In this document: positions 1 through 64,000 of the stretch, one piece after another
How the letters are laid out: the number at the start of each line of letters is the position of its first letter
Numbering within the stretch: the stretch's first letter is position 1
Sequence record: OR352947.1
Length of the DNA stretch: 64,000 nucleotides
Source: Escherichia phage AV117
Reading direction: 5' to 3' (one strand)
Program-made: the position numbers and the translations under genes
The notes under the pieces: model-generated
Database searches by the model: none
Seen by the model: the letters and a program-made list of their open reading frames with translations, nothing else
What the model was told of the DNA's origin: nothing

Positions 1-342
1 GTGTTGAAGTTTGCAGGCAAAGCATCTGATTTCGGTTTAGAAATAAATTTAGCGACGTTAGGATATGCCTTAAATGCTTCTTCTGCATCAGTACCACCAG
101 AAATCATAAATTTCCAGAAATCTTCAGCATATTCATAAGAGATGCGATTAATACGTGGGTCGGTCATTTTGAATGATGAAGGGGTATCAACAACTACTGT
201 CATAGACCCAATTTCATTACAACGTCCAATACGAGAATCAGTAACGAACTGTGGATTTTCTAAAATTTCACGATTGACAGCTTTAAATGCGGATTGAAAA
301 TCTTCGGCTTTAATATATTTCATTGTGTTATGTTTTCCCATG
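1..342 (-). CDS. hypothetical protein, N-terminal fragment (gene continues past window edge)
   Basis: ATG at 342..340 on minus strand, frame open to position 1 (114 codons, MGKHNTMKYIKAEDF...); only weak DxRxG/VVDTP resemblance to thymidylate-synthase-like dNMP hydroxymethylase N-termini. Confidence 0.4.
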
Positions 343-579
343 TTTACCTCAATACAGTTATTATATACTCAATTCATAAAGCTTATTTGAATTTCTTAGC
401 GATGTTGATATAACGTAGAGCTTCGGCTTAGTATTCCAATTGAACAGGTCCTTTAATCACTTTAGCCGCTTTAGTTTCAAAAAGGCCCTTATGGGCCTTT
501 TTAAGAATTTGTTCGTTGCTGTTAATTTTAATAGTCAAAATCTCTTCGTTAAGTTGGTGGTTAAAAGTTTTTCTAGAAA

Positions 580-1740
580 TCATTCTGGGTACCTCAAAGC
601 GTCATCAGAGTTAGTTATATCAATAATAGATATAGAGTTTTCTGATAACCCATTTTTAGATAACTGACGTTTATAATATCTTTCACAATATGTACACGTC
701 GTCCCACAGATTTCATTAGCACAATCGAAATCTGGATGTTTGAACCACCTTTTTTCTAAAAAGCCGTCTAACAAAGAGGTTTCAATATTTACCGTATGTG
801 AAAACTCAGTCTCATTTTCAAGAGTGAAAATGGTCTCTAAAGGCTTCCACAATTCCAACAAATTACCTTCAAATTTTTCAGAAGCATAAGCTTCAAGAAC
901 TTTCAAAATGTAGTCTGTGCTACCTGTACGTCCTGAAACTTTGAATTGAGTGATACCAATATCATTATAAAGTTTCAAATCTTGAGGACGAACAAAACGA
1001 GTTCTCAACCAGTTAAATGGGTCTGTATCACGAGCTTTAATACAGTGTTGCATTGGATATCCATTTAAGGATTTGGCATCATCTACTGTAACGTCAGTGC
1101 TATGGAAAATATAGCAAGAGTCACGATAGCTACAATGTGTTGTATACCCTTTACCAGCATTAGAACAGAACTCATTTACAAGAACTTCAAATATTATATT
1201 GTTCTTATTACAAAACTCTGCTGCACGTTTCAGGAAAGAAACTGAACGGTTCTTATGAATTCCACAGCAGACCTTTTTGATATTATATTGGTCATGCAAG
1301 TATTTGATTTGAGTTACAGCATCGACATGTAGAATTGTTGAAACTTCAATCTCAATGTCTTTATTGACTTCACGAACAATTTCCATAACAACAGGGTTAG
1401 CGATAGTAATACGCCATACGCCTATTGACCAAAGATACTGAACATAATCCTGAATAGCTTTCTTCTTCCACTCAACTAGTTCTCTTTTTGAACCAGGATT
1501 TATCGTGTTGAGTGTATAGTTAAAGCAAATACCTAATTCGTTACAACGTTTAACGTAATCTTCTAACATCTTTTTGTCAACGTCAGGAAGCCTAAAATCA
1601 GGTCTGGCTGCTACAAAAGCCATTTCTCTTGTAGAGCCGTATACTTCGTTTATCAAGCTATTAGGATAAGTTTTATTGAGCTCTACGATTTTATCAAGAA
1701 GAGCTAAATCAAAATTCGTTCCGATTTTAAAAGTATTCAT
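580..1740 (-). CDS. peptidase U32-family protein (Fe-S, RlhA/TrhP/UbiU-like fold)
   Basis: 386 aa; U32 blocks ITIANPVVMEIVREV...IEVSTILHV, Cys-rich EFCSNAGKGYTTHCSY signature region with four Cys, KVSGRTGSTDY motif. Confidence 0.75.
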   Translation of the reverse strand: MNTFKIGTNFDLALLDKIVELNKTYPNSLINEVYGSTREMAFVAARPDFRLPDVDKKMLEDYVKRCNELGICFNYTLNTINPGSKRELVEWKKKAIQDYVQYLWSIGVWRITIANPVVMEIVREVNKDIEIEVSTILHVDAVTQIKYLHDQYNIKKVCCGIHKNRSVSFLKRAAEFCNKNNIIFEVLVNEFCSNAGKGYTTHCSYRDSCYIFHSTDVTVDDAKSLNGYPMQHCIKARDTDPFNWLRTRFVRPQDLKLYNDIGITQFKVSGRTGSTDYILKVLEAYASEKFEGNLLELWKPLETIFTLENETEFSHTVNIETSLLDGFLEKRWFKHPDFDCANEICGTTCTYCERYYKRQLSKNGLSENSISIIDITNSDDALRYPE

Positions 1741-1800
1741 TTTTTTTTTTGCATCCCACGTTAATTGATGCGATGGTTTTTGCAGGTCTTACTTAAATTA

Positions 1801-2202
1801 TTATAGATTCGGTTTATATGATTTAAATGTTTCGAATTCGCCTTTATTCATAAGAGCTTTGAATTCGTCAGGACGCATAGCTTTGTCGTCGATAATCCAA
1901 TCATATACTGGTTTATGTGTTAGCAAATTATGGTACTTCAATCCAATGTTTGCCAAGTTCTGAATCAGACTTGGGAGAATGTCAATTGCTATACGACCAG
2001 GACCGACTGACTTCATACCGCGAGCAGTGTAAAGCGTTATGGTATGCCCTGCATCATACAGGGCATTAATGGCAGACACCATTTCGACGTCTGGTTTGAA
2101 GTTCACGTAATCACGATTGTTATTCCACTCTGTTATACAATCATCGACATCAAAACAAAGATTAAGCATGTTTTCTACACGGTGCATTAGATTCGTTCCC
2201 AT
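1801..2202 (-). CDS. HAD-superfamily phosphatase (small, KdsC-like)
   Basis: 133 aa; HAD motif I LCFDVDDCIT near N-terminus and C-terminal WIIDDK acidic motif; start overlaps 3' end of upstream kinase/NTase gene. Confidence 0.6.
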   Translation of the reverse strand: MGTNLMHRVENMLNLCFDVDDCITEWNNNRDYVNFKPDVEMVSAINALYDAGHTITLYTARGMKSVGPGRIAIDILPSLIQNLANIGLKYHNLLTHKPVYDWIIDDKAMRPDEFKALMNKGEFETFKSYKPNL

Positions 2203-3872
2203 TGATGAGTGATATCGCCACCGATTGGACGATAAGAAACACCGGTTTCTTTATCAGTTAGTACCCATTTACCAGGATTTTTTGTAATCAGAGTAGCCGT
2301 TACAGGTTCTGCTACGTCATAACTAATAGAGCCGTCCTGAAGTACACGGCCCATGTTACGTAATTGCTTAGTCAGAAGTTCCATACCTTTATAATATGCG
2401 GCTACCGCTTTAAGTGGATTATTCTTGAAATAACCACCTAATGCAATCCAGATAATTGCCGCTGCCAAATGATGATACTCGTTAAACGAACTCATCTTTC
2501 CATATTTGTAAACTAATGGATTGATGTTAATAGACACATTACAAGTTGTTTCATCGATAGTAAACTGTCCCCAGGTCGGATTAGCATTGAATTCATCATA
2601 ACCTGAAACAGCGTAAAGCACTTTAGCTTCATCATACAATTTTGGGCCGTAAATCTTGGTTTCGCCAAAATATCCACGAGGGTCGATAAACTTGACTTCG
2701 CCGTTATCAGTAATCATAGTATTACTGAAGTTCGGGTCACCATGAATAACAGAGTACTGTCCCTGAGAACGGTTATGATAACGAATAAGGTGTTCTAAAG
2801 CTTGTTTCAGCATTGGTTTCAGACGCCCAATCTTAGTGTAGTTCACATGTGTGATTTTACCAAATGAATCAATCAATGGTTGAATACTTTCACAACGATC
2901 AATGACTTTAGTATAGAATTCTTTAGTGAAATCACGACGAACAGTTTCAGGACTTACAAAATAAGTGTCTGTGCTGAATTTCAGTGCGTCTAAAATTGCA
3001 TCAACAATTTGTGGACGAGCAAGACTCGATTTGGATTTAATATATTCAAATGCTGGCTTACCTTTAATGCGTTCCATTTCAAAGTTATTTTCATTAACAG
3101 AAACTAACTGAGGAACTGAATCTGATTTCACTTTAAGATACCATGAAATCTCATCTTTCTGAAGAGCTCGACCCTGTTCGGTTAATGCGAATTTAGTTAC
3201 AGTTTCTTCACCAATTTCAACTGCATTAAAACTACGATTAAGTTCACGAACTTCATGAGCTTTTTCAAGTTTAGGCATATCACCTAAATCAATTAGATTC
3301 ATAAGCTCTGATTTATTGAATGCGCTGCCGTAAAGGAATTCTACGAAATCGCGTCCTTTGCAGTATTCATGAATTTCCTCATCAGTAGAACCCATATAGA
3401 ATTCCCAGTCTTTGAACTGATAAATTCCTACAACATTACCACCTGTTGAACCTACGTTAGTGATATTTTCACCGTCGAAATTATATCGACATTCGTCACC
3501 CTTAACATAGATTGCGTTAACATTCCAAGACCATGAACCAAAATCAGGAATAATATCACACCAGTTAACAATTACATTATGGCCGTCTAAATCTTTGTGC
3601 AATTTAGCAAGAGCATAAGCAGAACCATACGCTTCATCAACTGTACGAATAGTCACATTGAACCCTTCTTGCTCACAATAAGCTCGAACAGTTTCAGCAA
3701 ATTTTGAATGAACTACTACAATAATTTCATCTGCGCCAAGGTCAGAATAAATTGTATACAAATTGCTCAGAATAGTGTCTTGTTTATAATTAACAAGCAC
3801 CTTAGGAATATGATGCGTTATTGGATACAAACGAGTTGCCAGTCCAGCACCAAGAATAACAGCTTTTTTCAT
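2187..3872 (-). CDS. bifunctional sugar nucleotidyltransferase / sugar 1-kinase (NDP-sugar synthesis)
   Basis: 561 aa; N-terminal MKKAVILGAGLATRLYPIT is the GxGxR NTP-transferase signature (RmlA/GlmU-like); C-terminal HGDPNFSN and DPRGYFG resemble the catalytic loop of APH/choline-kinase-like kinases. Confidence 0.75.
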   Translation of the reverse strand: MKKAVILGAGLATRLYPITHHIPKVLVNYKQDTILSNLYTIYSDLGADEIIVVVHSKFAETVRAYCEQEGFNVTIRTVDEAYGSAYALAKLHKDLDGHNVIVNWCDIIPDFGSWSWNVNAIYVKGDECRYNFDGENITNVGSTGGNVVGIYQFKDWEFYMGSTDEEIHEYCKGRDFVEFLYGSAFNKSELMNLIDLGDMPKLEKAHEVRELNRSFNAVEIGEETVTKFALTEQGRALQKDEISWYLKVKSDSVPQLVSVNENNFEMERIKGKPAFEYIKSKSSLARPQIVDAILDALKFSTDTYFVSPETVRRDFTKEFYTKVIDRCESIQPLIDSFGKITHVNYTKIGRLKPMLKQALEHLIRYHNRSQGQYSVIHGDPNFSNTMITDNGEVKFIDPRGYFGETKIYGPKLYDEAKVLYAVSGYDEFNANPTWGQFTIDETTCNVSININPLVYKYGKMSSFNEYHHLAAAIIWIALGGYFKNNPLKAVAAYYKGMELLTKQLRNMGRVLQDGSISYDVAEPVTATLITKNPGKWVLTDKETGVSYRPIGGDITHQWERI

Positions 3873-3913
3873 GTTGTGGTCCTCATTGGTAAGTAGGAGT
3901 ATTGTACACTATT

Positions 3914-4057
3914 CTAGTTAAAGCATTCATACTTTGCTTGTAGTCCAATCATAATCCATCCGATTATAAGAGTCGGAACCATTACTGGAGCCGTTAAGCT
4001 CCAGTAGATAGTCATGACAAGCATCAATAGTAAAAGTCCTATTGTTATTGCTTTCAT
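3914..4057 (-). CDS. small hydrophobic membrane peptide (47 aa)
   Basis: ATG overlaps stop of upstream SIS gene (ATGA); MKAITIGLLLLMLVMTIYWSLTAPVMVPTLIIGWIMIGLQAKYECFN, two hydrophobic segments; below ORF-track size cutoff. Confidence 0.4.
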   Translation of the reverse strand: MKAITIGLLLLMLVMTIYWSLTAPVMVPTLIIGWIMIGLQAKYECFN

Positions 4058-4689
4058 TGTTCGCCTCGTAACATGGCACCTAGTGCACCGCCAGGGTGGA
4101 ACTTAAGGAAGTCATTAGAGGTAAATCCACGCTCAGACGAAAGGTTGATAGCAAACGTATCGATAAGCGCTAACAACAATGTAGTGGACATAGTCGGAGC
4201 CAGAGAATTCTCATCAACCTCTACTGCGATGCCTGTACAGAAAGAGTAATCAAAAAGGGCTTCATTTTCTTGTGGAATGTCTGGGTTACAATGCAACAGA
4301 ATCTGTTTGACGTTAGGACGAATCATTTTAAGATGCTTAGCCACGCCTATCATTTCTTCAGTTTTACCAGAACGACTAATATGAATCAACACATCATTAG
4401 GCGCAATGAATCCTGCATCACCGTGAGAATAATGCCCAGTGTTCAAGTACATACTCGGGATACCGAGTGAAGCAAATGTCTCAGAAGCTTTAGTTGCAAT
4501 ATTAGCATTCTTACCAACACCCGTAATAATTACTCGGCTTTCATAATTACTAAGTCCAGGGCGTCGAAGAGTTTCTAGAATAGCATTATAACGAGCAGGG
4601 TTTTGACTAATTACTTTGGCCATAGCGGCCAAAGAAGAAGCTTGTTTTATGATTGCGTCAATAGCGATAGTAATAGGAGTAGTTTTCAT
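4054..4689 (-). CDS. SIS-domain D-arabinose-5-phosphate isomerase (KdsD/KpsF-type, no CBS domains)
   Basis: 211 aa; ITGVGKNANIATK and LIHISRSGKTEE SIS motifs; C-terminal APTMSTT...RGFTSNDF...HPGGALG matches KdsD SIS domain. Confidence 0.8.
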   Translation of the reverse strand: MKTTPITIAIDAIIKQASSLAAMAKVISQNPARYNAILETLRRPGLSNYESRVIITGVGKNANIATKASETFASLGIPSMYLNTGHYSHGDAGFIAPNDVLIHISRSGKTEEMIGVAKHLKMIRPNVKQILLHCNPDIPQENEALFDYSFCTGIAVEVDENSLAPTMSTTLLLALIDTFAINLSSERGFTSNDFLKFHPGGALGAMLRGEQ

Positions 4690-4729
4690 ATTTCTCTCAT
4701 TTAATTAGTTTACCGTCCATGACATTATA

Positions 4730-7441
4730 TCAAAAATCGAACATATCGAACAGAGATGCTTTCTTCTCGTAATCGAGTTTCGCTGCTGATGTGAATCCTT
4801 CAAGTGGTTTAATAAATGTCTTCTCAAGGAGAACAGTGTAGTCCATCCAATGAAGTACGTCGTCTTTAATTAAATCTGTGATTTCAGTACCAGAAGGCCA
4901 TGCGATACATTTATCACCGAATGGGTTTCCTTCACGTAAAGGCAGAACATATACTTTTTCACCTTCTACAACTTGCGGTGCATCGATATTACCTTTGATA
5001 GCCCGGTTATACGTCAGAATTCCACGAATATGGAATGGACATTTAGGACCAGGGAATCCACCTACATCATATTTAGCAATGTTATTCGCAGAAGATACCG
5101 ACGCGATGCTAATATAATTCAATTGACGGAATTCTTTTTCAAACTCTTTAAAATATTCTTGTAATGATTCTTCACCTTCTTGAAGCATACGACGAATACA
5201 TTCTTTAAGAGCTTTCTGTACTGCTTTAGGAGTCGAAGATTTCTGAGTCTCTAGACCCATGATTTTGAGTTTAGGCTCAGCGTAACGAGTACCTTCCATA
5301 TCCCACACGTTTAATGCATAACGTTTCTTACCAGTCCAGAATCCGCCAATACCTTTAGAACCAAGCGGAGGCCCAGCGATAGCTTCTCGGTCCATGAACA
5401 TTAAGTGTTGTTTATTGTTCATGTATTCACACATTTCACGGAAACCTCTATCAATAGCTGGTTCCATACGTTCACGTGCAAACTTATCTAAGAAGTCTAC
5501 CCAATGGTTGGTATCACGGAATTTAGATTCACCAACCTTATCGATAATTTTATCAGCAGATACGTAAATAGAGTCTGTATCACCGTAAAGAACGAAAGCT
5601 TCACCTTCTGTGCCACAAACTTCATTCAGATATTCATTAACTTTACGTTCAATCCACTGTAAAGCCATTTGACCAAATGTTGTGATTGCAGTAGCATTAC
5701 GCAAATCATAATAACGGAACCAAACGTTTCCAAGTGCACCATAAAGTGAGTTGATAAGCAATTTACGGTTAATTTGGGCAGTCATACCTGCAACTTCAGT
5801 ACGTTGAGCTCTAAACAACATTTCATTAAGAGATTTAGCAGACAACTTTTTAATCTTTTCTTTAATCTCATCACTGAAGTCGAAACGATAATCAACATCT
5901 AATGGTTCGTCAACAGAAAGATTAGGATTATGCAATGCCTCTTTAATTATTTCACCATTACGTTGAGCTGCAAGCATGTAACCTTTATGTTCTTTACGTT
6001 GATTAAAGACCTTAGTGATTTCGGTTGGAACTACACCGTCACGGTCTTTATAATACATCATGCCGTTAGGAGAACAACTGTACACATCAGAAGGACGCTC
6101 AGCGATTGCGTTAATATAATCATGCAGTGGAGCTACTTTAAACGTTCCTGCTATTGTTTCTGGGCTAATATTCACTTGGCGAATAATACTTGGATACAGA
6201 GATGTAAGGTCGAAACTCATTACATATTTGTATCGATTTGGAATAGGTTCCTTAACAAAAGCGCCAGGATAAGGTTGAACCGGGTGAGAACGACCTTGTG
6301 GAATCACCTTGTTCTGCTCTTTAAGGCTATTAAAAATAATAGCATCCCATGTTTTAATTGGACTAAACACAGATTGAATCTGTATCTTAGCATAATAACC
6401 CATGTCCAAGCTCAAGTTAATGAACTGACGTTTACCATCAATTTGCAATACACGATACACGTCGATAATGTTATAAGAAATATATCGTTGGTGATTGCTT
6501 TCACGAAGCTTAGAAATAGGGCCGTCATATTTCAGTTTACCAACGTTCAATTCAAATTCTGAAATGTAATCCAGAGAATATGATGGTTGATTGGTAAAAG
6601 AGAATTTTTTGTAAAGGTCAATGTAATCAAGAACAGAGATACCGAACAATGTAATGATTTCACGAGAACCATACATGTTTTCGATAACTTTAACACGAGT
6701 TTTACGATGTGGTGACAACCGTTTTGCTGTGGATTCGCCAAAAATATTCTTGATTCGGTTATACACATATGGAATATCAAATGACTCAACGTTCCATCCA
6801 GTCAAAATGACAGGAGTTTTCTGTTGCCAGAAGTTGAGATATTCCATCAACAATTCTTTTTCGTTATCGAACGGCATATAAATGATTTTATCGATAATTT
6901 CGGATGGAACTTCATCACCACCTTGTTCTTGAAGCTTAGCCGCAATTTCGATAGACCATTCTTCTACATTACCATATGGAGAATTCAATAGATCAAATAC
7001 GTAGAACCTGTCGTCAATTGAGTCATAATGGGTGATAGCATCAATCGGATGTTTTGCTTGTGACGGCTCAGGGAACCCGTCCGGAGATGTTACTTCGATG
7101 TCGAAGTTAGCCACACGAATTTTTGTATGGTCGTATTTGATTTCATAGTTATAAGTGTCAGACAAATACGCTAATTTGAAATCGTCCATGCCAAGTGCTT
7201 CAAGTCCGATATCTTCCATGCGTTTAATCCATTGGGAGGCATCACGCATATTGGCGAACAACTTACGAGTACACGGCTTACCGTAGATATCGAAATATTT
7301 CGTAGCCTGACTTTCTGGACAATGAGCAAACAGTGATGGTTTATATTCTACTTCACGAGTACGTTCACGGCCATTAGAATCGATGTAACGTTCAAAAATT
7401 GAATCACCAATCTGTTCAACCGTTAAGTAAAATTCTTTCAT
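4730..7441 (-). CDS. 43: DNA polymerase gp43 (family B with 3'-5' exonuclease)
   Basis: 903 aa; exo motifs FDIEV and YNIIDV, pol motifs DLTSLYPSII, KLLINSLYGALG, YGDTDS; sequence reads as RB69-type gp43. Confidence 0.97.
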   Translation of the reverse strand: MKEFYLTVEQIGDSIFERYIDSNGRERTREVEYKPSLFAHCPESQATKYFDIYGKPCTRKLFANMRDASQWIKRMEDIGLEALGMDDFKLAYLSDTYNYEIKYDHTKIRVANFDIEVTSPDGFPEPSQAKHPIDAITHYDSIDDRFYVFDLLNSPYGNVEEWSIEIAAKLQEQGGDEVPSEIIDKIIYMPFDNEKELLMEYLNFWQQKTPVILTGWNVESFDIPYVYNRIKNIFGESTAKRLSPHRKTRVKVIENMYGSREIITLFGISVLDYIDLYKKFSFTNQPSYSLDYISEFELNVGKLKYDGPISKLRESNHQRYISYNIIDVYRVLQIDGKRQFINLSLDMGYYAKIQIQSVFSPIKTWDAIIFNSLKEQNKVIPQGRSHPVQPYPGAFVKEPIPNRYKYVMSFDLTSLYPSIIRQVNISPETIAGTFKVAPLHDYINAIAERPSDVYSCSPNGMMYYKDRDGVVPTEITKVFNQRKEHKGYMLAAQRNGEIIKEALHNPNLSVDEPLDVDYRFDFSDEIKEKIKKLSAKSLNEMLFRAQRTEVAGMTAQINRKLLINSLYGALGNVWFRYYDLRNATAITTFGQMALQWIERKVNEYLNEVCGTEGEAFVLYGDTDSIYVSADKIIDKVGESKFRDTNHWVDFLDKFARERMEPAIDRGFREMCEYMNNKQHLMFMDREAIAGPPLGSKGIGGFWTGKKRYALNVWDMEGTRYAEPKLKIMGLETQKSSTPKAVQKALKECIRRMLQEGEESLQEYFKEFEKEFRQLNYISIASVSSANNIAKYDVGGFPGPKCPFHIRGILTYNRAIKGNIDAPQVVEGEKVYVLPLREGNPFGDKCIAWPSGTEITDLIKDDVLHWMDYTVLLEKTFIKPLEGFTSAAKLDYEKKASLFDMFDF

Positions 7442-7453
7442 TTAATTTCCTTT

Positions 7454-7469
7454 AGACGAGTTATTGTCT
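7454..7469 (-). promoter_or_regulatory. putative gene 43 translational operator hairpin
   Basis: mRNA AGAC-AAUAACUC-GUCU hairpin immediately upstream of the AAAGGAAA Shine-Dalgarno of gene 43; loop matches the T4 gene 43 operator loop as recalled. Confidence 0.5.
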
Positions 7470-7488
7470 TTTGTTTGTTGATGAACTT

Positions 7489-7518
7489 ATTATACTCCAA
7501 ATGGGACCGAAGTCCCAT
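7489..7518 (-). promoter_or_regulatory. intercistronic GGGAC-UUCG-GUCCC stem-loop followed by TATAAT
   Basis: minus-strand AUGGGAC-UUCG-GUCCCAU hairpin (7501..7518) then TATAAT (7489..7494) between regA and gene 43. Confidence 0.45.
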
Positions 7519-7522
7519 TGCT

Positions 7523-7891
7523 TTAATTACCAATTGTATATTTTGCTTTCAAAGTCCAGTCATCTTTCTGTTTAAAAGAGATAACACGGAAGTTATTAGT
7601 CAAGCCAAACAGATCTTCACGAGCAGAGTCTTCAATAACAATCAATCCCCAGTCTTCAAGCAACTGAGCAATCGAATCACGTCGCTGATAGTCTTCACCG
7701 TCAATATCAACCAGACGTCCGTCCATACGCAGCATTTCTTTAAAGTGGACGATGTAATATTTACCTTGCTTTTGGAGGATATGACAAGACTGGTAAAGGA
7801 CTTTATCCTTGTTATTAGCGATGCCCATACGGGTCAAAGTCTCTTTGACTTTCAGAAAATCTTCAGGGTTCTTCAATTTAATTTCAATCAT
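7523..7891 (-). CDS. regA: translational repressor RegA
   Basis: 122 aa from MIEIKLKNPEDFLKVKETLTRMGIANNKDKVLYQSCHIL, matching T4 RegA; position between 62 and 43. Confidence 0.9.
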   Translation of the reverse strand: MIEIKLKNPEDFLKVKETLTRMGIANNKDKVLYQSCHILQKQGKYYIVHFKEMLRMDGRLVDIDGEDYQRRDSIAQLLEDWGLIVIEDSAREDLFGLTNNFRVISFKQKDDWTLKAKYTIGN

Positions 7892-7893
7892 TT

Positions 7894-8457
7894 TTACCAT
7901 TCCAATGCTAATTTTTTAAATTGTTTTTGTTCTTTCACATTTTTTGTAACTTCTTTGAGAAACTCATCAGTGACCATGGCCTTCAGTTCTTTAAGGACTA
8001 TTGGCAACTTGTTATTTTTTTCAAGGAGCCGCTTATACTCAGTAGCATCATTCATGTTGATTGTGTAATGTTTCATCAACAGTTTGATAACTAGTAACTC
8101 TGAAGTGTCTTCGACTAGTTTAGCCCATTTAGAGAATCGACGACCACGAGGAATTGCCGCCATCATATAGTTGAAGTGCGCTTCATCACTTAATTCAGAA
8201 CCGACTAAGTTCATCATGTAAACAGCTGGCATACATTCTGGGAACTGGGATAATGAGTTCTCAACCATAAATTTTGAGTAGTCGACCTGAGCAATTGACA
8301 TAGATTTCTTTTCATTAATAGCATTAATGATTTTAAAGAATTCATTCTCAGGTTTTTCTTTAAACATATCAGCACATTTTTGAATCGCATCAGCGTCATT
8401 AGACTTCCATGCAATTTGGTGCTCGTTAAGCCGGACGTCATCATCGAATAAGTTCAT
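7894..8457 (-). CDS. 62: clamp loader small subunit gp62
   Basis: 187 aa, same length and position as T4 gp62 between 44 and regA. Confidence 0.85.
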
Positions 8458-8458
8458 A

Positions 8459-9421
8459 TTATTTCCAAGTCAGTTCGCAGGTCAGTTGAAGAAGCATATA
8501 CATAACATGTAATTCAATATTACTTGCTAATCCATGAAACTTATTGTTTTCGCCTGCAATTTCATAAAGCGAAATAATACTTTTACCAGGTGCAACTTGG
8601 TCATAACATTCTGAAACTAATTTATCGATGAACCATGAATAATCTGCGGCATATTTTGGAGCTAATGCACGAAGCTGTTTGATATCTTTGTTCTTCATTG
8701 CTTCGATAACATCAGAGACTGTGCCACGGTCATTAGTTACGATAGACAAAATACCCGCATCAAGAACACCTTTAGACGAGTACTGGTCTAATTGACCAAT
8801 TGTGCGACGAAAGTCTGGGAAGTTCTTTTTAACCAGAGCTGCAACAACTTTCATATCAGCGATTTCGATATTTTCATTCTTACAGATTTCAACCATACGA
8901 TGAATCATTTTCTTCATCATCGAGATTTTATCTTCTTCGGTTGGACGTCCGAATTCGATAACTCGACAACGACTACGTAATGGTTCAATAATTCCATCGA
9001 TGTTGTTAGCAGTAATAATAATAGAACAGTTACTAGAGAATTCTTCCATAAACGTACGAAGGTGTCGTTGTGATTCGGCGAGGCCACTACGGTCAAATTC
9101 ATCAATAACAATAACTTTAGGCTTGCCTTCCATTGAGACTGAACGAGCGAATGCGGTTAACGGACCCCGCACAAAATCAATCTTACAATCAGAACCGTTG
9201 ACGAACATCATTTCGGCATTGATATCATTACATAATGCTTTTGCTACGGTTGTTTTACCTGTACCAGGAGAAGGAGAGTGCAAAATAATATGAGGAAGTT
9301 TTCCTTTAGATACTAAAGACTTGAATGTTTCATGGTCATACGCAGGCAGAATACATTCGTCAATGGAAGAAGGACGATATTTCTGTTCTAGAATGTGTTC
9401 TTTGGAATTGATAGTAATCAT
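8459..9421 (-). CDS. 44: clamp loader ATPase gp44
   Basis: 320 aa; Walker [11 protein letters not shown], Walker B VIVIDEFD; T4 gp44 position. Confidence 0.92.
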
Positions 9422-9496
9422 GTAATTTTCCTCATTATCATTAAACTGGAGGATTTCTCCTCCATAATCGTATCACAATAAACGTAAAGCTTTAAC

Positions 9497-10183
9497 TTAA
9501 AAGTCGTGAGTAGAATCGGCTTCCATCGCAATAACATAACTTACTTGAGAGCTTTCAAACTTGGCTGCAACTTTATCACCAGCTCCCCACAGCATTACTT
9601 TATAGTTACCTGGCTGGATTTTCATATTAGCCATATTGATTACGAAGTTAAAATTGTTAGAACCATCATAATCGGTAAGAGTCAAAGAATACTTAGGACG
9701 GGTTAGTCCAGAATCTTCAACTTTATTATAGCCATTGATAACAATTTTACCATCTTTATTTGTAATAGCAATTGTATCAATCTGAAGACCACGTGAAACT
9801 CGAAGCAATTGTTGAAGGTCTTCAGCTTTAATTTCAGTAATCACAGAAGCCACTGGGAATTGAATTGGCTTATTAGGAAAAACAATGGTGCTCTTGTCAG
9901 CGGCAGGCCAATAAACCGTGGAACGTGTATCTGCAATTTTAATATTGCCATCGGTGTGCATTGAAATTTCAGCATCATCAGACACTAAACTCAAAATGCT
10001 TAAGAAGCTATTCAAATCATAAAGTGCTACGTCAAAATCAATTTCATCAGAGATATTTGCTTCCGCATAAGTGGTGCCATTAACTGCACGAGTCATAATA
10101 AATTTACCTTGACTCAGCAGAATACCGGAGTTAATAGAGGCAAAGTTTTTCAGAATAGCGATAGTATCTTTAGACAGTTTCAT
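9497..10183 (-). CDS. 45: sliding clamp gp45
   Basis: 228 aa from MKLSKDTIAILKNFASINSGI; C-terminal EADSTHDF as in T4 gp45; start moved to internal ATG. Confidence 0.92.
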   Translation of the reverse strand: MKLSKDTIAILKNFASINSGILLSQGKFIMTRAVNGTTYAEANISDEIDFDVALYDLNSFLSILSLVSDDAEISMHTDGNIKIADTRSTVYWPAADKSTIVFPNKPIQFPVASVITEIKAEDLQQLLRVSRGLQIDTIAITNKDGKIVINGYNKVEDSGLTRPKYSLTLTDYDGSNNFNFVINMANMKIQPGNYKVMLWGAGDKVAAKFESSQVSYVIAMEADSTHDF

Positions 10184-10225
10184 TTTATTTCCTTTCAAGA
10201 CAATTCAAAGTTTATAACAAATTTA

Positions 10226-10642
10226 TTATGCAGCAACCATTTGCTTTTTAATAGCTTCAGGCAGTGATTCAATATATTCTGGAATTTTAGAAGCAACAAT
10301 TTCGCCAGCTGCAATTAGTTGTTCGTCGGCATCAACACAGTAGAGATCTTCCAGACGCTCAGAACCATCTTTATCAAGAACGATTTTTCCGCCGGCTTCA
10401 ATAGAATCTTTATAGTGCTTACGCATCAGATGAATCCACATATCAGATACATCGTTATCAATAAAACCATAAATCATAAAACGAGTTTCTTGTGGCAAAG
10501 ATTGGAGTTTTTTAGCACTTGCGTCATCACAATGCAGGACCCATGCTTTACGAACACGATTATGGTTATGTGGGTTAGCGTCAGTACGGATAGAAGTAAC
10601 TTTCAGATCAGCAGCAGTGAAACCTTTAGCAGTAGTAAACAT
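10226..10642 (-). CDS. rpbA: RNA polymerase binding protein RpbA
   Basis: 138 aa ORF in the T4 rpbA position between 46 and 45. Confidence 0.65.
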   Translation of the reverse strand: MFTTAKGFTAADLKVTSIRTDANPHNHNRVRKAWVLHCDDASAKKLQSLPQETRFMIYGFIDNDVSDMWIHLMRKHYKDSIEAGGKIVLDKDGSERLEDLYCVDADEQLIAAGEIVASKIPEYIESLPEAIKKQMVAA

Positions 10643-10654
10643 ATTATTTCTCTC

Positions 10655-10855
10655 TTATTCGTAGAAGTCGGTAACTGTCCATGCGGAATTGCGATTAGAC
10701 ATTATTTTATTATACTCATCTTTAAAAGCAGATTTGAGCATTTGTTCAGTAACAATATGTTCTTCGCCTGAAAACGTATTGGTCAAAACATATTTTTTAA
10801 TTTCAGGGACAACTAGAAGATGTTGTCCGGTTGAATACTCCATGTTGTTCTCCAT
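10655..10855 (-). CDS. hypothetical protein (45.2 position)
   Basis: 66 aa ORF tightly packed between gene 46 and rpbA. Confidence 0.5.
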   Translation of the reverse strand: MENNMEYSTGQHLLVVPEIKKYVLTNTFSGEEHIVTEQMLKSAFKDEYNKIMSNRNSAWTVTDFYE

Positions 10856-10897
10856 TTAATTTGATGTGGTCATTATAACCACATCGTGTTAAAGCGT

Positions 10898-12586
10898 TTA
10901 TGAAACAGTCATTACCGTAAATCGTCCAACTTTGCTCATCTGAAGATGTTGTCCGTACCGTTGAGGGTCATGGTCTCGATGGGAGATAATGAACACATTA
11001 GTATTTTGTAAACTTCCAAGGATGGTATCTATAGCCTTAACAGCCTCAGAATCGACAGCACCATCAAAAACCTCATCAAGAATCAGAGTGTTGATTTTAA
11101 CACCAGAGACCTTTTCAGCAATATCTCGCCATGTAAACAACAATGCGATATCGATACGTGCCTTTTCACCTTGACTAAATGAAGCATAACTAAAATCTTC
11201 ACGACCACGTGATTTTATAGATTCATTGAATTCTTCGTCAATAGAAAACACGTAATCAGCTTCCATGATTTTAAGATAATGGTTAATCTGCTTGTTGAAC
11301 AGAGGCACATATTTTTTAATGATAGCACCTTTAATACCAGAATCTTTTAACATATCTGTGATAATACCACGATGGTATTTTTCAAGAACGATATCTGATT
11401 TTGTTTTAATGATTTTATCAAGTTCTTTTTGAAGCAAAGCTATCTCATCGGCATGGTCGATAAATTCAGCTGAGGCTTGTTCTATTGCAGCTTTAACTTT
11501 CTTAGCTTTATCAATAGTGGCAATCATTGCTTGTTTCTTAGTACGAATATCAGATGCAAGGTCCTGTTTAGTCTTAACATTAGCTCTATATTCGTCAACT
11601 AGGACACTCAGATTATCTCTGTGACATGTAAGTTGCTCGAATGAGTGATTACATTCGTGAAGCTTATCGGTAATCTTAGAGACAATAGGGTCACCCTGGT
11701 GCAACTGTGATGCGCAAGTAGGACATGTACCACCATCATGATACATCTTAATAACTTTATTATATGAGTCAATTTTAGATTTAATCAAGAATGCTTCTTG
11801 TCCTATCTTGTTGAATGCCTCAGTAGGGTCTTCATCAAGAACGATATTAAGTAGTCGCTCATTAGCTTCTTCGATTTCTGCTTTTAATGAACGAGCTTCT
11901 TTGGCTAGGTCGTCATACATATTCTGTAGACGCGCTACATTATCACCAGATAATTTCTTTTGACGTTCGATATTCTCGTTATAAATCTTAATTTGTTGGA
12001 TAATACCATCTTTCTTGGCATCGAGAACTTGTCCCTGGGAATTAAGTTCTCGAACTTGAGACTTATTGATTTTATCCATTTCAGCGAGTGTGCCGACTTC
12101 TAAAAGGTCTTCGACAAGTTTTCTGCGAGCAGGGGTGCTAAGAGCCATGAAAGGGGTATACCCTGCCGTCCCAAGCACAACGATTTGTTTAAAAGACGCG
12201 TATGACATTCCGATGCTACGTTCAAATTCTTCTTGGAAGTCACGACTGCTGGCAGATTCATCAAGACGAACACCGTCAACGGAGATTTCGAAAATATTGG
12301 GTTTTTGGCCACGTTTAATGAAGTATTTTTTACCATCGAATTCCATCCAAAGCTCAACTAAGAGCTCTTTCTTGTTCGTGCTATTAATGATTTGCCCTTT
12401 CTTAACATCACGAAATGGTTTACCGAAAAGTCCGAAAGTAATGGCTTCTAACATCGTAGATTTACCACCACCATTTTTACCAGTGATTAATGTCTTTTGG
12501 ACTTTATCTAATTGGATGTCAATAGGATTCCCACCTACCGACATGATGTTTTGATAACGAACACGATTTAATTTAAATGATTTCAT
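10898..12586 (-). CDS. 46: recombination endonuclease subunit gp46 (Rad50/SbcC-like ATPase)
   Basis: 562 aa; Walker A GKNGGGKST, central coiled coil, C-terminal LILDEVFD; T4 gp46 is 560 aa. Confidence 0.93.
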   Translation of the reverse strand: MKSFKLNRVRYQNIMSVGGNPIDIQLDKVQKTLITGKNGGGKSTMLEAITFGLFGKPFRDVKKGQIINSTNKKELLVELWMEFDGKKYFIKRGQKPNIFEISVDGVRLDESASSRDFQEEFERSIGMSYASFKQIVVLGTAGYTPFMALSTPARRKLVEDLLEVGTLAEMDKINKSQVRELNSQGQVLDAKKDGIIQQIKIYNENIERQKKLSGDNVARLQNMYDDLAKEARSLKAEIEEANERLLNIVLDEDPTEAFNKIGQEAFLIKSKIDSYNKVIKMYHDGGTCPTCASQLHQGDPIVSKITDKLHECNHSFEQLTCHRDNLSVLVDEYRANVKTKQDLASDIRTKKQAMIATIDKAKKVKAAIEQASAEFIDHADEIALLQKELDKIIKTKSDIVLEKYHRGIITDMLKDSGIKGAIIKKYVPLFNKQINHYLKIMEADYVFSIDEEFNESIKSRGREDFSYASFSQGEKARIDIALLFTWRDIAEKVSGVKINTLILDEVFDGAVDSEAVKAIDTILGSLQNTNVFIISHRDHDPQRYGQHLQMSKVGRFTVMTVS

Positions 12587-12837
12587 ATGTATTCTCTTCG
12601 AATGAAGTCCTCTACATATTTTAACATGTCATCTCTATCAGCAAAATATTCATCTAGTTCTGCATACATAACAACACCTGGTGCGTACTCACAGGTAACG
12701 TACATTGTTCCAAAGAAACGAGGAGTTGATTCCTCGTAATTCTCAGTCCATTCAACGATACCAATATAACCATCACCAATACTAAACTCATGACGATGGA
12801 TTTCATAATCTGTCTTAGTCATTATATGCATCCTCAA
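12583..12837 (-). CDS. hypothetical protein (46.1 position)
   Basis: 84 aa ORF, start overlaps upstream gene, stop overlaps gene 46 start. Confidence 0.5.
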   Translation of the reverse strand: MRMHIMTKTDYEIHRHEFSIGDGYIGIVEWTENYEESTPRFFGTMYVTCEYAPGVVMYAELDEYFADRDDMLKYVEDFIRREYI

Positions 12838-13066
12838 TACACGCTTCAGCCATTTTAAGAATAGAGCCAGGAGTATCGTTGTCCATTATATTAAAGCTAA
12901 ATTCAATAGCCCAGTCGGTGCAGACATGAACTGCTTTAACTTCATTGCCTTCAACGCGTAATGGCTCAATCCAATACTTGATAGTGTTCTCGAATCCATC
13001 GTCATCTTTAACGTCCATTTCAACTTCAAGGTTGAGTCCAGCATTGTTAAATTCATCTAAAGTCAT
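12815..13066 (-). CDS. hypothetical protein (46.2 position)
   Basis: 83 aa ORF between 47 and 46, overlapping junctions. Confidence 0.5.
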   Translation of the reverse strand: MTLDEFNNAGLNLEVEMDVKDDDGFENTIKYWIEPLRVEGNEVKAVHVCTDWAIEFSFNIMDNDTPGSILKMAEACIEDAYND

Positions 13067-14082
13067 TGTGTTGCCTCAATATAAAGTTCGTTGGAATATT
13101 TGACCAGCGCTTCTCTGTCTTCGTCTGAGATATCTGGAATCGCGTCAATATATTCTTTAATGATATCTTGAAGTGATTTAATCTCGATTTCCTGGTCGTC
13201 ATCAGATTCAACACTGTTATCAACTTTAGAAACCATACGAAGAGAGTGAACTACTTTTTCAAGTTCAGATTCAAACTTAGTCAACTCTGAATCAATTTCT
13301 GATACTATAACACGTACGGCTAGATTAGTATAATCAGAATAATTGATTTTGCCTTTAAACGGATAAGTGATTCGTCGATGCCATGTTGTTTCATTAGGAA
13401 TAAATTCCATACGTTCAACATCGGTGTCAAATACCCAGAATCCTCGAGGGTCGTTTTCATCACCTGCAGTAAGGGTCCATGGTGTCCCAATATATTTGAC
13501 GTTAGCAGCTTCAGAGATTGTGTGGAAGTGGCCGGACCAGACTTGTTTATAGGTCTTTAAGAAATCAGGTTCAAGCCCATGAGACTTCATTCCTTTATAG
13601 AAATAAAAGCCATTCAGTTCCCAGTGCCCAACACAAAAAGAAGCAGATGAAGTTTTGATATGTTCAAGAATTTCACCAGTATTTTCTTCGCACATCCAAG
13701 GAATTAAATCAATCAAACATCCGTCAAAATCTACTGTAGTAGGCTTATCATATACTTTAACATTAGGATATTTAGCTAAAAGCTCAGTAGAAGCGTTTGG
13801 AGTTAAAGTATTTTTAAAGTGCATATCATGGTTTCCTACAACAGTATGTAGGGTAATACCAGCATCATCAAGCATTTGAACTATTTCACGTGCGAACTCC
13901 ATAGTTTTATGCGTGATTGCTTTTCGCACATCAAAAATATCACCGTATTGAATCCATGTAGTAATTCCATTTTTCTTGGAATATTCTATCGCCTGCTTAA
14001 TTCCATCCAACTGAATGGATTGAACCCACTCATCATCGGCTTTAACACCTAAATGCCAATCACCTAAATTTAAAATTTTCAT
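13063..14082 (-). CDS. 47: recombination endonuclease subunit gp47 (Mre11/SbcD-like nuclease)
   Basis: 339 aa; phosphoesterase motifs LGDWHLG, GDIFD, VVGNHD, GHFH; same length as T4 gp47. Confidence 0.93.
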   Translation of the reverse strand: MKILNLGDWHLGVKADDEWVQSIQLDGIKQAIEYSKKNGITTWIQYGDIFDVRKAITHKTMEFAREIVQMLDDAGITLHTVVGNHDMHFKNTLTPNASTELLAKYPNVKVYDKPTTVDFDGCLIDLIPWMCEENTGEILEHIKTSSASFCVGHWELNGFYFYKGMKSHGLEPDFLKTYKQVWSGHFHTISEAANVKYIGTPWTLTAGDENDPRGFWVFDTDVERMEFIPNETTWHRRITYPFKGKINYSDYTNLAVRVIVSEIDSELTKFESELEKVVHSLRMVSKVDNSVESDDDQEIEIKSLQDIIKEYIDAIPDISDEDREALVKYSNELYIEATQ

Positions 14083-14128
14083 ATTATTTCCTCATTAGTT
14101 AATTCATTCTATCATCCGTTTATAAAGC

Positions 14129-14153
14129 AAAAAAAGGAACTCCGAAGAGTTCC
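14129..14153 (-). terminator. rho-independent terminator
   Basis: minus-strand GGAACUC-UUCG-GAGUUCC hairpin followed by U7. Confidence 0.6.
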
Positions 14154-14329
14154 TATCCACATAGTACACCGTACAGAGGCTCATTTGAACTTTTAAATCG
14201 AATGGGCTTGTATGTAATAGTTCCTTCTGCTTTAGCTTTATCATGAGACTCTTTAAAACGTCTCATCATTTCTACTTTAGAGGAACGAATTTTATTATAA
14301 TCTATTTCAGAAGTCGGGATGTTCGTCAT
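14153..14329 (-). CDS. hypothetical small protein (58 aa)
   Basis: ATG at 14329, MTNIPTSEIDYNKIRSSKVEMMRRFKESHDKAKAEG...; ends at terminator hairpin; below ORF-track cutoff. Confidence 0.35.
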   Translation of the reverse strand: MTNIPTSEIDYNKIRSSKVEMMRRFKESHDKAKAEGTITYKPIRFKSSNEPLYGVLCG

Positions 14330-14368
14330 GCATAAGCACCTCTCAGAAAATGCCTAAATCAATTTCTC

Positions 14369-14575
14369 TCATCGTTTCCACCATTTCTTAACTTGAAATG
14401 AATCAACCCACACGAGTTGTTTTGGGTCTGCCTTTACAATAGGCGGACAAATTTCTGTAATAGAACCGTCGTGATATTCCTTTTCAGAGATTTTAACACA
14501 AAGAGGACCTCCCAATTTAAGGGTGAATCCTGCGTTCAGATTAAGACGTTTAAACTTTGTTTGAACTAGCGCCAT
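14369..14575 (-). CDS. hypothetical protein
   Basis: ORF in 47-55 interval; start set at internal ATG. Confidence 0.4.
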   Translation of the reverse strand: MALVQTKFKRLNLNAGFTLKLGGPLCVKISEKEYHDGSITEICPPIVKADPKQLVWVDSFQVKKWWKR

Positions 14576-14873
14576 TAATGATGTCCTCAATAGCCTGACG
14601 AGTAGTAACCCACTGGATTTTAATTAACTTGTCATTATATGGTTGTCGTAGAATATCCCGAGATTTCTTAATAGCATATTCGTAAGCTTCGAAGTTGTTT
14701 TGAATTGCTGCTTCTTGAGCATGAGCATAAAGACGGTTTAGTTCAAAACGATTCTTTTTAAGAATCTTTTCGGATTTTTTACGTGCTTCAGCTTCATTTT
14801 TCTTTTGGATTTCTTGTAGCATTTTAGCTACTGCATCTTCTGCTTCTTTATTTTCAATAATCTCGGTAGTCAT
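14550..14873 (-). CDS. hypothetical protein
   Basis: 107 aa lysine/glutamate-rich helical ORF in 47-55 interval. Confidence 0.5.
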   Translation of the reverse strand: MTTEIIENKEAEDAVAKMLQEIQKKNEAEARKKSEKILKKNRFELNRLYAHAQEAAIQNNFEAYEYAIKKSRDILRQPYNDKLIKIQWVTTRQAIEDIINGASSNKV

Positions 14874-14874
14874 A

Positions 14875-15084
14875 TTATCTCATTAAATTAAAATAAAAAC
14901 GTCCATCCTCTTCAATACAGAACTCATACTCGACCGGAGTCCCATTTATCGAAAATGACACGTCATGTGGGTTCAAAGGGTCGATGTCAAAATTAATTTT
15001 AAATTCACGACCCAACAGTTTTATCAAATAAGGGATTGCTTCGTCAAAAGGTTCTTCTAAGTAGTTAGAGATGTCAATTGTCAT
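14875..15084 (-). CDS. hypothetical protein
   Basis: ORF immediately downstream of gene 55; start set at internal ATG 15084 to limit overlap with gene 55. Confidence 0.45.
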
Positions 15085-15631
15085 CCTCATATAAAAAATC
15101 CAAACTAGGCGAATCGCTAACAACTTCCTTCTTTTCAGCCCCAGGAGCTTTATAAGCGGATTCTTCATAATGCGTCATTTTATCGTAGATGTCTTGAATA
15201 AACGTTTCATCTACCAACGCTACCATATCATCGTCATGACTGTCGTAGACGTTATGAACGAAGTAACTATATTTCTTTGCAACTTCCTTACGTTCTTTTT
15301 TGATACGTTGGACAAAAGCATTAAAACAAGCTCGAGTTATGTATGCATGTGGGTTATTGTACTTAGTTTCGTCGAAATTATGAAGTCCCTTAATAGAGGC
15401 TTCAATCCCATCTGCAATCATCTCCTGCTTCCAAGACTGGGTATATCCTGAAAAGTTGAAACGTTTGGACAGGCCTTCGGCGATAAGCATAATTGCTAAA
15501 CCGATGGTATCATTCTGACGAATAATTTTGTTTGGGTCTTTATTATTTAAGAGCTCCTTTTTCCACTCGATTATAGCGGCGAGAAGCTCTTTATTATTCA
15601 CATAGTTATTTTTAGGTTTTTGTTCAGTCAT
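15074..15631 (-). CDS. 55: late-transcription sigma factor gp55
   Basis: 185 aa; [20 protein letters not shown]...[45 protein letters not shown] matches T4 gp55 nearly throughout. Confidence 0.95.
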
Positions 15632-15703
15632 AAGTACCTCTTAGCTCAATTCATAGGTCTATTATATCATAATATTTAGAGACCTATCTTAAAGCACGAG
15701 ATA

Positions 15704-15973
15704 CTATCGGAGCAAACAATAAGCCTGAAACACTTTTTCCATTAAACGTTTGAACTCATGGATATCGATATAAAGCTCAGTAAGACCGGCATTATAAAGA
15801 AAATCTAAAAAGTTCTCATGTGTTTCGTTATAGTCGCCTTCGTTTAATTGAGATACATGAGTTTCCCAAAAACCAACACCTTTAACGAATGGAAAATACG
15901 TGACTTTCATGTATTCGTCAACATAAAATTCGCCCAGCTTTTCTTCAGTTATACTGATTCGAGTTAATTTCAT
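15704..15973 (-). CDS. hypothetical protein
   Basis: 89 aa ORF, stop-start overlap with neighbour. Confidence 0.5.
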   Translation of the reverse strand: MKLTRISITEEKLGEFYVDEYMKVTYFPFVKGVGFWETHVSQLNEGDYNETHENFLDFLYNAGLTELYIDIHEFKRLMEKVFQAYCLLR

Positions 15974-16197
15974 TCTAGTTCCTTTGCTGCTTCAAGAGCA
16001 TCATCCAACGAATCAAATTGGTCAACGAAATCGATATTCAACGCATCGTCAGCCGTAGCATATAGCCACCATTGTTTGAATTCATATTCTAGGATAAATC
16101 CAAGCCCTTCAATCTGAGAAAGACCTAGGCTATTTGTACCAACTTCGTAACCAGCTAGACGCAGGTCATTAATCAAAGATTCTGTTAATACGCTCAT
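15970..16197 (-). CDS. hypothetical protein
   Basis: 75 aa acidic ORF, overlapping junctions. Confidence 0.5.
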   Translation of the reverse strand: MSVLTESLINDLRLAGYEVGTNSLGLSQIEGLGFILEYEFKQWWLYATADDALNIDFVDQFDSLDDALEAAKELE

Positions 16198-16526
16198 TTT
16201 ACCGCCTTAACAATTTTCAGGTCAACGAATTTTTTCTTACGTTGATTTTTCATACGACGGATAGTCTTTTCAGAGATTTCATGTTTCTGATAAGCTTTAG
16301 ATTCAACACCAAATGCAGCAACGTCAAATTCAGAAAGAATATATTGTACTAGAATTTCACGAATAGAATTACGTCCAATTTTCTGGTCGTGTTTTTGCAT
16401 GATTTCATAAAGACGGAATTCCCATGCGTCAAGGACTTGAGGAGTAACAATATTGCCGGATTCCAGAAGAGCAACAACTTTATCGAAAGCGAAAGAATTA
16501 ACTACGTTTTTGATTTTAGTAGACAT
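16194..16526 (-). CDS. hypothetical protein
   Basis: start set at ATG 16526 (MSTKIKNVV) downstream of promoter -10 at 16564..16569. Confidence 0.5.
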   Translation of the reverse strand: MSTKIKNVVNSFAFDKVVALLESGNIVTPQVLDAWEFRLYEIMQKHDQKIGRNSIREILVQYILSEFDVAAFGVESKAYQKHEISEKTIRRMKNQRKKKFVDLKIVKAVK

Positions 16527-16544
16527 ATTATTTTCCTCGGTTAT

Positions 16545-16596
16545 TTTATTATCCAATGAGAGCATTATACTCTGCTCTCAAGAGTTTGTGCATTAT
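16545..16596 (-). repeat. 52-bp promoter-containing repeat, copy A
   Basis: tttattatccaa-gagagcattatactctgctctcaagagtttgt-attatt; 3 mismatches to copy at 46810..46861. Confidence 0.8.
16564..16592 (-). promoter_or_regulatory. early-type promoter (TATAAT -10, weak -35)
   Basis: minus-strand TGCACA-N17-TATAAT inside repeat copy A. Confidence 0.4.
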
Positions 16597-16832
16597 TCCG
16601 TGATAAGATAATGTAAATAGTTTGCTTGACGAACACTGATATCAACACCCATATCAAAGATACCTTTATAGAACGGGTATTTGTTTTCAGTAGAATCTAG
16701 ACTAAAAGCCTTTCCACCACAACTAACGGTAATAGCATCAGTTAAAGTGTCATATACAAACTTAATAGTTGAGCCATTCACTACGACTTCAAGACGTTTT
16801 TTCGATGTAATAACGTCTAATTCTTGTTCCAT
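16593..16832 (-). CDS. hypothetical protein
   Basis: 79 aa ORF. Confidence 0.45.
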   Translation of the reverse strand: MEQELDVITSKKRLEVVVNGSTIKFVYDTLTDAITVSCGGKAFSLDSTENKYPFYKGIFDMGVDISVRQANYLHYLITE

Positions 16833-16895
16833 GATATTTTCCTCATTTTAAGACGATAGGAAGATAATAACACGTCTTCCTATCGTTGTACATTA

Positions 16896-17096
16896 TTAAC
16901 CGAACTTTTTAGCGCCTTTCCAGCCTTCATACATAGCTGCACAAGTCAGTAGTACAGCGTGCTGGCATTCTTTGTATTTGTAAATCCAGAACCAACGTAA
17001 AAAGTCTTCGTCCTCAACGCCGTTGAGTTTCATATTGGCAAAGAATTCGGCACGTTCTTCACGAAGTTGCCATGACACAATATTTTCAGGATTCAT
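16896..17096 (-). CDS. hypothetical protein
   Basis: start set at ATG overlapping upstream stop (AAAATGA). Confidence 0.45.
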   Translation of the reverse strand: MNPENIVSWQLREERAEFFANMKLNGVEDEDFLRWFWIYKYKECQHAVLLTCAAMYEGWKGAKKFG

Positions 17097-17227
17097 TTTG
17101 TGTTCCACGTCCCATTTTCATCGATGAACTTAATCCAGTCATTTACAGACCATTTAGTTGTATCACCCTTTGGATTAACATTTAAAGTATATAATCCCTG
17201 CTTAAAAAGCATTCGTTTGATATTCAT
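17093..17227 (-). CDS. hypothetical small protein
   Basis: start at ATG 17227 preceded by GAGGAAATT; 44 aa. Confidence 0.35.
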   Translation of the reverse strand: MNIKRMLFKQGLYTLNVNPKGDTTKWSVNDWIKFIDENGTWNTK

Positions 17228-17234
17228 AATTTCC

Positions 17235-17555
17235 TCAACTGTAACGATAACATTCATTAGCTTTACGTTTGGCTTCAGTATGAGAAGTATTATAATCATA
17301 ATCTTCTTTACTGTAAACATCTTTTTTCAACTTACGAACTTCTTTGCGGAGTTGTCGATTCATTTCGTTCTTGACTTCGGAATCAACGCCTTTCATACGT
17401 TTCCATTTATCTGAGCGGAAAATGTTTTCAACCATGTCTTTGTGGCTAACACCGTCAGGAGCTTTACGTTTACCAAAATAGTCGTAATCACGAACTTTCA
17501 AATCTTTACGACGATACGTTTTACCCATAAGTACCTCAGAGGTTGATTGATACAA
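17235..17555 (-). CDS. hypothetical basic protein
   Basis: 106 aa, lysine/arginine-rich. Confidence 0.5.
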   Translation of the reverse strand: MYQSTSEVLMGKTYRRKDLKVRDYDYFGKRKAPDGVSHKDMVENIFRSDKWKRMKGVDSEVKNEMNRQLRKEVRKLKKDVYSKEDYDYNTSHTEAKRKANECYRYS

Positions 17556-17784
17556 TGCGTTTGATAAAATTCATTTCACTTACTGAAAGGTCTTTAAGAC
17601 CGATTGATTCTAAACGCTGAGTAAGCGTCAACATTGGGATATAGTCCCATTGTGTTTTAGACGTTTGATAAGTACGGACGCCATTAGCAATTTCAACATG
17701 CAAATCGGAAATGGTAACGAATACTGGACGTTCGTTGTTTACATTAAGAGTTAGAACAACTTTCTTTGAATCTAAACTAATCAT
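17536..17784 (-). CDS. hypothetical protein
   Basis: 82 aa ORF. Confidence 0.45.
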   Translation of the reverse strand: MISLDSKKVVLTLNVNNERPVFVTISDLHVEIANGVRTYQTSKTQWDYIPMLTLTQRLESIGLKDLSVSEMNFIKRIVSINL

Positions 17785-18083
17785 GGCTTAATTTCCTTCG
17801 CAATTGAACAGAAGATACCACGGTCACAAAGCATTTCACCAATTTCTGGATATTTGATTGAACGGTACCAAACATCCAGGCTTGAAACTCTGGTTATCTG
17901 TATTGCATTACCATTGACAGAATAGTACTGGTCGACCTTAATTTCTTTATCTTCAATTGTCATTTTATTTTCCTCTATAGTAGATGGTTTAATCTTAACA
18001 CATCTATTGAGGATGTAAACTGTTTTATGAAAATATTTTCGATTTGAGAGGGGCACAAGGAGATAGTGAAGTGAAGATTCCAA
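17781..18083 (-). CDS. hypothetical protein
   Basis: 100 aa ORF. Confidence 0.45.
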   Translation of the reverse strand: MESSLHYLLVPLSNRKYFHKTVYILNRCVKIKPSTIEENKMTIEDKEIKVDQYYSVNGNAIQITRVSSLDVWYRSIKYPEIGEMLCDRGIFCSIAKEIKP

Positions 18084-18099
18084 TGGATTATATTAGAAA

Positions 18100-18130
18100 T
18101 GAGATAAAGAAGACCAGGCGGCACCTGGTC
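18100..18130 (-). terminator. candidate terminator hairpin
   Basis: GACCAGG-N5-CCUGGUC perfect 7-bp stem overlapping stop of upstream gene, then U-rich tract. Confidence 0.4.
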
Positions 18131-18452
18131 AATCTTCTATGATATCAGAGTCATATCCTAATGAAATCAAGGACTTTTTAAACTCTGCAATATTCTTTTG
18201 TTTCTTATCATTTAAAAATATGACAGGATAACGAATATTAAGTGAAGTGAATCCTGCACGTTTAGCAAGAGATACGATTAAAGGACGGTCATATTCAATC
18301 TTACCATTATTAGTGAGGACTTTATAAAATGTATAAGGAGCATTGAGCTCCTTTAAAAGTTTTGTAACAGTATAACATCCCGGACAACGTCCTACTTCTT
18401 CAGGGATGCCATAAATTTCAATCTTGTTCTTTAAGTTCGAGTTTTGTTCCAC
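18129..18452 (-). CDS. thioredoxin/glutaredoxin-like protein (NrdH-like)
   Basis: CPGC redox motif in EIYGIPEEVGRCPGCYTVTKLL; start tentatively GTG 18452 after AAGGAA. Confidence 0.45.
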   Translation of the reverse strand: MEQNSNLKNKIEIYGIPEEVGRCPGCYTVTKLLKELNAPYTFYKVLTNNGKIEYDRPLIVSLAKRAGFTSLNIRYPVIFLNDKKQKNIAEFKKSLISLGYDSDIIED

Positions 18453-18735
18453 GAGAAATAATTCCTTGGTAAGCCCAATAAGGAGGATTAACAGAATCCT
18501 CGCCAGAGTTTTCTTCAGGAAAATAAACCTGGATAACAAATCCAGATGCATCAAAGGTAAAATAAACCGTAGGCAGTTCACCTAACAATTCGGCGCGAGC
18601 ATTAATTTCTTCGAGATCTCGTTCACGTCCAGCCCAAAAACTAGGATTTAGACTACATTCATAGAAATAATAGTCATTACCGAACATATCAAAACCTTTC
18701 CAACTCTCTACCACATACTGCTCAAAACTAATCAT
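18418..18735 (-). CDS. hypothetical protein
   Basis: 105 aa ORF. Confidence 0.45.
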   Translation of the reverse strand: MISFEQYVVESWKGFDMFGNDYYFYECSLNPSFWAGRERDLEEINARAELLGELPTVYFTFDASGFVIQVYFPEENSGEDSVNPPYWAYQGIISRGTKLELKEQD

Positions 18736-18737
18736 AA

Positions 18738-18977
18738 TTAAGCCTTTTTATCAAGAACAGAATTCAGTTTATTAGTAATTTTGTCCAAACGTTCATTGAA
18801 TTCGCTGGAGGATAAACCCTTTTCCGGAGAAATTAAACTAATCACGAAAAATACACCAGTAAAAGGAATAAGAAAAATAGCTCCAACTGCCATAAACAAA
18901 AAGAACGTTACAGTTGTAAGAAAATCAGCTAAACCTTTACGAAATTTATACATATTTACCCTTAATTGATTAACCAA
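18738..18977 (-). CDS. hypothetical membrane protein
   Basis: 79 aa with hydrophobic segment FLFMAVGAIFLIPFTGVFFVISLI. Confidence 0.5.
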   Translation of the reverse strand: MVNQLRVNMYKFRKGLADFLTTVTFFLFMAVGAIFLIPFTGVFFVISLISPEKGLSSSEFNERLDKITNKLNSVLDKKA

Positions 18978-19067
18978 ACATTGATAAACACTAAACTATA
19001 TTGCGAATAAAATTCTGGACCAAAACGAAAAATCATATCATTTATAGTATCCATAGTGTAATTCAAT

Positions 19068-19538
19068 TTAATCATGTTTCCACACCCCATCGGTATTTGA
19101 CCAAAGTCGCTGATTATCTGATCCTCGCCACAGTTTTTTGGTCGGAAGATTTTTCTCATACTTCCCATCAATAATAACATCAACATATTTAAGCATTTCT
19201 AGTTGTTTAATATCTTCAAACTTGTACCCTGTCCACAACCAAATGCTTTTATTGGGATAAAGATTTTTTACTGTTTGAGCAATGCAATGAACAACATCTC
19301 TGTTATCAGGATAAAGAGGGTCTCCTCCAGTTATAGTTAATCCTTCTATATAATCATTATTCAAACATTCAATTAATTGCTCTAGTGTTTCACCAGTGAA
19401 TGGAATACCATTTCTAGCGTTCCATGTTGATTTATTATAACACCCTTCACATTTATGCAAACAACCTGTAACGAAAAGAACGACCCTGCATCCAGGGCCA
19501 TTCACAAAATCACAGGGATAAAATCTATCATAATTCAT
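19068..19538 (-). CDS. nrdG: anaerobic ribonucleotide reductase activating protein NrdG (radical SAM)
   Basis: 156 aa; CLHKCEGC radical-SAM cysteine triad; same length as T4 NrdG. Confidence 0.92.
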   Translation of the reverse strand: MNYDRFYPCDFVNGPGCRVVLFVTGCLHKCEGCYNKSTWNARNGIPFTGETLEQLIECLNNDYIEGLTITGGDPLYPDNRDVVHCIAQTVKNLYPNKSIWLWTGYKFEDIKQLEMLKYVDVIIDGKYEKNLPTKKLWRGSDNQRLWSNTDGVWKHD

Positions 19539-21352
19539 TGGTGTTTAACCCTATGCATGATTTCTTTATTTTTGCCGAGATTAAATCCACGTTCATTCGG
19601 ATTTCCAAGATAACCGCATGTTCTTCTTATTGTGTTCATCTTTTTAGGATCAGTTTCTCCACAAATAGAACAAACAAATCCGTTTTCGGTAGGAGTCATT
19701 TCATGGGTACTTCCACACGTAAAACATTTATCTACTGGCATATTAACACCAAAATAATCTAAATGTTGCGCAGCATAATCCCAGACAGCCTCAAGACCTT
19801 TTAGGTTATTTTTCATATCAGGAAGTTCAACATAAGAAATGTGTCCACCGGTCGCAATGAAATGATATGGGGCTTCGCGAGAAATCTTTTCAAACGGAGT
19901 AATATTTTCTTCTACTGAAACGTGGAAACTATTAGTGTACCAGCCTTTATCAGTAACATCTTTTACACTTCCATATTTTTCGATATCAAGTTTACAGAAG
20001 CGATAGCACAGGTTTTCAGCAGGTGTAGAATACAAGCTAAAAGCAAAACCGGTTCTTTCGGTCCACTGCTTAAGACGAGCATTCATTTTAGTTAAAATTT
20101 CCTTTCCAATATCACGACCGACAAGAATATTCAATTCGTGAATACCAATGTATCCTAAGGACACTGAACTTCTACCGTTTTTAAATAACTCAATTATATC
20201 GTCCTCAGGTTTAAGACGAACCCCGAATGCACCTTCTTGGTAAAGAATAGGAGCAACAGTAGCTTTAACTCCTTTTAAGGAACTAATTCTACACATCAAA
20301 GCTTCAAAACACAGATCCATTCGTTCATTAAATAGCTCAACAAATTTCTGTTCATTGAATTGTGTTCCAATATAAGAATCTAACGCAATACGAGGAAGAT
20401 TCAGTGTTACAACACCAAGATTATTACGTCCATCAAGAATTTCATTACCGGTCGAATCTTTCCATACGCTCAAGAAACTACGGCAACCCATTGGAGAAAC
20501 AGGAACAGATGAACCGGTGATAGCTTTATTATTCTTAACTGAAATAATATCAGGATACATTCTTTTGCTTGCGCATTCTAAAGCAAGCTGCTTAATATCA
20601 TAGTTCGGGTCGTCTTTATAAAGATTGACACCCTCTTCAACGAACATAACAAGTTTAGGGAAAATAGGAGTTATTCCATCACGACCAAGACCTTTGATAC
20701 GATTTTTCAGAATTGCTTTCTGAATCATTCGTTCAGTCCAGTCAGTTCCCGTGCCAAATGTAATTGTTACAAAAGGCGTTTGTCCGTTTGAACTAAAGAG
20801 AGTATTTACTTCGTATTCATACGCTTGGAATGCATCGTATACGTCTTTTTCTGTTTTAGATTGGGCATAATTCAACGCATCAGCGATTTGCCATTTTTCT
20901 GCATCCTCAATATGTTTTGCATAGGTGCGTTTAACATAAGGAGAAAGTACTTTATCTACATTAGCAAAAGTCGTTCCGCCGTACTGATGTGAAGCAACTT
21001 GTGCAGTAATTTGTGCCATAATTGCAGTAGCAACGCCGATTGATTTAGGAGTTTCAATTTGAGCATTGCCTAATTTAAATCCATTCTCAAGCATCCCCTT
21101 TAAATCGACTAAACAGCAATTAGTAAATGGAAGAGCAGGAGAATAATCAATATCATGGAAATGGATAATTCCGCTTTCATGTGCTTTCATAATAAAAGAC
21201 GGGACCATATTTTTGGCAATGTGCTTAGACACAATACCAGCCATAAGGTCCCGTTGAGTTGGAAAAACACGAGAATCTTTATTAGCATTCTCGTTCAAAA
21301 GATCTTTATTAGTTTTATGAATTAATCCTTCAATTTCTTTTTCAATTTTCAT
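19535..21352 (-). CDS. nrdD: anaerobic ribonucleoside-triphosphate reductase NrdD
   Basis: 605 aa; C-terminal glycyl-radical motif RTCGYLG and Zn ribbon CFTCGS...CSICG; uninterrupted (no intron). Confidence 0.95.
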   Translation of the reverse strand: MKIEKEIEGLIHKTNKDLLNENANKDSRVFPTQRDLMAGIVSKHIAKNMVPSFIMKAHESGIIHFHDIDYSPALPFTNCCLVDLKGMLENGFKLGNAQIETPKSIGVATAIMAQITAQVASHQYGGTTFANVDKVLSPYVKRTYAKHIEDAEKWQIADALNYAQSKTEKDVYDAFQAYEYEVNTLFSSNGQTPFVTITFGTGTDWTERMIQKAILKNRIKGLGRDGITPIFPKLVMFVEEGVNLYKDDPNYDIKQLALECASKRMYPDIISVKNNKAITGSSVPVSPMGCRSFLSVWKDSTGNEILDGRNNLGVVTLNLPRIALDSYIGTQFNEQKFVELFNERMDLCFEALMCRISSLKGVKATVAPILYQEGAFGVRLKPEDDIIELFKNGRSSVSLGYIGIHELNILVGRDIGKEILTKMNARLKQWTERTGFAFSLYSTPAENLCYRFCKLDIEKYGSVKDVTDKGWYTNSFHVSVEENITPFEKISREAPYHFIATGGHISYVELPDMKNNLKGLEAVWDYAAQHLDYFGVNMPVDKCFTCGSTHEMTPTENGFVCSICGETDPKKMNTIRRTCGYLGNPNERGFNLGKNKEIMHRVKHQ

Positions 21353-21822
21353 TTTAAACTCTTTCTAAGCTGCTTTTTGAATGAAGCTATTAATTGTGTT
21401 TTGGTATCAGATTCATTATATTCAAATCCTCTTTGAAGCATCTCAGCCATCATTTCCTCTTTACCTAGTCTTGAGAACTCTTTAGTTTTGTCTGGAACAA
21501 AATTAGGATGGATATTATTATCAGAATAATCTTGTTTCAAATAAGCAAGAAGAGCTTCAAGCCATTCGAGGTAGTCGACATCACGTCCTTTAAGACCGGA
21601 ACGGTTGAACTTATGCTTCATTTGACCTTCTGCTGCGTTGCACAGATTACAGAGTAACCCACGAACTCTACCGGCTTGTGGCCCGTTTAATTCGTGGTCG
21701 TGGTCAAGGTGGTTACCTTGAACATCAGGGTCTAATTCACGGTGGCAAATAGGACACTTACCGTTCTGTGCATCATAAAATTTTTGTTTTTCTTCTTTAT
21801 ATTTTGCGCCTGATAATAACAT
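21349..21822 (-). CDS. 49: endonuclease VII (Holliday junction resolvase) gp49
   Basis: 157 aa; CPICHREL...HLDHDHELNG...CNLCNAAEG; near-identical to T4 gp49 over the C-terminal half. Confidence 0.95.
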   Translation of the reverse strand: MLLSGAKYKEEKQKFYDAQNGKCPICHRELDPDVQGNHLDHDHELNGPQAGRVRGLLCNLCNAAEGQMKHKFNRSGLKGRDVDYLEWLEALLAYLKQDYSDNNIHPNFVPDKTKEFSRLGKEEMMAEMLQRGFEYNESDTKTQLIASFKKQLRKSLK

Positions 21823-21861
21823 GATAAACCCTTACCTTAAATAGATAAGGGTATTTATAAT

Positions 21862-22041
21862 TTAGTAAACGTTATAAAAGTCTCGATGAAAACGTTTATA
21901 TTGGCGAATCATTCTTTTAGTAGGACGTGTTACCGAAATGATTGAAGTCCTCATGTTCGGATTGTTTGGAGCACCAATTATAACAAATTTCCAAGATTTT
22001 TGACCGTTTGTTCTTTCGCCAAAAAATAATGCAGTTTTCAT
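21862..22041 (-). CDS. hypothetical small basic protein (paralog of 22466..22663)
   Basis: 59 aa MKTALFFGERTNGQKSWKFVIIGAPNNPNMRTSIISVTRPTKRMIRQYKRFHRDFYNVY; shares VxRPTKR...KR.HR.FY tail with 22466..22663. Confidence 0.45.
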   Translation of the reverse strand: MKTALFFGERTNGQKSWKFVIIGAPNNPNMRTSIISVTRPTKRMIRQYKRFHRDFYNVY

Positions 22042-22050
22042 AATAAGCCC

Positions 22051-22464
22051 TTAACTTAAACGTCTTTCTAAATATTCAATGTATTCCGCTGCGGCTTGCA
22101 TCAGATTACCTTCATAACCGTCATTATTTTCTTGGGCGGCTAATTTAGCTAAAGCATAAGAAATACGTTCACCTTCGAATTCGCCAAGTCCACCATCACA
22201 AACTACTTGGTCAATTTCTTCGAGTTCATCTATTGAATGGGATTCCCAGAAGCACCAAAGAGAAGTATCACGGTCATAGATGCAAAGTTTCTCACCTGTG
22301 TTCAACATCACTTCGATAATGCCATGGTCGCCATAACCATCTTCGGCAGTAGTACCAATTACCTTGATGATCGTATCTTTCTTTAATTCGGGAAACTTAT
22401 CTTGGAGTTCTTCGTCTTCTTTAACAATCTTGAACCATTTACCGCGAGTTTCAGAAATATTCAT
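22051..22464 (-). CDS. hypothetical acidic protein
   Basis: 137 aa ORF flanked by two paralogous small basic ORFs. Confidence 0.55.
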   Translation of the reverse strand: MNISETRGKWFKIVKEDEELQDKFPELKKDTIIKVIGTTAEDGYGDHGIIEVMLNTGEKLCIYDRDTSLWCFWESHSIDELEEIDQVVCDGGLGEFEGERISYALAKLAAQENNDGYEGNLMQAAAEYIEYLERRLS

Positions 22465-22465
22465 A

Positions 22466-22663
22466 TCAATATTCTCTATAAAAGTTACGATGAGAACGTT
22501 TAGCTTTGCGAAGCTGACGTTTAGTAGGACGAACTGTAAATGGTTGTCCAGAGAAAAAATTTGGTTCAGTTTTAATCAACACATACCAATCGTGTTCGCC
22601 GCTTTTTAATAAACGATATAACAATTTAACTTGCATAATAATCTCTTCCAATTTCCAAATCAA
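22466..22663 (-). CDS. hypothetical small basic protein (paralog of 21862..22041)
   Basis: 65 aa; C-terminal FTVRPTKRQLRKAKRSHRNFYREY. Confidence 0.5.
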   Translation of the reverse strand: MIWKLEEIIMQVKLLYRLLKSGEHDWYVLIKTEPNFFSGQPFTVRPTKRQLRKAKRSHRNFYREY

Positions 22664-22764
22664 TCATATCGTTTACTGTAGGTTCATCATAACACGTTTC
22701 TTCGTCGTTGTAAACTGTTTCGACGTCTGGCTCGACAGTTTCCCATCGAGCCGAATACCATGGT

Positions 22765-23121
22765 TTAACCCCGGAGTTTATTGAGCTCTTCATAATCAAT
22801 CCAGGATTCTAGCCCTGACGGCAGGTCACATTCAATGTTCCACAGAAGCTCTTCAACGGCTTGCAGGCGATTATATTCTTCAACGGTAATGGTAACCATT
22901 GGTGCAACCGGTTCCGCCTTTTTAACCATCATATCGTTCATCAGGACGTAAAGGTCATCACGAACGACGGTGTCGTTCCAACCCCATGATTTGGCTTCGT
23001 AAGCTAATGATGAAGGGAGCACATTTAAAACTTCAATAATAGTTGGAGCATCAGGACCAAGTTCATTGGCACAAACTTCGTATACATCTTGGAAATCTTT
23101 AAGATTTAATGAATATGTCAT
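22765..23121 (-). CDS. hypothetical protein
   Basis: 118 aa ORF; stop overlaps nrdC start region. Confidence 0.5.
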   Translation of the reverse strand: MTYSLNLKDFQDVYEVCANELGPDAPTIIEVLNVLPSSLAYEAKSWGWNDTVVRDDLYVLMNDMMVKKAEPVAPMVTITVEEYNRLQAVEELLWNIECDLPSGLESWIDYEELNKLRG

Positions 23122-23396
23122 TTAAAATATTCTCGCAGTTGGTCAAATCCACCAATATGACTTCCATCAGGAGCAAACACTTGAGGCATAGTCAATCCGA
23201 CTTGTGATTCACGTCCAAGCTTAACCAGAAGCTCAGCAATTTTCTCATCATCAAAAACACCTTTTTCTGGCATAACATTAATGAATTCGAATGGCTGTTT
23301 CTTAACAGTCAGCAATCGTTTCGCATTATCACAATAAATGCATTTATGAATAGTAGAGTCATACCCGTACACTTTAAACATTATTTTTCCTTTCAT
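23118..23396 (-). CDS. nrdC: thioredoxin/glutaredoxin NrdC
   Basis: CIYC active site; MFKVYGYDS...HKCIYCDNAKRLLTVKKQPFEFIN matches T4 thioredoxin closely. Confidence 0.92.
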   Translation of the reverse strand: MKGKIMFKVYGYDSTIHKCIYCDNAKRLLTVKKQPFEFINVMPEKGVFDDEKIAELLVKLGRESQVGLTMPQVFAPDGSHIGGFDQLREYFK

Positions 23397-23787
23397 CGAT
23401 TAAATATGTAATGCCAAATACAATACATGTAATAAAACCTGTGATACAGATAGAAACCAACAACACTGTACCAAAGAACCAAATCAAGTTATCTTTAGTA
23501 GTTTGTTTGATATCCATCTCACGAATTTCTATAGCTATCGTATCACCTTTATTCAGAAGCGTATAAAACGACGGTGATACATGCCTGTCAAAAACACGGC
23601 CTTGTTCATCTTTATAAACTGCAATAAATTCCAATTTAGAATATTTTCCTGTAGATTGGCCTGAGATTAATTCCACTACCTCCACAGGAATTACTTTAGT
23701 TTCCATGTAAGTATTCTGGCTGTTCCAAATGAATGGAATAATAGCAAAAACTAAAGCTGCGATAAAACAACGAAGGCTATATCTCAT
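23374..23787 (-). CDS. hypothetical membrane protein
   Basis: 137 aa; N-terminal and C-terminal hydrophobic segments. Confidence 0.5.
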   Translation of the reverse strand: MRYSLRCFIAALVFAIIPFIWNSQNTYMETKVIPVEVVELISGQSTGKYSKLEFIAVYKDEQGRVFDRHVSPSFYTLLNKGDTIAIEIREMDIKQTTKDNLIWFFGTVLLVSICITGFITCIVFGITYLIDERKNNV

Positions 23788-24092
23788 TATAATGTTCTCT
23801 CAAATTTGTGGAAGCATTTACGGCATTTCAATTTCAAGTTATCAGTGGTCCAGTTAACCAGTTGGACTTGGATAGTTCCACATTCCGGGCACGGATGTTT
23901 TGCTGCCGTTTTGGCAGCATTTTCACGTCGTTCAACCATTTTCATTATTTCGTTCCATGCCGGAGGAACGAACTCTCCTTCACCGTGGATTTTATCTCGC
24001 TGAACAAATTCAATCTTTGAACTATCGTCAATAAACTTAACCAAGCCGTGATTAGTGCTCATATCAATATCCTCTAAAAGACGTAGTTTCAT
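23787..24092 (-). CDS. hypothetical zinc-ribbon protein
   Basis: 101 aa; CPECG...CRKC four-Cys motif. Confidence 0.5.
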   Translation of the reverse strand: MKLRLLEDIDMSTNHGLVKFIDDSSKIEFVQRDKIHGEGEFVPPAWNEIMKMVERRENAAKTAAKHPCPECGTIQVQLVNWTTDNLKLKCRKCFHKFERTL

Positions 24093-25036
24093 TATAAAAC
24101 CTCAATGGCATTTCGTAAACCATCAGCTTTTGCATTCAGAGCTTTTAATGATTTAGTTTGTTCTGCAATCTGGGCTTCGACTTCTTTCAGGCGAGATTTG
24201 AGATATTCGCGTTCTTCTCTTAAGTTATCAACTTTTTCTGCTTTAGGCTCTTTAATAGGCTTATACTCGTTAGGGTTCTTCAACTTAATTTGAATGCGAG
24301 AACTGTATAACATTGAACCATTATCTTCGGTTTCATCATACATTTCTACCACGTCCATGATTCTTAACATCATGCGAAGTTTATAAGACAGCGAACGAAT
24401 GGTTTTGTTGTGCTTATTAATTTCTTCGGCTTTCATGGTACCGAGATTACGTGAGTAGTAATAAGGAACCTGGATATCAATTGATAATGATGCGGTACCA
24501 TTACCTGTTGGTTTGAACACTGCAGTAACCCAATCTTTAGCATGAACTGTATTTGTACGATCATCGCCACCTGTGAATAATTTACGTGAATGTTTAAAAA
24601 GCATATTCACTTGGTTATTGAATTCACAAGCAAATTTATCAGCAAATTTAGTTTCAGGAATGGTAGTTAACCAATCAGCCAAATGAGTCTTTTTAACATC
24701 ATTAACAATAGTGAATTCAACCAAATCGGTTTTAGATGTCACAGATTTAATAAAGCTCGGCTTCATAAAGTTTTTAATGTTATCGCGAGCTACAGTAGAA
24801 GATAATAAACGAGAACGTTTGAACCATTGAAGCAGTGTCCCTAATGAATGAGAATACGCATTCTGAGTATCTTTACAGATATGATTTTCTTGGCCTGTGT
24901 ATGTACCAAAATCGCGAAGAATACCACTTACTACATCTCGGTGTGGAACATCAAATCCTAGTGCACCAGTAGCGCGCTGAGCATGAACGTTAGCGATAAG
25001 ACCTGCAAAATAATCAATGTAATGTGAACGTGTCAT
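24092..25036 (-). CDS. hypothetical protein with C-terminal coiled coil (paralog family member 1)
   Basis: 314 aa; C-terminal heptad-rich tail; own upstream early promoter. Confidence 0.55.
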   Translation of the reverse strand: MTRSHYIDYFAGLIANVHAQRATGALGFDVPHRDVVSGILRDFGTYTGQENHICKDTQNAYSHSLGTLLQWFKRSRLLSSTVARDNIKNFMKPSFIKSVTSKTDLVEFTIVNDVKKTHLADWLTTIPETKFADKFACEFNNQVNMLFKHSRKLFTGGDDRTNTVHAKDWVTAVFKPTGNGTASLSIDIQVPYYYSRNLGTMKAEEINKHNKTIRSLSYKLRMMLRIMDVVEMYDETEDNGSMLYSSRIQIKLKNPNEYKPIKEPKAEKVDNLREEREYLKSRLKEVEAQIAEQTKSLKALNAKADGLRNAIEVL

Positions 25037-25064
25037 AATATTTTCCTCTCGTTAAGATAGAAAG

Positions 25065-25094
25065 ATTATACTCCAACCATCCTTGGTTGTAAAC
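25065..25094 (-). promoter_or_regulatory. early-type promoter
   Basis: minus-strand GTTTAC-N18-TATAAT with embedded CAACCA/TGGTTG inverted repeat. Confidence 0.5.
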
Positions 25095-25098
25095 TGAT

Positions 25099-26031
25099 TT
25101 ATGATTTTAATGCATTCATTGCGTTAAAAAGTTTAGAGTACTGCAACTGGAGCTTGGTAACTACTTGTTGAGCATCACGAAGCTTAGCTTGTGCTTTGTC
25201 AAGTTCAACAGACAGTTGGTCCGCAGTGGCTTTGATTTGATTATAATAGTAATCTTCGGCAGGAAGAAGACCGTTAGAGATTTCCAGTTTAGTCGACGGT
25301 GTGCCATTAAACATAACAGGTTGTGCTGAAGCCGCATTAATCTTACCGATAGTCGGGGCGACAATAATTGACGCTTCGAACGTTGCATTTTCCTTTTTAA
25401 GATTTTTATAATATTCAGAGTCTTTGTGCCACCATGGCGCAGGAACCTTTTTACCAATAGATACACGAGCCTGGATAGCGATATGGCCCTTATTCTTGAT
25501 AACGTCGATAATATTAAGCTCACGAGAATAAATTGCTTTAATCTGGTAAATATTATCACCTAACACTTCCAACGCTTGGTGGAATACACGAGCAACGTTA
25601 TCATTCTTAGGTTTATACGTAAGAGTGAACTCGTTCTCACTGATAACCATGATTTCTAACTTATCGTAAGTATATTTCAAATGTTTCATGTTAATTGCTT
25701 GAGGACGAATACGAGAAGCAATGGCCATCAGATTGTTAAGGTTATTTCTGAACTGTTTAGCAAAATATTGTCCTTCACCGCCAATACAAAAATTACGAAG
25801 TTTCTGTTTGGCTAATAAACGACTGAACTCGCCATTTTTAATGAACTCTTTAACTGGTGTGTTAGTAACGCATTCAAATTGAGTAAACTTACGAGAAGTA
25901 ATCCCATAATATGAACAGATTTCCTCAATCTCTTCAGGAGTCTTTACAGGCATACGGATAGGATTAGGTCCTGGGGTATATGCGTTCGAGGTAAATTCTT
26001 TGATAAGTTCTCTACGTGTAATAAAAGCCAT
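25099..26031 (-). CDS. hypothetical protein with C-terminal coiled coil (paralog family member 2)
   Basis: 310 aa; NNLMAIASRIR block resembles FMAVSARLQ of 26087..27082. Confidence 0.55.
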   Translation of the reverse strand: MAFITRRELIKEFTSNAYTPGPNPIRMPVKTPEEIEEICSYYGITSRKFTQFECVTNTPVKEFIKNGEFSRLLAKQKLRNFCIGGEGQYFAKQFRNNLNNLMAIASRIRPQAINMKHLKYTYDKLEIMVISENEFTLTYKPKNDNVARVFHQALEVLGDNIYQIKAIYSRELNIIDVIKNKGHIAIQARVSIGKKVPAPWWHKDSEYYKNLKKENATFEASIIVAPTIGKINAASAQPVMFNGTPSTKLEISNGLLPAEDYYYNQIKATADQLSVELDKAQAKLRDAQQVVTKLQLQYSKLFNAMNALKS

Positions 26032-26057
26032 TTTATATTCCTCATGTTGAAAAATTT

Positions 26058-26087
26058 ATTATACTCCAACCATCCCTGGTTGTACAT
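26058..26087 (-). promoter_or_regulatory. early-type promoter (variant -35)
   Basis: near-copy of the 25065 cassette (ttatactccaaccatccctggttgtaca). Confidence 0.45.
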
Positions 26088-27082
26088 CATTCCTTAAGAA
26101 GTTTTACTACTTGAATAAGATTAGCTCGTTCCGTTTTATTTTTACCATTTAAGCCTGCTAATCGTGAGATTTCATCATCAGTCTGTTGAATAGTTACATT
26201 AAGTTCGTTAATCAAAGCTTCAAAGTATTTGATTTGCTCAGCATGTTTTGATTCAAATTTCTGAACCGGAATAACGTCTTGGTTCAGTTCATCAATAAGG
26301 TCTTTAAGAGCATCTTCTTGGTTGATATCATATTCAACTTCTTTTATTTCTTCAACGAGCTCGTCTTTATATCTAACGTCTTTTAGTCCTGGTGCTGGTC
26401 CTGAAATCTCTTCTTTAAGAGTACAAACATATCCAATACGGTATCCAATGCCGTCTCGCTTGATATCAACTTCGTCAATAAATCCACAATGTTTAAGACC
26501 AGAGCCGATTAGGTCAAAATATCCTTGACGTCGTCCTTCAAACGTTACACGAACTACTAAGACAGTTTTACCTGCAACCTTTTGAAGCTCACATTTATAA
26601 AAGTTTGTTGAACCTGAATACCGTGGATGAGTTTTAAAGTTCATCTGACGATCTAGGCCCATTTGTAAGCGTGCTGATACGGCCATAAAACGTGTTTGGT
26701 TCTCGTTAAGATGAGCAACAATCCATTTCAAAGGCATTTTACACTGTTCACGACCGAACAAATCAGTACGTCCTAGATTACGCAGAATGTTGTTAGAGTT
26801 AATCATCGACAGAACGTTAAGTTTATTCAGCGCGCTGAAGATTCCATCAGCCATTGATTTTCCGTAACCTTTACACGCTTTAATAAGCGCTCGCGGTAGA
26901 TTAGTATAAATTTCAGACGGCATATGAAAATCAAATTTACTAGTCAGTAATTGATGAACTTGGATAGCAATTTGCTCATAATTAAGTGCTCTGCGATCAT
27001 TATGGTCTTTAAACCACACTTTAATCTGTGAAGCACATAAACCGTTAATTTCATGTTTTACCGCATCAGATGTAATGCTCAT
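26087..27082 (-). CDS. hypothetical protein with C-terminal coiled coil (paralog family member 3)
   Basis: 331 aa; C-terminal heptad-rich tail. Confidence 0.55.
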   Translation of the reverse strand: MSITSDAVKHEINGLCASQIKVWFKDHNDRRALNYEQIAIQVHQLLTSKFDFHMPSEIYTNLPRALIKACKGYGKSMADGIFSALNKLNVLSMINSNNILRNLGRTDLFGREQCKMPLKWIVAHLNENQTRFMAVSARLQMGLDRQMNFKTHPRYSGSTNFYKCELQKVAGKTVLVVRVTFEGRRQGYFDLIGSGLKHCGFIDEVDIKRDGIGYRIGYVCTLKEEISGPAPGLKDVRYKDELVEEIKEVEYDINQEDALKDLIDELNQDVIPVQKFESKHAEQIKYFEALINELNVTIQQTDDEISRLAGLNGKNKTERANLIQVVKLLKE

Positions 27083-27144
27083 AACTATTTCCTCAGATTG
27101 AATTGGAACTCAAAACCATTATAACCCGTCCTTGGGTAAAGCGT

Positions 27145-27672
27145 TTATGCGTGAACCGTCTTTAAACGTTCTTCAAATTTCCGAAGAGTACTAATACGTT
27201 CTGCTTTCTGTTTTGTATAGTTTGCAATACGTTCTGAAGTGAGAGCGTATCGTTCATTTACTGTTTCTTTCATGAAGTCAGGGATTTCACGAGAAGCTTT
27301 AATTTCATCAAACTTATCGAGTACTGCCTGGTCTTCAGCGATTAAATTTTCGTACATCTCGATATCTTTCTTGATAAACTCGATATCTTCCTGGGTTACT
27401 TTGGATAAACGAGATGCTTTATCCTTTTTGTACTGCTCGTTAGTTTCACGAGACCAGAATAATGTACGTTTTTTGTTAGTGTTTTTGTAGACTTCCACAA
27501 TTCCAACTGAATCGATGATAGCAATCCAATTCCAGCGAGATTTGAAAATCTGACCTCCGTCTACGGTAATCTCGTTACCATAAGCAACGTCATTAAAGAA
27601 CTTGCTTTGTGCTTCAGATTTAAATTTACCGTCGTTATAATTTACCAGGTTGAAAATATCTTTAGCGTTCAT
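27145..27672 (-). CDS. hypothetical protein
   Basis: 175 aa ORF with helical C-terminus. Confidence 0.5.
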   Translation of the reverse strand: MNAKDIFNLVNYNDGKFKSEAQSKFFNDVAYGNEITVDGGQIFKSRWNWIAIIDSVGIVEVYKNTNKKRTLFWSRETNEQYKKDKASRLSKVTQEDIEFIKKDIEMYENLIAEDQAVLDKFDEIKASREIPDFMKETVNERYALTSERIANYTKQKAERISTLRKFEERLKTVHA

Positions 27673-27699
27673 GTTTTACCTCCAGTAGTTGATAGGTCT

Positions 27700-27728
27700 A
27701 TAATAACATAACCATAGACCTTGTAAAC
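27700..27728 (-). promoter_or_regulatory. early-type promoter
   Basis: minus-strand GTTTAC-N17-TATTAT; AGGTCTAT/ATAGACCT inverted repeat spans the -10. Confidence 0.55.
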
Positions 27729-27730
27729 AA

Positions 27731-28018
27731 CTAAAAGAAACTTTTTTCGGTATTTTTTCCACTGAACCAAACCGATTTCGGAATTTTCTGTAATTTTTCA
27801 GATTTAAGTTTCTCTTCCTGTTCTTTCTTATATGCATCCTTGTCGTACTGGAACAACTCTAGGGCATTCTTTTGCAAACGATCTAAGGTAATTAAGGCTT
27901 TAGTTTTTCCTTTCAAGGAAGAGTCCTGGCGAACCTCCTCGCTGTATTGCATCGTAGAACTAACCATACGATGAGCATACAGTTCGACTGCGGCTTTAAT
28001 TTTTTGCATAAAATCCAT
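27731..28018 (-). CDS. hypothetical protein
   Basis: 95 aa ORF. Confidence 0.45.
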   Translation of the reverse strand: MDFMQKIKAAVELYAHRMVSSTMQYSEEVRQDSSLKGKTKALITLDRLQKNALELFQYDKDAYKKEQEEKLKSEKLQKIPKSVWFSGKNTEKSFF

Positions 28019-28156
28019 AACATATCCTCTTTGATTTGTATACCATTATTTTTAAATATTTCTATGCCCTCAGTAGGTTCCTGGTGTCCTTCTTTGAGGT
28101 AAGCCATATGATTATTCATCTTTATGGCTTTTGTTACCTCAGAACTTCCTATAAGC

Positions 28157-29158
28157 TTATTTCAGTAAAGTTACTTCAGAGATTTCCTCCCAACCATCTT
28201 TATCAGTTGAAATAAAATCTGCTACATAAAGAGCCGTACGTAATGATACATTGCGAAGACGAGATACGTTGGCCTTCATCCAGGACAATGCTTTATACGT
28301 TTCTGCATCTGTCAGACCACGTTTCTGCATCATGTCAGTAGATAATATTACATCTTCAACTCGAACCATAATCTCTTCATTAGAGTGTACTCCGAGGTCG
28401 AGATACACTGAACGAGATACTAAAGCTTGAAGGTGTGGGGCAAGTTTCGAACCGCGTTCTAACTCTTTATCGATATCAACGTTTGTAATGAAAACGATAG
28501 TACCTTCAAACTCAAATTCTTTATCAATACCCTTATCATCGAGATAAGATGACGCAGTGCTCCAGCAAACTTTGCGTTTATCTCCAGTATCTAATGCTGC
28601 TTTAAGAAGGTTCAAGATGTCCATATCCGAGAATACGTCAACGTCGTCGATTAAGAGAACGCTGTCTGCATCACGGTTGAGCCAAAGTTGTTCGTAAAGG
28701 CCAATACCAGAGATTTTACCATTAATGCTTTTGTATTTGATGAAACCATTATCATTAGCATTATTAAGTGCTTTATCCAGAGAATACGTCTTACCAATAC
28801 CAGCTGCACCTGAAATAATGAGTGAACGAATTTTGCCATCGATAATGCCATTCGTCATCATGTTCATTACTTTAAAGCGTTTGTTGATACGAGTTTTCAT
28901 ATCTTCAGTGCTTTCAACAACTGCAACTGGTGATGTCTCAACTCCTTCCATTACGATGTCTGATTTGAAGACCCATACTCCACGTTCAGAACCATCAATC
29001 ATAACGAAAATTTTACCATCACCTAAGTGGGAACATTCAGGATTAAGCTTTGCCGGGAACCATGTCTTTGTGGCAACATAAGAACCAGAGATTTCGTTAT
29101 TACGATAGATACCTTTTTTGATTTGAACGTTGAACATTTTATTCTCCAATTTACTCAT
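28157..29158 (-). CDS. AAA+/P-loop ATPase
   Basis: 333 aa; Walker A GAAGIGKT, Walker B VLLIDDVD. Confidence 0.65.
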   Translation of the reverse strand: MSKLENKMFNVQIKKGIYRNNEISGSYVATKTWFPAKLNPECSHLGDGKIFVMIDGSERGVWVFKSDIVMEGVETSPVAVVESTEDMKTRINKRFKVMNMMTNGIIDGKIRSLIISGAAGIGKTYSLDKALNNANDNGFIKYKSINGKISGIGLYEQLWLNRDADSVLLIDDVDVFSDMDILNLLKAALDTGDKRKVCWSTASSYLDDKGIDKEFEFEGTIVFITNVDIDKELERGSKLAPHLQALVSRSVYLDLGVHSNEEIMVRVEDVILSTDMMQKRGLTDAETYKALSWMKANVSRLRNVSLRTALYVADFISTDKDGWEEISEVTLLK

Positions 29159-29175
29159 TTCGTTTCGATAGGTCT

Positions 29176-29204
29176 ATAATAACATATCCTAAAAGCATGT
29201 ACAC
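29176..29204 (-). promoter_or_regulatory. early-type promoter
   Basis: minus-strand GTGTAC-N17-TATTAT upstream of the ATPase gene. Confidence 0.45.
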
Positions 29205-29235
29205 TACTTTTTTAAAAATATTTTAACCCCCTAAA

Positions 29236-29251
29236 GGGACCCGAAGGTCCC
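29236..29251 (-). repeat. GGGACC-UUCG-GGUCCC stem-loop (copy of 47735..47750 element)
   Basis: cccccctaaagggacccgaaggtcccc shared with 47726..47751; lies 3' of upstream gene and 5' of a promoter. Confidence 0.6.
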
Positions 29252-29256
29252 CACAT

Positions 29257-29520
29257 TTACTTATCGCACTTAGCAACATAATTAGGCATATCACAGAATA
29301 CGGAGCGAGTAACTACTCGGCCCTTTGACCATGCTTCAGTTGCTTGTCCGGCTGTGCTATTAATATAGCTTGATCTAATGTTCTCAATACCCTGAGAATG
29401 TGATGCATTTACAGAACCATTAGAAGTCCCAGAAGACTGGTTACTACCAGCTGCACCCGTGGTAGCACCAACAGAGAATGCCATCATTACTGCGAATAAA
29501 CCAATTACTAATTTTTTCAT
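29257..29520 (-). CDS. hypothetical secreted protein
   Basis: 87 aa; N-terminal signal-like MKKLVIGLFAVMMAFSVGA; Ser/Gly/Asn-rich. Confidence 0.5.
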   Translation of the reverse strand: MKKLVIGLFAVMMAFSVGATTGAAGSNQSSGTSNGSVNASHSQGIENIRSSYINSTAGQATEAWSKGRVVTRSVFCDMPNYVAKCDK

Positions 29521-29551
29521 ATTTACCTCAAGTTAATGGTTATTTATCTAC

Positions 29552-30541
29552 TTATTTATAGTAAGAATTATGATTTTCGAGATAGACTTGTTCAAGGAAG
29601 TCATCCCAGAAACTCATATCTACTTTTTGTTGCATACCGTTCTTGGCAGCTTGTTCTGACGCATGTTCAACTTGGTCAACGATATCTTCTAGGAATTCTT
29701 GAACAGTTTTAAACGTATGTTTACCAAGCTTAACATCGAGAATAAATGGAGCATCCTGAAGTGGGTAAACCAGGTCGCCTGTTTTGTAAATTTCCAATAA
29801 TTGAAGTCCACCACGACATGCATGACTCAATGCTTTCCAGTCAATACCTTCGTTAGCTTCTGCCTTACGAGCACGTTCACCATAGTTCTCTTCCAGTTTA
29901 ACCAGGATGGCATTGAACTCTTTATTGGTTAACGTGTCTTGGAATTTACGGTCTAACAGATTATAGAATGTTTGCTTACCTGTTTTCTCGTTTTCAGTTT
30001 CAACCCACGAAGCAAATTCACCTACAGGCAGAACATTCTTCATATGTGATAAACGAATTACCGCACCATTATCAAAGTATTGTCCCCATTCATTAGAACG
30101 TTTAAGGGCTTGACGAAGAACAGCCAGTCGAGAACCCTTGACACCGTATTTAGAAGCTTGCTTACGGACATACCCTAAATAAGATTTCATGTTAGTGGTA
30201 TAGAAACGAGACCTGTTATCTTGAATATACTTCCATACATCAGGCAAATCAGATTTAACTACTAAACTTGGTGGAGTGTGAAGCATATCTAATGCGACGG
30301 TTTCACCATCCGCCGCTAATTTAAAGAAATATTTGAGACTATACAACTCATGGTCTACGTCGTCTTTTGTGTTCTTAGAAGATGTGTTATTCGTGTTCTT
30401 GCTCATGTGTTCTTTAACGTTACCGGTCAAGATATCACGAGCGTGAGGGACATAAATTTCTTTAAAATCGACGTCAGATTCAGGAGTAGACGTTCCGTAA
30501 AGGTGGCTACCAAAGTAGCCTTTCATAATTGTTTTCATCAT
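29552..30541 (-). CDS. Pol-beta-superfamily nucleotidyltransferase
   Basis: 329 aa; N-terminal GSHLYGTSTPESDVDF fits G[GS]-x(9-13)-DxD NTase motif; ATGA overlap with upstream membrane-protein gene. Confidence 0.55.
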   Translation of the reverse strand: MMKTIMKGYFGSHLYGTSTPESDVDFKEIYVPHARDILTGNVKEHMSKNTNNTSSKNTKDDVDHELYSLKYFFKLAADGETVALDMLHTPPSLVVKSDLPDVWKYIQDNRSRFYTTNMKSYLGYVRKQASKYGVKGSRLAVLRQALKRSNEWGQYFDNGAVIRLSHMKNVLPVGEFASWVETENEKTGKQTFYNLLDRKFQDTLTNKEFNAILVKLEENYGERARKAEANEGIDWKALSHACRGGLQLLEIYKTGDLVYPLQDAPFILDVKLGKHTFKTVQEFLEDIVDQVEHASEQAAKNGMQQKVDMSFWDDFLEQVYLENHNSYYK

Positions 30542-31011
30542 TTAGCCTTATATTCAAGAGTAGGACAGATTTTTTCTTTACGAGCTTTAAGGTATTCACC
30601 TATTAATGATTTCTTACGTTCAATAGGTTCAAGTCCGTTTTTAATTCGTTCTTGGTTTTGCGCAATGAGCTCAATTTCTTTATAATATTTTCTGTCGTTA
30701 TATTTGTCTAACAACCAAGACGGACCAATTACCAACCCGGCAGAAATAAAAGCCATGACTGCTACCATTAAAATGCCTACACCAATTGAGGCCGGAACTA
30801 ATGTCCATAGACTGCTAAAAACAAAGAATCTAGTTAAAATTTCTTGGCCAATGATTGTTACTGCTGCTAAAATCGCAAATCCAATAATTGAAACAGCCAA
30901 TACCGGGATTAACGTTTTCCAAAAATAAGCACACAACGTTTTCGGACGATTCCATGTACTATTGAACGCGGCATAAATTTTAAAGTGCCAAGAGTTTTCA
31001 TTGATAATCAT
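30538..31011 (-). CDS. hypothetical membrane protein
   Basis: 157 aa; two long hydrophobic segments then basic C-terminus; translationally coupled to NTase gene. Confidence 0.55.
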   Translation of the reverse strand: MIINENSWHFKIYAAFNSTWNRPKTLCAYFWKTLIPVLAVSIIGFAILAAVTIIGQEILTRFFVFSSLWTLVPASIGVGILMVAVMAFISAGLVIGPSWLLDKYNDRKYYKEIELIAQNQERIKNGLEPIERKKSLIGEYLKARKEKICPTLEYKAK

Positions 31012-31020
31012 AATAATTCC

Positions 31021-31563
31021 TTATTTCAAAGTCGGGATAATAGAATCAAGATAAGCTTTAAGAGCAACTGCTTCATCTTTGTCTAATGTAACGATATGTT
31101 GACGAAGGTCATCAATTTGACGAATAACTACGACATCACCATCTTCATAAGAAGGATTAACGCCTAGGACTGTTGTATAGTCAGGGCGGTCCTGATTTGT
31201 AATAAAAGCATTACGGCATTTAGCCCATTGAAGTTTGGCCTTTTTGGCTGTTTCAGATTCCATGAATTCTTTCACTTTAGCGACGAATGTTTTCCAATTA
31301 TTAATAGAAAAACATTCGTCTTCAGTTTCGATATTAACCCCACTATAAAGTCCATGATAAAAACGAACTTGAAGGTCTTCGTTAATGTTAATTACAGATG
31401 CATGACCCGGTGGATTGAGTTTCAAAATCTTGTCTAGTTCCATAGGAAGAATAGTAGCAGCATCATCTTCTTGTGTCAGAACATACACATAACCACGTTT
31501 TTCGATACATAAATCACCAAACAACTCGGTTGTTTCAATTACAGTTTTCATATTATTCACCAA
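31021..31563 (-). CDS. hypothetical protein
   Basis: 180 aa ORF. Confidence 0.5.
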   Translation of the reverse strand: MVNNMKTVIETTELFGDLCIEKRGYVYVLTQEDDAATILPMELDKILKLNPPGHASVININEDLQVRFYHGLYSGVNIETEDECFSINNWKTFVAKVKEFMESETAKKAKLQWAKCRNAFITNQDRPDYTTVLGVNPSYEDGDVVVIRQIDDLRQHIVTLDKDEAVALKAYLDSIIPTLK

Positions 31564-31732
31564 TTAAAGTTTCAACAAAATTCACCAAAGCATTCTGACA
31601 AGCATCAACCTGATTTTCATAAAAGTCTACATTATCATTTACCGCATGATAAGCTACATCATTCAAATCTGAATCGGCTTCACGTAAGTCACGGATAAGG
31701 TCCATCAATTTATTAGCTTGTTCACGGGTCAT
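31553..31732 (-). CDS. hypothetical small acidic protein (59 aa)
   Basis: ATG 31732, MTREQANKLMDLIRDLREADSDLNDVAYH...; below ORF-track cutoff. Confidence 0.3.
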   Translation of the reverse strand: MTREQANKLMDLIRDLREADSDLNDVAYHAVNDNVDFYENQVDACQNALVNFVETLIGE

Positions 31733-31867
31733 TTTACCATACTCGTTTCAATAAGATTCACTATGCCGTTTACCATGTTATAAGTAAACATCGGATAATT
31801 GTATTGTACTACAACATAAGCGATAAGCAAAAGTTTCATTTTGTTCTCCATTTGTTTTGGTAGGACT

Positions 31868-31897
31868 ACTATAACATAGTCCTACCAAGACGTAAAC
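31868..31897 (-). promoter_or_regulatory. early-type promoter with perfect palindrome
   Basis: GTTTAC-N18-TATAGT; GGTAGGACTA-ctataacat-AGTCCTACC palindrome 31859..31886. Confidence 0.55.
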
Positions 31898-32157
31898 TAC
31901 CGATTGTGTTTTAAATGTTGATAAAGCTCTTCAACTTGTTTGGGGTCCAAAACAATTAAGTCATTTTCTTGGCGAAGATAAATCCATCCCTTATCCCCAG
32001 GGCCATTTTTACAAAACATCACCACCACCATATCATCATCTTCAGCGCTTTCAGGTAAAAGTTCAAGTACACCGTCTTCAGATTTTCCAGTATAATCGTA
32101 AAGCATAATATCCTCACATAATCTCGTTAACATACATTTGCAATTCGGTGTGGGCAT
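31897..32157 (-). CDS. hypothetical protein
   Basis: 86 aa ORF. Confidence 0.45.
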   Translation of the reverse strand: MPTPNCKCMLTRLCEDIMLYDYTGKSEDGVLELLPESAEDDDMVVVMFCKNGPGDKGWIYLRQENDLIVLDPKQVEELYQHLKHNR

Positions 32158-32293
32158 CGGCCATCTTTTTCATAGCTCTGTTAATGTCGATGTCTCCATC
32201 TTCGCAACCATGAGCATTTTCCCAATCAGATACCGCATTAGCGTACTCTTCAATCAAAAACATTAACTTAGAAATTTTTTCTTTACGTGACAT
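32114..32293 (-). CDS. hypothetical small protein
   Basis: start set at ATG 32293 (MSRKEKISKL) after GAGGAG, downstream of promoter 32321..32349. Confidence 0.4.
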   Translation of the reverse strand: MSRKEKISKLMFLIEEYANAVSDWENAHGCEDGDIDINRAMKKMADAHTELQMYVNEIM

Positions 32294-32320
32294 AACGTTC
32301 TCCTCTAGTAAGTAAAGACT

Positions 32321-32349
32321 ACTATAACACAACCTGAGGAGAAGTAAAC
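32321..32349 (-). promoter_or_regulatory. early-type promoter
   Basis: minus-strand GTTTAC-N17-TATAGT. Confidence 0.5.
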
Positions 32350-32359
32350 TGCTAAATGC

Positions 32360-32388
32360 AAAAAAGCCCCAACCGTAAGGAAGGGGCT
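32360..32388 (-). terminator. rho-independent terminator
   Basis: minus-strand GCCCC-N12-GGGGC hairpin followed by U6. Confidence 0.6.
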
Positions 32389-32394
32389 AGTAAA

Positions 32395-32697
32395 TTAGAT
32401 AGATGTAGGCTCTAATTTTATTTTCATGAACTCGGCAAATTGTCTGGCAGTTTTTATGCCTTGTTCATGACATTCAAATGCATCATCACAGGGGCTATTT
32501 TTGTAATGCTTTGCCATATACTTATAGAATTTTTCAGAATTCTCGACATTTTGAATTTCAAACAAAGTATATACGTTTTTAATCCCTGATTCCATAAAGT
32601 TGTCAAAATATGGGTCAGTATACGCAGTACCAACGATAGGAGTTGTTGCTGCAAAAAACCCCAGCATCGCCATGACAGCTATCGCTCTTAAGGCCAT
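32395..32697 (-). CDS. rI: lysis inhibition regulator RI
   Basis: 100 aa; signal-anchor MALRAIAVMAMLGFFAA then DPYFDNFMESGIKNVYTLFE...NSPCDDAFEC matching T4 RI. Confidence 0.85.
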   Translation of the reverse strand: MALRAIAVMAMLGFFAATTPIVGTAYTDPYFDNFMESGIKNVYTLFEIQNVENSEKFYKYMAKHYKNSPCDDAFECHEQGIKTARQFAEFMKIKLEPTSI

Positions 32698-32709
32698 ATA
32701 GGCCTCCTG

Positions 32710-32922
32710 TTAATTTTGGCCAGTATTTATTTTTCGCCTTTGGACGGCCTTAACATCTGTGAGGTATTTTTCCAGCTTGCGCTTGCGTGTATAATCAGCT
32801 TTAGAACCAGTTTGACGGATATCCTCGTTTAAATGAGAAATAGAATGTCCTAATTCTCTTCGGATTTCATCCAATTGGGTTACAGTAAGATTACGAAGTT
32901 GTCTTTCGTTTAATTGCTGCAT
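32710..32922 (-). CDS. hypothetical protein (rI.1 position)
   Basis: 70 aa basic ORF between tk and rI. Confidence 0.5.
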
Positions 32923-32949
32923 ATATACCTCTTGGTTAGATATTAGTAT

Positions 32950-33531
32950 TTATAACAACCCTGTCAAATCATTCCAATGCTTCCGGCATAATGACACATA
33001 TCTATCGGTATCACCAATTTCAATTTGACTGCCATCCGTAATTGGAAGTCCGTCTTCCGTGACTCTAGCTACCATTGTGGCCTTTTTACCACAATGACAG
33101 ACACCTTTAAGTTCAACAAGCTTATCGGCAATAGCCATTAATGCTTGAGAACCTTCAAATAGATTACCTTTAAAATCTGTTCGTAGTCCATATGCCATTA
33201 CTGGCACATTGTATACGTCAACAATACGACTAAGTTGATACACCTTTTCAGTAGTTAAGAACTGAGCTTCGTCAACAAATACACAATGAATATCCTTTTG
33301 TGCTGCAGCCCATTTATAGAATTCAAAGATATCCATGTCTTTTGTAATTATATTGGCGTCCTGACGAATACCAATACGGGAGACTATTTCACCTTTTGAA
33401 TCGCGAGTATCAATAGCCGGTTTAAGAACTAATACACCCATGCCACGTTCTTTATAGTTATGTGCGGCAGTAAGTAATGAAGCAGACTTACCAGCGTTCA
33501 TAGCGGCATATGTAAAAATTAAACTAGCCAT
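32950..33531 (-). CDS. tk: thymidine kinase
   Basis: 193 aa; P-loop AMNAGKS, Zn site CHCGKKA...C; same length as T4 Tk. Confidence 0.93.
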   Translation of the reverse strand: MASLIFTYAAMNAGKSASLLTAAHNYKERGMGVLVLKPAIDTRDSKGEIVSRIGIRQDANIITKDMDIFEFYKWAAAQKDIHCVFVDEAQFLTTEKVYQLSRIVDVYNVPVMAYGLRTDFKGNLFEGSQALMAIADKLVELKGVCHCGKKATMVARVTEDGLPITDGSQIEIGDTDRYVSLCRKHWNDLTGLL

Positions 33532-33540
33532 AAGAGTCCC

Positions 33541-33723
33541 TTATAGTGAATTCACGTAGTCAATGAGTTCTTGTTCTTTCCTGTCAAATGATTCCAACAA
33601 TGCTTGATATTCTTCATCTGTTAAAGGAGCATATTCATCGTACGCATTGGTGGCTGCTTGCTCATCCAATAGGTCATGGATAAGTTCGAACAGTTTAGCT
33701 TTCTCTTCTTTAGTTAATTTCAT
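33541..33723 (-). CDS. hypothetical protein
   Basis: 60 aa acidic ORF. Confidence 0.4.
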   Translation of the reverse strand: MKLTKEEKAKLFELIHDLLDEQAATNAYDEYAPLTDEEYQALLESFDRKEQELIDYVNSL

Positions 33724-33947
33724 TTAGGTTCACCTTCTTTAACGAAATCCGGGTAAGGGTAAAATCCTGAGTAAAACCCTTCACCTTTATGATTGCTACA
33801 ACCTTTGTTCGAACAGTAACACCAATAATCAAAATCACAAGCCATTTCGTCATTGCATAAAGCAAAAACTACAGGCCATTCGCATTTTTCGCATTTAGCA
33901 CCTGTAAGAATTTTTGTTTGACTCATAGCCATGTCACCTTTAAGCAA
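33720..33947 (-). CDS. hypothetical Cys-rich protein
   Basis: 75 aa with CEKCEW...C...C..C..C pattern. Confidence 0.45.
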   Translation of the reverse strand: MLKGDMAMSQTKILTGAKCEKCEWPVVFALCNDEMACDFDYWCYCSNKGCSNHKGEGFYSGFYPYPDFVKEGEPK

Positions 33948-34150
33948 TATTCTTCTATATGTTGTTTACGGCCTTTCTTATCAATAAAGGTATATTCAAC
34001 GAATGTTCCGATGTAGTCTTTATCTACATCATGTGGACTATTAATTGGACATTTGGTACGACAAATGCGTTCCCATTGACGAATAATTACTGCCTTATTC
34101 TTTGGGTCATATGGATGTGGATAATGTATATTCATAATAATGGTTCCCAA
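33923..34150 (-). CDS. hypothetical protein
   Basis: 75 aa ORF. Confidence 0.45.
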   Translation of the reverse strand: MGTIIMNIHYPHPYDPKNKAVIIRQWERICRTKCPINSPHDVDKDYIGTFVEYTFIDKKGRKQHIEEYCLKVTWL

Positions 34151-34629
34151 TCAACAATCACAATTTCTAGTTTAGTGGAATACGTATCTAAAATCTCTTC
34201 GATGACATCCCAGTTTCCACCACCAATACCTGCACCAATTCTTGGCATATAAATTACAGGCTTTGTTATCTTATTCTTTCCGAATTCATTTAATTCTATT
34301 ATACAATTCATTAAAGCAGAGTACTCAAAATTAGGTCCCGGCTCAAACTGTGTATAAAGATTAAAGCAATAAGCTTTATGGGTCTTAAAATATTTTTCAT
34401 AAACCGAATAAGTCCCGAGTTTAGACTCGTCTCCAAATTCGGTTTGAAGTTTATCGGCTTCCAGAATTTTTGGATAAGCCTTTGCTAATTGTCCTGCCAC
34501 GCCAGCGCCCATTGTATGAAAACAATTACACCCATGAGCGATATTATTACCTTTAGAAAACAGGGCGACAATATCGCCCTTGATATAGTTTTTAATCACT
34601 TGCTGCAAGTCCTCTATTATAAGAGTCAA
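34132..34629 (-). CDS. macro-domain-like protein (ADP-ribose binding/processing fold)
   Basis: 165 aa; glycine-rich HGCNCFHTMGAGVAGQLAKAYP and RIGAGIGGGNWD loops typical of macro domains. Confidence 0.55.
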   Translation of the reverse strand: MTLIIEDLQQVIKNYIKGDIVALFSKGNNIAHGCNCFHTMGAGVAGQLAKAYPKILEADKLQTEFGDESKLGTYSVYEKYFKTHKAYCFNLYTQFEPGPNFEYSALMNCIIELNEFGKNKITKPVIYMPRIGAGIGGGNWDVIEEILDTYSTKLEIVIVDWEPLL

Positions 34630-34939
34630 CTAGACGGTCCACCATAGAATTGCATGCTGCCTTATCTTTAGGTTCCGCCACCGAGCATTCTAATATTTGC
34701 CATTTTTTATAGTATCTTTTAATTAAGGTAGACGCCTTGAACCTACTAGACGCCCCATCTTTTTCTCCGTCTTTATACGCATATAACAATTTTTGTGAAA
34801 AATCTACTTTACACTCTTGACTTTTACCACAATAATCAGACGCTGTTCTGTTTGTATACTCCGTTACATCAGTATATGTAGTATTAGCAAGAGCGTTAAA
34901 TGAAACCAAGCCAACTATTAAAGCCAACATTTTGGTCAT
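34592..34939 (-). CDS. hypothetical secreted protein (vs position)
   Basis: 115 aa; signal-like MTKMLALIVGLVSFNALA; four Cys. Confidence 0.5.
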   Translation of the reverse strand: MTKMLALIVGLVSFNALANTTYTDVTEYTNRTASDYCGKSQECKVDFSQKLLYAYKDGEKDGASSRFKASTLIKRYYKKWQILECSVAEPKDKAACNSMVDRLVDSYNRGLAASD

Positions 34940-35478
34940 TCTTTTATTTCCAGTAGTTTGTTTGATTTAAGGTAATTAGCCTTTTCTAGGACTTCAGAAG
35001 CATATTTACTTCCAGCACTTGTCTTCCATCCCGCATTATATGAGGATATAGCTTTTCTTATATCCCCGTTATGTATATTTAACCAATAAGAAAATTCGAT
35101 ATAAGCCCATCTGGCTGAATTAGACCGCTTAGATAGCATTTTCTTAATTTGGGCATCAGACATATTATAACCAAGCTGGTTAATTCTTGCCCTCATTGTT
35201 GGTAGATAATTTTGGAACATTCCATACGCATGGTGACCTTTCTTATCTTTAAGATTAATACCGGCAGATGATTCCTGCCATAGTATTGCGGCCATTATGT
35301 ATCCAAGTCCTTTCTTATGCATATTTTCATGCGTTTTAAATTTTCCGTCCTTAGAAAACTGTTCCCCAAACTGATAAGCATAATTCAAGTTATCGAGTTG
35401 GACATTACTAAAAGTATGCTCGGAGCTATGTGCTGATAATGAAAGAGCAAATAGACCAGCGAGTAGTGCTTTTCTCAT
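34936..35478 (-). CDS. periplasmic lytic transglycosylase-like protein (SLT domain)
   Basis: 180 aa; signal peptide; ILWQESSAG catalytic Glu-Ser motif, AYGMFQ, YNAG. Confidence 0.6.
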   Translation of the reverse strand: MRKALLAGLFALSLSAHSSEHTFSNVQLDNLNYAYQFGEQFSKDGKFKTHENMHKKGLGYIMAAILWQESSAGINLKDKKGHHAYGMFQNYLPTMRARINQLGYNMSDAQIKKMLSKRSNSARWAYIEFSYWLNIHNGDIRKAISSYNAGWKTSAGSKYASEVLEKANYLKSNKLLEIKE

Positions 35479-35486
35479 GTTTACCT

Positions 35487-35945
35487 CTAGATTTTAATCA
35501 CTGCTTTAGAAGCTTTTCCTGGTAGTCGTTTACTGTTAATAATAGCCATTCTGCATTGAAGAGTCTTCATTTTGAATGCTGGATTTTCGCGACAAACTGT
35601 AAGTCCTAACCAAAGATTTCCGTCAGTTATTTCTAAACGGCCTGGGCGATATTCGACACCTTCGACAAAATCTTCATCAACATCTGGACGTGCCGGCATT
35701 GATAAAAATTCTGCAACTTCTTTAACATGATTTTTTACTTTACGAAATAATTCAAAAACGTAGTTCTCATCTATTTCTCTCTGGATGGCACGATCTAAGA
35801 GATGTTGAGAATACTTGATATGAAAGCCTGGTAATCCAAGAGACTTTGCAGCATCTTTTATACTGGCATTTATTTTGCGGAACTCCGTTTCAAAGATTCG
35901 ACGGAGTTTATTACGGCGGATAAAAACGTCTGAATTGATAGTCAT
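35487..35945 (-). CDS. regB: site-specific endoribonuclease RegB
   Basis: 152 aa; position and length match T4 RegB (153 aa); sequence recognised from memory. Confidence 0.8.
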   Translation of the reverse strand: MTINSDVFIRRNKLRRIFETEFRKINASIKDAAKSLGLPGFHIKYSQHLLDRAIQREIDENYVFELFRKVKNHVKEVAEFLSMPARPDVDEDFVEGVEYRPGRLEITDGNLWLGLTVCRENPAFKMKTLQCRMAIINSKRLPGKASKAVIKI

Positions 35946-35973
35946 TTTGATTTCTCCTCTAGTTGACAGGTCT

Positions 35974-36002
35974 ATAGTAACACATCTAGAGGAGAAGTAA
36001 AC
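35974..36002 (-). promoter_or_regulatory. early-type promoter (regB)
   Basis: minus-strand GTTTAC-N17-TACTAT. Confidence 0.55.
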
Positions 36003-36301
36003 TACTCTTTGAAAGGAATTAACTTTTTAACTGCTTTAGATACTTCGTCACGAACCTGGTGGAAGTTCTTGAGCTGTTCAAGGCGTTGTTCGTAATACGC
36101 AATCTCATCTTCTTCAAGACAATCGTCAGCGTCTTCTTTCAGATATGCCTTGTACTCATTAAAGAGGGCCCATAGGCGATTCTCAAAGTCATCAAGGCTT
36201 TGAATTTTCTTGTGCTTCGGAACAAGGCCAAAAGGATTGCTTTCAGTTATGCGTCGAGATGCTTCATAATGAGTTCCAAAGCCTGATAGGATTTGAGCCA
36301 T
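36002..36301 (-). CDS. hypothetical protein
   Basis: start set at ATG overlapping upstream stop (TAATG). Confidence 0.45.
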
Positions 36302-36546
36302 TAGTATTTTTCCTCTGGTTGAAATACCGCACGACAAGCCCACATACTAGCTTCCTTTAGGCGTTCTTTAGCACAGTTCAATTGGGACAAAGCAGTCAGA
36401 GCTTCAGGAGTATTTGCTGATAATGCTTCTTCTGCCAGGGCGTCTAGAATAAGTCCTAAACGAACTTCGGCATCTTTAATAGCGTTCACTTTACCGATTT
36501 TATCATCGGTATGCGGTTTGTAGCCTTTGATGTCTTCAATCGACAT
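36301..36546 (-). CDS. hypothetical protein
   Basis: start set at ATG 36546 preceded by GAGGAAA inside 3' end of upstream gene. Confidence 0.45.
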
Positions 36547-36760
36547 AAGGAATTTCCTCATCTGTGGCAAGGTCATATTCGACCAATTGGATAGGCTCAT
36601 TAATACCATATCCGCGTACAGTGATATCAGTTGTCGGATAGTTTCCAGTAATATCACCCGTTCTAAATGCTTCAATGAATGATTGCTCGCCTGAGCAACT
36701 AAACCAGGCGGCAAAACATTTTAAAACATCTTCAGACCCTTCTATAATCAATTTAGCCAT
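36536..36760 (-). CDS. hypothetical acidic protein
   Basis: 74 aa ORF directly downstream of GrcA-like gene. Confidence 0.45.
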   Translation of the reverse strand: MAKLIIEGSEDVLKCFAAWFSCSGEQSFIEAFRTGDITGNYPTTDITVRGYGINEPIQLVEYDLATDEEIPYVD

Positions 36761-37122
36761 TATAGACTCTCAGTAAAGGTACGAGCGATAACATCGCGCT
36801 GCTGTTCCGGAGTCAGAGAGTTAAAGCGAACTGCATAACCTGATACACGGATGGTCAGCTGCGGATATTTTTCCGGATGCTTAACTGCATCTTCCAGAGT
36901 TTCACGACGCAGAACGTTAACGTTCAGGTGTTGACCACCTTCAATTTTAACTTTAGGTTGATGTTCAATTTCAATTTCACGAGCATTCAAACCGTAGAAA
37001 ATTTCTGGGTCTACAATAGCGTCTTCTTTAAAAGTCTTAGAGACAATAATCCGGGCTTGAGTACCGTCTTCAAAATAAATAGTGCCTTTATGTTCACCTT
37101 CAAGAATTTGATATGCTTTCAT
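36760..37122 (-). CDS. autonomous glycyl-radical cofactor (GrcA/YfiD-like, T4 Y06I-type)
   Basis: 120 aa; glycyl-radical motif RVSGYAV; C-terminal ~60 aa ([59 protein letters not shown]) identical to E. coli GrcA as recalled. Confidence 0.85.
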
Positions 37123-37128
37123 ATAACC

Positions 37129-37437
37129 TCAATTAGAAAATAAATTTATCCAAGATTTTTCTTTAATCAAAAATGGGTCGGAATTAAACGCCATTAAACT
37201 TTGAGTGATTAATCCCTTAAATGGCCCATCAATAAATTCCATTTTGAAATGCGGAATACTAGTCATCAACCGTGCATTAGGAGCAGTACAAAGAACCTGC
37301 TGCCCTGCGAACGGACCTTTAGTCAAACGATATCGTTTAGGTTTAAAATGGTAAATCTCGTAATTTTCTACAAGAGCCCTTTTATTGCATACTTGGCTGT
37401 TATAACAATACTCAAAAACTTCAATAGTGGTCATCAT
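37129..37437 (-). CDS. hypothetical protein
   Basis: start set at ATG overlapping upstream stop. Confidence 0.45.
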   Translation of the reverse strand: MMTTIEVFEYCYNSQVCNKRALVENYEIYHFKPKRYRLTKGPFAGQQVLCTAPNARLMTSIPHFKMEFIDGPFKGLITQSLMAFNSDPFLIKEKSWINLFSN

Positions 37438-37973
37438 TGCATTCCAATCACAAAAAATTGAGGACGAGCAATACCGCCGATGCAATATTTACTTTTGCAG
37501 CAGTGCTGTACTGTTTTAATATGGACATTGTAAATCTTATCCATATCAGGAGCTTTAATAGGCTCATCAATTATATACAGAATACGAGAAAGCGTTAATC
37601 CACGGAATTTAGAACCTTCATTGCCAATAAAACTACGGACAGAATCAGTAAATAAACGGAATCGAATATCGTCGCTAGAATAACGTGAAAATTCTTTTTC
37701 AATGTTGCCAGCAGAAATTTTAGCATAAGCTGAAGTATTAGAAAGAACAATAACTGTTCCACCGTCATACAGCCAATTAGCAGCAAAGTTAGTCACAGCA
37801 ATTGATTTACCTGATTGTCTGCCACCGTCTAAACGAAGTGTACAGTACTGCTTGAGTACGTCTTCAAATGGTGGGACATAACCGTTCTTACAAATTTCTT
37901 CTACTCTAGCATCAGAATGGTGTGTAAAAGCATTCATCAGGGATAGATAAGGTCCAGTTAAAAATGTTCTCAT
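37434..37973 (-). CDS. hypothetical P-loop protein
   Basis: start at ATG 37973 (MRTFLTG); Walker-A-like GGRQSGKS. Confidence 0.5.
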   Translation of the reverse strand: MRTFLTGPYLSLMNAFTHHSDARVEEICKNGYVPPFEDVLKQYCTLRLDGGRQSGKSIAVTNFAANWLYDGGTVIVLSNTSAYAKISAGNIEKEFSRYSSDDIRFRLFTDSVRSFIGNEGSKFRGLTLSRILYIIDEPIKAPDMDKIYNVHIKTVQHCCKSKYCIGGIARPQFFVIGMQ

Positions 37974-38246
37974 ATTATTTCTCTTAAGGTTTGGGCCATT
38001 CCGTGGCACATGAATTGTCCATTTCTGTATTTACCCATTACCGCACTTGGGCTCGACCTTATTACAGGTTGGCGGGAATCCCTCATAGAATCATGAGGTC
38101 CAGGTTGTTCCCATGTTATTTGAATGTAAATATTTTTGCCGTAATACTTATACTAGTGTGGCTTCATTAAAATTTTTTCATCGAGTCATTTCACCTCTCC
38201 AAGTAATTATGAATATACTATCACAATTTTAGGAGAAAGTAAACTG

Positions 38247-38549
38247 TTATTTACCTTTAATTACTTTAGCTGCTTCGATAGCCGCTTGCTGAAGGTCATC
38301 CATAGACATACCGAATTTAGAAGCAAAGTTATCAATTTTCCTTTCGACAGCATTCAAAGGCTTGGCCTGTTTACCTTCATTAGCGCCAGGAAGAGCGAGA
38401 ATACGCTCTTTGTCAATATAAAGGCTTACAAGTTTCTTACGGTCTTTATCGGACAAATCATGAAATGAATGGGCCTTTTTATTTATAGCGGCTTCTAATT
38501 TACCTGCACTCACTCGCGCTTCAGTAATAAATTCTTGATATGTTTTCAT
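38247..38549 (-). CDS. internal (capsid-packaged) protein with CTS
   Basis: 100 aa; N-terminal MKTYQEFITEA capsid-targeting sequence characteristic of T4 IP proteins. Confidence 0.7.
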   Translation of the reverse strand: MKTYQEFITEARVSAGKLEAAINKKAHSFHDLSDKDRKKLVSLYIDKERILALPGANEGKQAKPLNAVERKIDNFASKFGMSMDDLQQAAIEAAKVIKGK

Positions 38550-38575
38550 TTTTGTTCCTATTGGTTTAATTTATG

Positions 38576-38890
38576 TTATTCTTTAGGGAAGTTTTTAGAG
38601 TATGCATCATAAAGTTTATTACCGATGCGACGGAAGACTTTAGCTGCAAAACGGTTTTCAGGGTTTTTAATCATGATTTGCATCATGTAAGTTCCTGCAT
38701 CCGAAAGAGCTTCTTCATAGTACCCATTAATTTCTTTAAGGGTTCTACGTTTACCACCAGGTCCATCAACAGTAATTTTCCATTTACCTGTAGAAGTGCG
38801 GCTCGGTGGTTCAACTTGTTCAATCCAAATATAACCGCCTTCAACGCGTTGGTTGGCGGATTCTGCAATAAATTCTTTATACGTTTTCAT
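38576..38890 (-). CDS. internal (capsid-packaged) protein with CTS
   Basis: 104 aa; N-terminal MKTYKEFIAESA. Confidence 0.7.
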   Translation of the reverse strand: MKTYKEFIAESANQRVEGGYIWIEQVEPPSRTSTGKWKITVDGPGGKRRTLKEINGYYEEALSDAGTYMMQIMIKNPENRFAAKVFRRIGNKLYDAYSKNFPKE

Positions 38891-38953
38891 TTTTGTTTCC
38901 TTGTTTGTTTTGATAGAGTAATTATACCATATTAATACTTAAGCGTAAACAAT

Positions 38954-39214
38954 TTAAGCTTTACCGCCAGAAATAATTCCGAAGTTGTTAAAATCGTATC
39001 CAATATCGTCAACATCTACTTTAGGGCTTGCTACAACATAAGCAATTTCACTACGTTTTGCATAGGTGTTGATTTCTTTACCATCGTCACCTAAGAAAGA
39101 ATACCCATTACGTTTTAATGAGCCAAAGTCTTCCGCATCACCAATGAAAGCTTTAACTTTAAATTTAGGACCTTTGGCATCTGCGTCAATGATAAATTCT
39201 TGATACATTTTCAT
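38954..39214 (-). CDS. internal (capsid-packaged) protein with CTS
   Basis: 86 aa; N-terminal MKMYQEFIIDA. Confidence 0.65.
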   Translation of the reverse strand: MKMYQEFIIDADAKGPKFKVKAFIGDAEDFGSLKRNGYSFLGDDGKEINTYAKRSEIAYVVASPKVDVDDIGYDFNNFGIISGGKA

Positions 39215-39220
39215 TTTTCC

Positions 39221-39634
39221 TTAGTAAATTGATTTACCATAGTATTTGTACCAAGTCGGACGTTGAGCAATTTTTTCATCTAAGCGTGCTTGACTTATCG
39301 CAATGGACGCTTCGGACGGGACATAATTATTACGAAATTCGGCAGGGATGTCGGAAATATCCTGGACTGTCGTGTCCTTGATTTTGAAACCACGTTTCAA
39401 ACATTCAGCGATTAGCTCGATTTGTCGTAAACGTAAAAATTCGAGTTTGTCGTAAAAGAATGTTACGTGACCTGTGCCTAAGATAAATGTTGGAGAGATT
39501 TTAAAATCCTTTACACGTTTACCGTTTTGAACATGTTTACGGACTGCACCAAATACGCGTGGTAATTCACGATACTCAGCCATAAGATGTTGGTCGGTCA
39601 GTTCAGAAACAAGTGTTAAATTGATACGAGTCAT
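39221..39634 (-). CDS. denV: endonuclease V (pyrimidine dimer DNA glycosylase) DenV
   Basis: 138 aa from [35 protein letters not shown]; near-identical to T4 DenV. Confidence 0.95.
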
Positions 39635-39661
39635 AATTTCCTCCAAGTAGTTGATGAATGT

Positions 39662-39691
39662 ATAGTATCAAAACCCTTGGAGGAAGTAAAC
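39662..39691 (-). promoter_or_regulatory. early-type promoter (denV)
   Basis: minus-strand GTTTAC-N18-TACTAT. Confidence 0.5.
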
Positions 39692-39692
39692 A

Positions 39693-39974
39693 CTATTTTT
39701 CTGAAGCGCCCGAAATATATTTTTCAAGACGTTGTTTCATCAGCGAGCCGTTCTTAGCGATTTCTTCCGGTTTATCGCACATGCGCAACAAGGCTTCAAG
39801 CTTAACGATATCACTGGTACGTTCAAATTTGCGAGTATCTATCTTACTAGCAAGTTCAGAAATACGTGCTAATAGACTTTCAGCTTCAACCAAAGCTGCA
39901 CCTAGCTTAGTCGCAAATGTGTCAGTAGCTTCGTTAAGAATAGATTCTGATAAAAATTCACTATATGTTTTCAT
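39693..39974 (-). CDS. internal (capsid-packaged) protein with CTS
   Basis: start at ATG 39974 giving [11 protein letters not shown]; ATGA overlap with lysozyme stop. Confidence 0.65.
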
Positions 39975-40459
39975 ATATACGCTTTCCAAGTTCCTGTTTT
40001 AAATGTTGAGATTACGCGTTTCGCTCGATTAGGTGTCTGACGATACCATTTAGATTGGGCTAGATTTACTGCCGCTTCATCCCAACGTTTCTGTTGAAGC
40101 ATACGAAGAGAATTAGTAAAACCAGCGACGCCTGCTACACCCATTTGGAAGACCATATTGACCAATGCACATCGACGAACTGCATCTAAAGAATCATATA
40201 CCGGTTTAAGTTTAGCATTACCCAAGATTCCGCGAACAGCTTTATCAACGTCTTCATTAAATAACTTTTCAGCCTCATCAAGGGTAATTGTACCGTTGCA
40301 TTTACGTCCGATCATTCTGTCAAGTTCAGCTTTAGCTACGGTTAAAGACGGGTTCTTTGTTACTAAATGACCTATGCCAATCGTCCAAAAGCCTTCAGTG
40401 TCTTTGTATAAAGACAGTCTAAGACCTTCGTCATTACGAAGCATTTCAAATATATTCAT
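39971..40459 (-). CDS. e: lysozyme (endolysin) e
   Basis: [31 protein letters not shown] with catalytic E11/D20/T26 context; T4 lysozyme homolog. Confidence 0.95.
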
Positions 40460-40493
40460 AATACCTCCCACGTTTATAGGAGGTATTTATTAC

Positions 40494-40967
40494 TTATAGG
40501 ATGGTAGTGAGCACCTTATATAATGATTTGCCCATTACATATTCCCATTGAGAAGGTTTAATTAAAGCGAATGCATCAAATTCAGGAATCTGTCGTCCGT
40601 CTTGGAACGTATGATAGGAATTACAAACACTGTTTCTGAATTGCTCGTGCTCTACAGGGATGGTATATAGGAACAGATGAATATTCTTATTGTCTGAGTA
40701 ACGATGTTCACCTAGGTCTTTCAGGAAGGCAGGGTCATATTGTGTAAACCCAGTTTCTTCTTCGCATTCACGAATAGCGGCTTCGATAGGAGATTCACCT
40801 GGCTCGACACGGCCTTTAGGAATATCCCACCGATGAGCTAAAGAACCTTTAGGACGAGAACCAGTTACACGCCCCATGAATAATTCTTTATCTTCGGTAA
40901 GGAAAATAATACCGGCTGATAGTTCTTTCACTTTATTTTTCTTACTCATCATCTCAAATTCCTGCAT
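40494..40967 (-). CDS. nudE: Nudix hydrolase NudE
   Basis: Nudix box GRVEPGESPIEAAIRECEEETG; true start may be an internal ATG (MSKK). Confidence 0.88.
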   Translation of the reverse strand: MQEFEMMSKKNKVKELSAGIIFLTEDKELFMGRVTGSRPKGSLAHRWDIPKGRVEPGESPIEAAIRECEEETGFTQYDPAFLKDLGEHRYSDNKNIHLFLYTIPVEHEQFRNSVCNSYHTFQDGRQIPEFDAFALIKPSQWEYVMGKSLYKVLTTIL

Positions 40968-41440
40968 TCGGTAATAAAACGTTCAACTTCATTATTCTTG
41001 GCCTTTATCTTGTCTTTACGTTCCTGTAAACTACTTTTAACAAGATTAATAATGATGGCGGCGGTACCGCCGCCAATGATGCCACCAACAACACTTATGA
41101 TACTAGATGCTAATAAGATAGCAATAATATCAACAAAACCGAAAGAACTCACCTTAGTACTGAAAAACCATATAGATGGTACAAATATAATCCATCCTGT
41201 TATCCATTGGCACTTATTGAAAAACCTTTCAAGCTCAGCTTGAGTTGTTCGTATTACTTCATCGATAGGTTGATATCCATTAATGTATCTGTTCACGATA
41301 ATACCTGCTGGCTGGTCGATTTTAAATTCTTGGCAAATATGTTTCACTAAGTAGGATGGACAGGATGTCCAATCTACTGAATAGTATGAAATACCTTCAT
41401 TGCCATCGTCTATATTAGACCAATATGTTTTGTTAATCAT
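40949..41440 (-). CDS. hypothetical membrane protein (C-terminal ERFITECR motif)
   Basis: 163 aa; hydrophobic core, Gly-rich TM, C-terminus carries motif overlapping downstream RBS. Confidence 0.5.
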   Translation of the reverse strand: MINKTYWSNIDDGNEGISYYSVDWTSCPSYLVKHICQEFKIDQPAGIIVNRYINGYQPIDEVIRTTQAELERFFNKCQWITGWIIFVPSIWFFSTKVSSFGFVDIIAILLASSIISVVGGIIGGGTAAIIINLVKSSLQERKDKIKAKNNEVERFITECRNLR

Positions 41441-42126
41441 TACCAGCCTTCCATAGGGAATTCCAGATAAACTTGAGCATTGACACGAATTTCATTGGTA
41501 ATCTTTTTAACTCGGTCTGTATTACGAGATACACGTCCGAACCAACGCCATCCATTACTAATTGCACGAGAACCAGTGTGCCATGTTTGCCAATCAAACT
41601 GAAGAAGAGTACGATCTGGAGCTTCCCATTTCTCTAGTTCACCTTTTTCGATTTTTTCGAGGACTTCTTTGTGCCACTGGCGATAGATAAGTTCGCCATC
41701 AGGAATCTGACTGAACTCTGCAGTTCCTGTTGCAAAATGAGTAGGACACACATCAGCGTTAACAAGACCAAGAATATGTTCAGAATGGTAACGAGGGTTG
41801 TCATAGTCAGGTTGTCCTGCAGTAATAAAGTGTTGACCAACTGGAATATCAGGGCGTGGTACGTCATCATGGTGATAGCCTGGGATTGCAGGATACCAAC
41901 CAGGCATCAGCATGTGGACTCGTGAATCAAATACAACCTGGTCGGTGTTCCAATCATCCGGCAAGTTCATAATGAAAGAGCGAGTAATAGGACCGCCATT
42001 ATTATAAGCAAATTCTAAACTACAGTTGAAGAACATAGGCTCGTTCTTGATTTTATCATTAGAAATACCGCCAGCAAAACCACCTACTGCACGAGCTTGA
42101 CTATTAAACACTTTAGAACTATTCAT
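41440..42126 (-). CDS. hypothetical protein
   Basis: 228 aa; His-rich GYHHDD...H segment (possible metal site, unverified). Confidence 0.5.
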   Translation of the reverse strand: MNSSKVFNSQARAVGGFAGGISNDKIKNEPMFFNCSLEFAYNNGGPITRSFIMNLPDDWNTDQVVFDSRVHMLMPGWYPAIPGYHHDDVPRPDIPVGQHFITAGQPDYDNPRYHSEHILGLVNADVCPTHFATGTAEFSQIPDGELIYRQWHKEVLEKIEKGELEKWEAPDRTLLQFDWQTWHTGSRAISNGWRWFGRVSRNTDRVKKITNEIRVNAQVYLEFPMEGW

Positions 42127-42127
42127 A

Positions 42128-42433
42128 TTATTTTCCTCGACATTCTTTAATGAAATTTTCTAGATTGGTAGATTCAATAGCTTTTTTACGAGCTTCTGCG
42201 TGTTCTTCTTCGGACAATTTACGTTTATAATTGACCCAGACATTATGGTCGAAACCAGTCGTGGCATATAATAACAATGCTCCAACGAATAGCAAAAACG
42301 GCGATAAGAATACAAAACCAGGAACACCATCCATATCGTAAGCCTTTTGTAATACTGCAACAGAAAGAGCTACGTAAAAAGGTGATGCAAGTATTGTTAA
42401 AAGACCAATTCGGTTGGTTTCTGTTAATTTCAT
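42128..42433 (-). CDS. hypothetical membrane protein (C-terminal ENFIKECR motif)
   Basis: 101 aa; two TM segments; C-terminal ENFIKECRGK. Confidence 0.5.
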   Translation of the reverse strand: MKLTETNRIGLLTILASPFYVALSVAVLQKAYDMDGVPGFVFLSPFLLFVGALLLYATTGFDHNVWVNYKRKLSEEEHAEARKKAIESTNLENFIKECRGK

Positions 42434-42459
42434 AATATTCTCCTCAAGTTGATAGGACT

Positions 42460-42487
42460 ACTATAACATAGCCCTATCAGTTTGTAC
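42460..42487 (-). promoter_or_regulatory. early-type promoter with palindrome
   Basis: GATAGGACTA-ctataacat-AGCCCTATC around -10; variant -35. Confidence 0.45.
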
Positions 42488-42489
42488 AC

Positions 42490-42690
42490 TTATTTTGACA
42501 TTTCTTCGATGTCACGACGATACCCATCACGAACTTCACGAAGAGCTTCAAGGCCACACATAGGCTCGATACCAGTAATGTGAACTTGATTAATCTGATA
42601 CTCTACATCTTCTAACTGAGCGAAAACATAACGACGTTCTGCTGCACAACCAGGTTTAGCTTTACCGAAACGTTTATTCAAAGTAGTCAT
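42490..42690 (-). CDS. hypothetical protein
   Basis: start set at ATG 42690 (MTTLNKRF) downstream of promoter. Confidence 0.4.
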   Translation of the reverse strand: MTTLNKRFGKAKPGCAAERRYVFAQLEDVEYQINQVHITGIEPMCGLEALREVRDGYRRDIEEMSK

Positions 42691-42728
42691 TTTTATATCT
42701 CCATTCACTCATTTGTTTTGATAGGTCT

Positions 42729-42758
42729 ATAGTATCAACAACTACAGACCTTGTAAAC
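42729..42758 (-). promoter_or_regulatory. early-type promoter
   Basis: minus-strand GTTTAC-N18-TACTAT; AGGTCT/AGACCT inverted repeat. Confidence 0.5.
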
Positions 42759-42771
42759 AGTTTTTGCGAAA

Positions 42772-43728
42772 TTATTTGAAAGGTTTTACCATATGAAAGT
42801 TTTGTTTGAAACGCTTGACGTAATCGTCATGTCCTAAGCTTTGGTACATACTTACTACTTTGCTATAATTTTCCCAAGCGAACTCACGGAACCAACCGGA
42901 GGTGATGCTTGTGCAGACTTTTTCTAATGCCATCATGAAACTGGCTTCAGGGTTAATTTCAAAGTTATTAGGAATCTGAGAACGTTCTAACGCTAGTACA
43001 CATGATTCTTCGTATACACCGGCCAATTTGACCATTTCTGGTAACGATTCGAACTTCTCGCGTGAGGTCATGACTTCAGAACCGTCTTTCATGTAAAACG
43101 TATATGCTGGACGGTCTGTTAGTGCAATGGCTTCATGAATAGTATCATGGTCATATGTATAGATATCATCTTTAAAGAACGCACTTTTAGAAGTGTCAAG
43201 AACTGGGTGAGCATAGTTCAAGGTTTCTTTCTGGCGTTTCAGCATAATTTCAGTAAGTTCATCGTTCAGTATAACACCTTTACCACGAAGATACTGAATA
43301 TGGTTCATAGTCTTTAAAAAGAATGGATTATTTTTCTTGAAACGATGAGACATCTTAATTGCAAGGCACATCTCAGGAGTTGCCCAGTAAAACCCGTTCA
43401 AACGGTCTTTAGTCAAATTTTTCTTGGCGTATTTTAAAAGGTCATAAGAAGACGTGAAATCTTCAGGAGTGAGTTCACCGACCAATTCACGGACATTAGT
43501 GATTGCCGGAACAATATATGCTTCAAAATGAGTTTCGCGTCCATTATGGAAGCATTTGAAAACTTGGACATCAGGGTTATCTTGATGAACATATACACCC
43601 ATCATTTGATTTTTAAATGCATTCCAAGAACTTTGGTCTGCAATAAAGTCCCAATCACTATTTTTGATAGCGTTAGAATCAATAAGACCGTGATAGTGAA
43701 GTGCACGAGAACCAATAACTAACATCAT
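42772..43728 (-). CDS. hypothetical protein with weak nucleotidyltransferase-like N-terminus
   Basis: 318 aa; IGSRALHYHG...SDWDF loosely fits GS...DxD. Confidence 0.45.
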   Translation of the reverse strand: MMLVIGSRALHYHGLIDSNAIKNSDWDFIADQSSWNAFKNQMMGVYVHQDNPDVQVFKCFHNGRETHFEAYIVPAITNVRELVGELTPEDFTSSYDLLKYAKKNLTKDRLNGFYWATPEMCLAIKMSHRFKKNNPFFLKTMNHIQYLRGKGVILNDELTEIMLKRQKETLNYAHPVLDTSKSAFFKDDIYTYDHDTIHEAIALTDRPAYTFYMKDGSEVMTSREKFESLPEMVKLAGVYEESCVLALERSQIPNNFEINPEASFMMALEKVCTSITSGWFREFAWENYSKVVSMYQSLGHDDYVKRFKQNFHMVKPFK

Positions 43729-43752
43729 AATATTTTCCTCGGATTAATTAAC

Positions 43753-43992
43753 TTAAATTTCACGACATGCGATATTATATTCATCCCAGAGGTCATCGTG
43801 TGAAGCCTCTACCAATGGAACGATTGTACCATTTATATCTTCATTATAAGGGCAAATTGTACAATGTGCATCTTCGAATCGGATGCCTTTGTGTTCAGAT
43901 TTTTTATAACGCATATCGAATATCTTTGCAAACTTTTCACGAGTAATGGTTTTAGCAACCACTTCGGTTCCAACACTTTCATAATAAATCAT
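43753..43992 (-). CDS. hypothetical protein
   Basis: start set at ATG 43992; C-terminal NIACREI. Confidence 0.45.
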   Translation of the reverse strand: MIYYESVGTEVVAKTITREKFAKIFDMRYKKSEHKGIRFEDAHCTICPYNEDINGTIVPLVEASHDDLWDEYNIACREI

Positions 43993-44020
43993 TGTGGACT
44001 CCATTTAATTTGATAGGACT

Positions 44021-44050
44021 ACTATAACATAGTCCTATCTTGTTGTAAAC
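44021..44050 (-). promoter_or_regulatory. early-type promoter with perfect palindrome
   Basis: GTTTAC-N18-TATAGT; GATAGGACTA-ctataacat-AGTCCTATC identical to cassette at 50742..50769. Confidence 0.55.
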
Positions 44051-44054
44051 TGTT

Positions 44055-44252
44055 TTAGCAAGAATAACTAGATGATACCCAGCCTTGAACAGTGATACTA
44101 TTGTGGGATAATGAGATCGCGTCCTGGAGATTCAGACCTGCGTTATCTTCAATCCATAACGTAACTTCTTCGCGTTCTTCTGTTGCAATTTGGAACAGGT
44201 TTTCCAGAGCAGCTACTGCCGTACGTACAGCACAATCTAATTCACGAGACAT
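44055..44252 (-). CDS. hypothetical protein, SSxxC-tail family member
   Basis: 65 aa; C-terminal QGWVSSSYSC. Confidence 0.5.
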   Translation of the reverse strand: MSRELDCAVRTAVAALENLFQIATEEREEVTLWIEDNAGLNLQDAISLSHNSITVQGWVSSSYSC

Positions 44253-44261
44253 ATGGTTTCC

Positions 44262-44534
44262 TTAACAAGTGTGAGAAGATGCGATCCAACCACCAGTTTC
44301 GAGGCTCAGGTTGTAGTCGTATTGGTAAACGTCGGCCCATTCAGCATAGCCATTTTTTGTACAACGTTCAAGATCGGCTTTAAGTTGTCCGGGTGAATGA
44401 TAGGTTCCACCCATACCATAAGCTGGACACAAGTCGAATGATGTGTTTTGTTTATCAGCAATTTCTTTGGCAGCCTCAATAGCTGCATAGATTTTTGCTA
44501 CAGCTTCAGCCAGTTCGGTTTGTTCTTTAGACAT
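44262..44534 (-). CDS. hypothetical protein, SSxxC-tail family member
   Basis: 90 aa; C-terminal GGWIASSHTC. Confidence 0.5.
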   Translation of the reverse strand: MSKEQTELAEAVAKIYAAIEAAKEIADKQNTSFDLCPAYGMGGTYHSPGQLKADLERCTKNGYAEWADVYQYDYNLSLETGGWIASSHTC

Positions 44535-44543
44535 AGTGATTCC

Positions 44544-44849
44544 TTAGCACAACGCAGAAGACGAAACCCAAGCACCTTCAGTAATAATGTAACCATTACC
44601 TTCACGCTTAACATCGCCACCATTATTTTCAATTTCATCTTTCATCCACTGGGATACGATTTCACCCTTAGGATAATAAGTACGACCACTACCATAATCA
44701 CCTACAGAAAATGATACGGCATATTGGTCTGCGATCTTTGTTGCTTCTTCTTCGATACGTTCAGCTTGATTCAGAAGTTTATAAATTGCATCTGAAGCGG
44801 ATTTGGCATCATTAAACTCTGGTACTTTAATTTCAATAATCTTACTCAT
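44544..44849 (-). CDS. hypothetical protein, SSxxC-tail family member
   Basis: 101 aa; C-terminal GAWVSSSALC; ATGA overlap with upstream gene. Confidence 0.5.
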   Translation of the reverse strand: MSKIIEIKVPEFNDAKSASDAIYKLLNQAERIEEEATKIADQYAVSFSVGDYGSGRTYYPKGEIVSQWMKDEIENNGGDVKREGNGYIITEGAWVSSSALC

Positions 44850-45205
44850 TTTCTACATTCCTTAATAAAGTTTTCGATTGTTTCATTTTCACGTCTAGCT
44901 AGGAGTTCATTATAACTAATCATTTGAGAAGCGTAAACCTTTTTATTTTTCTTGTTATGGTTTATAAAATCGTAGTAAAAATAGACTACAGTACAAAATG
45001 ATGCGATGGATGCAAAGGCTTGTGTATACCGTAAGTCCTGCCATTGGTCTGTGAATCCGCCAGTGTTCCCTATAAATCCTAACACAACGCCGTCAATAAG
45101 AAATCCAACTAATCCAAAGGCAAATCCCATGCCAATACTCATAATAAAAATTAGAATGTTCTCACCAAGAGAAGGCCATACGGTTAAGAGTTGAGGCTTT
45201 TGCAT
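44846..45205 (-). CDS. hypothetical membrane protein (C-terminal ENFIKECR motif)
   Basis: 119 aa; three hydrophobic segments; C-terminal ENFIKECRK. Confidence 0.5.
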   Translation of the reverse strand: MQKPQLLTVWPSLGENILIFIMSIGMGFAFGLVGFLIDGVVLGFIGNTGGFTDQWQDLRYTQAFASIASFCTVVYFYYDFINHNKKNKKVYASQMISYNELLARRENETIENFIKECRK

Positions 45206-45579
45206 CTTATTTCCTTAACGAATTCCATAGCTTCTTCATATTCATACTTTTTAACAGCTTCATCATACTGAGCTTGGGCTTTTGCGCACTGAACTTTCCA
45301 CTCACGAACTCGAGCTCTGTGATGACGGCCTTGGTGCCAATATCCTGCCCAATTAATAGGCATTAATAAAAACGGTACAATAAGTGGTGCGACGAACATT
45401 AATGAAAACGCTGCATCAGACGATATAACTTTATTGGAATCTAAAACAGCTCCTATAATCATAAAGATTAAAAACGCTAAAGCTAAAATAGGGCCAAATA
45501 GTACTTCATTTGGGATTAATTTACGTTTGTATTCGTATGCCCAGGGCTTAATTGGCATGTACAGGGTTGGCTTTGACAT
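45184..45579 (-). CDS. hypothetical membrane protein
   Basis: start set at ATG 45579; TM segment; C-terminal EFVKEIRCK. Confidence 0.45.
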   Translation of the reverse strand: MSKPTLYMPIKPWAYEYKRKLIPNEVLFGPILALAFLIFMIIGAVLDSNKVISSDAAFSLMFVAPLIVPFLLMPINWAGYWHQGRHHRARVREWKVQCAKAQAQYDEAVKKYEYEEAMEFVKEIRCKSLNS

Positions 45580-46144
45580 ATTCTCTACATTCCATAATAA
45601 ATTGCTCAAGGATTAAATTGTTAGTGAAATTAGGACTAACAACCATGGTTTCATAAAGCGCATCAATAGCACTTAAAGCATCAACTCTTTTAAGCAAAGG
45701 CTTGCCTTCATACATAGTTTCAGAATCGACGATTAACGTAAAGTAATATTTTTTATTATCGACTAGAACTTCAGTATCGATATAAAACATGTTAGACCTT
45801 AAAAGCTTGTCTCTAAAGCCTAAGTAATCATCTGAACGTTCACTGATATAGTCCCATTCAGTGTTTAAACAACAAACAGACCACGTAGGAGCAACGAAAT
45901 CAGTGAATCTAATATCATGGTCTGCAACTAGTTTAGCAATAGCTCCGATATCATGAATCATAATACCTGGGGCTAATAAAGATTTTCGGTTATTTGCATA
46001 TTCAGTTGTCTCATAAGAAGACGACCAGTACCATTTACGTCCAGTTGCAACATATCGTAATGAATCAACTAAAGACGTAGGTGGATTTACCTTATTTCGG
46101 AACTCTTCGAACATTGAGTCAATATCATTATTTTGGTTTCGCAT
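45548..46144 (-). CDS. hypothetical protein
   Basis: start set at ATG 46144; contains EQFIMECRE near C-terminus. Confidence 0.45.
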   Translation of the reverse strand: MRNQNNDIDSMFEEFRNKVNPPTSLVDSLRYVATGRKWYWSSSYETTEYANNRKSLLAPGIMIHDIGAIAKLVADHDIRFTDFVAPTWSVCCLNTEWDYISERSDDYLGFRDKLLRSNMFYIDTEVLVDNKKYYFTLIVDSETMYEGKPLLKRVDALSAIDALYETMVVSPNFTNNLILEQFIMECREYVKANPVHAN

Positions 46145-46159
46145 GTTAACTCCTTTATT

Positions 46160-46185
46160 ATCCAAAAGGAGGACCGGAGTCCTCC
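46160..46185 (-). terminator. candidate terminator hairpin
   Basis: GGAGGAC-N4-GUCCUCC hairpin with U4 (minus) and U-rich tract (plus); possibly bidirectional. Confidence 0.45.
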
Positions 46186-46193
46186 GTATTATT

Positions 46194-46802
46194 TTATTTC
46201 AAAGAGTTAATATATTCTTGTACATCGGCAGAAGTGGTTTCGACACCGGTTGGAGTGCCATTGAACGTTTCAACACGAGTCAGAGTGTCTTCGATATCAA
46301 CCTTAGTTAGTGCAGCGATTTCAATTACATCATCGGCCGTAGAGATACCAAGGGCATTGGCTGCTCGAGTTTCACGAATGTATTCGAGTTTGATTGCCAG
46401 ATTCTGACGAGCATCATCAAGTTCAACCACCTTACGAGCAATTTCAATTCGCATAGCGGCATACCCGTCAGCTTTTGTATTAAGTTGTTCGGCAGTTCGA
46501 CGATACAGAAGACCAAGCTTAGCATGCATGGTAACATCTTGTCCTTCAGCCAGGAGCTTACGAATTTCACGTTCCTTAGAAGCTGCTTGCTTGTTCTTTT
46601 CATTAACAAGTTCGCGAATACGTTTTTCTTCATTAATAGATTTAACAGAAGCCGTTTTTAGTTCTTTGATTTGGGTAATCAACTTATCTGCAGCTGCGTT
46701 ATACTGTTCTTCGACAGTCAGATTTTTAGCCATAGCAGTACCCAGTTTAGTGCGGATGAATTCAACAAGTTTCTTCAGTGTGTTCATATTATTACCTTTC
46801 AA
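46194..46802 (-). CDS. coiled-coil protein, PspA/IM30-like pattern
   Basis: 202 aa; continuous heptad-type helices resembling phage-shock protein A; no enzymatic motif. Confidence 0.5.
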
Positions 46803-46809
46803 TTGGTGG

Positions 46810-46861
46810 TTTATTATCCAACGAGAGCATTATACTCTGCTCTCAAGAGTTTGTAAATTAT
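46810..46861 (-). repeat. 52-bp promoter-containing repeat, copy B
   Basis: matches 16545..16596 with 3 mismatches. Confidence 0.8.
46829..46857 (-). promoter_or_regulatory. early-type promoter
   Basis: minus-strand TTTACA-N17-TATAAT inside repeat copy B. Confidence 0.55.
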
Positions 46862-47085
46862 TTTTTAATCAAATTGACATAAAACTCGGCGTCTTCTGGG
46901 TGCATGCCTTCGCAGTATTCTTCAACCATGAACTTCTTAACAGCTTCATAAGGACCGCTCAGATTAAGCTCAGTTGTCCAGAATTTGGAATCTTGGACTG
47001 AATCGATACGAACTTCAGGGTGACGGTTGCGAATAACTTCTTCGGTGTATTCATAATCAACGACATCAATACTAACTGTAGCCAT
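46858..47085 (-). CDS. hypothetical protein
   Basis: 75 aa acidic ORF. Confidence 0.45.
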   Translation of the reverse strand: MATVSIDVVDYEYTEEVIRNRHPEVRIDSVQDSKFWTTELNLSGPYEAVKKFMVEEYCEGMHPEDAEFYVNLIKK

Positions 47086-47114
47086 TTTGTTTCTCCTCTG
47101 TAGTTGATAAGTCT

Positions 47115-47143
47115 ATAGTATCACCATCCTTGGTGTTTGTACA
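47115..47143 (-). promoter_or_regulatory. early-type promoter (variant -35)
   Basis: TGTACA-N17-TACTAT; shares ccatccttgg core with 25065 cassette. Confidence 0.45.
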
Positions 47144-47647
47144 TCATTTATTTTTAATTTTGCAAATTTTTTCTGCTTCAACAATTGCAGCGTCAATGAT
47201 GCTTTGTGCAATTTTATTACTAGTTGACCTGGCAATCACACTAAGAACAATTTCTTTTTCTTCACCACCCCAACCCCAAGTCCTTTGTTCGTGGGTACCT
47301 TTAACTACAGCTGAAACTTCAACAGAACGTCCACCATCAGAAGTTTTAACATCTACAACCCAATCACCATCTTTCTCTTCTACCCTTGATTTATCCCAAG
47401 AAATACTAATATATGATTCGCTATCAATAGAAGTCGCCGGGTTTTTCTCTACCGTAAGACCTTCACTTTCCAGCCATTCAATAGTATTTGCGCATAAATC
47501 TGAAGAACACCTAATCGGAAACCGGCAAGATTTTTCACCTTTAGCTGCAGCGTTATACATCTTTTCTAAAATACGCTTTTGCACGTTTTTAAAAATAGTT
47601 TCAGCAGATTCTTCAGATTTTTTATTCAGTTCAGTGTAAAGACTCAT
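47144..47647 (-). CDS. hypothetical protein
   Basis: 167 aa ORF. Confidence 0.5.
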   Translation of the reverse strand: MSLYTELNKKSEESAETIFKNVQKRILEKMYNAAAKGEKSCRFPIRCSSDLCANTIEWLESEGLTVEKNPATSIDSESYISISWDKSRVEEKDGDWVVDVKTSDGGRSVEVSAVVKGTHEQRTWGWGGEEKEIVLSVIARSTSNKIAQSIIDAAIVEAEKICKIKNK

Positions 47648-47674
47648 AATATTCTCCCCATGTTTTGATAGGTC

Positions 47675-47703
47675 TATAGTAACACATCTAGGGAAGAAGT
47701 AAA
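47675..47703 (-). promoter_or_regulatory. early-type promoter
   Basis: minus-strand GTTTAC-N17-TACTAT. Confidence 0.55.
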
Positions 47704-47734
47704 CAACTTTTTCAGTAAGTTATAGACCCCCTAA

Positions 47735-47750
47735 AGGGACCCGAAGGTCC
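47735..47750 (-). repeat. GGGACC-UUCG-GGUCCC stem-loop (copy of 29236..29251 element)
   Basis: 26-nt ccccctaaagggacccgaaggtcccc identical to 29226..29251. Confidence 0.6.
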
Positions 47751-47757
47751 CCATTCT

Positions 47758-48384
47758 TTACTTACGAGTTTTTGCATACTGAGCAGCGTCAGCAGCCAAA
47801 CGACCTGCCTGACGAAGTTTTTCTTTAATCGCATCGTGAAGTGGTTGAGTATACTTCAAACCTTCGATAGTCAAATAAAGACGATAAAGGTCTGGGGTAT
47901 CAAGGTTGTTGATATGTTGGCCATTGCGAAGAATATTGAATTCACGAACGAGTGAAGATGTATCGGATTCAATATCGCGAACAAGCGAAGATAGTTGTTT
48001 ATATTTTTTTTCCAGGCTAGAAGTATCAAACTTAAGAGCAGGAGCTTTAGGAGTTGCTTTTACTTCCGGCTTAGGCTCAGGTTTTGCTATTGCTTTAGGG
48101 GTCGCAGGTTTAGGAATGGTAGGAGCAGGTTTTACTTTAGGCGAACCCGATTTAGCAGAAACACCACCACTAACAATATCTTTGAATGCTTTAGAAGCTC
48201 TGTAATATTCTTTTTGGCTGGAAGTGTCGATACCGTACATGGCTTGAACGTTTTTGAAAAACTCTGTACTAGTTTTTGTACCAGAAATAGCATCGTAAGC
48301 AGCTTGCCATTTCTCTTTTGTCATACGTATACCGGCTTCGGTGATTACTTCCGTTTCGGCTAAAAATTCATTAAAAGTATACAT
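47758..48384 (-). CDS. internal-protein-like protein with variant CTS and Pro/Lys-rich linker
   Basis: 208 aa; N-terminal MYTFNEFLAETE resembles MKTYxEFIxE CTS; central PKVKPAPTIPKPATPKAIAKPEPKPEVKATPK repeats. Confidence 0.55.
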   Translation of the reverse strand: MYTFNEFLAETEVITEAGIRMTKEKWQAAYDAISGTKTSTEFFKNVQAMYGIDTSSQKEYYRASKAFKDIVSGGVSAKSGSPKVKPAPTIPKPATPKAIAKPEPKPEVKATPKAPALKFDTSSLEKKYKQLSSLVRDIESDTSSLVREFNILRNGQHINNLDTPDLYRLYLTIEGLKYTQPLHDAIKEKLRQAGRLAADAAQYAKTRK

Positions 48385-48428
48385 TGATGGTCCTTAGAAA
48401 GTAGGTTTATTGTTTACTATATTTATAC

Positions 48429-48456
48429 AAAAAAGCCCCAACCTTTCGGAAGGGGC
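48429..48456 (-). terminator. rho-independent terminator
   Basis: minus-strand GCCCC-N12-GGGGC hairpin followed by U6; near-copy of 32360..32388 terminator. Confidence 0.6.
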
Positions 48457-48499
48457 TATATACCTTGTCGGGGTTTCCACCTACTAGGTAAGTGTTTTT

Positions 48500-48657
48500 A
48501 CGAAACGCCGGGATTCGAACCCGGTTATTAAGCAGTTGACGCTACTCAATATTTTTAAAAGGCCATATCTCGACCATATCCGAACGTTCCGTCAAAAACG
48601 CTACTCGGCTTACGGCAAAGATATTTCCTCGAATCGATAATTCTGTGCGCCGTTTCT
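48500..48657 (-). ncRNA. candidate tRNA-like small stable RNA
   Basis: minus-strand CCGGG-UUCGAAU-CCCGG T-arm with adjacent CGUUUCG acceptor strand and distal complementary GAAACG; about 158 nt, too long for a canonical tRNA. Confidence 0.25.
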
Positions 48658-48759
48658 GCTGTGATGTAAGGGGGTATTAACAAATCGTAAAGATTTATTA
48701 AGACCAGTCCTTACTCAGGGAACATCAGTCCGACGTCTTGCCGGTAGCGACCCGGCTTC

Positions 48760-49104
48760 TTATTTTGGCATATCATCAATTTGCTCTCGACGCCGACGCC
48801 ATAGATTAATCGCTTCATAAACACATTCAGCATTTGGTATATGGCGACAATAGTATAGTGATTCGCGTTTCTGGAACCGATGTTGTAATGGAATTTCGTT
48901 TAAAAGGTCTTTACGGTCAAAGTATTCAAAACTAGTTAACCCGGAACGGTTTTTAAGAAACTTCCAATGTCCGAATTCATTTTGAAAATAAACGTAATCA
49001 GCGTGTTGATATAACGAATTAATCAACCGGTCGGAAATAACTGTATCCTGTTCGTTAAAATAAAACGTTAAATCATGAACTACCAAATAAATATTGCCTT
49101 TCAT
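48760..49104 (-). CDS. hypothetical protein
   Basis: start set at ATG 49104 (MKGNIYLVVHDL) after GAGGAAAA, avoiding overlap with tRNA. Confidence 0.5.
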   Translation of the reverse strand: MKGNIYLVVHDLTFYFNEQDTVISDRLINSLYQHADYVYFQNEFGHWKFLKNRSGLTSFEYFDRKDLLNEIPLQHRFQKRESLYYCRHIPNAECVYEAINLWRRRREQIDDMPK

Positions 49105-49122
49105 ATTTTCCTCACTTGAAGT

Positions 49123-49199
<77 letters not shown>

Positions 49200-49202
49200 G
49201 AT

Positions 49203-49277
49203 TGGTGACCCTGGCTGGTTTCGATCCAGCTACCTATCAGTTATGAGCTGACAGCTCTCCCATTGAGCTACAGGGCC
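49203..49277 (-). tRNA. tRNA with CAU anticodon (Met or lysidine-type Ile)
   Basis: 75 nt cloverleaf: acceptor GGCCCUG/CAGGGUC, anticodon loop CUCAUAA, T-arm GCUGG-AUCGAAA-CCAGC, encoded CCA. Confidence 0.7.
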
Positions 49278-49356
49278 TTAATAACTTTCTATTATGAAAG
49301 GCACTTTAGAGCACCTTTGGTAATAGAGGGTATGAATTAATAATAACACATAATTC

Positions 49357-49872
49357 TTAAAGCAAATCAACCATTTTAACGGTTGGCAAAACAATTTCTT
49401 TTTCAATATAAGCAAATTCGACACGTTCAACTACACGCAAGAAATCGTAATCATAGTATTCAGAAGCATAACCAAGAATATCAATAAGACCTTGAGATAT
49501 CTCATCGCCTTTCACAAAGAACAGGTCGAATACACGTGATTCATCTTCTTCAGATTTATTACCGAGGTCGACTTCAATATCAAAGACCTTTTTAATAAAT
49601 TCCGGATAAAGCTGGTCTGAGAACAGCCCTTCAACCAAGTATTCATAGATTAAAAGCGAGCAATCACTGAATGGTGTATTACCACAATAACGTTCGGCTT
49701 TGGTGCTAGAATGACGGCTCTTAAATTTCTTCAAGAGATATTTAAACTGTTGGAGCTCATGCTCTTCCACTTCAAACAATGTTTTGGTTTTATAGTTGTC
49801 ACCATCATTTTCATAGGTAGTGACATCAATTACGTAACCCTTAGGAATTGTACTGCCTAAACAAATATTCAT
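49357..49872 (-). CDS. hypothetical protein
   Basis: 171 aa ORF. Confidence 0.5.
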   Translation of the reverse strand: MNICLGSTIPKGYVIDVTTYENDGDNYKTKTLFEVEEHELQQFKYLLKKFKSRHSSTKAERYCGNTPFSDCSLLIYEYLVEGLFSDQLYPEFIKKVFDIEVDLGNKSEEDESRVFDLFFVKGDEISQGLIDILGYASEYYDYDFLRVVERVEFAYIEKEIVLPTVKMVDLL

Positions 49873-49876
49873 TTAC

Positions 49877-50167
49877 TCACCGTACCATATTAATGTAATT
49901 ATATTCAATGCAACGTAATTTCAAAGGATTCTTGAAAATATCATATTCAAGAGGACCTTTTTCTGTTTCAATAAAGAAATCAAAGTTCACACTATTAAAT
50001 TTGCGGTCTTCCCAAAGTAATTTAACCTGTGAAGATGAACGGTCGACGTAAACCTTTTCAACTTCAAAGTGGGTCAAAATACCATAGTAATCGACTAGTG
50101 CTTTAGCTGCAGCTCGGTCGCTTTCATATCCATTCTCAACGGATTTTACCTTAGCATAAAGAATCAT
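49877..50167 (-). CDS. hypothetical protein
   Basis: 96 aa ORF. Confidence 0.45.
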   Translation of the reverse strand: MILYAKVKSVENGYESDRAAAKALVDYYGILTHFEVEKVYVDRSSSQVKLLWEDRKFNSVNFDFFIETEKGPLEYDIFKNPLKLRCIEYNYINMVR

Positions 50168-50526
50168 GAATGTTCCACCATTTCAAAGGTATGAGCATCA
50201 ACAATATGATACCAGTCAAAATTTTCTTCTGCGTTTTTATAAATTTCGCGAAGAGCCTCAACAGTTTTTCCTGTAGCAACAAGGTCGTCAATACCACCAA
50301 GAGGATAACAGTCATAACCAGCAAACAGAAGGAAATTAATAGTTTCTGTAGGTTCTGGATGCAGAACTCCGTTATCGTCTACCACTTCAAAGAAAGTGTA
50401 AGAAGGAGTACAAGTTTTAATCCAGGCCCATGCTTGAGCTGCTGAATCAAACGGATTACGGAATAAACGACAATCAGGGTCTTTAGAAGGATTTGCTTCA
50501 AAATCAGCATATACATGATATTTCAT
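50164..50526 (-). CDS. hypothetical protein
   Basis: start set at ATG 50526 (MKYHVYADF). Confidence 0.45.
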   Translation of the reverse strand: MKYHVYADFEANPSKDPDCRLFRNPFDSAAQAWAWIKTCTPSYTFFEVVDDNGVLHPEPTETINFLLFAGYDCYPLGGIDDLVATGKTVEALREIYKNAEENFDWYHIVDAHTFEMVEHS

Positions 50527-50527
50527 T

Positions 50528-50734
50528 TTACTCACCTTTTGCAATTTTATCCATAACGATAGCGATTAAGCCGATTAGAAATGCTACTACCAATGAGATA
50601 GAGTTTTCAGTTGTTGTCAGTAGTCCACAAATGAATCCTACAAACATCGAAAAACTAAAAGCCATTGAAGCAATTACTACAGCAACATTACGAATCAGTT
50701 CAGCGCGTTTCATTTTATTTCTCCATTTACTCAT
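50528..50734 (-). CDS. hypothetical membrane protein
   Basis: 68 aa; two hydrophobic segments. Confidence 0.45.
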   Translation of the reverse strand: MSKWRNKMKRAELIRNVAVVIASMAFSFSMFVGFICGLLTTTENSISLVVAFLIGLIAIVMDKIAKGE

Positions 50735-50750
50735 TTGATTTGATAGGACT

Positions 50751-50780
50751 ACTATAACATAGTCCTATCGTGTTGTAAAC
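50751..50780 (-). promoter_or_regulatory. early-type promoter with perfect palindrome
   Basis: GTTTAC-N18-TATAGT; cassette identical to 44012..44050. Confidence 0.55.
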
Positions 50781-50783
50781 TAC

Positions 50784-51071
50784 TTACAGAAGAGTTTTTG
50801 CAATAATTTTAAGCTGAGCTACAGAAATATGCTTAGCTTTAAACAGTGCAGTCTCTTCAGCCGGAGAGATAACAATAGTAGCGCCATCTTTCTTAGCAGA
50901 CCATCCATCCCCTAAGTAAACAGTACCTTTTACTTCTTCGCCGTCAACCAGACTAATCATTGGTTTACCCTCACGTCCTTTATTTGCTTTAATAACTTCG
51001 GAAGTAAGGGTTGCTTCAGTCAGAGTAGAAACGTTAGCAACAGGTGATATAAATTCTTTATAGGTTTTCAT
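50784..51071 (-). CDS. ipI: internal protein I-like (capsid-packaged, CTS)
   Basis: 95 aa; N-terminal MKTYKEFISPVA; sits next to 57B as ipI does in T4. Confidence 0.7.
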   Translation of the reverse strand: MKTYKEFISPVANVSTLTEATLTSEVIKANKGREGKPMISLVDGEEVKGTVYLGDGWSAKKDGATIVISPAEETALFKAKHISVAQLKIIAKTLL

Positions 51072-51105
51072 TTTATTTCCTTGAGGTCGTTTATTTGATA
51101 GGATG

Positions 51106-51135
51106 ATAGTATCACGCCATCATCCTTATGTAAAC
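51106..51135 (-). promoter_or_regulatory. early-type promoter
   Basis: GTTTAC-N18-TACTAT with AGGATGAT/ATCATCCT inverted repeat. Confidence 0.5.
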
Positions 51136-51147
51136 TGTTTTGTGAAA

Positions 51148-51833
<686 letters not shown>

Positions 51834-51837
51834 TTTA

Positions 51838-52572
51838 TTACCTTAAGATTGTTTCAATTTTAGAATAAAGCTCTTCTAAAGAGCCGTCGTTTGTAATAAC
51901 TAAATCGCCTTCTTCAATAGGCAATCCAGCTTCTGTAATATGTTTATCGGTGGATTCCGTACCAGAGCGAACCACATGAATAACTGTAGCACCCATCGCT
52001 CTAGCGGTTTCCATTTCATGGACTTGGCGTGTATCGGTTACAACATAGTAATCGAAATCACTTCCAATATAATCCATATAGTTTAATGCAAAAAGTTTAA
52101 CCCAATACATACGGTCAAATAAATTAACGACAACATCCGTACCGAGGGCTTGCATAAGACGGCGGATTGACCATGTGTCGTTGATATTATTTATAGCTTC
52201 ACGCAGGGCTTCATATGGTTTAATATCTAGATATGAATACCCACCTTCTAATGATGATAATACTTTAACATTATTAATTGGTAAATATTGGCTTTGTAAA
52301 TAAATTAGCGTTTCTTCCATTAATTCAATAACATCCAACTTATTGATATTTAATGGTGTTTCACGGTCGTATCCAACACCTTCAAAGTATTCATATTTCA
52401 ACTCGGTGAATACATCAGGGTTTTCGGCGTGTTTACGCTCCCAAGCTATTGCTAGAGCGTCTTTAATCGGATATGCCAATTGGTATTTTACGGATTTAAA
52501 GTTTGAATTGATGTAATCAGCAGTAGTGTCTTTACCACTACGTTTGATGCCGCTTAAAAAGATTAGCTCCAT
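51838..52572 (-). CDS. 1: deoxynucleoside monophosphate kinase gp1
   Basis: 244 aa; P-loop GIKRSGKDTTADYI; ...MGATVIHVVR...GLPIEEGDLVITNDGSLEEL as in T4 gp1. Confidence 0.93.
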   Translation of the reverse strand: MELIFLSGIKRSGKDTTADYINSNFKSVKYQLAYPIKDALAIAWERKHAENPDVFTELKYEYFEGVGYDRETPLNINKLDVIELMEETLIYLQSQYLPINNVKVLSSLEGGYSYLDIKPYEALREAINNINDTWSIRRLMQALGTDVVVNLFDRMYWVKLFALNYMDYIGSDFDYYVVTDTRQVHEMETARAMGATVIHVVRSGTESTDKHITEAGLPIEEGDLVITNDGSLEELYSKIETILR

Positions 52573-52625
52573 AGGTTTTCCTCATATAATTTATGAGTGA
52601 TTATAACATACGGAGCTAGAAGCGA

Positions 52626-53210
52626 TTATCGCAAGGAAGGGTGTCTAGAAATGGATTTAGATTCGACTGCTTGACGTGGTTGTTGAGATACAATGACTTC
52701 GCCATCCTTTTCTATTGTCATATACGCGTAGTGAATAGTTGCTACGCACGTAACGGCAGGGTCAGAGTCTTCAGTGTAACTAAATTCAATTTCACTCAAA
52801 TCAGAAATCCATGGTTTATAGAAATTTGCCGTCAAAACTACTTCGGTCTTATTGTTGTTTAAAATGTGCAAAGTCACAAACTCAGGACCATCTGAGTGGG
52901 CCGTATTATGTCCGGTTATATAGTTATTAGTGCTGAGCATCCATTTATACATGTTCATCCAGGACGTCATGTCTTCATCAACTATAAATCGTACAATAAA
53001 AGGGTCATATTCAAATGTGGTGCCTGCGCGCATTGCACGTCCTAACCCCATTGTGCCTGTCACAGTTTCAACAACAGGAATTCTCACACCTGGCAATGGT
53101 GCCGTTTGGGCATTGAGCACAAAACCTGAAGTTCGTGTACTATCTGGGATATCCACAACAAAGTTTGTTATATTTGTTTGGTTAAAAATCTGTCTCGCTG
53201 GACGAGTCAT
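52626..53210 (-). CDS. 3: tail completion / sheath stabiliser gp3
   Basis: start set at ATG 53210 preceded by GAGGTG; T4 gene 3 position. Confidence 0.8.
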   Translation of the reverse strand: MTRPARQIFNQTNITNFVVDIPDSTRTSGFVLNAQTAPLPGVRIPVVETVTGTMGLGRAMRAGTTFEYDPFIVRFIVDEDMTSWMNMYKWMLSTNNYITGHNTAHSDGPEFVTLHILNNNKTEVVLTANFYKPWISDLSEIEFSYTEDSDPAVTCVATIHYAYMTIEKDGEVIVSQQPRQAVESKSISRHPSLR

Positions 53211-53312
53211 AAGCACCTCAAAAACGCTTTAATAAAAATGCAGTATAATGGTTTTAGGTCTCTTCCATTAATCCGGTTCAACAGAATATCAGAAGAACGG
53301 AAGAGAATAGAA

Positions 53313-54134
53313 TTAAGATTTCCAAACAGTATTCGCAGAGAAACGTTTTCCTTTTGACATAAACTGTTGAGTAGGTAACATGATTATGTTAGCCCAGTCT
53401 TTAGGAGCTATTTCTGTTATTGTTCCTCTAATGTGGCCTGGCAGGTATGCTTTAATCATTTTGTCAGCACCTTGAAATCCTTTCACCTTGCTCCAGTCTA
53501 TCTTCAACTTTGTGTTATTAGTAATAGTAGTTGTGCTAGCATATTGCTTCAGCAATTCTTCAAGAAACTGTTGTCGTGCTTTAGGCGGGATATAGTGCAA
53601 GTTTAACCCATACATCAAATTATGTTTACCTAATCCTAAATAAATAATCAAAGGATATCGGTCCCAATACGGCAGAGTATCTTTATGTTTAGCATCATAC
53701 ACGTAAGTATAAATTTTGCCTGGCGTAGGCTTGACTACTTTATGACCTTTTACACTTTTCTTAATTGTTTCAACAAACCATTTAGATGATTTGTTGTTTA
53801 CTGCTGCGCCTTCATTTCTAATCTTTTCTCGTATTGAACTGCGAAACGAGTTTATCATCAGAAGTTGACGTTCTTGCTTATTGAGTTTATTTTTAGGTTT
53901 AGATTCAAGCGTTTCAATTTTCTGTGCAGTCTTAATAGATGATGCATATCTAGACATTGCAGATGTAAACGACGAGTATTTTATTCCTTTTGATTCTGCA
54001 AATGCTTTTGCCGTGATTCCTTTCTCTTTAGCTTTCTTGTATTCTAATCCTATCTCAATCCATTTTCTTTCATTCATAGACTGAGCAATCTTAGGGGCTT
54101 GTACGCCTTCAGATATAATTTGGAATATGCTCAT
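53313..54134 (-). CDS. 2: DNA end protector gp2
   Basis: 273 aa; T4 gp2 is 274 aa; position between 3 and 4. Confidence 0.85.
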
Positions 54135-54136
54135 AA

Positions 54137-54586
54137 TTACCCCTTGTATCCGAGTTTTCTAAGACCATCTTCGGTTAGAACTCGGAATTTTATATTTCTC
54201 TTTTCAGCAACAGCTGAGGCAGCTTTCCATTTGTCACAGTTCACAGACCAGGTATATATTTCATTCATATAACGTTTCTTTGCTGCAGTCGTAAGATTTG
54301 CAGGCTTAATAGGTGGTTGAGTTTCTTTCTTTGGTTTTATTTCTACAAAGAACTCTTGACCTGATGCATCTTTCATCCATATGTCCATATAGTATCGACG
54401 TTTCTTACCTTCAGCATTACAAAAATATGGAATTACTGCTGTTTCACTACCCCATGCAATAATTTCTGGATTTTTATCCAACCATTCGAAAAAGAATTTT
54501 TCCCAGTTTGAACGATACGTTATTTTGGTATGGTCTCCACGGTATTTTTTTAAATTTTTTGGGACCCATTTACCAGAGTAGGCCAT
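54137..54586 (-). CDS. 4: head completion protein gp4
   Basis: 150 aa from [40 protein letters not shown] matching T4 gp4. Confidence 0.88.
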
Positions 54587-54597
54587 GTTGTCCTCCT

Positions 54598-54605
54598 TAT
54601 AAATA
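54598..54605 (+). promoter_or_regulatory. late promoter TATAAATA (gene 53)
   Basis: exact T4 late-promoter octamer 43 nt upstream of gene 53 start. Confidence 0.6.
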
Positions 54606-54612
54606 GTATTAT

Positions 54613-54620
54613 TATTTATA
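54613..54620 (-). promoter_or_regulatory. late promoter TATAAATA (gene 4, divergent)
   Basis: minus-strand TATAAATA 27 nt upstream of gene 4 start codon. Confidence 0.5.
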
Positions 54621-54647
54621 CCAATTTCATATTGGAAGGAGACTATC

Positions 54648-55223
54648 TTGTTATTTACATTCTTCGACCCAATAGGATATAGTGCTAAAACAGTTGATAA
54701 GAATGCACCTACTATTCCTATGACAGACATATTTCGTAACTATAAAGAGTACTTTAAGCGTGTTGCTGCCAATTATAGATTACGTTCTTATTATATTAAA
54801 GGCTCTCCGCGTCCTGAAGAACTAGCAAACATAATTTATGGCAACCCTCAATTATACTGGGTCCTTTTGATGTGTAATGATAACTACGATCCGTATTATG
54901 GTTGGATTACATCTCAGGAAGCAGCGTATCAAGCTTCTATTCAGAAATATGCTAATGCTGGTGGCGACCAAGTTCTTTATCATATTAATGAAAATCGTGA
55001 GAAATTTTACAATTTGGTTTCATATCCGGACGAGCCTTTAGTGTGGTACGATAAAGGTGATGAAGCTCGTAAGTATCCGCAATATAAAGGACCTTTAGCT
55101 GCAGTGGATACTTATGAAGCGGCAGTATTAGATAATGAAAAACTTCGTAAAATAAAAATTGTTGCAAAAGAAGATATAAACTCGTTTATCACAGATTTGA
55201 TTCGTGAGATGGAGATTGCATAA
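54648..55223 (+). CDS. 53: baseplate wedge protein gp53
   Basis: 191 aa MLFTFFDPIGYSAKTV...; apparent TTG start after GGAAGGAG; T4 gp53 position. Confidence 0.85.
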   Translation: MLFTFFDPIGYSAKTVDKNAPTIPMTDIFRNYKEYFKRVAANYRLRSYYIKGSPRPEELANIIYGNPQLYWVLLMCNDNYDPYYGWITSQEAAYQASIQKYANAGGDQVLYHINENREKFYNLVSYPDEPLVWYDKGDEARKYPQYKGPLAAVDTYEAAVLDNEKLRKIKIVAKEDINSFITDLIREMEIA

Positions 55224-56956
55224 TGGAAATGATTAGCAGTAGCCTTAATTGGTTCGTGGGTGTTGTCGAGGACAGAATGGACCCATTAAAACAAGGGCGA
55301 GTTCGAGTTCGAGTCGTTGGTCTTCATCCGGCACAGAGAGCACAAGGTGATGTACAAGGTATTCCTACAGAAAAACTTCCATGGATGACTGTTATTCAAC
55401 CTATTACGTCTGCATCAATGTCAGGTATTGGCGGTTCTGTTACAGGTCCTGTTGAAGGAACTCGAGTATATGGTCATTTCTTAGACAAATGGAAAACAAA
55501 CGGGATTGTACTTGGTACATACGGCGGAATAGTACGTGAAAAGCCTAATAGACTTGAAGGTTTTTCAGACCCGACAGGCCAGTATCCGCGACGTTTAGGT
55601 AGTGATACTAACGTATTAAACCAAGGTGGTGAAGCTGGTTATTATTCAAACTCTAACGTAATTCAAGATAACAACTTGGATTATGGTATAAACCCAGACG
55701 ACACAGATTTAGCAAATATTCCAGAAGATGATGACCCTAATTTTACAATAACGGAAATGTTACGTCGTGACGAAGGTCTTCGTGATAAAGTGTATTGGGA
55801 CCATCTCGGATATCCTACAGTAGGTATTGGACACCTTATCGTAATGGAAAAGACCCGAGATATGTCTCGAATTAATAAATTGTTATCTGATCAAGTAGGG
55901 CGTGAAGTAACAGGAAATCCGGGAACTATTACATTAGAAGAAGCAACAGCGTTATTTGAGAAGGACCTTGCTAAGATGCAGAAAGACATTCGTTCTAATT
56001 CTAAAGTAGGTCCTGTTTATGCTAAAATGAACAGATCTCGCCAAATGGCATTAGAAAACATGTGCTTCCAGATGGGCGTCGGCGGTGTAGCAAAATTCAA
56101 TACTATGCTTAAAGCAATGGCCACAGGCGATTGGAAAACCGCATACAAATCTGGGCGTGATTCGTTATGGTTCCAACAGACTAAAGGGCGTGCTTCACGT
56201 GTAACAACAATTATTTTAACTGGTAACATGGAATCATATGGCGTTCCTGTTAAAACACCACCTTCACCAGGAGTTGGTGCCGATTTAGTTACTAGAAATA
56301 CTGATCCAGAAGACCCAGCTGGTCCTCCTGTTCCGTTAGATTCACGTATCCTTTTTAAAGAACCTGAATCAAGTTATCGTGGTGAGTATCCATACGTTCA
56401 TGCTATGGAAACAGAAAGTGGTCATATCCAAGAATTTGACGATACTCCAGGTAATGAACGTTATCGCTTAGTTCATCCAACAGGGTCATATGAGGAAGTT
56501 TCTCCGTCTGGGCGTCGTACTCGTAAAACTGTAGAAGACCTTTTTGACATCACTAATGGCGACGGGAACTTCTTGATTTCTGGCGATAAGCTTGTTAACG
56601 TTGGTGCTAATGAAATATATTATAACATGGCAGACCGCCTCCATCAAATAGACGGCAATGATACAATCTTTATTCGTGGTAACCAATCTAAAACTGTTGA
56701 AGGCGATGGAACTCTTTACGTTAAGGGCAATATCAAAATAGTCGTTGACGGAAATGCAGATATTCTTGTTAAAGGCGATGCTAAAACTCAGGTCGAAGGG
56801 AATCATGATTACACCGTAAACGGAAACGTTAAATGGACTGTTAATGGTAATGTTGATATGACTGTTGCTGGGGATTGGGCAGAAACAATGTCTACAATGA
56901 GCTCAGTAGCTTCAGGACAATACACTGTTGACGGATCTCGTATTGATATTGGGTAA
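55223..56956 (+). CDS. 5: baseplate hub and tail lysozyme gp5
   Basis: 577 aa; N-terminal OB domain, internal T4-lysozyme-like MLRRDEGLRDKVYWDHLGYPTVGIGHL, C-terminal VxGxxxx beta-helix repeats. Confidence 0.95.
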   Translation: MEMISSSLNWFVGVVEDRMDPLKQGRVRVRVVGLHPAQRAQGDVQGIPTEKLPWMTVIQPITSASMSGIGGSVTGPVEGTRVYGHFLDKWKTNGIVLGTYGGIVREKPNRLEGFSDPTGQYPRRLGSDTNVLNQGGEAGYYSNSNVIQDNNLDYGINPDDTDLANIPEDDDPNFTITEMLRRDEGLRDKVYWDHLGYPTVGIGHLIVMEKTRDMSRINKLLSDQVGREVTGNPGTITLEEATALFEKDLAKMQKDIRSNSKVGPVYAKMNRSRQMALENMCFQMGVGGVAKFNTMLKAMATGDWKTAYKSGRDSLWFQQTKGRASRVTTIILTGNMESYGVPVKTPPSPGVGADLVTRNTDPEDPAGPPVPLDSRILFKEPESSYRGEYPYVHAMETESGHIQEFDDTPGNERYRLVHPTGSYEEVSPSGRRTRKTVEDLFDITNGDGNFLISGDKLVNVGANEIYYNMADRLHQIDGNDTIFIRGNQSKTVEGDGTLYVKGNIKIVVDGNADILVKGDAKTQVEGNHDYTVNGNVKWTVNGNVDMTVAGDWAETMSTMSSVASGQYTVDGSRIDIG

Positions 56957-56959
56957 TAT

Positions 56960-57475
56960 ATGGCACAAATACTTCCTTTAAATACCGACTTAGGAGAAGA
57001 CATGGAAGGGGCGTCTATTGACGTCCTTTTTACTCCACAGTTAGAACCAACCGAAACTTTAGTGTCAATAAATATAACAGATTATGAACCGACACAAGGC
57101 ATTACGGTAGATGGTAATCGTTTATATGGAACATATGAAAGCGTGTTTAGCTTTTCTTCGGATGCATTGAAATACCGATTAAATGATGATTTTGAAACCG
57201 CATCTTCATGGGATGATTTACCAAAAGATGAATCCACACAGTTATATTTGTGGAGAGCTCCTCAGAATCTTCGTAAAGTGTTTAGTTATACGGTTGAAAT
57301 GATTTATAACTACCAAGAAGAAAGTTCATCAGGCGGTTCTAGAAGTGACTCTGGTACAGAACCTCCACCGGCTCCAGTACAAAAAACTCTTACTAAGGTT
57401 TATACAAAAACTATAGTAGGAAATTGGAGCAAATGGGCTCAACAATTACGAAACTATGTTTATGTGAGGCCGTGA
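56960..57475 (+). CDS. hypothetical protein downstream of gene 5 (5.1 position)
   Basis: 171 aa ORF. Confidence 0.6.
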
Positions 57476-57477
57476 AA

Positions 57478-57771
57478 ATGTCTGGCTTAAGTTACGACAA
57501 GTGCGTTACAACAGGTCATGAAGCATGGCCTCCTACTGTAATAAATGCTTCCCAATCTAAAGTGTTCACCGGTGGTATTCCTGTTCTTGTGGCAGGAGAC
57601 CAAATAACACCTCATACAGAAATTAAAAAACCATACGAGACTCATGGAGGTGTTACTGAACCTCGTACATCCAAAGTATACGTCACCGGTAAAAAGGCCG
57701 TTCAAATGGCCGACCCAATTTCATGCGGGGATACTGTTTCTCAGGCCTCGTCAAAAGTCTTTATAAAATAG
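57478..57771 (+). CDS. 5.4: PAAR-repeat spike tip protein gp5.4
   Basis: 97 aa from [14 protein letters not shown]; start set at ATG 57478 just after upstream stop. Confidence 0.8.
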
Positions 57772-57779
57772 GAATTAAA

Positions 57780-59753
57780 ATGGCAAACACTCCTGTAAAT
57801 TATCAATTAACACGAACAGCGAATGCTATTCCCGAGATTTTTATCGGGGGCACATTTGCCGAAATCAAACAGAACATTATCGAATGGCTCAATGGACAGA
57901 ATGAATTTCTTGATTATGATTTTGAAGGTTCGCGTTTAAACGTATTATGTGACCTTTTAGCATATAACACTCTTTACATCCAACAGTTTAGTAATAGTGC
58001 AGTGTATGAAAGTTTTATGCGTACTGCAAACTTGCGTAGTTCTGTTGTACAAGCGGCTCAAGATAACGGATATCTGCCTTCATCTAAATCAGCAGCACAA
58101 ACAGAAATTATGCTCACATGTACGGATGCATTAAATAGAAACTATATCACCATTCCACGTGGCACTCGTTTCTTAGCATACGCTAAAGATACTTCTGTTA
58201 ACCCGTATAACTTTGTTTCTACTGAAGATGTCATTGTAGTTAAAGACAAAAATAACCAATATTTTCCACGTCTTCGATTAGCTCAAGGACGTATTGTTCG
58301 CACTGAATTAACATTTGATAGATTAAAACCTATCATTATTCGTGATAAGAATATTGACCGTAATTTGGTTAAGTTGTATGTTGACGGAGCAGAATGGATT
58401 AACTGGACTCGTAAGTCGATGGTTCACGCTGGTTCTACGTCAACAATCTATTATATGCGTGAAACAGTTGATGGGAACACCGAATTTTATTTTGGTGAAG
58501 GCGAAATCTCTATTAACACATCAGAAGGTGCGTTAACATCTAACTATATTGGTGGCCTTAAACCTGTTCAGGGTTCTAAAATCGTAATTGAGTATATTTC
58601 TACTAACGGCGCAGATGCTAACGGTGCTGTAGGATTTTCTTATGCCGATACATTAGCTAATATCACGGTAATCGGTATTAACGAGAACCCTAGCAATAAC
58701 CCAGACTTTGTTGGGGCTGATGGTGGTGGCGACCCTGAAGATATTGAACGTATCCGCGAATTAGGCACAATTAAACGCGAAACTCAACAACGTTGTGTAA
58801 CAGCTTCCGACTATGACACATTCGTCTCTGAGCGGTTTGGCTCTATTATTCAAGCGGTTCAAACATTCACAGATTCATCTAAACCAGGGTACGCATTTAT
58901 TGCTGCTAAACCTAAGTCTGGGTTGTATTTGACTTCTGTTCAACGTGATGATATCAAAAACTATTTAAATGATTATAACTTAGGGACTATTACACCTGTT
59001 GTTATTTCACCTGATTATTTGTTTATCAAAATGAATATCAAAGTCACATACGCGTTGAATAAACTCCAAGAATCAGAACAATATCTTGAAGGGCAGATTA
59101 TTAATAAAATAGACCGTTATTATATTGAAGATGTAGAAATTTTTAACTCATCGTTTGCAAAATCTAAAATGCTAACTTATGTCGATGATGCAGATATTTC
59201 TATTATTGGTTCTTCAGCTACTATTCAAATGGTTCGCGAAGTACAAAACTTCTATAAAACGCCTGAGGCCGGTATTAAATACAATAATCAGATTAAAGAT
59301 AGATCGATGGAATCTAATATATTCTCGTTTGATTCGCACAGACCTAATCCAGAAAATGCAAACGAAACTATTAAATATGGTGTTCGCATAGTATCTTCTG
59401 ACCGTAATGACCGTGGCATAGGTCAAGTTATTATTGGTCCATTTGCAGACGGTGATGTTGTTGAAAACGAAAATATACAACCTTATACAGGTAATGATTT
59501 TAATAAACTTACTGTTACTGACGGACGAAACAAATACTATTCAATTGGTGAAGTGAATTATCCTGCCGATTCGATTTATTGGAACATTGCTAAAATTGAC
59601 CTCACTTCAGACCGTTTTGAAGTTCAAACAATTGAACTTTATTCCGACCCTGCAGATGATATTATTTTTACAAAGGATGGTTCTTTAATCGTATTCGAAA
59701 ATGACTTACGCCCTCAGTACTTAACTATAGATTTGGAGCCTATTTCACAATGA
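57780..59753 (+). CDS. 6: baseplate wedge protein gp6
   Basis: 657 aa from MANTPVNYQL; AGGAA RBS; T4 gp6 is 660 aa. Confidence 0.88.
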   Translation: MANTPVNYQLTRTANAIPEIFIGGTFAEIKQNIIEWLNGQNEFLDYDFEGSRLNVLCDLLAYNTLYIQQFSNSAVYESFMRTANLRSSVVQAAQDNGYLPSSKSAAQTEIMLTCTDALNRNYITIPRGTRFLAYAKDTSVNPYNFVSTEDVIVVKDKNNQYFPRLRLAQGRIVRTELTFDRLKPIIIRDKNIDRNLVKLYVDGAEWINWTRKSMVHAGSTSTIYYMRETVDGNTEFYFGEGEISINTSEGALTSNYIGGLKPVQGSKIVIEYISTNGADANGAVGFSYADTLANITVIGINENPSNNPDFVGADGGGDPEDIERIRELGTIKRETQQRCVTASDYDTFVSERFGSIIQAVQTFTDSSKPGYAFIAAKPKSGLYLTSVQRDDIKNYLNDYNLGTITPVVISPDYLFIKMNIKVTYALNKLQESEQYLEGQIINKIDRYYIEDVEIFNSSFAKSKMLTYVDDADISIIGSSATIQMVREVQNFYKTPEAGIKYNNQIKDRSMESNIFSFDSHRPNPENANETIKYGVRIVSSDRNDRGIGQVIIGPFADGDVVENENIQPYTGNDFNKLTVTDGRNKYYSIGEVNYPADSIYWNIAKIDLTSDRFEVQTIELYSDPADDIIFTKDGSLIVFENDLRPQYLTIDLEPISQ

Positions 59754-62700
59754 CAGTAAAAGCGCCAGCAGTCACAAGTCTCAGAATATCCAAGTTGTCC
59801 GCTAACCAAGTTCAAATACGCTGGGATGACGTTGGTGCTAATTTCTACTATTTCGTAGAAATCGCTGAGACTAAAACGGCAGACGGGGAAATAATTCCCC
59901 CTGCCAGCTACAGATGGACAAATTTAGGATATACTCCTAATAGCGACTGGTTCGAAAGTAGCTTAGACCCATTAACTTCTTATATTATTCGTGTATCAAC
60001 TGCCGCCGAAGGCTTCGAGAGATCTGATTGGGTATATACCGAAATATTTGAATCATTTCAGACCAACGCGTATACATTTCAACATATGATTGAAATGCAA
60101 TTGGCTAACACTTTTATTAGAGAAAAATTTACAAATAACAACATGGCTTATGTCGATTTTAATAACGACACTATAATGGCAGCTCTAATGAATGAATCGT
60201 TCCAATTTAGCCCTGCTTATGCTGATATTTCATCTATTAAAAATTTCATTATTGGCGAAAATGAGTATCATGAAATTCAAGGTTCGATTCAACAGGTGTG
60301 TCATGATATAAACCGTGTTTATTTGATGGAATCTGAAGGAATTCTTTATTTGTTTGAACGGTATCAGCCTGTGGTTAAAGTCTCTAATGATAAGGGACAA
60401 ACCTGGAAATCGGTTAAATTGTTTAATGACCGTGTAGGGTACCCTGTATCAAGAACAGTGTATTACCAGACAGATCACACCACATATGTTCTTGGGTATG
60501 ATAAATTATTTTACGGCCGTAAATCAACAGACGTTCGTTGGTCTGCTGATGATGTGAGATTTAGTTCTCAAGATATAACATTTGCTAAAATTGGCGACCA
60601 ATTAAATTTAGGATTTGATGTAGAAATATTTGGTAACTACGCATCATTACCTGCTAACGTATCGCGTATTGCAGAAGCTATCGTTTGCAATGACGATTAT
60701 GTATACGTTGCTGCTCGAGATAAAGTTCGTTTTATTAAAACTAGTAATGCCCCTATTGATTCGGACCCATTATCTCCGACATATTCCGAACGTTTGTTTG
60801 AACAAGAAACATTTAACATCACAGGTAACCCTAAGGCAGTTTGCTATAAAATGGATTCTGTCGGTGGTAAAATATTTGCACTGATTATCGGTGAAGTTGT
60901 TAATCTTAATGACGACCCGAGGACCACTCCTATTGTTGATTCTGTTGATAAGGGTGTTTACGTTCTAGACCATGATGCTGGCACATTTAAACGTGTGTTT
61001 GGTAATACTGAAGAAGAACGCCGTCGTATTGAACCTGGGTACACCAGTATGTCTACTGATGGTGTTGAGTTATCTATTTCATCTAGTAATTTTAAATTTT
61101 TAGAATCAGATATTGTTGATGACCCAAAAACACAAGCCAAGTACGGTTTAATCGGTGCTGTTAAATACGAGTATCCTCGAGAATGGTTGGCTGATAAACA
61201 TTATCATATGATGTCATTTATTTCAACCGAAGACTCTCAATGGGAATCGTTCACTCCCCAACCGATGGAATACTATGCTGAGCCATTCTTTAGTTATTCT
61301 AGAAAGTCTGGTACTCGTTGTTGGATTAATAACTCAGACAAGGTCGTTGTAATTTATTCTGATTTACTTTACACTAAGGTTATTGAGAGTCATCCACTTA
61401 GTTCTCCAGACCGTGAAGTTCATGAATATTGGAAGGACGGTGACTGTACAATAGTGATGCCTAACGTAGATTTCACCGGATTTAAAAAATATGCATCCGG
61501 CATGATTTTCTATAAAGCATCAGGTGAGATTATTTCTTATTATGATTTTAGTTACCGTGTTAGAGATAATGTTTCTATAATTTGGAAGCCTACTAATGTA
61601 TTCTTAACAGCATCGTTACAAAACCAAGAAAAAGATACCACATGGTCTCCTGTGGAAGAGAACGGTATTGCGGACCCAGATTTACGACCATTGCTCACTA
61701 CAATGATGCCGGAGTCTTATCTTTTAGATAATACAAACTTCGAAGCATTCTGCGAGGCCTATATTCAGTATCTTTCTGACGGTTATGGGACCCATTATAA
61801 CAACCTTTTAAATCTTATTAAAAATCAATATCCGCGAGAAGAACATGCGTGGGAATATTTATGGTCTGAGATTTATAAACGAAACATTTACTTAAACGCC
61901 GAAAAACGCGATTTAGTGTCTCGTTTCTTTGAATCAAGAAGTTATGACTTCTATTCAACTAAAGGAACTGAAGCATCATATAAATTCTTGTTTAAAGTGC
62001 TTTATAATGAAGATGTTGAAATTGAAATTGAATCTAGTTCCGGGACCGAATATGATATCATCATTGAATCTGATTCGTTGACAGAAGATTTGGTCGGACA
62101 AACTATATACACCGCGACAGGACGTTGTAATGTGACGTATATCGAGAGAAGTTACTCTAAAGGTAAATTACAATGGGCTGTAACAATTCACAACCTCTTA
62201 GGTCGTTTAATCCAAGGACAGGAAGTTAAAGCTGAAAGACTCCCTGGTTTTGAAGGTGAAATTGTTCGTGGTATTAAAGGTAAAGAGCTTTCTCAGAACA
62301 ACATCGATTACATAAATCGTGGTAGAGCATACTACGTAATGAAGATTAAATCTAAACTTCCATCATCTCGTTGGAAATCAGACGTATTACGTTTTGTTCA
62401 TCCGGTTGGATTTGGATTTATCGCAATTACCCTTCTCACAATGTTTATTAACACCGGATTAACACTTAAACATGTTGAAACCATTATTAATAAATACAAA
62501 AACTATAAGTGGGATTCTGGATTACCAACTAAATATGCAGACCGAGTGGCTAAATTAGACCCACAAGGAAATGTTGAGTTTGACCCTATTACAGGTGAAG
62601 CGATATATGAAATAGGCCCTATGGCTGGTCAAGATTATCCATTGCCTGAAGATTATAACGCTGAAAACAATAACTCCATATTTCAAGGTCAACTTCCATC

Positions 62701-62848
62701 GGAACGACGTAAACTGATGAGCCCATTATTTGATGCGTCCGGAACAACATTCTCTAGATTTAGAGATTTGGTTGAACAGCGGTTAATCGATAATGTAGGA
62801 AATCCAAGAGACCCCGTGAATCCACCACAGGTTAAATTAGATGAATGA
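59750..62848 (+). CDS. 7: baseplate wedge initiator gp7
   Basis: 1032 aa, same length as T4 gp7; ATGA overlap with gp6 stop. Confidence 0.9.
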   Translation: MTVKAPAVTSLRISKLSANQVQIRWDDVGANFYYFVEIAETKTADGEIIPPASYRWTNLGYTPNSDWFESSLDPLTSYIIRVSTAAEGFERSDWVYTEIFESFQTNAYTFQHMIEMQLANTFIREKFTNNNMAYVDFNNDTIMAALMNESFQFSPAYADISSIKNFIIGENEYHEIQGSIQQVCHDINRVYLMESEGILYLFERYQPVVKVSNDKGQTWKSVKLFNDRVGYPVSRTVYYQTDHTTYVLGYDKLFYGRKSTDVRWSADDVRFSSQDITFAKIGDQLNLGFDVEIFGNYASLPANVSRIAEAIVCNDDYVYVAARDKVRFIKTSNAPIDSDPLSPTYSERLFEQETFNITGNPKAVCYKMDSVGGKIFALIIGEVVNLNDDPRTTPIVDSVDKGVYVLDHDAGTFKRVFGNTEEERRRIEPGYTSMSTDGVELSISSSNFKFLESDIVDDPKTQAKYGLIGAVKYEYPREWLADKHYHMMSFISTEDSQWESFTPQPMEYYAEPFFSYSRKSGTRCWINNSDKVVVIYSDLLYTKVIESHPLSSPDREVHEYWKDGDCTIVMPNVDFTGFKKYASGMIFYKASGEIISYYDFSYRVRDNVSIIWKPTNVFLTASLQNQEKDTTWSPVEENGIADPDLRPLLTTMMPESYLLDNTNFEAFCEAYIQYLSDGYGTHYNNLLNLIKNQYPREEHAWEYLWSEIYKRNIYLNAEKRDLVSRFFESRSYDFYSTKGTEASYKFLFKVLYNEDVEIEIESSSGTEYDIIIESDSLTEDLVGQTIYTATGRCNVTYIERSYSKGKLQWAVTIHNLLGRLIQGQEVKAERLPGFEGEIVRGIKGKELSQNNIDYINRGRAYYVMKIKSKLPSSRWKSDVLRFVHPVGFGFIAITLLTMFINTGLTLKHVETIINKYKNYKWDSGLPTKYADRVAKLDPQGNVEFDPITGEAIYEIGPMAGQDYPLPEDYNAENNNSIFQGQLPSERRKLMSPLFDASGTTFSRFRDLVEQRLIDNVGNPRDPVNPPQVKLDE

Positions 62849-63845
62849 TTCAAGTGTTATCTATCGTGCAATAGTTACATCAAAATTTAGAACAGAGAAA
62901 ATGCTGAATTTTTATAATTCAGTTGGGGATGGAGATGATAAGAACTCCATTTATATTACGTTTGGACGTTCAGAGCCTTGGGCGTCAAATGAAAATGAGG
63001 TGGGCTTCGCCCCACCTTATCCTACAGATTCTGTTCTTGGTGTTACTGATATGTGGACCCATATGATGGGTATCGTTAAAGTTTTACCTTCAATGTTAGA
63101 TTCTGTTATTCCTAGACGTGATTGGGGAGATGTGCGATATCCAGACCCTTACACGTTTAGAATTAACGATATAGTCGCATGTAATACTGCTCCGTACAAC
63201 GCGACAGAAGTTGGAGCTGGTTGGTTAATTTACCGTTGTTTAGATGTCCCTGACGTAGGGCTCTGTTCAATAGAATCTTTAGATAATAAAGATGAATGTC
63301 TTAAATTAGGTGGTAAATGGACTCCGTCTGTTCGTTCTATGTCTCCTCCTGAAGGCAGAGGCGATGCTAATGGGGTTATCGAAACCGGTGATGGGTATAT
63401 TTGGGAATACCTTTATGAGATTCCTGCCGATGTGTCAATTAACCGTTGCACTAATGAATATCTTGTAGTTCCATGGCCGGAAGAAATTAAAGAAGACCCC
63501 ACCCGTTGGGGATATGAAAATAACTTAACTTGGCAACAAGATGACTACGGCTTGATTTACCGTGTTAAAGCTAATACGATGCGGTTTAAAGCATATTTTG
63601 ATTCTGTTTATTTCCCTGAGGCAGCTTTGCCTGGTAACAAGGGTTTTAGACAGATATCAATTATCGCAAACCCGTTAGAAGCTAAGAAAAATCCAAATGA
63701 CCCTAATGTTAAAGCAGAAAAGGATTATTATGACCCTAGAGACCTGCAGCGTCATTCCGGTGAAATGATTTATATGGAAAACCGACCACCTGTTATTATG
63801 GCAATGGACCAAACAGAAGAAATTAACATTTTGTTTATGTTTTAA
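62841..63845 (+). CDS. 8: baseplate wedge protein gp8
   Basis: 334 aa, same length as T4 gp8. Confidence 0.88.
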   Translation: MNDSSVIYRAIVTSKFRTEKMLNFYNSVGDGDDKNSIYITFGRSEPWASNENEVGFAPPYPTDSVLGVTDMWTHMMGIVKVLPSMLDSVIPRRDWGDVRYPDPYTFRINDIVACNTAPYNATEVGAGWLIYRCLDVPDVGLCSIESLDNKDECLKLGGKWTPSVRSMSPPEGRGDANGVIETGDGYIWEYLYEIPADVSINRCTNEYLVVPWPEEIKEDPTRWGYENNLTWQQDDYGLIYRVKANTMRFKAYFDSVYFPEAALPGNKGFRQISIIANPLEAKKNPNDPNVKAEKDYYDPRDLQRHSGEMIYMENRPPVIMAMDQTEEINILFMF

Positions 63846-63848
63846 TTA

Positions 63849-63874
63849 GGGAGCCTTCGGGCTCCCATTTTTGT
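63849..63874 (+). terminator. rho-independent terminator
   Basis: GGGAGCC-UUCG-GGCUCCC hairpin then U-rich tract after gene 8. Confidence 0.6.
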
Positions 63875-63877
63875 ATC

Positions 63878-63885
63878 TATAAATA
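63878..63885 (+). promoter_or_regulatory. late promoter TATAAATA (gene 9)
   Basis: exact octamer 33 nt upstream of gene 9 ATG. Confidence 0.6.
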
Positions 63886-63917
63886 GAATATAATATAGGA
63901 CAACAAAAGGCAGAATT

Positions 63918-64000
63918 ATGGCATTTTTTAAGCAAACTCCTAAACAATTAATCGATACCGGCGAAATCGGTAATGCCTCAACAGGTGATATCTTATTCGA
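63918..64000 (+). CDS. 9: baseplate wedge / long tail fiber connector gp9 (5' fragment)
   Basis: MAFFKQTPKQLIDTGEIGNASTGDILF matches T4 gp9 N-terminus; runs off window end. Confidence 0.85.
   Translation, partial: MAFFKQTPKQLIDTGEIGNASTGDILF

Follow-up and report, generated by a model that had tools for sequence, protein, structure and literature searches.

Six open reading frames (ORFs) in a 64-kb stretch of phage DNA (hereafter, the window) begin with the capsid-targeting sequence (CTS) of phage T4, and we assign them, with a probability of roughly 85%, to a Mosigvirus as its internal head protein (ip) genes. Five of the six genes are already recognised, and the sixth, encoding a protein of 208 amino acids, is one modest new addition; the ipI, ipII, Ip10, 86-aa and 93-aa genes described here represent known biology, textbook rather than discovery. 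No phage protein enters the host cytoplasm earlier than the internal proteins, and each of the three that have been studied neutralises its own type IV restriction enzyme. Knowing which cargo a therapeutic or environmental T4-like phage carries therefore helps to predict its host range. For the present window that catalogue is almost wholly known.

Judged by sequence, the source of the window is a Mosigvirus, a T4-type coliphage like RB69 and JS09. The 2.6 kb around the ip genes share 98% DNA identity with Escherichia phage AV110 (Mosigvirus); hundreds of T4-like genomes match this region, the best RefSeq matches being Mosigvirus genomes of the RB69/JS09 group. Exact-sequence catalogue matches were obtained for two of the six CTS proteins, the ipII orthologue included, and led to phage AV117. 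The gene order is T4-like: vs.6-vs.8, the ip/denV block, e, nudE, the e.x genes, rnaC/rnaD, tRNAs, trna.2-4, ipI, 57B, 57A and gene 1. One further ORF, at 48760-49152, was rejected as a gene on the grounds of its overlap with tRNA-Arg and the rnaC/rnaD homologue. Genes 21 (prohead protease) and 22 (scaffold core), which lie outside the window, belong to the core genome of T4-related phages (PMC9026906).

A six-frame regular-expression scan of the window located the motif [YF]xEF[ILVM] directly after an initiator Met in six places only, all on the minus strand. Five of these N-termini read MKTYQEFITEA (38247-38549), MKTYKEFIAES (38576-38890), MKMYQEFIIDA (38954-39214), MYTFNEFLAET (47758-48384) and MKTYKEFISPV (50784-51071), while the remaining one belongs to a 93-aa gene whose true start is the ATG at 39974, the TTG at 39989 proposed by the ORF lister having been rejected. 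The original prediction had recognised a T4 CTS in the ORFs at 38247, 38576, 38954 and 39693 and a variant MYTFNEFLAE in 47758..48384, and had counted ipI as the last of six; each of these is present on the minus strand at those positions, and the window holds six such proteins and no more. Support for the count also comes from a position-specific matrix built from 34 distinct CTS N-termini of other phages and applied to 575 Met-started candidates of at least 50 aa. The six ORFs scored between +14.7 and +38.0 bits, and the next best candidate scored -9.9. The gap in matrix scores, together with the motif scan, therefore marks the six-member set as complete for the window and as lying far beyond chance.

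The tags also make sense residue by residue. Tyr or Phe at position 4 and Phe at position 7, the targeting residues, are retained in all six ORFs, and the [L/I]-x-Glu motif for cleavage by gp21 occurs in five (at position 10, or at position 19 in ipI), the 86-aa ORF being the exception. Each ORF has a Shine-Dalgarno sequence at the proper distance, and the ribosome-binding sites and first ~24 nt of the six genes are alike at the DNA level as well. The bodies behind these starts are mutually unrelated, with alignment to T4 internal proteins (IPs) limited to the first ~11-18 residues. Shortness of the motif is the one point that could be raised for attributing the set to chance or to an artefact of ORF calling. 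Such an explanation would have to accommodate the 24 bits by which the sixth ORF outscores its nearest competitor among the 575 candidates, the well-placed Shine-Dalgarno sequences and the existence of conserved homologues of all six in hundreds of phage genomes, and it deserves next to no credence.

The first ten residues of T4 IPIII suffice for entry into the prohead core, CTS residues 4 and 7 being the most important for targeting and residues 8 and 10 for gp21 cleavage; about 300 copies of each IP are packaged per head and ejected into the host (PMC9026906). Apart from Asp10 in the 86-aa protein and the leader of ipI, which is cut further on, the residues that are critical in that work are present here, which upholds the equation of the motif with the T4 capsid-targeting sequence. 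Taking the established T4 mechanism as a guide, we infer packaging, processing and injection along the following lines. The CTS, comprising the first ~10 residues, would bind the gp22 scaffolding core and the protein would thus be built into the prohead. The gp21 protease would then cut off the tag after the Glu of [L/I]-x-Glu, and the mature, mostly basic proteins would stay with the packaged DNA and be injected along with it. Given injection with the DNA, internal proteins can act ahead of any phage gene expression. The literature searched (fHe-Yen9-01, JS98, AV110, Kosakonia phage 305 and Mosigvirus in general) yielded no virion proteomics or N-terminal processing data for these Mosigvirus proteins.

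Among the recognised genes is the ipI orthologue (95 aa; 50784..51071, minus strand), for which the name ipI, given before any database had been consulted, proved right. Its product matches PF11634 (IPI_T4) with E = 1.3e-50 and 169.7 bits (gathering cut-off 25), residues 20-95 covering the entire model, and is 88% identical to T4 IPI, from which it differs at 11 of 95 residues. Cleavage is predicted at LTE/A (the slash marks the cut) after residue 19, which would release a 76-aa IPI*; T4 IPI is likewise cut late. The ipII orthologue (100 aa; 38247..38549, minus strand) shares 92% identity with T4 IPII across all of its 100 residues, and phrog_7857 'internal virion protein' matches it along its whole length (E = 1.5e-54). 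Predicted cleavage at FITE/A would leave a mature form of 90 aa with a pI of 9.7. Next to it, the Ip10 orthologue (104 aa; 38576..38890, minus strand) falls into a 90% cluster with 'Ip10 [Enterobacteria phage Pol]' (CAA84455), matches phrog_3966 and has a 72% identical homologue named Ip10 in Shigella phage SP18, the name itself dating from 1994. Its similarity to the T4 IPs is confined to the CTS, and the predicted cleavage at FIAE/S would give a mature protein of pI 9.6.

Two further products belong to families annotated as internal head proteins. The 86-aa protein (38954..39214, minus strand), acidic with a pI of 5.0, matches phrog_2667 'internal head protein' (E = 7e-20), and its orthologues in RB69 and other phages carry the same annotation in RefSeq. 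The 93-aa protein (39693..39974, minus strand) is a member of the RB69ORF127c family: it matches phrog_3499 'internal head protein' (E = 1.2e-46), shares a cluster with RB69ORF127c, itself annotated internal head protein, and contains the cleavage motifs FLSE/S and ILNE/A. Pfam searches with the four uncharacterised bodies (Ip10, 86-aa, 93-aa and 208-aa) returned nothing above threshold, with weak DUF7412 and CsgH matches below it, and NCBIfam gave nothing but a low-complexity TonB-linker match. Start-codon calls in the databases hide the CTS in some records (for example the 86-aa gene in RefSeq, RB69ORF124c).

The 86-aa protein departs from its family in one position. Residues 7-10 read FIID, the codon GAC at 39185-39187 specifying Asp10 in place of Glu, whereas Glu10 is found in every relative examined; a catalogue of about 15 billion proteins does not contain the exact sequence. 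In the IPIII tag, Asp10 is reported to prevent processing but to leave targeting and packaging intact (PMC9026906), and the allele may therefore be packaged with its tag still on. By analogy with IPIII, the 86-aa protein is thus probably packaged unprocessed at the Asp10 site, which would make it a natural allele with the same Glu10-to-Asp change that stops tag removal in the laboratory. Alternatively, the Asp10 codon could be a sequencing error. An AlphaFold2 model of this protein, computed from five sequences, had a pLDDT of 44 and was unusable.

Five of the six CTS genes sit in the two variable ip loci (e/denV and 57B/ipI), the 208-aa ORF being the exception. At the first of these loci, denV (endonuclease V; 39221..39634, minus strand), identified by PF03013 and by 91% identity to T4 denV, does have four ip genes around it, as had been proposed, and is the conserved gene between the ip cassettes. 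The 86-aa gene (ip86) starts 7 nt past the denV stop and ipII starts 26 nt past ip10. The 93-aa gene (ip93) begins within the stop codon of e, the lysozyme gene (shared ATGA), so that ip93 is probably transcribed and translated together with e. T4 early-type promoters precede ipI, denV and ip10. The promoter before ip10-ipII (38921..38949, minus strand), of the form TTTACG-17-TATAAT with TG, has 10 of 12 consensus matches and shares its GTTTAC...TAnnAT layout with the regions upstream of T4 ipI, ipII, ipIII and denV. Those upstream of denV (39638-39685) and ipI (51100-51126) are accompanied by stem-loops of 10 and 8 bp, respectively, as in T4 ipI, ipII, ipIII and denV. A scan of the window found no late promoter before the four denV-flanking ip genes which, as in T4, either follow a promoter of the early type or depend on coupling to e or denV.

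The contents of these loci vary widely among relatives. A survey of 80 denV loci from IMG/VR, in which body families were delimited by body-only BLASTP, revealed 76 CTS-starting ORFs, all on the denV strand, located on both sides of denV and confined to enterobacterial T4-like contigs. Together with the proteins of the window and of T4, they form about 20 body families. RB69 and the related phage phi25-307 carry other cassettes at the positions occupied here: in phi25-307 an 'internal virion protein' gene of 579 nt separates ipII from Ip10, and RB69 has a 109-aa CTS protein in place of ipII, with one more CTS gene inserted between ipI and 57B. The locus corresponds to the hypervariable ip hotspot described by Repoila et al. 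1994, as relayed by Rao & Black 2010 (PMC3012670), Arbiol et al. 2010 and Silas et al. 2025 (PMC12373910). Arbiol et al. 2010 state that ip genes are confined to two loci, with promoter/stem-loop elements flanking the cassettes. On our reading, phages exchange these cassettes through recombination, for which the conserved 5' ends and the promoter/stem-loop elements provide the sites.

The sixth CTS gene (47758..48384, minus strand) encodes the 208-aa protein, a member of phrog_2280 'unknown function' whose residues 1-16 read MYTFNEFLAETEVITE. An AlphaFold2 model (pLDDT 72) places behind the CTS a helical domain (residues 20-72), a basic Pro/Ala/Lys linker (74-112) and a three-helix C-terminal domain (122-206). 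The Pro/Lys-rich linker that the original prediction had read from the sequence is real, residues 74-112 being predicted disordered. When the model was compared with the PDB by Foldseek, nothing but unspecific helical bundles came up, none with E of 1 or below, and comparison with BFVD gave only members of the protein's own family. The predicted structure thus offers no hint of function. After processing, the protein is predicted to be basic (pI 9.7-9.8), like IPII and IPIII. A profile search of 1.8 billion representative proteins recovered just 13 clusters for the family, every one of them with a CTS-like start. Relatives are found in at least six genera (Mosig-, Dhaka-, Karam-, Marfa-, Kanagawa- and Winklervirus), Dhakavirus JS98 among them, and all begin with a CTS. 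Close homologues have the canonical MKTYNEFLNES and distant ones MLNFKEFITES, MLKFKEFISEA or MITFNEFLNES. In two clusters the N-terminal domain and linker are kept and the C-terminal domain is a different, unrelated one.

The 208-aa gene lies 2.4 kb from ipI, beyond trna.2-4, two tRNAs and the rnaC/rnaD homologue, and falls outside both ip loci; an Rfam search near the gene returned two tRNAs and nothing else. The site, just downstream of the tRNA cluster, is common to Karam-, Marfa-, Kanagawa- and Winklervirus and the present Mosigvirus. A terminator hairpin with a U-run (48457-48429; fold of -17.1 kcal/mol, z = -3.2) is followed, 43 nt upstream of the gene, by the T4 late promoter TATAAATA (48427-48420), the two elements occupying 48420..48457 on the minus strand. 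Only seven exact TATAAATA sites, this promoter included, occur on this strand in the 64 kb. The same arrangement of a GC hairpin and then TATAAATA, CATAAATA or GATAAATA (xATAAATA) is found upstream of homologues in five other genera. At the same third site RB69 has a different CTS gene (MKTYAEFLTEAA), which is split into ORF149c and ORF148c in the record; a gene of the RB69ORF149c type is intact, at 187 aa, in two IMG/VR contigs. Compared with the 208-aa family by hhalign, the RB69 ORF149c-type gene and a neighbouring 157-aa CTS protein proved distantly related to it, with 90-93% probability at E about 1e-6, values that come from a shallow profile.

These observations make packaging of the 208-aa protein rather likely, and its sequence features point to a probable family of internal proteins, expressed late from a third locus, that has so far gone unrecognised. 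The 208-aa protein would then be a seventh kind of cargo, encoded at that locus and combining the same tag with expression from a late promoter. We lean, by a little, towards a broader proposal, namely that the family and its distant relatives (RB69ORF149c) form an unrecognised class of CTS virion cargo with a third ip locus, a late promoter, synteny in at least six genera and a modular build with an exchangeable C-terminal domain. If true, a cargo class at a third locus contradicts the published confinement of ip genes to two loci.

Several facts sit uneasily with this assignment. The gene has never been annotated as an IP, being 'hypothetical' in 40 of 40 sampled out of the 138 phage records that contain the protein; it lies outside the two loci; and its promoter is late, not early. 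Residue 2 is Tyr, Leu or Ile, not Lys, in most members, and the literature searched yielded no proteomic evidence. One could accordingly picture an ORF whose product is not virion cargo at all and acts in the cytoplasm late in infection, its CTS-like start reflecting shared ancestry or recombination at gene starts. Set against that picture is the selective conservation of the tag: nearly every cluster retains residues 4, 7, 8 and 10, although identity over the rest of the protein falls below 35%. Phe4 also occurs in T4 IPI, several members have the canonical MKTYNEFL, and Glu16 and Ala17 are invariant or nearly so, giving a second conserved cleavage site, ITE/A, behind the tag. A late promoter, moreover, suits a virion protein. 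A purely cytoplasmic role is therefore unlikely in our judgement, and a widespread 'hypothetical' family with a loading tag merits testing as cargo.

Concerning function, the original prediction had reasoned that diverse bodies behind a conserved CTS are candidate anti-defence proteins, and this agrees with published work. The view that a conserved tag, unrelated bodies and anti-defence cargo belong together was stated by Rao & Black 2010 (PMC3012670), and T4 Ip1, Ip2 and Ip3 each inhibit their own GmrSD type IV restriction enzyme, without cross-protection (Silas et al. 2025, PMC12373910). IPI* inhibits the GmrSD of E. coli CT596 (PMC3012670), IPII is an inhibitor of GmrSD-ECOR21/BrxU, and IPIII is required for infecting strain ECOR17 according to published work. 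The ipI and ipII genes of the window are, at the level of sequence, close orthologues of the T4 inhibitors of two distinct GmrSD-type enzymes. BrxU, of the GmrSD family, has been reported to cut the arabinosylated DNA of Mosigvirus, and the retention of ipI and ipII in this genus therefore makes sense. We infer all targets in the present phage from such precedents: the Ip10, 86-aa and 93-aa proteins would enter with the DNA and inhibit host factors of other kinds, additional modification-dependent nucleases being the likeliest, and analogy suggests that anti-restriction activity may extend to the bodies of all four uncharacterised proteins, the 208-aa protein included.

These four might instead be mainly structural. 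They would then help to condense DNA as basic counter-ions, or to shape the prohead core as assembly factors, rather than inhibit defences. The IPs of T4 are basic proteins with an affinity for DNA at low salt and are abundant in the head, at the copy number given above, and an IPIII mutant shows a halved rate of head assembly and more polyheads (PMC9026906). Once mature, three of the four uncharacterised proteins are basic or close to neutral, the 208-aa protein combines a histone-tail-like Pro/Ala/Lys linker with a late promoter and synteny across genera, and ip4-10, Ip10 among them, assayed against 15 GmrSD groups, showed no reproducible inhibition (Silas et al. 2025, PMC12373910). Each of the three T4 IPs, however, counters a particular restriction target, and none of them is needed on laboratory hosts; the exchange of ~20 unrelated body families at one locus is the signature of an arms race, not of structural need; and the 86-aa protein is acidic. 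A mainly structural role for the four proteins thus appears doubtful, and inhibition of host defences remains our preferred reading for the class. The 208-aa family is a partial exception within it. Its synteny across genera suggests a more general DNA-associated or delivery role, and a family that is conserved rather than hypervariable fits arms-race cargo less well; conservation and linker are no less compatible with a DNA-associated or delivery role than with strain-specific anti-restriction. If the proposed cargo class is real, it suggests that the injected protein has a conserved delivery module, which may be bound to DNA.

In comparison with known systems, the genes described here most closely resemble those for T4 IPI, IPII and IPIII, with which they have in common the CTS, the gp21 cleavage motif, a small size, mostly basic mature forms and a location by denV/e and 57B. 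Unlike T4, the present window has no ipIII, and whereas the T4 order is e-ipIII-ipII-denV, with denV at the end, denV here lies between cassettes (e-ip93-denV-ip86-ip10-ipII). The two phages also differ in their DNA: according to published work, the cytosines of Mosigvirus are arabosylated (arabinosylated 5-hydroxycytosine) rather than glucosylated, and the relevant restriction enzymes may consequently differ. A second likeness is to the polymorphic T-even ip genes Ip4-Ip12 of Repoila et al. 1994: the 104-aa ORF, matched through database labels, is Ip10, and early promoter/stem-loop elements flank the genes, as described for the two ip loci. More than 30 ip variants are attributed to Comeau et al. 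2007 in PMC2839356, which cites that work. Finally, the DarA, DarB and Hdf proteins of phage P1 and the Alt protein of T4 follow the same logic, in that they are loaded into the head, delivered with the DNA and act before phage transcription; they differ from the ip proteins in having no sequence relation to them and in using other loading signals, and the Dar proteins of P1 are large.

Database start-codon calls conceal the capsid-targeting sequence (CTS), the N-terminal tag of T4 internal proteins, in both the 86-aa gene (38954-39214 in the window, minus strand) and RB69ORF124c, the RB69 Ip10. In RefSeq the former is started at Met3, giving 84 aa (MYQEF...), while the latter is annotated with 90 aa from a start downstream of MKTYKEFIAES, and its C-terminus deviates as if frameshifted. 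Such tag-hiding calls lie at 3380-3640 and 2266-2526 of two comparison sequences (L001 and L002, respectively) and at 1348-1680 of RB69 (L091, NC_004928). Codon 10 of the 86-aa ORF (39185-39187) is GAC, encoding Asp, whereas every examined relative has Glu at this position; no identical protein was present in a collection of 15 billion. For a tag of the T4 internal protein IPIII with Asp10, processing by gp21 has been reported to be blocked, but not capsid targeting (PMC9026906).

The clusters P0111 and P0114, from the profile search with the 208-aa CTS-bearing protein (47758-48384, minus strand), have the CTS, N-domain and Pro/Ala/Lys linker common to its family but unrelated C-terminal domains past the linker, a pattern that points to domain swapping, with the N-terminal module conserved. 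In RB69 the locus of the 208-aa gene is occupied by a different CTS gene (MKTYAEFLTEAA; 10929-11491), which the record breaks into ORF149c and ORF148c. Two IMG/VR contigs have an uninterrupted 187-aa version and, in tandem with it, an additional CTS gene of 157 aa, the products of both being distant relatives of the 208-aa family (hhalign 90-93%). In these contigs the region spans 990-2150 (L020) and 763-1925 (L021).

Lysozyme gene e ends, and the 93-aa ip gene (39693-39974, minus strand) begins, within a shared ATGA at 39971-39974, where stop and start codons overlap; this arrangement suggests that the two are translationally coupled. The late-promoter-like AATAAATA begins 32 nt upstream of the e start codon (40491). 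An exact late-promoter motif, TATAAATA, also occurs within the ipII coding sequence (38480-38487), where it spans the codons Ala-Ile-Asn-Lys and is probably a coding coincidence; T4 has Val at this position and lacks the motif.

Compared with the 219-aa T4 annotation, vs.8 (37434-38086) is split: a 38-aa ORF (37970-38086) matches T4 residues 1-33 and the remainder occupies a separate frame (37434-38009). In relatives only the downstream portion, of 179 aa, is annotated.

A 130-aa ORF (48760-49152) is probably spurious as a gene, given that it overlaps tRNA-Arg and the homologue of rnaC/rnaD (48425-48765 and 49123-49277). This homologue is 88% identical to the T4 stable RNAs, which have no Rfam entry. 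Beside rnaC/rnaD, T4 carries eight tRNA genes, whereas the window carries only two (Arg-UCU and Met-CAU).

Follow-up and report, generated by a model that had tools for sequence, protein, structure and literature searches.

A recurrent C-terminal peptide motif in the e.6–nudE gene cluster of T4-like phages, with ribosome binding sites written over it

Several neighbouring genes in the e.6–e.5–e.4–e.3–…–nudE–e cluster of an RB69/JS09-like, T4-type phage, all of them on the minus strand, end in variants of one short peptide, ENFIKECR, whose codons lie at or near the ribosome binding site of the next gene. The initial annotation left the motif between a translation-coupling cassette, a protein family, or both. 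The question raised by this locus is therefore what is being kept at these gene ends, the nucleotides or the amino acids, and for what use.

In the six-frame translation of the window, which is the whole 64 kb stretch analysed, the pattern E.F[IV].EC[RK] matched four times, compared with 0.003 times on average over 300 shuffles. All four strict matches were located in the e.6–e cluster, 1–11 residues ahead of a stop codon (Table 1), and they account for four of the six occurrences of the tripeptide ECR in the six frames. Six ORFs had been listed as ending in or near ENFIKECR variants. Those at 40949, 42128, 44846 and 45548 carry the strict motif, and the one at 45184 (e.4) carries a degenerate form, of which F-[IV]-K-E-[V/I/M/S]-R is retained in the e.4 orthologues of other genera. 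The sixth, at 43753-44004, does not belong to the group, as it reads EYNIACREI and orthologous proteins terminate in HNDYVAEI, HNTYCYEI or YDSARWDI, where no conserved F-I or C-R was found. Four of the five carriers fit the description of small membrane proteins; the exception is e.5, a protein of 198 aa without a convincing transmembrane (TM) segment.

Table 1 Genes, motif copies and Shine–Dalgarno (SD) sequences of the e.6–e cluster in the window.
Feature	Position	Strand	Remarks
e.6, conserved coiled-coil protein, 197 aa	46194..46787	-	always the direct upstream neighbour of the first motif gene
e.5 homologue, 198 aa	45548..46144	-	soluble alpha/beta; ends in LILEQFIMECREYVKANPVHAN
e.4 homologue, 131 aa	45184..45579	-	two TM segments; fam14; ends in AMEFVKEIRCKSLNS (degenerate motif)
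e.3 homologue, 119 aa	44846..45205	-	TM hairpin and cytoplasmic helix; ends in TIENFIKECRK
Two-TM protein, 101 aa	42128..42433	-	phrog_9798; ends in NLENFIKECRGK
e.2-like protein, 163 aa	40949..41440	-	phrog_2203; ends in EVERFITECRNLR
Motif EQFIMECR	45584-45607	-	ORF 45548-46144 (e.5); 11 residues before stop
Degenerate motif EFVKEIRC	45202..45225	-	ORF 45184-45579 (e.4)
Motif ENFIKECR	44852-44875	-	ORF 44846-45205 (e.3); 1 residue before stop
Motif ENFIKECR	42137-42160	-	ORF 42128-42433; 2 residues before stop
Motif ERFITECR	40961-40984	-	ORF 40949-41440; 3 residues before stop
SD TTAAGGAA (K-E codons of e.4)	45211-45218	-	for e.3
SD-like TTAAGGAA (I-K-E codons), dG -6.1	44858..44865	-	for the gene starting at 44849
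SD CGAGGA (R-G codons), dG -5.9	42134..42139	-	for the 228-aa gene, ATG at 42126
SD-like CAGGAA (C-R-N codons)	40959..40964	-	for nudE

The motif was found to recur in other T4-like genomes, where the initial annotation had proposed to look for it. The core F-[IV]-x-x-C-[RK] is present in 105 copies in 33 T4-like loci, all 105 at most 16 residues from the C-terminus and all 105 downstream of e.6. Among 1124 unique proteins, residue shuffles predict 1.4 core copies; 102 were counted, every one of them C-terminal. Each T4-like genome examined contains 3–6 motif genes grouped between e.6 and nudE. The whole T4 genome has only two core copies (e.3 and e.5), and the window has only the four in the cluster. 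Retention of the motif by the e.5-like gene right after e.6 extends to Aeromonas phages and Pseudotevenvirus; after the Arg come 0-15 residues in the 33 loci, and as many as about 26 in Pseudotevenvirus. Weighted by family, the consensus reads hydrophobic(-3)-E-x-F(0)-I/V(+1)-K-E-C(+4)-R/K(+5)-basic, with a hydrophobic residue in 74%, 100% and 99% at -3, 0 and +1, Cys in 79% of families at +4 (otherwise M, V, I or A) and a basic residue in 100% at +5. The conserved positions -3, 0, +1 and +4 share one face of an alpha-helix, an amphipathic periodicity, and a structure model of e.5 has a helix predicted, at low confidence (pLDDT 60), over residues 177-192.

BLASTP similarity among the five window proteins was limited to the last 9-22 residues, and with the tail removed no pairwise BLASTP similarity was left among them. 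In body-only hhalign comparisons no pair of the five window families reached a probability of 40, and of all 435 family pairs compared without tails, the 12 that reached 50 included none within these five. The window proteins are assigned to six different PHROGs. Homology along the full length of the bodies, which the initial annotation had equated with ordinary family conservation, was thus not found by BLASTP or hhalign for the five window proteins, and because neither method finds similarity among them once the tail is removed, the motif does not reflect ordinary conservation of a whole family. At least 20 BLAST-distinct carrier families were recognised, and the carriers form about 19 body groups for which mutual relatedness was not detected. 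By crude hydropathy, 19 families are two-TM, 4 one-TM and 7 non-TM. In the two-TM carriers, the motif helix closes a tail of 26-60 residues that follows a two-TM hairpin; in the 163-aa window protein, an N-terminal soluble domain precedes the two TM segments and the cytoplasmic tail, and its orthologues (fam6) keep the strict motif in 19 of 20 loci. The seven non-TM families, including the e.5-like one, have unrelated bodies of 95-320 aa and are the most widely conserved carriers. As judged from these sequence comparisons, the motif is a C-terminal peptide module common to different bodies.

A weaker form of family conservation has to be weighed here, in which the carriers would be tandem duplicates of one ancestral small membrane protein and the motif the part of it that has changed least, without any role as a module. 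The carriers are indeed arranged in tandem arrays, and the two-TM hairpin with its 26-60-aa tail recurs in 19 of 30 carrier families. In full-length hhalign, links of 30-125 residues connect several families, such as fam6 with fam75, 76, 45 and 23; with tails left in place, alignments of 30-85 C-terminal residues were obtained for several family pairs, and phrog_2203 weakly matches the 101-aa protein over its residues 21-99. The two-TM carriers, which are alike in architecture, may therefore be fast-diverging paralogues, and for them part of the argument from different bodies is weakened. The TM-less families and the body-only comparisons of the window families do not fit this origin, and the e.5-like and small soluble carriers are suggested to have folds unrelated to those of the membrane carriers. 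Even among paralogues, near-invariant F, I and R amid a randomised rest require direct selection on the peptide, and we regard common descent without module function as unlikely.

The explanation that we favour, and that we consider probable, is that the motif is a module acting at the protein level, a C-terminal helix serving as a common docking or assembly handle. The helix could bind one conserved partner or bundle the carriers into one membrane-associated complex, and in the latter version tight coupling would provide stoichiometric co-production of the subunits. The tail of the membrane carriers would be cytoplasmic, as it lies on the more basic side in a crude positive-inside reading. 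In the e.5-like proteins, as in several small soluble ones, the helix terminates another kind of body. Conserved C-terminal docking peptides are known from the SSB C-terminal tail, the FtsZ conserved C-terminal peptide and the beta-clamp-binding motifs. These are likewise short, strictly terminal, amphipathic and conserved while the rest diverges; the present motif is strictly terminal on otherwise unrelated proteins, and the beta-clamp-binding motifs too are found on unrelated bodies. They differ in sequence (DIPF, F-L-R-K or QLxLF rather than F-I-x-x-C-R) and spacing, and the present carriers are all phage-encoded and clustered at one locus.

A candidate partner of the motif helices, by inference, is e.6, whose nearly invariant C-terminus, VQEYINSLK, matches the same amphipathic pattern; a host protein is the other candidate. 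PspA coiled-coil membrane proteins have small membrane partners (PspB/PspC). We found no sequence-profile match of e.6 to PspA_IM30 or other Pfam families, nor to PDB sequences, and its fold match to PspA/Vipp1/ESCRT-III or BAR-type proteins is non-specific because long hairpins also match SMC, the dynein stalk and chemoreceptors.

Two features suggest more than plain docking. The Cys, kept in so many families, suggests a role beyond hydrophobic packing (metal, redox or modification) that a plain docking model leaves unexplained. The excess coupling of motif genes to the next gene, described below, is predicted by a model of complex subunits but not by pure docking. In the most specific form of such a model, the F-I-x-x-C-R helices of e.5, e.4, e.3, the e.2-like protein and the other carriers would form one hetero-oligomeric bundle at the cytoplasmic face of the inner membrane, possibly including the similar E-Y-I-x-S-L-K end of e.6. 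In the bundle, a Cys layer beneath a capping Arg layer would act as a site dependent on metal, redox state or modification. Variable bodies would be exchanged within the hyperplastic region around a retained, shared assembly helix, and translational coupling would set fixed subunit ratios. We hold this bundle to be a doubtful proposal; if true, the cluster would encode a membrane complex of modular build that had not been recognised before in T4-like phages.

The nucleotides of the motif nevertheless serve the next gene. The best anti-SD match lies inside or touches the motif at 5/5 window junctions, as the initial annotation had noticed, although not always in the codons it named, and the same applies to most short-tail junctions elsewhere. 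The sites fall either on the variable x-x codons (AAGGAA, GAGGAA) or on the C-R-basic codons (CAGGAA, AGAGGT, CGAGGA). At the e.5 junction the SD is weak (TGGAA only) and the e.4 ATG, at 45579, lies within the e.5 tail; the e.3 ATG (45205-45203) spans the R-C codons of the degenerate motif of e.4. The next SD is written into the motif codons because the motif genes are closely spaced, most of them overlapping their downstream neighbour: 77% of motif families overlap or abut the next gene, whose SD lies inside them, compared with 35% of the other families of the same clusters (p = 4e-4). Where the SD overlaps the Arg codon, AGR is used in 29 of 35 cases (83%), against a background of 16%; where the codon does not double as SD, it is mostly CGY. 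Split by family, the AGR ratio is 15:1 in SD-overlapping cases versus 10:7 (p = 0.04). In having the next SD within the last codons, with a codon choice suited to it, the locus resembles classical translational coupling with its ATGA or TAATG overlaps, as it does in the ATGA overlap of the e.3 stop with the next start (44846-44849) and in the overlap of the nudE ATG with the preceding gene end (40950-40952). Classical coupling accounts for the AGR bias and for purine-rich codons at K, E, R and G, but leaves unexplained the invariant F-I…C, the helical periodicity and the motif copies with no adjacent start.

The leading idea of the initial annotation, that the nucleotides are kept because ribosomes bind or re-initiate there for the next gene, the peptide being incidental, draws on this overlay, on the AGR bias and on synonymous diversity lowered just past the motif. 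The drop, to 0.03-0.12, is seen only at positions +6 to +10. In the motif itself, synonymous diversity is 0.20 at F, 0.25 at I/V, 0.29 at C and 0.20 at R, compared with a body baseline of 0.22, so the suppression of synonymous change that the proposed check could have revealed was absent from the F, I, C and R codons. The F, I and C codons are used near background, and TGY (Cys), TTY (Phe) and ATH (Ile) lie outside any SD. The identical ENFIKECR peptides at 42137 and 44852 differ in 4 of 8 codons, and the substitutions observed (F to W; C to M, V, I or A; R to K) are conservative for a protein and, at F and C, not for an RNA. A constant spacing of motif and start was not found among T4-like junctions: counted from the Cys codon, the next ATG lies at 5, 7, 8, 10, 11, 13, 14, 16, 17, 20, 22, 23, 26, 28, 31, 34, 37 or 43 nt, and at 65-90 nt across promoters, and the SD occupies three distinct positions with respect to the motif. 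The motif is retained with the next start codon 26–90 nt off. It is kept in families, e.5-like ones included, with the SD 14-40 nt downstream (fam8, fam15 and fam37), and likewise where an intergenic promoter comes next (fam22, fam36 and fam61). Free synonymous change at F, I, C and R, together with motif copies that have no adjacent start, does not support an RNA cassette, which as the sole explanation is largely refuted and in our view improbable. Selection keeps the peptide, not the RNA. The suggestion that the locus combines both is right in the sense of a peptide motif with a ribosome binding site written over it, whereas a reused RNA or DNA cassette is not supported.

The cluster sits in a hyperplastic, highly variable region, in which the gene content from e.6 to nudE differs strongly across genera. 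Strong promoter-like sites lie away from the motif junctions, at 46857, 44049, 42757 and 42488, and hairpins at 46168-46185 and 44012-44039. Promoter-early stem-loops (PeSLs) are mobile regulatory cassettes of T4-like phages, made of intergenic DNA with a sigma-70 promoter and a hairpin and conserved at the nucleotide level (PMC2839356, PMC4122927). The motif resembles them as a short repeat at many hyperplastic-region junctions that includes the downstream SD and start, and differs in lying within coding sequence, conserved as amino acids with free synonymous change. Two PeSL-like elements are present in the region (44012-44049 and 42460-42488). The four strict motif junctions have no strong sigma-70-like (-35/-10) site, only a 9/12 match at 40957-40930, and no stem-loop was found at the motif, which lies inside ORFs. 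Membership among the PeSLs was rejected, as promoter, hairpin and nucleotide-level conservation between copies are all lacking.

A related proposal, that the motif is a short DNA homology patch for module exchange as PeSL elements are in such regions, could appeal to the variable gene content, to the PeSL-like elements nearby and to the homology of <50 bp needed by T4 recombination (PMC2839356). It is hardly credible, as the patch would span only about 18-24 nt, with synonymous differences between copies in one genome and with neither promoter nor hairpin at the junctions, and it would not enforce reading frame, conservative replacement or a strictly C-terminal position. Known arrest peptides require a fixed spacing to the P-site. 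An effect of the last residues in the exit tunnel on termination or re-initiation at the stop/start overlap, to which the strictly C-terminal position, the overlapping junctions and the basic residues ahead of the stop could point, is very improbable, since the distance to the stop is not fixed and the motif also occurs where no gene overlaps.

Although few viruses have been studied as thoroughly as T4, its genes e.2–e.6 and their relatives are functionally uncharacterised. A strictly C-terminal peptide common to 3–6 clustered early proteins per genome predicts joint action or one target, and it offers a 10-residue bait for finding the target of these ORFans; the motif may thus give a first handle on this phage gene block without known function. 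The locus is also a clean natural case of dual coding, with an amino-acid motif and a ribosome binding site in the same nucleotides and the conflict resolved by synonymous choice, AGR versus CGY at the Arg. For the annotation of the region, the start of nudE is likely corrected: its ATG at 40952-40950 overlaps the AGA-TGA end of the preceding gene, consistent with the 152-aa NudE annotated in Phage 55. The T4 gene shown as e.2 is a frameshifted gene of 162 aa.

The C-terminal peptide E-x-F-[IV]-x-E-C-R occurs far more often than chance allows, and it does so in a single gene cluster. In a six-frame translation of the 64 kb, the pattern E.F[IV].EC[RK] was matched four times, compared with a chance expectation of 0.003 (mean of 300 shuffles). 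All four copies were located in the cluster on the minus strand, ending 1–11 residues ahead of a stop codon, and a degenerate version, EFVKEIRC, was found at the terminus of e.4. Of the six ORFs to which the initial annotation had assigned the motif, these five are retained as carriers, that is, proteins ending in the motif; the ORF at 43753 was rejected, as its orthologues end in unrelated residues. In phage T4, copies terminate e.3 (KEFVIDCRKIK), e.4 (MKFVKESRCKSQS) and e.5 (EKFVKECREY…), and a search of the whole T4 genome for the core F[IV]..C[RK] matched e.3 and e.5 only. The ~6.5 kb around the cluster share 96–97% identity with Mosigvirus phages (vB_EcoM_TU01, JS09 and phage 55), and its gene order and names were assigned against T4.

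Genes and regulatory elements of the motif cluster, in cluster order except for the last row
Feature	Position in window	Strand	Basis or placement
e.6	46194-46787	-	T4 comparison
e.5	45548-46144	-	T4 comparison
e.4	45184-45579	-	T4 comparison
e.3	44846-45205	-	T4 comparison
Three small tandem paralogues, phrog_899	44544-44849, 44262-44534, 44055-44252	-	
83-aa ORF	43753-44004	-	
DUF7275/DUF7277 protein, 318 aa	42772-43728	-	
72-aa ORF		-	between DUF7275/DUF7277 gene and 101-aa gene
101-aa membrane protein	42128-42433	-	
Conserved 228-aa protein, phrog_1843	41440-42126	-	
163-aa e.2-like membrane protein	40949-41440	-	
nudE, then lysozyme e		-	last in cluster order, after 163-aa gene
PeSL-like elements	44012-44049 and 42460-42488	-	

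The motif is conserved across T4-like genera. We gathered 33 T4-like loci with e.6 as anchor (e.6 identity 54–99%) and found 105 copies of the core among ~1200 ORFs, all of them within 16 residues of the C-terminus and downstream of e.6. Among 1124 unique proteins, 102 copies were observed against 1.4 expected from residue shuffling, with 3–6 carriers per genome. The gene immediately following e.6 retains the motif in more distant relatives too, ending …ELFVDYCRRTASKK in Aeromonas phage avDM5 and containing …EKFIHSCKKNV… in the Pseudotevenvirus phages EBPL and Xman, and …SFINYCI… and …SFVEYCI… in Aeromonas phage AsSzw2. A consensus weighted by family over 30 carrier families, numbered from Phe as 0, comprises a hydrophobic residue at -3 (74%), E at -2 (44%), F/W at 0 (100%), I/V/L at +1 (99%), K at +2 (47%), E at +3 (36%), C at +4 (79%, otherwise M/V/A/I) and R/K at +5 (100%), followed by basic residues or Gly. 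Positions -3, 0, +1 and +4 form one helix face. A profile search of a 5.8-billion-protein collection with a 44-aa tail alignment returned 37 candidates and one weak match, and was uninformative on breadth.

We next consider whether the carriers are simply one protein family, for which the initial annotation had required clear homology along the full length of the protein bodies. Such homology was not found among the window proteins, which belong to different PHROGs, share pairwise BLASTP similarity only in their last 9–22 residues, and show no profile link among their five families. Across loci, bodies without tails fell into at least 20 BLAST clusters. In profile–profile comparisons with the motif removed, 12 of 435 family pairs reached a probability of at least 50, leaving ~19 groups in which the five window families remained mutually unlinked. 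Several family pairs aligned over 30–125 residues when tails were left in, and the two-TM carriers are quite plausibly fast-evolving paralogues. A crude hydropathy scan classed 19 carrier families as two-TM hairpins, four as having one TM and seven as having none; the same scan placed the 26–60-residue tail of the two-TM carriers on the more basic side, presumably the cytoplasm. The carriers without TM include e.5-like proteins and soluble proteins of 95–135 aa, and the existence of such soluble carriers indicates that the peptide is a module, not merely a family remnant.

Several independent tests point to selection on the peptide. The window encodes ENFIKECR twice, and the two coding sequences differ at four of eight codons. 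Within orthologous families, synonymous diversity was 0.20 at F, 0.25 at I/V, 0.29 at C and 0.20 at R, compared with a gene-body baseline of 0.22, so the suppression of synonymous change expected of a translation-coupling cassette was absent from these positions; diversity fell to 0.03–0.12 solely at +6 to +10. Codon usage at F, I and C equals background, and replacements (F to W, C to M/V/I/A, R to K) are conservative at the protein level. Between the Cys codon and the following start codon lie 5 to 43 nt, in at least 18 distinct spacings, or 65–90 nt when an intergenic promoter intervenes, and the motif is unchanged throughout. Codon divergence, synonymous diversity, codon usage, conservative replacements and variable start distance therefore all support that the peptide is what is selected.

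The overlap with the Shine-Dalgarno (SD) of the next gene, as originally noted, is nevertheless real. At each of the five window junctions, the best anti-SD pairing falls within the motif or abuts it: CAGGAA drawn from C-R-N, CGAGGA from R-G, TTAAGGAA from I/V-K-E at two junctions, and a weak TGGAA. In the wider set of families, the SD is placed over the variable x-x codons, over the C-R-basic codons, or further downstream. Where it covers the Arg codon, AGA or AGG is used in 29 of 35 unique cases, compared with 16% AGR in background genes; elsewhere CGT, CGC and CGG predominate. The SD of the next gene lies inside the gene in 77% of motif families versus 35% of other families in these clusters (Fisher p = 4e-4). 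Given both peptide-level selection and a genuine ribosome binding site (RBS), the suggestion of "cassette, family, or both" holds as "both", with causation reversed: the selected peptide hosts the RBS, and synonymous choice accommodates it. The feature is thus a peptide module at the C-terminus that carries a superimposed RBS; it is not an RNA cassette, nor plain family conservation of whole proteins.

Other identities were considered. The T4 prohead protease recognizes I-x-E and then cleaves; this reading was rejected, as just 36% of families have E immediately before Cys. Spacing did not match in the case of FtsZ-tail mimicry, ClpX/FtsH tags or clamp-binding motifs. PeSLs, the known repeated junction elements in hyperplastic regions of T4-like phages, consist of an early promoter plus a stem-loop (PMC2839356, PMC4122927). 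PeSL-like elements occur in the cluster but are absent from the motif junctions, which rules out the motif as a PeSL. The two elements found are near-identical over ~35 nt (GATAGGxCTATGTTATAGTAGTCCTATC), contain a promoter-like site (TTTACA/TGTACA…TATAGT) and a hairpin, look like PeSL-type regulatory cassettes, and bound transcription units within the cluster. Within the libraries and literature searched, the motif appears to be previously undescribed.

The motif is strictly C-terminal, amphipathic and defined at the protein level, and it is carried by multiple bodies in one gene cluster adjoining the conserved e.6. It probably acts as a docking or assembly helix. Retention of the peptide across fast-diverging carriers would imply a conserved partner surface, belonging to a host protein or to a conserved protein of the phage; the other possibility is that the motif helices associate with one another. 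Production of subunits in a fixed ratio would fit the close coupling of carrier genes. The strong preference for Cys at +4 hints at a role beyond packing alone, such as metal binding, redox or modification. Speculatively, the highly conserved e.6 is a candidate partner of the helix, because it is always adjacent. Its model is a long helical hairpin that resembles BAR and ESCRT-III/Vipp1 proteins non-specifically, and its nearly invariant terminus, …EYINSLK, matches the motif pattern (Y0, I+1, L+4, K+5), a link that is likewise speculative. For e.6 as a PspA-like protein, sequence tests were negative and the fold match was non-specific.

Queries of all carriers against Pfam, NCBIfam and PHROGs returned no functional name, and literature searches on these gene names found nothing relevant. 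The e.5 relatives P0002-P0015 bear the precomputed accession PF26876 in the protein collection; e.5 itself had no family match in the Pfam search, and neither an exhaustive e.5 search nor its modelled structure gave a functional lead.

Further features were observed among the neighboring genes. A terminal W-[VI]-[SA]-S-S-x-x-C, in which Cys is the final residue, is shared by the three phrog_899 paralogues and represents a second C-terminal Cys motif in the cluster, distinct from F-I-x-x-C-R. Related loci carry 4-5 such genes (ends …WVSSSMEC, …FWYSSSMSRC and …IWQSSSC), and T4 has none. The C-terminus of the 228-aa protein is unusually conserved, with all 22 orthologues ending NEIRVNAQVYLEFPMEGW, even in Aeromonas phage AsSzw2. 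The 318-aa protein begins MMLVIGSRAL…NSDWDF, by eye a putative match to the G-S…D-x-D signature of Pol-beta-type nucleotidyltransferases.

Two annotations in this region may need revision. T4 e.2 (NC_000866, 3490-3960), annotated as 102 aa, looks frameshifted relative to the intact 162-aa gene in two close relatives (L006 and L008); some 25 codons are out of frame before the original frame returns, to end in …NNFITECRKLK immediately ahead of nudE. The cause is a genuine double frameshift or else an old sequencing error in the reference. In the longest nudE ORF, the ATG falls within the upstream gene's codons for E-C (window 40950-40967; T4 3470-3491), giving the N-termini MQEFEMM… in the window and MQEIKMK… as annotated in T4. 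The true start is likely the downstream ATG (window 40952, MMSKKN…; T4, MKTLSAG…), which is preferred because of the SD CAGGAA 7 nt ahead and the N-termini of orthologues.

Follow-up and report, generated by a model that had tools for sequence, protein, structure and literature searches.

A family of small Cys-ended phage proteins and its gene coupling to a DUF7277-DUF7275 protein

Why should three consecutive small genes of a T4-type phage encode proteins that all end in a tail of Trp, Ser and a terminal Cys? Large virulent phages possess hundreds of small early genes without known function, and mechanisms of counter-defence and host takeover keep emerging from them. The question arises here from Escherichia phage AV117 (sequence record OR352947.1), of which a stretch of 64,000 nucleotides, referred to as the window, was analysed. 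A first-pass annotation of the window claimed a tandem triplet of genes for proteins of 65, 90 and 101 amino acids at 44055 to 44849, and these coordinates proved exact, on the minus strand. The triplet lies in an accessory region between e/nudE/e.2 and e.3-e.6, and in T4-type phages the stretch from e to frd is known as a hot spot where small accessory genes gather. The region of the triplet shares 98% identity with genomes of Mosigvirus, the RB69-like T4-type coliphages to which HX01, APCEc01 and F27 belong, and all three genes are annotated as 'hypothetical protein' in every genome record.

Three small proteins with a common tail

The 101-aa gene (44544 to 44849, minus strand) matches RB69ORF139c and belongs to phrog_899, as does the 90-aa gene (44262 to 44534, minus strand); the shortened 65-aa gene (44055 to 44252, minus strand) matches RB69ORF136c and falls in phrog_4882. 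Gaps of 9 nt separate the genes. Translation bears out the MSK/MSR starts and the tails described at first pass, namely MSK and GAWVSSSALC for the 101-aa protein, MSK and GGWIASSHTC for the 90-aa protein, and MSR and QGWVSSSYSC for the 65-aa protein. The tail motif of the 101-aa protein, G-x-W-x-S-S-S-x-x-C, is encoded at 44547 to 44576 with the stop codon directly after it, and its counterparts at 44265 to 44294 (90 aa) and at 44058 to 44087 (65 aa, with no ribosome-binding site after it), all on the minus strand. Similarity extends beyond the tail, as BLASTP aligns the 90- and 101-aa proteins across 73 residues (E 1e-6), and the 65-aa protein matches the other two at E 8e-4 and 7e-4. At the level of profiles, hhalign joins phrog_4882, the 65-aa subfamily, to the main family phrog_899 over the full length with 95.9% probability (E 5.7e-9), and proteins of the window, the enzyme discussed below included, match phrog_899, phrog_4882, phrog_2141, DUF7277 and DUF7275 at E 1e-18 to 1e-150. 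These comparisons mark the three ORFs as genuine paralogues of ancient divergence.

For the 101-aa protein, AlphaFold2 (mean pLDDT 89) predicts a helix at residues 15-43, a hairpin at 47-59, a second helix at 67-75 and three strands, in support of the helical N-terminal part proposed at first pass. W94 is placed on the last strand, a five-residue tail follows the sheet, and model confidence drops, to 61, at the last residue (101) only. An ..IAD.. helix motif and a Gly-rich hairpin (YGMGGTYYP / GDYGSGRTYYP) are present in both longer proteins, the hairpin being of the AYGMGGTYH type in the 90-aa protein and of the GDYGSGRTYYP type in the 101-aa protein; in the 65-aa protein, N-terminal helix and tail are preserved and the hairpin is degenerate. 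The predicted family plan begins with a long helix, continues with a Gly-rich beta hairpin and a small sheet, the last strand of which has the invariant Trp, and ends in an exposed -[S/A/P]-S-S-x-x-Cys-COOH. A PDB sequence profile search with the family returned only low-complexity matches to designed armadillo repeats, and none of the three proteins had a credible match in Pfam, NCBIfam or PADLOC, the best hits (MS_channel_3rd, E 0.099, and Peptidase_S78_2, E 0.006) both falling below the family cut-offs.

An exhaustive HMMER profile search over 1.84 billion representatives recovered 121 clusters (50% identity) at E below 1e-3; searches by word index returned close relatives only. Nearly all of these clusters hold proteins of 65-150 aa in which the match reaches the final residue, and family proteins range from about 65 to 170 aa. 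Profile matches in giant FG-GAP or cadherin surface proteins were set aside as spurious matches of repeats or composition. The 101-aa type was found by tblastn in 484 phage records, among them Mosigvirus, Dhakavirus, Karamvirus, Slopekvirus, Otagovirus (Pseudomonas) and Phapecoctavirus as well as T4-likes of Aeromonas, Serratia and Pectobacterium. Members are acidic (median pI 4.46, with the small proteins at pI 4.2-4.7) and, since they have no signal peptide, presumably cytoplasmic. A reading of the family as T4 internal proteins with a capsid-targeting sequence was dropped because the N-termini are not conserved in the manner of such sequences and the family reaches far outside T4-type phages. 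The small-protein family is without a Pfam model, a solved structural relative or a literature match.

The tail itself is distinctive. When the whole 64 kb were scanned in six frames, the motif patterns matched the 90- and 101-aa tails only; the 65-aa tail, W-V-S-S-S-Y-S-C, surfaces solely among the ORFs with a final Cys, and no other of these Cys-ended ORFs has a W-x-[SA]-S-S-x-x-C ending. Among 151 distinct tails gathered from related loci of many phages, Cys is the final residue in 146, and in 2 more it is followed by one residue. The consensus is G-G-W(-7)-x-[S/A/P](-5)-S(-4)-S(-3)-x-x-C(0), with Ser at position -3 in 128 of 146 tails. Because distances of 5 and 8 residues between Trp and Cys occur beside 7, the Cys must be terminal and the spacing is flexible.

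Conservation of this kind might have come from a common downstream ribosome-binding site, with no protein similarity upstream, as was allowed for at first pass. For the following gene, the Shine-Dalgarno sequence starts only at the stop codon (TGC TAA GGA, TGT TAA GGA), outside the tail codons, and similarity by BLASTP and hhalign reaches beyond the tail. A ribosome-binding-site artefact is ruled out by the use of both Cys codons (TGC 98, TGT 48 over distinct tails), by the use of all six Ser codons, AGY included, and by the 65-aa gene, which is followed by a hairpin instead of a ribosome-binding site and keeps its tail all the same. In contrast, the common tails of neighbouring genes (..FIKECRGK, ..FIKECRK, ..FVKEIRCK.., ..ECREY..) overlap the Shine-Dalgarno sequence and ATG of the next gene. 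The tail is thus selected at the protein level, and because the Cys must be terminal while its spacing to the Trp varies, a flexible arm suits the data better than a rigid structural site would.

Several roles for such an arm can be weighed from the tail and the fold. Lipidation, one of the roles first suggested for the Cys, is unlikely: all three proteins start with a hydrophilic stretch (MSKIIEIKVPEF, MSKEQTELAEA and MSRELDCAV) and have neither a signal peptide nor a lipobox, and CaaX prenylation is rejected with lipoprotein modification, the Cys standing at position 0 and not at -4 as in a CaaX box. The other suggested roles, cross-link or metal site, stand only in an intermolecular form, because the terminal Cys is the sole Cys in 77 of 156 family members; in that form either is possible. 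A Cys at the last or last-but-one position of a flexible tail, and alone in half of the members, would also suit a carrier whose thiol bears a persulfide, an acyl or another group through host pathways, as in DsrC/TusE, SoxY and HypE, which are carriers with a C-terminal Cys arm; the enzyme described below would then be only loosely related to the small proteins, and we hold this to be improbable. A sulfur carrier of the ubiquitin-like or ThiS-MoaD kind was rejected, as neither a beta-grasp fold nor a C-terminal Gly-Gly is present. Least probable of all is a ribosomally made precursor peptide (RiPP-like), in which the folded N-terminal part would be a leader and the W-x-S-S-S-x-x-C tail would be converted and perhaps released, for example by activation and elimination of Ser and addition of Cys to give an AviCys- or lanthionine-like ring. 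Tandem similar small genes beside one enzyme are typical of RiPP loci, and S(-3)-x-x-C(0), with its prevalent Ser, has the spacing of the AviCys ring in epidermin and cypemycin; against this, the spacing of the tail is loose, W-to-C distances of 5 and 8 included, and the supposed leader is a confidently folded domain with invariant motifs of its own.

The surrounding signals bear on when the tail would act. Some 60 nt upstream of the 101-aa gene, within the 3' end of the e.3-like gene, is a site resembling a T4 middle promoter (GCTT, 14 nt, TATAAT; 44909 to 44932, minus strand); in the sister phage SA79RD this site carries a middle-promoter annotation. Between the 65-aa gene and the next gene lies a hairpin with a 10-bp stem (44012 to 44039, unstranded), annotated as a terminator in a sister phage. 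No late-promoter box (TATAAATA) is found near the triplet. The triplet thus appears to be transcribed from a T4 middle-type promoter, and the presence of this site, together with the absence of a late box nearby, points to pre-replicative expression and against a structural role in the virion.

A gene module with a DUF7277-DUF7275 protein

Downstream of the triplet, on the same strand, a gene for a 318-aa protein (42772 to 43728, minus strand) begins 326 nt beyond the 65-aa gene. The protein belongs to phrog_2141 and is covered by Pfam DUF7277 (aa 2-101) and DUF7275 (aa 120-305); the earlier reading, made on the letters of the window only, had missed this context. An 83-aa ORF (phrog_3723; 43753 to 44004, minus strand) lies between the triplet and the enzyme gene. 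It was considered as a third core component and dropped, being present only in Tevenvirinae-type loci (17 of about 100), and it is a lineage-specific filler outside the core of the module.

The small genes and the gene for the DUF7277-DUF7275 protein together form a module of two families, in which the small genes usually stand directly upstream of the enzyme gene. The first gene downstream of the small protein shares 46% identity in phage phiPsa374, and 43% in tuntematon, with the ORF at 42772-43728 (E about 1e-82 to 1e-84). From the enzyme side, 80 IMG/VR loci chosen only because they encode the enzyme were scanned with the HMM of the small-protein family, and at least one small protein was present in 67 of them. 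The small genes at these loci are all on the same strand as the enzyme gene, nearly all 0-2.8 kb upstream of it, and arranged as one to six in tandem. Divergent Cys-ended ORFs (..WDSSTC, ..WVQSSC, ..WDSSSANC) occupy that position in 7 of the 13 loci that were empty by HMM, which brings the pairing to about 74 of the 80 loci and leaves about 5 from which the small protein is absent. From the small-protein side, six diverse representatives of the family were looked up, and a PF23942+PF23940 gene was found within about 1.2 kb in every contig with enough downstream DNA. Paired copies number four in Otagovirus phiPsa374 and two in Phapecoctavirus tuntematon, and Straboviridae are paired as well; Acinetobacter Acj9 has two copies upstream of the enzyme, Xanthomonas X1 two downstream and Stenotrophomonas Bhz51 one downstream.

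Could the two families simply share a neighbourhood? The small proteins, for instance as acidic decoys or sponges, and the enzyme would then have independent functions, with the Cys structural or dimerising. The accessory-gene hot spot between e and frd speaks for such a view, as does the frequency of small acidic proteins among phage inhibitors. Adjacency on the same strand is nevertheless kept over unrelated phage families with differing neighbours, and no third family recurs at the loci: when neighbouring ORFs of 40 non-redundant loci were clustered, the small-protein and enzyme families alone recurred. An apparent third recurrent family in this clustering was recognised as the antisense shadow ORF of the enzyme gene and discarded. 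Independent functions are accordingly quite doubtful. The same 40 loci count against the RiPP-like reading, in that no dehydratase, HFCD decarboxylase, radical-SAM enzyme, protease or exporter recurs nearby.

The module is essentially phage-restricted, since among 185,579 species genomes the enzyme is held by only 8 MAG contigs, in three of which the small protein is also found. No report was found in the literature under the RB69ORF names, DUF7275/DUF7277, the PHROG identifiers or C-terminal Cys phage proteins, and the PHROG and Pfam entries (phrog_899, phrog_4882, phrog_2141, DUF7277 and DUF7275) record no function, tail motif or coupling of gene families. Neither gene family has a characterised homologue, and the tail motif appears unreported, as do the relation of phrog_899 to phrog_4882 and the association with DUF7277-DUF7275.

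The enzyme and the possible fates of the tail

Alignments of 11 and 33 homologues show which residues of the enzyme are conserved. In the DUF7277 part G6, S7, D25 and D27 are invariant (G6-S7...D25-x-D27), within an N-terminal pattern hhhhGSxAL...(K/R)xxDhDh that is followed by a semi-conserved acidic residue in 'xExEI', a beta-like segment whose E/D is about 70% conserved. The N-domain resembles a minimal Pol-beta nucleotidyltransferase signature, which we take as a lead; the spacer from GS to DxD is 17 residues here and about 12-20 in homologues, as against x(9-13) in the Pol-beta-type motif. Acinetobacter phage records label the enzyme 'putative nucleotidyltransferase'. Nothing credible was returned by PDB profiles, searched with the full length and with the N-domain, or by NCBIfam and PADLOC, and no AbiE/MenT model matches; hhalign comparisons with AadA and KNTase gave a probability below 1%. 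Pfam scans of 33 members return the two DUFs consistently and otherwise scattered weak matches in single members, and an AlphaFold2 single-sequence model has a pLDDT of 36, too low to be used for the fold.

The DUF7275 part has invariant K125, H128, H194, D195, H198, E240, E241, E248 and R249. Its motif H...HP..L...YDHDSIHE is loosely HD-like, in that H128, H194-D195 and H198 are invariant, with the difference that no invariant Asp lies downstream and E240, E241 and E248 are found instead; profile comparison matches DUF7275 to no HD protein, and an HD-type domain is a lead suggested by the motif. A further block, KVC272TSITSGWFR, is nearly invariant, and KVCTSITSG is essentially identical in proteins that are about 40% identical overall. 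An enzyme clade without this Cys (RTITSLTKG) comprises Gordonia, Mycobacterium and Vibrio K412 phages and the IMG/VR loci L108-L113. Small proteins flank none of nine RTITSLTKG-type enzymes and almost always flank those of the KVCTSITSG clade. This correlation is only suggestive and counts as one event, because it is essentially one phylogenetic split, and it probably reflects a single evolutionary separation. In DSS3_PM1 the enzyme Cys is present and no small protein lies within 4 kb.

Given the coupling of the two families, the enzyme is most likely where the tail acts. Our leading, still tentative, proposal is that the exposed -SS-x-x-Cys tail is a substrate or ligand of the enzyme and is covalently modified, and that the diversified bodies provide the targets. 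The conserved tail would enter an active site built from the Pol-beta-type nucleotidyltransferase-like N-domain, the helical C-domain with its invariant His, Asp and Glu residues, and the invariant Cys. Most likely the enzyme would nucleotidylylate either a Ser of the tail or the terminal Cys; thiol or metal chemistry between C272 and the terminal Cys may be an alternative. The diversified bodies of the paralogues would supply a common tail with different partners or targets, and the proteins would act before replication, for instance in host takeover or counter-defence, a timing suggested by the middle-type promoter and by the host-takeover gene region. Substrate or acceptor status is favoured because the copy number is 1-6, ancient subtypes are kept together and the tail is the most conserved common element. 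More ambitious, and unlikely as it stands, is the idea that the module is a new phage protein-modification system whose enzyme transforms the -SS-x-x-Cys-COOH arm of small carrier or adaptor proteins into thiol or nucleotide 'warheads'. The diversified paralogues would deliver the product, perhaps a nucleotide linked through Ser-O or Cys-S or else a tail after elimination and cyclisation, to different host targets early in infection.

Gene adjacency can also be read the other way round, with the small proteins regulating the enzyme rather than being modified by it. The main rival explanation takes this form: the small proteins would be inhibitors, or antitoxin-like, and would hold a possibly toxic enzyme off. 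Inhibition might be achieved by insertion of the terminal cysteinate (thiol plus carboxylate) into a metal centre, for which the 'cysteine switch' of metalloprotease pro-domains is a model, or by antitoxin action of the MenAT/AbiE type. The small acidic gene comes first and the enzyme gene second, often only 1-50 nt away, which is the classic toxin-antitoxin layout; the invariant His, Asp and Glu residues could bind a metal, and the terminal place of the Cys counts for more than its spacing from the Trp. Nevertheless, 1-6 anciently diverged paralogues per genome, with their subtypes kept, are unexpected for a one-to-one inhibitor, no PADLOC or AbiE/MenT model is matched, cellular genomes hardly contain the module (8 MAG contigs in 185,579 species), and enzyme homologues occur without a small partner. 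We therefore regard inhibition as possible if rather unlikely, and RiPP-like processing, a thiol carrier of host pathways and mere synteny as less likely than inhibition.

Comparison with known systems

Three anonymous ORFs now become a defined unit, a family with an obligatory terminal Cys and one specific partner enzyme, and the pair is conserved in phages of Escherichia, Klebsiella, Enterobacter, Aeromonas, Acinetobacter, Pseudomonas, Xanthomonas and Stenotrophomonas and in many metagenomic phages. If the tail is covalently modified, the module would represent a new post-translational chemistry and give a function to DUF7277 and DUF7275; if the tail is an inhibitor plug, it would represent a new phage-borne pair of enzyme and regulator. 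The module seems to be without precedent, a provisional claim because it follows from finding no match in sequence, fold or literature.

Four groups of known systems are nonetheless instructive. The precursors of AviCys lanthipeptides and linaridins (EpiA/EpiD type) are likewise encoded by small tandem genes and end in S-x-x-C-COOH, but their loci differ from those described here, where no LanD-type flavoprotein or dehydratase is found and the small-protein bodies are folded and conserved rather than disordered leaders. DsrC/TusE, SoxY (GGCGG-COOH) and HypE (PRIC-COOH) may share with the small proteins a reactive Cys at or near a flexible C-terminus that is presented to a partner enzyme; the folds and sequences of the small proteins are unrelated to theirs, and no genes for sulfur oxidation, tRNA thiolation or hydrogenase maturation lie near the module. 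Closer in organisation are the MNT-HEPN (type VII) and MenA-MenT/AbiE (type IV) systems, two-gene operons that combine a minimal GS...DxD protein with a small partner, which in MNT-HEPN is AMPylated. The module has no PADLOC or Pfam match to these families, and it differs in that its small partner is multi-copy, Cys-ended and without the HEPN RxxxxH motif, and in being confined to phages. GlnD-PII, finally, joins a nucleotidyltransferase and a His/Asp-rich helical domain (HD in GlnD) to a small protein of about 100 aa, and offers a possible model for reversible nucleotidylylation in the module. If the enzyme turns out to be a genuine nucleotidyltransferase with the tail as its substrate, the pair would be a distant new variant of the GlnD-PII and MNT-HEPN nucleotidylylation pairs.

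Shared tails and control signals around the triplet

A group of four mostly membrane-type small genes near the Cys-tailed triplet (three tandem paralogues with a terminal Cys; window 44055-44849, minus strand) share C-terminal tails of their own. These genes, the e.3/e.4/e.5-like genes and one more, lie on the minus strand at window 42128-42433, 44846-45205, 45184-45609 and 45548-46165, and the common tails read ..ENFIKECRGK, ..ENFIKECRK, ..EFVKEIRCK.. and ..IMECREY... In three of the four cases, the following gene has its Shine-Dalgarno sequence and ATG overlapping the tail (AAGGAATGTAGAAAATGA, AAGGAAATAAGATG and CGAGGAAAATAATATG), and the shared tails look like a reused translational-coupling cassette. 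A DNA-level explanation of this kind is inapplicable to the tails of the Cys-tailed triplet. In one GenBank record (phage F27, 5489-5884 of locus L001), the e.4-like small membrane protein, the equivalent of window 45184-45609, is labelled a 'sulfurtransferase', a label for which our analysis found no support; other records describe a hypothetical or membrane protein.

Between the triplet and the DUF7275 enzyme gene lies an 83-aa ORF (window 43753-44004, minus strand; phrog_3723), found only in Tevenvirinae-type loci, whose HCTICPY (C-x-x-C) motif in Mosigvirus is replaced by HCINDPY in homologues of the Dhakavirus type. The MotA-box-like pattern GCTT-N11-16-TANNNT has 114 matches on both strands of the whole window, as compared to 68.7 +/- 8.1 in shuffles, an excess consistent with many T4-type middle promoters in an early/middle gene region.

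Truncated and decayed small-protein genes

RB69ORF139c (P0002), as annotated in the RB69 reference, is a truncated counterpart of the 101-aa paralogue at window 44544-44849, with 67 identical residues followed by ..WYEK and a stop, giving a 71-aa product from which the Cys tail is absent. RB69 would carry a frameshift or pseudogene here, unless the sequencing was in error, and comparable truncated members exist in databases (P0006, P0018 and P0019). In three IMG/VR loci where no small protein is detectable, a short ORF containing ..LWVSSNTKIDP.. overlaps the enzyme start (L053 7321-7446, L054 7491-7616 and L057 5729-5854), and may be the remnant of a decayed or frameshifted Cys-tail gene.

Labels and neighbours of the DUF7275 enzyme

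A DUF7275 homologue of Acinetobacter phage phi1_092060 (L012 2992-3945) carries the automated label 'DefenseFinder protein'. The pipeline behind it is presumably structure-based, in which case the label would imply that the fold resembles that of a protein from some defence system; no PADLOC HMM matched.

Three loci have an RNA ligase gene (PF09414/Rnl2) 1-4 kb upstream of the DUF7275 gene (L095 51-944, L096 4132-5262, and L008 1830-2810 of DSS3_PM1, where a metallophosphoesterase gene adjoins the ligase), which may point to RNA or tRNA end repair as a context for the enzyme. In three unrelated phages, the DUF7275 gene has neighbours within a few kb that carry the annotations nicotinamide phosphoribosyltransferase and ribose-phosphate pyrophosphokinase, a pair of the NAD-reconstitution type (Acinetobacter phage Acj9, L005 5783-8437; Stenotrophomonas Bhz51, L007 1-670; Vibrio phage K412, L011 210-3163). 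Their proximity could reflect chance within accessory regions, or hint at a link to nucleotide or NAD metabolism.

What the first reader, a model, noticed from the sequence alone, without database searches (positions are those of the whole stretch)
48500..48657. tRNA-like T-arm and acceptor embedded in a 158-nt candidate stable RNA next to the tRNA pair
A canonical CCGGG-UUCGAAU-CCCGG T-arm with adjacent acceptor strand is present, but the complementary 5' strand lies about 150 nt away, too far for a normal tRNA. T4 encodes small stable tRNA-like RNAs in its tRNA cluster; this may be an equivalent, a tRNA pseudogene, or an intron-containing tRNA.
Basis: partly seen in the sequence, partly recalled or inferred. 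Interest (0 to 1): 0.45.

Follow-up and report, generated by a model that had tools for sequence, protein, structure and literature searches.

The report
Phage T4 species-1 RNA (rnaC) ortholog
The flagged stretch is this T4-like phage's copy of rnaC ("species 1 RNA"), a 139-nt tRNA-shaped stable RNA known since the 1970s whose function is still unknown; it is neither a new RNA nor a broken or intron-containing tRNA.

Summary
The window comes from a Mosigvirus-type T4-like phage. The T arm (48524-48508, minus strand) and the adjacent 3' acceptor strand are real. They belong to the ortholog of T4 rnaC (species 1 RNA) at window 48637-48499 (-), 139 nt, 137/139 identical to T4. A covariance model built only from distant homologs hits exactly there (91.5 bits, E 4e-21).

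The conserved partner is CGAUUCG (48636-48630). It forms a 7-bp acceptor-like stem with compensatory changes and a near-invariant tandem U·U.

40 distinct homologs support a tRNA-shaped four-way junction:
- acceptor stem stacked on the T arm;
- a 70-nt arm, P2;
- a 10-bp hairpin, P3.

The 6-nt loops of P2 and P3 are exact complements, UUGACG/CGUCAA. They switch together to UUGGCG/CGCCAA in Marfavirus, which indicates a loop-loop (kissing) contact.

Function remains unknown in the papers I could read; a tRNA-mimic role is inferred. This is a known gene of modest interest.

The parts
48499..48637 (-). rnaC (T4 species 1 RNA) ortholog, 139 nt; the ends could be off by about 1 nt
   Evidence: Aligns to T4 rnaC (NC_000866 70908-71046) with 2 differences. 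Model R1, built only from class-B homologs, gives its single hit in the window here: 91.5 bits, E 4.1e-21, model positions 1-140.
48630..48636 (-). P1 5' strand, CGAUUCG (acceptor-like stem)
   Evidence: Pairs with 48507-48501. Pair 1 is CG in 33 sequences and AU in 1. Pair 3 is GC 23 / AU 10 / GU 1. Pairs 4-5 are U·U in 33 of 34 and U-A, U-A in phage PM2.
48501..48507 (-). P1 3' strand, CGUUUCG, followed by U48500 in the discriminator position and A48499
   Evidence: In Marfavirus the flank reads U-CCA, an encoded tRNA-like 3' end.
48508..48524 (-). T arm: CCGGG / UUCGAAU / CCCGG (loop 48519-48513)
   Evidence: Unique in the window; 0 expected by chance. The middle stem pair covaries: UA 21 / GC 11 / AU 1 / UG 1.
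48560..48629 (-). P2: a 70-nt irregular hairpin arm at the position of a tRNA D arm
   Evidence: Seen in the minimum-energy folds of nearly all homologs. RNAalifold recovers it for the class-B set. The sequence is replaced wholesale between two classes, yet length and apical loop are kept. The apical stem has 5 of 5 pairs with compensatory changes and is 100% paired.
48590..48595 (-). P2 apical loop, UUGACG
   Evidence: Exact complement of the P3 loop. It is UUGACG in 31 distinct homologs and UUGGCG in 8.
48526..48551 (-). P3: 10-bp hairpin at the position of the anticodon arm, with the 6-nt loop CGUCAA (48541-48536)
   Evidence: 9 of 10 stem pairs show compensatory changes. The loop is CGUCAA in 31 homologs and CGCCAA in 8, always matching the P2 loop.
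48552..48559 (-). J2/3: A-rich single-stranded linker, UUAAAAAU
   Evidence: The AAAAU core is invariant or nearly so in alignment A2.
48638..48643 (-). 6-nt spacer, GAAUUA, between rnaD and rnaC
   Evidence: Alignment to the T4 annotation.
48644..48763 (-). rnaD (T4 species 2 RNA) ortholog, about 120 nt. It has a 5' hairpin at 48756-48740 and a closing helix G.CGUCG (48737-48731) / CGGCGC (48652-48647).
   Evidence: Aligns to T4 rnaD (NC_000866 71053-71171). Consensus fold of 17 variants. The hairpin's closing pair covaries, A-U to G-C.
48651..48656 (-). It lies inside the 3' end of rnaD.
   Evidence: It overlaps rnaD's closing helix by 2 nt. It is absent wherever rnaD is absent.
48429..48494 (-). 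3' trailer: hairpin 48494-48478, then a GAAA-tetraloop terminator hairpin 48456-48435 and a U tract 48434-48429
   Evidence: Read from the sequence. Conserved with T4 and with Dhakavirus, where it follows rnaD directly. PMC2330249 states that the tRNA-cluster transcript terminates after the species I RNA gene.
49123..49277 (-). tRNA-Met (49277-49203) and tRNA-Arg (49199-49123), upstream members of the same minus-strand cluster
   Evidence: ARAGORN. Rfam tRNA at 59.4 and 71.1 bits.
48760..49104 (-). 114-aa ORF between tRNA-Arg and rnaD; its stop codon overlaps the first bases of rnaD
   Evidence: Matches phrog_3355 (unknown function), E 1.9e-50. In T4, rnaD abuts tRNA-Arg directly.

Best explanation
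Identity. The feature is the ortholog of bacteriophage T4 rnaC (species 1 RNA) at window 48637-48499 on the minus strand. It lies at the distal end of the phage's tRNA operon, just downstream of the rnaD (species 2 RNA) ortholog and upstream of a trailer hairpin and an intrinsic terminator.

Shown here:
- It folds as a tRNA-shaped four-way junction.
- P1 is a 7-bp acceptor-like stem closed by the RNA's own 5' end (CGAUUCG/CGUUUCG). It carries a near-invariant tandem U·U.
- P1 is directly continuous with a canonical 5-bp T stem and its UUCGAAU loop.
- P2 is a 70-nt irregular arm where a D arm would be.
- P3 is a 10-bp hairpin where the anticodon arm would be.
- The 6-nt loops of P2 (UUGACG) and P3 (CGUCAA) are perfectly complementary and change together, so they most likely pair. 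The pairing could be within one molecule or between molecules.

Inferred:
- The acceptor/T-arm minihelix makes the RNA a substrate for the host tRNA-maturation machinery: RNase P at the 5' end, then exonucleolytic trimming and possibly CCA addition at the 3' end. That would excise it from the polycistronic tRNA precursor and make it stable.
- It has no free 7-nt anticodon loop and no D arm, so it cannot decode.
- It most likely acts as a structural tRNA mimic that engages a tRNA-binding host or phage factor, as a decoy or adaptor, rather than as a base-pairing regulator.

The identity and the fold are well supported. The biological role is a guess at roughly 0.25.
For: Identity:
- 98.9% identity of the intergenic region to Mosigvirus phages, and 800 T4-like records with a match.
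- Base-for-base alignment to the annotated T4 rnaD and rnaC.
- A covariance model built only from class-B homologs, whose P2 sequence is unrelated, hits 48499-48637 and nowhere else in the 64 kb: 91.5 bits, E 4e-21.

Fold (34 sequences; 30 sequences):
- 92.6% of cells are paired, against 35-47% when partners are slid.
- 19 pairs have changes on both sides; 0 of 500 shuffles reach the observed values.
- P1 pair 3 is GC 23 / AU 10 / GU 1, and pair 1 is CG 33 / AU 1.
- The tandem U·U becomes U-A, U-A in Pectobacterium phage PM2.
- P3 has 9 of 10 pairs compensatory; the P2 apical stem has 5 of 5.

Loop-loop contact:
- 6 of 6 positions are complementary in 39 of 40 distinct homologs.
- The central A-U switches to G-C in all 8 Marfavirus sequences.
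- A scan allowing any base at that loop position found only these two matched combinations.
- Length is held at 138-142 nt, and the P2 loop starts at nt 42-43, even though the P2 sequence is replaced.

tRNA-type processing context:
- In Karamvirus and Gelderlandvirus the RNA sits tightly between tRNA-Trp and tRNA-Gly.
- Marfavirus encodes U-CCA after P1.
- The base before P1 is U in most sequences.

Literature:
- The T4 tRNA-cluster transcript is the precursor of eight tRNAs plus species I and II RNAs, and ends after the species I gene (PMC2330249).
- RNAC was detected by Northern blot as a late stable RNA (PMC9697503).
Against: - No transcript data exist for this particular phage, so the ends are transferred from the T4 annotation and could be off by a nucleotide.
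- The loop-loop pairing rests on one compensatory event in one clade. In PM2 it is reduced to about 4 bp.
- P2 is about 25-30 bp-equivalents long and P3 is 10 bp. An intramolecular kiss would therefore need a sharp bend in P2; an intermolecular contact is an equally good reading.
- The T loop is not canonical in Winklervirus or in Kanagawavirus Q7622 (UGCAUCC, UGCAUGC). Dependence on T-loop recognition is therefore not universal.
- Nothing here tests processing, CCA addition, aminoacylation or any binding partner.
- The reviews and papers I could read state that the function is unknown (PMC3014915, PMC9697503, PMC12685909).
Confidence: 0.88

Rival explanations
1. One reading: a 158-nt tRNA-like RNA (48657-48500) whose acceptor stem is closed by GAAACG (48656-48651) pairing with CGUUUC (48507-48502).
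For: - It is a perfect 6-bp helix, and the minimum-energy fold of 48660-48495 uses it: -56.1 kcal/mol against -50.6 when P1 is forced.
- In the full rnaD-rnaC dimer the two options are nearly equal, -91.8 against -90.4. The helix could therefore form transiently in the unprocessed precursor of T4-type phages.
Against: - GAAACG belongs to rnaD and overlaps rnaD's own closing helix.
- rnaC occurs without rnaD, and without any upstream complement, in Karamvirus, Moonvirus, Kanagawavirus, Gelderlandvirus, Marfavirus, Winklervirus, Mosugukvirus, phage COW86c and phage Ursula.
- rnaD occurs without rnaC in Dhakavirus and in a Providencia phage, with the same GAAACG.
- The 5' end of T4 rnaC as annotated in GenBank coincides with P1, not with GAAACG.
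Confidence: 0.05
2. A genuine but unusual tRNA: either intron-containing, or a long-arm tRNA of about 94 nt made from the 3' two-thirds of the region. Some GenBank records annotate it this way: tRNA-Lys in phage 55, tRNA-Met in id4496, PG7 and SonariX.
For: - ACGGAACG (48592-48585) can pair with CGUUUCGU.
- Annotation pipelines call a 94-95-nt tRNA there.
- There is a weak Rfam tRNA-Sec match at 48500-48592: 16.6 bits against a gathering score of 47, E 3.5.
Against: - Pair counts for that helix show no compensatory change. Cells are unpaired in 17/30, 13/30 and 7/30 sequences at three positions.
- The internal strand does not exist in class-B homologs.
- ARAGORN and the Rfam tRNA model give nothing here.
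- The P3 loop is 6 nt, not 7, and no D arm is present.
- No group I or group II intron family matches.
- The T4 Northern probe covers nt 1 to about 84, so that part stays in the stable RNA.
Confidence: 0.02
3. A decaying tRNA pseudogene or fragment with no function of its own.
For: It has a tRNA-like T arm and acceptor stem but no working anticodon arm. It is dispensable for T4 growth on laboratory strains (my own recollection of the T4 tRNA-region deletion mutants; not checked here).
Against: - 40 distinct homologs in ten genera keep length (138-142 nt), helices (compensatory changes in 19 pairs) and two 6-nt loops.
- It is retained even in phages that have only one or two tRNA genes nearby.
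Confidence: 0.02
4. A miniature tmRNA-like molecule: 5' and 3' ends form a tRNA-like domain around an insert.
For: - The topology is the same: the two ends form acceptor plus T arm around a large insert.
- The 5' segment AUCGAUUCGAGG loosely resembles the GGAUUCGAC segment of tmRNA (from memory).
Against: - ARAGORN finds no tmRNA, and Rfam finds no tmRNA family.
- Pair 3 of P1 is A-U or G-C, not the G·U alanine identity pair.
- No reading frame is conserved: P2 is replaced wholesale between the two classes.
- It is 139 nt, and the only candidate tertiary pairing is the P2-P3 loop contact.
Confidence: 0.01
5. Protein-coding DNA. Many GenBank records annotate 'hypothetical protein' over this stretch, and mechanical ORFs exist at 48555-48683 (-) and 48536-48640 (+).
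For: Small ORFs are listed. 'Hypothetical protein' features lie under the match in many records.
Against: - The substitution pattern is RNA-helix compensatory.
- The two P2 classes share no reading frame.
- T4 produces a stable RNA from it.
- The ORFs are only 34-42 aa.
Confidence: 0.01

Closest known systems
Bacteriophage T4 rnaC (species 1 RNA, RNA C), GenBank NC_000866 70908-71046
   Same: 137 of 139 bases are identical. It has the same neighbours (rnaD upstream, trailer hairpin and terminator downstream), the same strand and the same place at the end of the tRNA cluster. This is the same gene.
   Different: In this phage a 114-aa ORF separates tRNA-Arg from rnaD, and only two tRNA genes remain in the cluster. 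The flank after the discriminator-position U is AAAA here and ACAA in T4.
Canonical tRNA (Rfam RF00005)
   Same: - A 7-bp stem made by the two ends.
- It runs directly into a 5-bp T stem with a UUCGAAU loop.
- It sits among tRNA genes.
- A single base follows the stem in the discriminator position, and CCA is encoded after it in Marfavirus.
   Different: - No D arm; a 70-nt arm takes its place.
- The arm in the anticodon position has 10 bp and a 6-nt loop.
- A tandem U·U sits in the acceptor stem.
- 139 nt long.
- Not detected by ARAGORN or by RF00005 even at E <= 10.
T4 rnaD (species 2 RNA)
   Same: It is the adjacent stable RNA of the same transcript. It is also closed by a terminal helix followed by an ACCA-like tail in T4 and in the Providencia phage.
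   Different: Its sequence and fold are unrelated, and it occurs independently of rnaC.
tmRNA tRNA-like domain
   Same: The 5' and 3' ends form acceptor plus T arm around a large insert.
   Different: No G3·U70, no tag reading frame, no match in ARAGORN or Rfam, and less than half the size.
   Same: Two loops of one RNA are mutually complementary, and the complementarity is kept by covariation.
   Different: There is no sequence or fold relationship. No evidence here shows multimer formation. From memory, T4 DNA packaging needs no RNA.

Membership tests
T4 rnaC / species 1 RNA | Full-length sequence homology to the T4 rnaC gene | tested here: met
   Alignment A1 and A2: 137 of 139 identical, with no gaps.
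T4 rnaC / species 1 RNA | Position: last RNA gene of the tRNA cluster, after rnaD, before the trailer hairpin and terminator, on the same strand | tested here: met
   PMC2330249 states that the transcript ends after the species I gene.
T4 rnaC / species 1 RNA | Shared secondary structure, recognised by a covariance model built from distant members | tested here: met
   R1, from class-B homologs only, scores 91.5 bits, E 4.1e-21, full length. It scores T4 itself at 93.6 bits.
T4 rnaC / species 1 RNA | Accumulates as a stable, processed RNA of about 140 nt in infected cells | not testable with these tools
   Shown for T4 by Northern blot (PMC9697503). No data exist for this phage.
tRNA | Acceptor stem plus T arm with a T-loop consensus | tested here: met
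tRNA | D arm, a 5-bp anticodon stem with a 7-nt loop, and a total length of 70-95 nt | tested here: not met
   The consensus fold has a 70-nt P2 and a 10-bp P3 with a 6-nt loop.
tRNA | Detection by tRNA covariance or heuristic models | tested here: not met
   ARAGORN gives none. RF00005 gives none at E <= 10; only tRNA-Sec appears, at 16.6 bits against a gathering score of 47.
Intron-containing tRNA | Exons that join into a cloverleaf, with an insert in the anticodon loop or a recognisable group I core | tested here: not met
   The insert is at the D-arm position. No intron family matches. The alternative internal acceptor helix is rejected.
tmRNA | G3·U70 pair, a resume codon and tag reading frame, and pseudoknots | tested here: not met
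   Pair 3 is A-U or G-C. ARAGORN and Rfam are negative. No frame is conserved.

The most novel reading that the evidence does not exclude
rnaC may be a 'closed' tRNA mimic of a kind I have not seen described. A 70-nt strut of fixed length but free sequence would deliver a codon-like loop (U-U-GAC-G) onto the loop in the anticodon position (C-GUC-A-A). The central triplets co-vary from GAC·GUC to GGC·GCC. The invariant tandem U·U in the acceptor stem would serve as a recognition mark for a tRNA-binding host or phage factor that the RNA sequesters or recruits. That would put a concrete, mutable structure behind a 50-year-old orphan RNA. I could not check whether the loop-loop pairing was already noted in the older literature, because those papers are not in the searchable library.
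Probability: 0.25. Interest if true: 0.55.

Novelty: already known. Interest (0 to 1): 0.27.

Why it matters
As a genome feature it is ordinary: every T4-type phage of this group carries it, and T4's copy was sequenced as RNA in the 1970s. It still has some value.

- **Annotation.** The gene is left unannotated, called 'hypothetical protein', or mis-called tRNA-Lys or tRNA-Met in most of the roughly 800 GenBank phage records that contain it. No Rfam family matched it.
- **Open function.** Its role is still unknown. The comparative model built here gives specific, cheap experiments:
  - an acceptor stem with a conserved tandem U·U;
  - a strut of fixed length;
  - covarying complementary loops.
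- **Selection in nature.** The RNA is kept in phages that have lost nearly all their tRNA genes. A convergent SNP in the adjacent rnaD arose in a T4-like phage adapting to a semi-permissive E. coli host (PMC12685909). Both hint at a host-specific role.

Tried and rejected
- **tRNA and RNA-family detectors.** ARAGORN and Rfam at gathering threshold found only the two neighbouring tRNAs. Rfam in E-value mode gave only chance-level matches (PyrR, nse_sRNA, tRNA-Sec and others), all far below gathering scores.
It is thermodynamically favoured but rejected as the conserved stem on phylogenetic grounds.
- **Internal acceptor option (the 94-nt 'tRNA').** Rejected by pair counts. My first constrained-fold runs used coordinates that were off by two. 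The internal-helix constraint was still mis-registered, so its energies are not used.
- **Public-collection scans.**
  - IMG/VR.
  - Metagenome contigs.
  - These returned only T4-like, Karamvirus, Marfavirus and Kanagawavirus copies.
  - L016, L029, L053 and L058 are chance matches to the pattern. L016 and L029 were checked with the model and L053 and L058 gave no hit.
  - No third loop combination was found.
- **Literature.**
  - A search for 'p2Sp1' returned unrelated papers.
  - 'species 1 RNA' plus 'bacteriophage T4' returned nothing.
  - The Miller et al. 2003 T4 genome review is not held.
  - The 1970s-80s primary papers could therefore not be read; statements about them are from memory and marked as such.
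- **Flanking ORFs.** PHROGs gave only families of unknown function.
- **Not attempted.** Protein-structure tools and the large protein searches, because the feature is an RNA.

Full report
**What is in the sequence**

All genes around 48.5 kb run on the minus strand. Reading that strand gives this order:
- tRNA-Met, 49277-49203.
- tRNA-Arg, 49199-49123 (ARAGORN; Rfam at 59.4 and 71.1 bits).
- A 114-aa ORF, 49104-48760.
- A 375-nt non-coding stretch.
- A 208-aa ORF starting at 48384.

The motif CCGGG-UUCGAAU-CCCGG sits at 48524-48508. It is unique in the window, and no match is expected in shuffles even with two mismatches. CGUUUCG follows it directly (48507-48501), as the acceptor 3' strand follows the T arm in a tRNA. 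The 6-mer GAAACG at 48656-48651 is complementary to CGUUUC, and the minimum-energy fold of 48660-48495 uses that helix (-56.1 kcal/mol, z = -3.5). Neither ARAGORN nor any Rfam family at gathering threshold reports anything at 48500-48657. In E-value mode there are only chance-level matches.

**What it is**

The non-coding stretch is 98-99% identical to Mosigvirus-type T4-like phages such as SSE1, JS09 and HX01. It has matches in 800 phage records. In the reference T4 genome the corresponding place carries two annotated stable RNAs: rnaD (species 2 RNA, 71053-71171) and rnaC (species 1 RNA, 70908-71046). Both lie directly after tRNA-Arg.

The window aligns to both without rearrangement:
- rnaD is window 48763-48644.
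- A 6-nt spacer follows.
- rnaC is window 48637-48499, 139 nt, with 137 of 139 bases identical to T4.

A covariance model built only from the most divergent homologs (class B, whose central arm has an unrelated sequence) finds a single hit in the 64-kb window. The hit is at exactly 48499-48637 on the minus strand: 91.5 bits, E 4e-21, full model length.

**Which 5' strand closes the stem**

I collected homologs from GenBank phages, IMG/VR and metagenomes. This gave 40 distinct rnaC sequences from these groups:
- Tequatrovirus
- Mosigvirus
- Karamvirus
- Moonvirus
- Kanagawavirus
- Gelderlandvirus
- Marfavirus
- Winklervirus
- Mosugukvirus
- unclassified phages (COW86c, Ursula)

Outside the T4/Mosigvirus type, rnaC occurs without rnaD. 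It often lies tightly between tRNA-Trp and tRNA-Gly. Nothing complementary to the 3' strand lies upstream of it. Conversely, Dhakavirus and a Providencia phage have rnaD with the same GAAACG but no rnaC.

The RNA's own 5' end is the conserved partner: CGAUUCG (48636-48630) pairs with CGUUUCG. Pair counts on 34 sequences give:

| P1 pair | Counts |
|---|---|
| 1 | CG 33, AU 1 |
| 3 | GC 23, AU 10, GU 1, none unpaired |
| 4 and 5 | U·U in 33; U-A, U-A in Pectobacterium phage PM2 |

A third candidate is an internal strand, ACGGAACG. It is what leads annotation pipelines to call a 94-nt 'tRNA-Lys' or 'tRNA-Met' here. It shows no compensatory change. It is unpaired in up to 17 of 30 sequences, and it does not exist in class-B homologs.

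In the full rnaD-rnaC dimer it leads by only 1.4 kcal/mol, because there it competes with rnaD's own closing helix. It may form transiently in the T4-type precursor, but it is not the family's structure.

**Anatomy**

Single-sequence folds, RNAalifold on class B and explicit pair counting agree on a four-way junction:
- **P1:** 7 bp with a tandem U·U. It runs directly into the T stem, for 12 stacked pairs as in tRNA.
- **P2:** starts immediately after P1 and is a 70-nt irregular hairpin (48629-48560).
- **J2/3:** an A-rich linker of 8-11 nt follows P2.
- **P3:** a 10-bp hairpin (48551-48526) with a 6-nt loop. One base separates it from the T arm.

Over the shared helices:
- 92.6% of cells are paired, against 35-47% when partners are slid by 1-3 columns.
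- 19 pairs have changes on both sides.
- No shuffle reaches the observed covariation.

The P2 sequence falls into two unalignable classes. Even so, total length stays at 138-142 nt, and the P2 apical loop always starts at nt 42-43.

**A loop-loop contact**

The P2 apical loop is UUGACG (48595-48590) and the P3 loop is CGUCAA (48541-48536). These are exact reverse complements. This holds in 31 distinct homologs, including both P2 classes. In all 8 Marfavirus sequences the loops are UUGGCG and CGCCAA instead. That is one A-U to G-C switch, in loops that otherwise vary only in PM2. A scan that allowed any base at that P3-loop position recovered only these two matched combinations. In PM2 the complementarity is reduced to GACG/CGUC.

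I read this as a 6-bp kissing interaction. It rests on one evolutionary event, so I put it at about 0.7. The data cannot say whether the contact is intramolecular or intermolecular. An intramolecular contact would need a sharp bend in the long P2. An intermolecular contact would form a reciprocal dimer or a chain. The central triplets are GAC·GUC, or GGC·GCC in Marfavirus. The P3 loop looks like an anticodon loop lacking U33. That is an observation only.

**How it most likely works**

Shown:
- The ends form an acceptor/T-arm minihelix.
- The gene lies inside tRNA operons, often flanked on both sides by tRNAs.
- The base before P1 is usually U.
- Marfavirus encodes U-CCA after P1.

From papers read here:
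- The T4 cluster is transcribed as one precursor of eight tRNAs plus species I and II RNAs, and the transcript ends after the species I gene (PMC2330249).
- RNAC accumulates late and is detectable by Northern blot. The probe covers P1 5' and P2, so that arm is not removed (PMC9697503).

Inferred:
- The minihelix recruits RNase P and the 3'-trimming and CCA-repair enzymes that mature the neighbouring tRNAs. This would account for excision and stability.
- With no D arm and no free 7-nt anticodon loop, the RNA cannot decode.
- The conserved features are a tandem U·U in the stem, a strut of fixed length and locked loops. These point to recognition by shape, that is, a tRNA mimic binding some tRNA-binding factor.
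- I give a specific decoy or adaptor role about 0.25.

The function is stated to be unknown in PMC3014915 (2010), PMC9697503 (2022) and PMC12685909 (2025). The last of these reports a convergent SNP in the adjacent rnaD in lines adapting to a semi-permissive host. That is a hint that the locus matters on natural hosts.

The following statements are from memory and were not checked here:
- Direct RNA sequencing of species 1 (about 140 nt).
- Its processing in RNase P and RNase III mutants.
- The viability of T4 tRNA-region deletions.

**Comparison and novelty**

This is a member of the rnaC/species 1 RNA family. Sequence, synteny and covariance-model tests were all met; only transcript stability in this phage could not be tested.

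- It resembles a tRNA but is not one. The acceptor and T arm match, while the D arm, anticodon loop, size and model detection do not.
- It shares the ends-around-an-insert topology of tmRNA but none of tmRNA's defining features.
- As a finding it is already known.

The comparative structure may be new: the correct acceptor partner, the conserved U·U, and the covarying loops. I could not read the older literature to check.

**Verdict**

- The pseudogene and intron readings are rejected.
- Interest is low to modest.

Noticed in passing
window 48644-48763 (-): This is the rnaD (species 2 RNA) ortholog. Its 5' hairpin (48756-48740) has a 5-bp stem and the 7-nt loop GUCGCUA; the closing pair covaries, A-U to G-C. 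Its terminal helix G.CGUCG/CGGCGC is followed by ACCA in T4, CACCA in Providencia phage PSTCR6 and ACAG here. Its central arm is replaced in some phages (L010, L008).
   Followed up: partly
window 48760-49104 (-): A 114-aa ORF (phrog_3355, unknown function) sits between tRNA-Arg and rnaD. Its stop codon overlaps the first bases of rnaD. In T4, rnaD abuts tRNA-Arg directly.
   Followed up: partly
window 48429-48494 (-): The 3' trailer is shared with T4 and Dhakavirus. The hairpin at 48494-48478 has an A-U pair where T4 has G-C. The GAAA-tetraloop terminator (48456-48435) carries a tandem U·U where T4 has G·U/A-U. The consensus terminator scan missed it because of the mismatches.
   Followed up: partly
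L008 and L009 (Dhakavirus), about 700-790: rnaC is precisely absent: the rnaD 3' end joins directly to the same trailer sequence that follows rnaC elsewhere. This looks like a clean deletion or insertion of the rnaC module.
   Followed up: no
L002 2669-2762; L005 751-845; L047 201-295: GenBank records annotate the 3' 94-95 nt of rnaC as tRNA-Lys or tRNA-Met. Many other records place 'hypothetical protein' CDS features over rnaC and rnaD. These are systematic mis-annotations.
   Followed up: yes
L021 (Q7622), L044, L046 (Winklervirus), L061: In these rnaC homologs the T loop is UGCAUGC or UGCAUCC instead of UUCGAAU. The stem and the rest of the RNA are kept, so the canonical T-loop sequence is not essential to the family.
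   Followed up: no
window 49125-49199 (+): Sub-threshold Rfam matches to Plastid-ycf2 and Plastid-psbl-rps4 lie on the strand opposite tRNA-Arg. These are antisense-tRNA artefacts.
   Followed up: no
window 48740-48756 (+): The 'terminator-like' site reported on the plus strand is the antisense of the rnaD 5' hairpin followed by the A-run before it. It is probably not a real terminator.
   Followed up: no
window 47758-48384 (-): A 208-aa ORF (phrog_2280, unknown function) has a central Lys/Pro/Ala-rich stretch (PKVKPAPTIPKPATPKAIAKPEPKPEVKATPKAP). It lies directly downstream of the terminator.
   Followed up: partly
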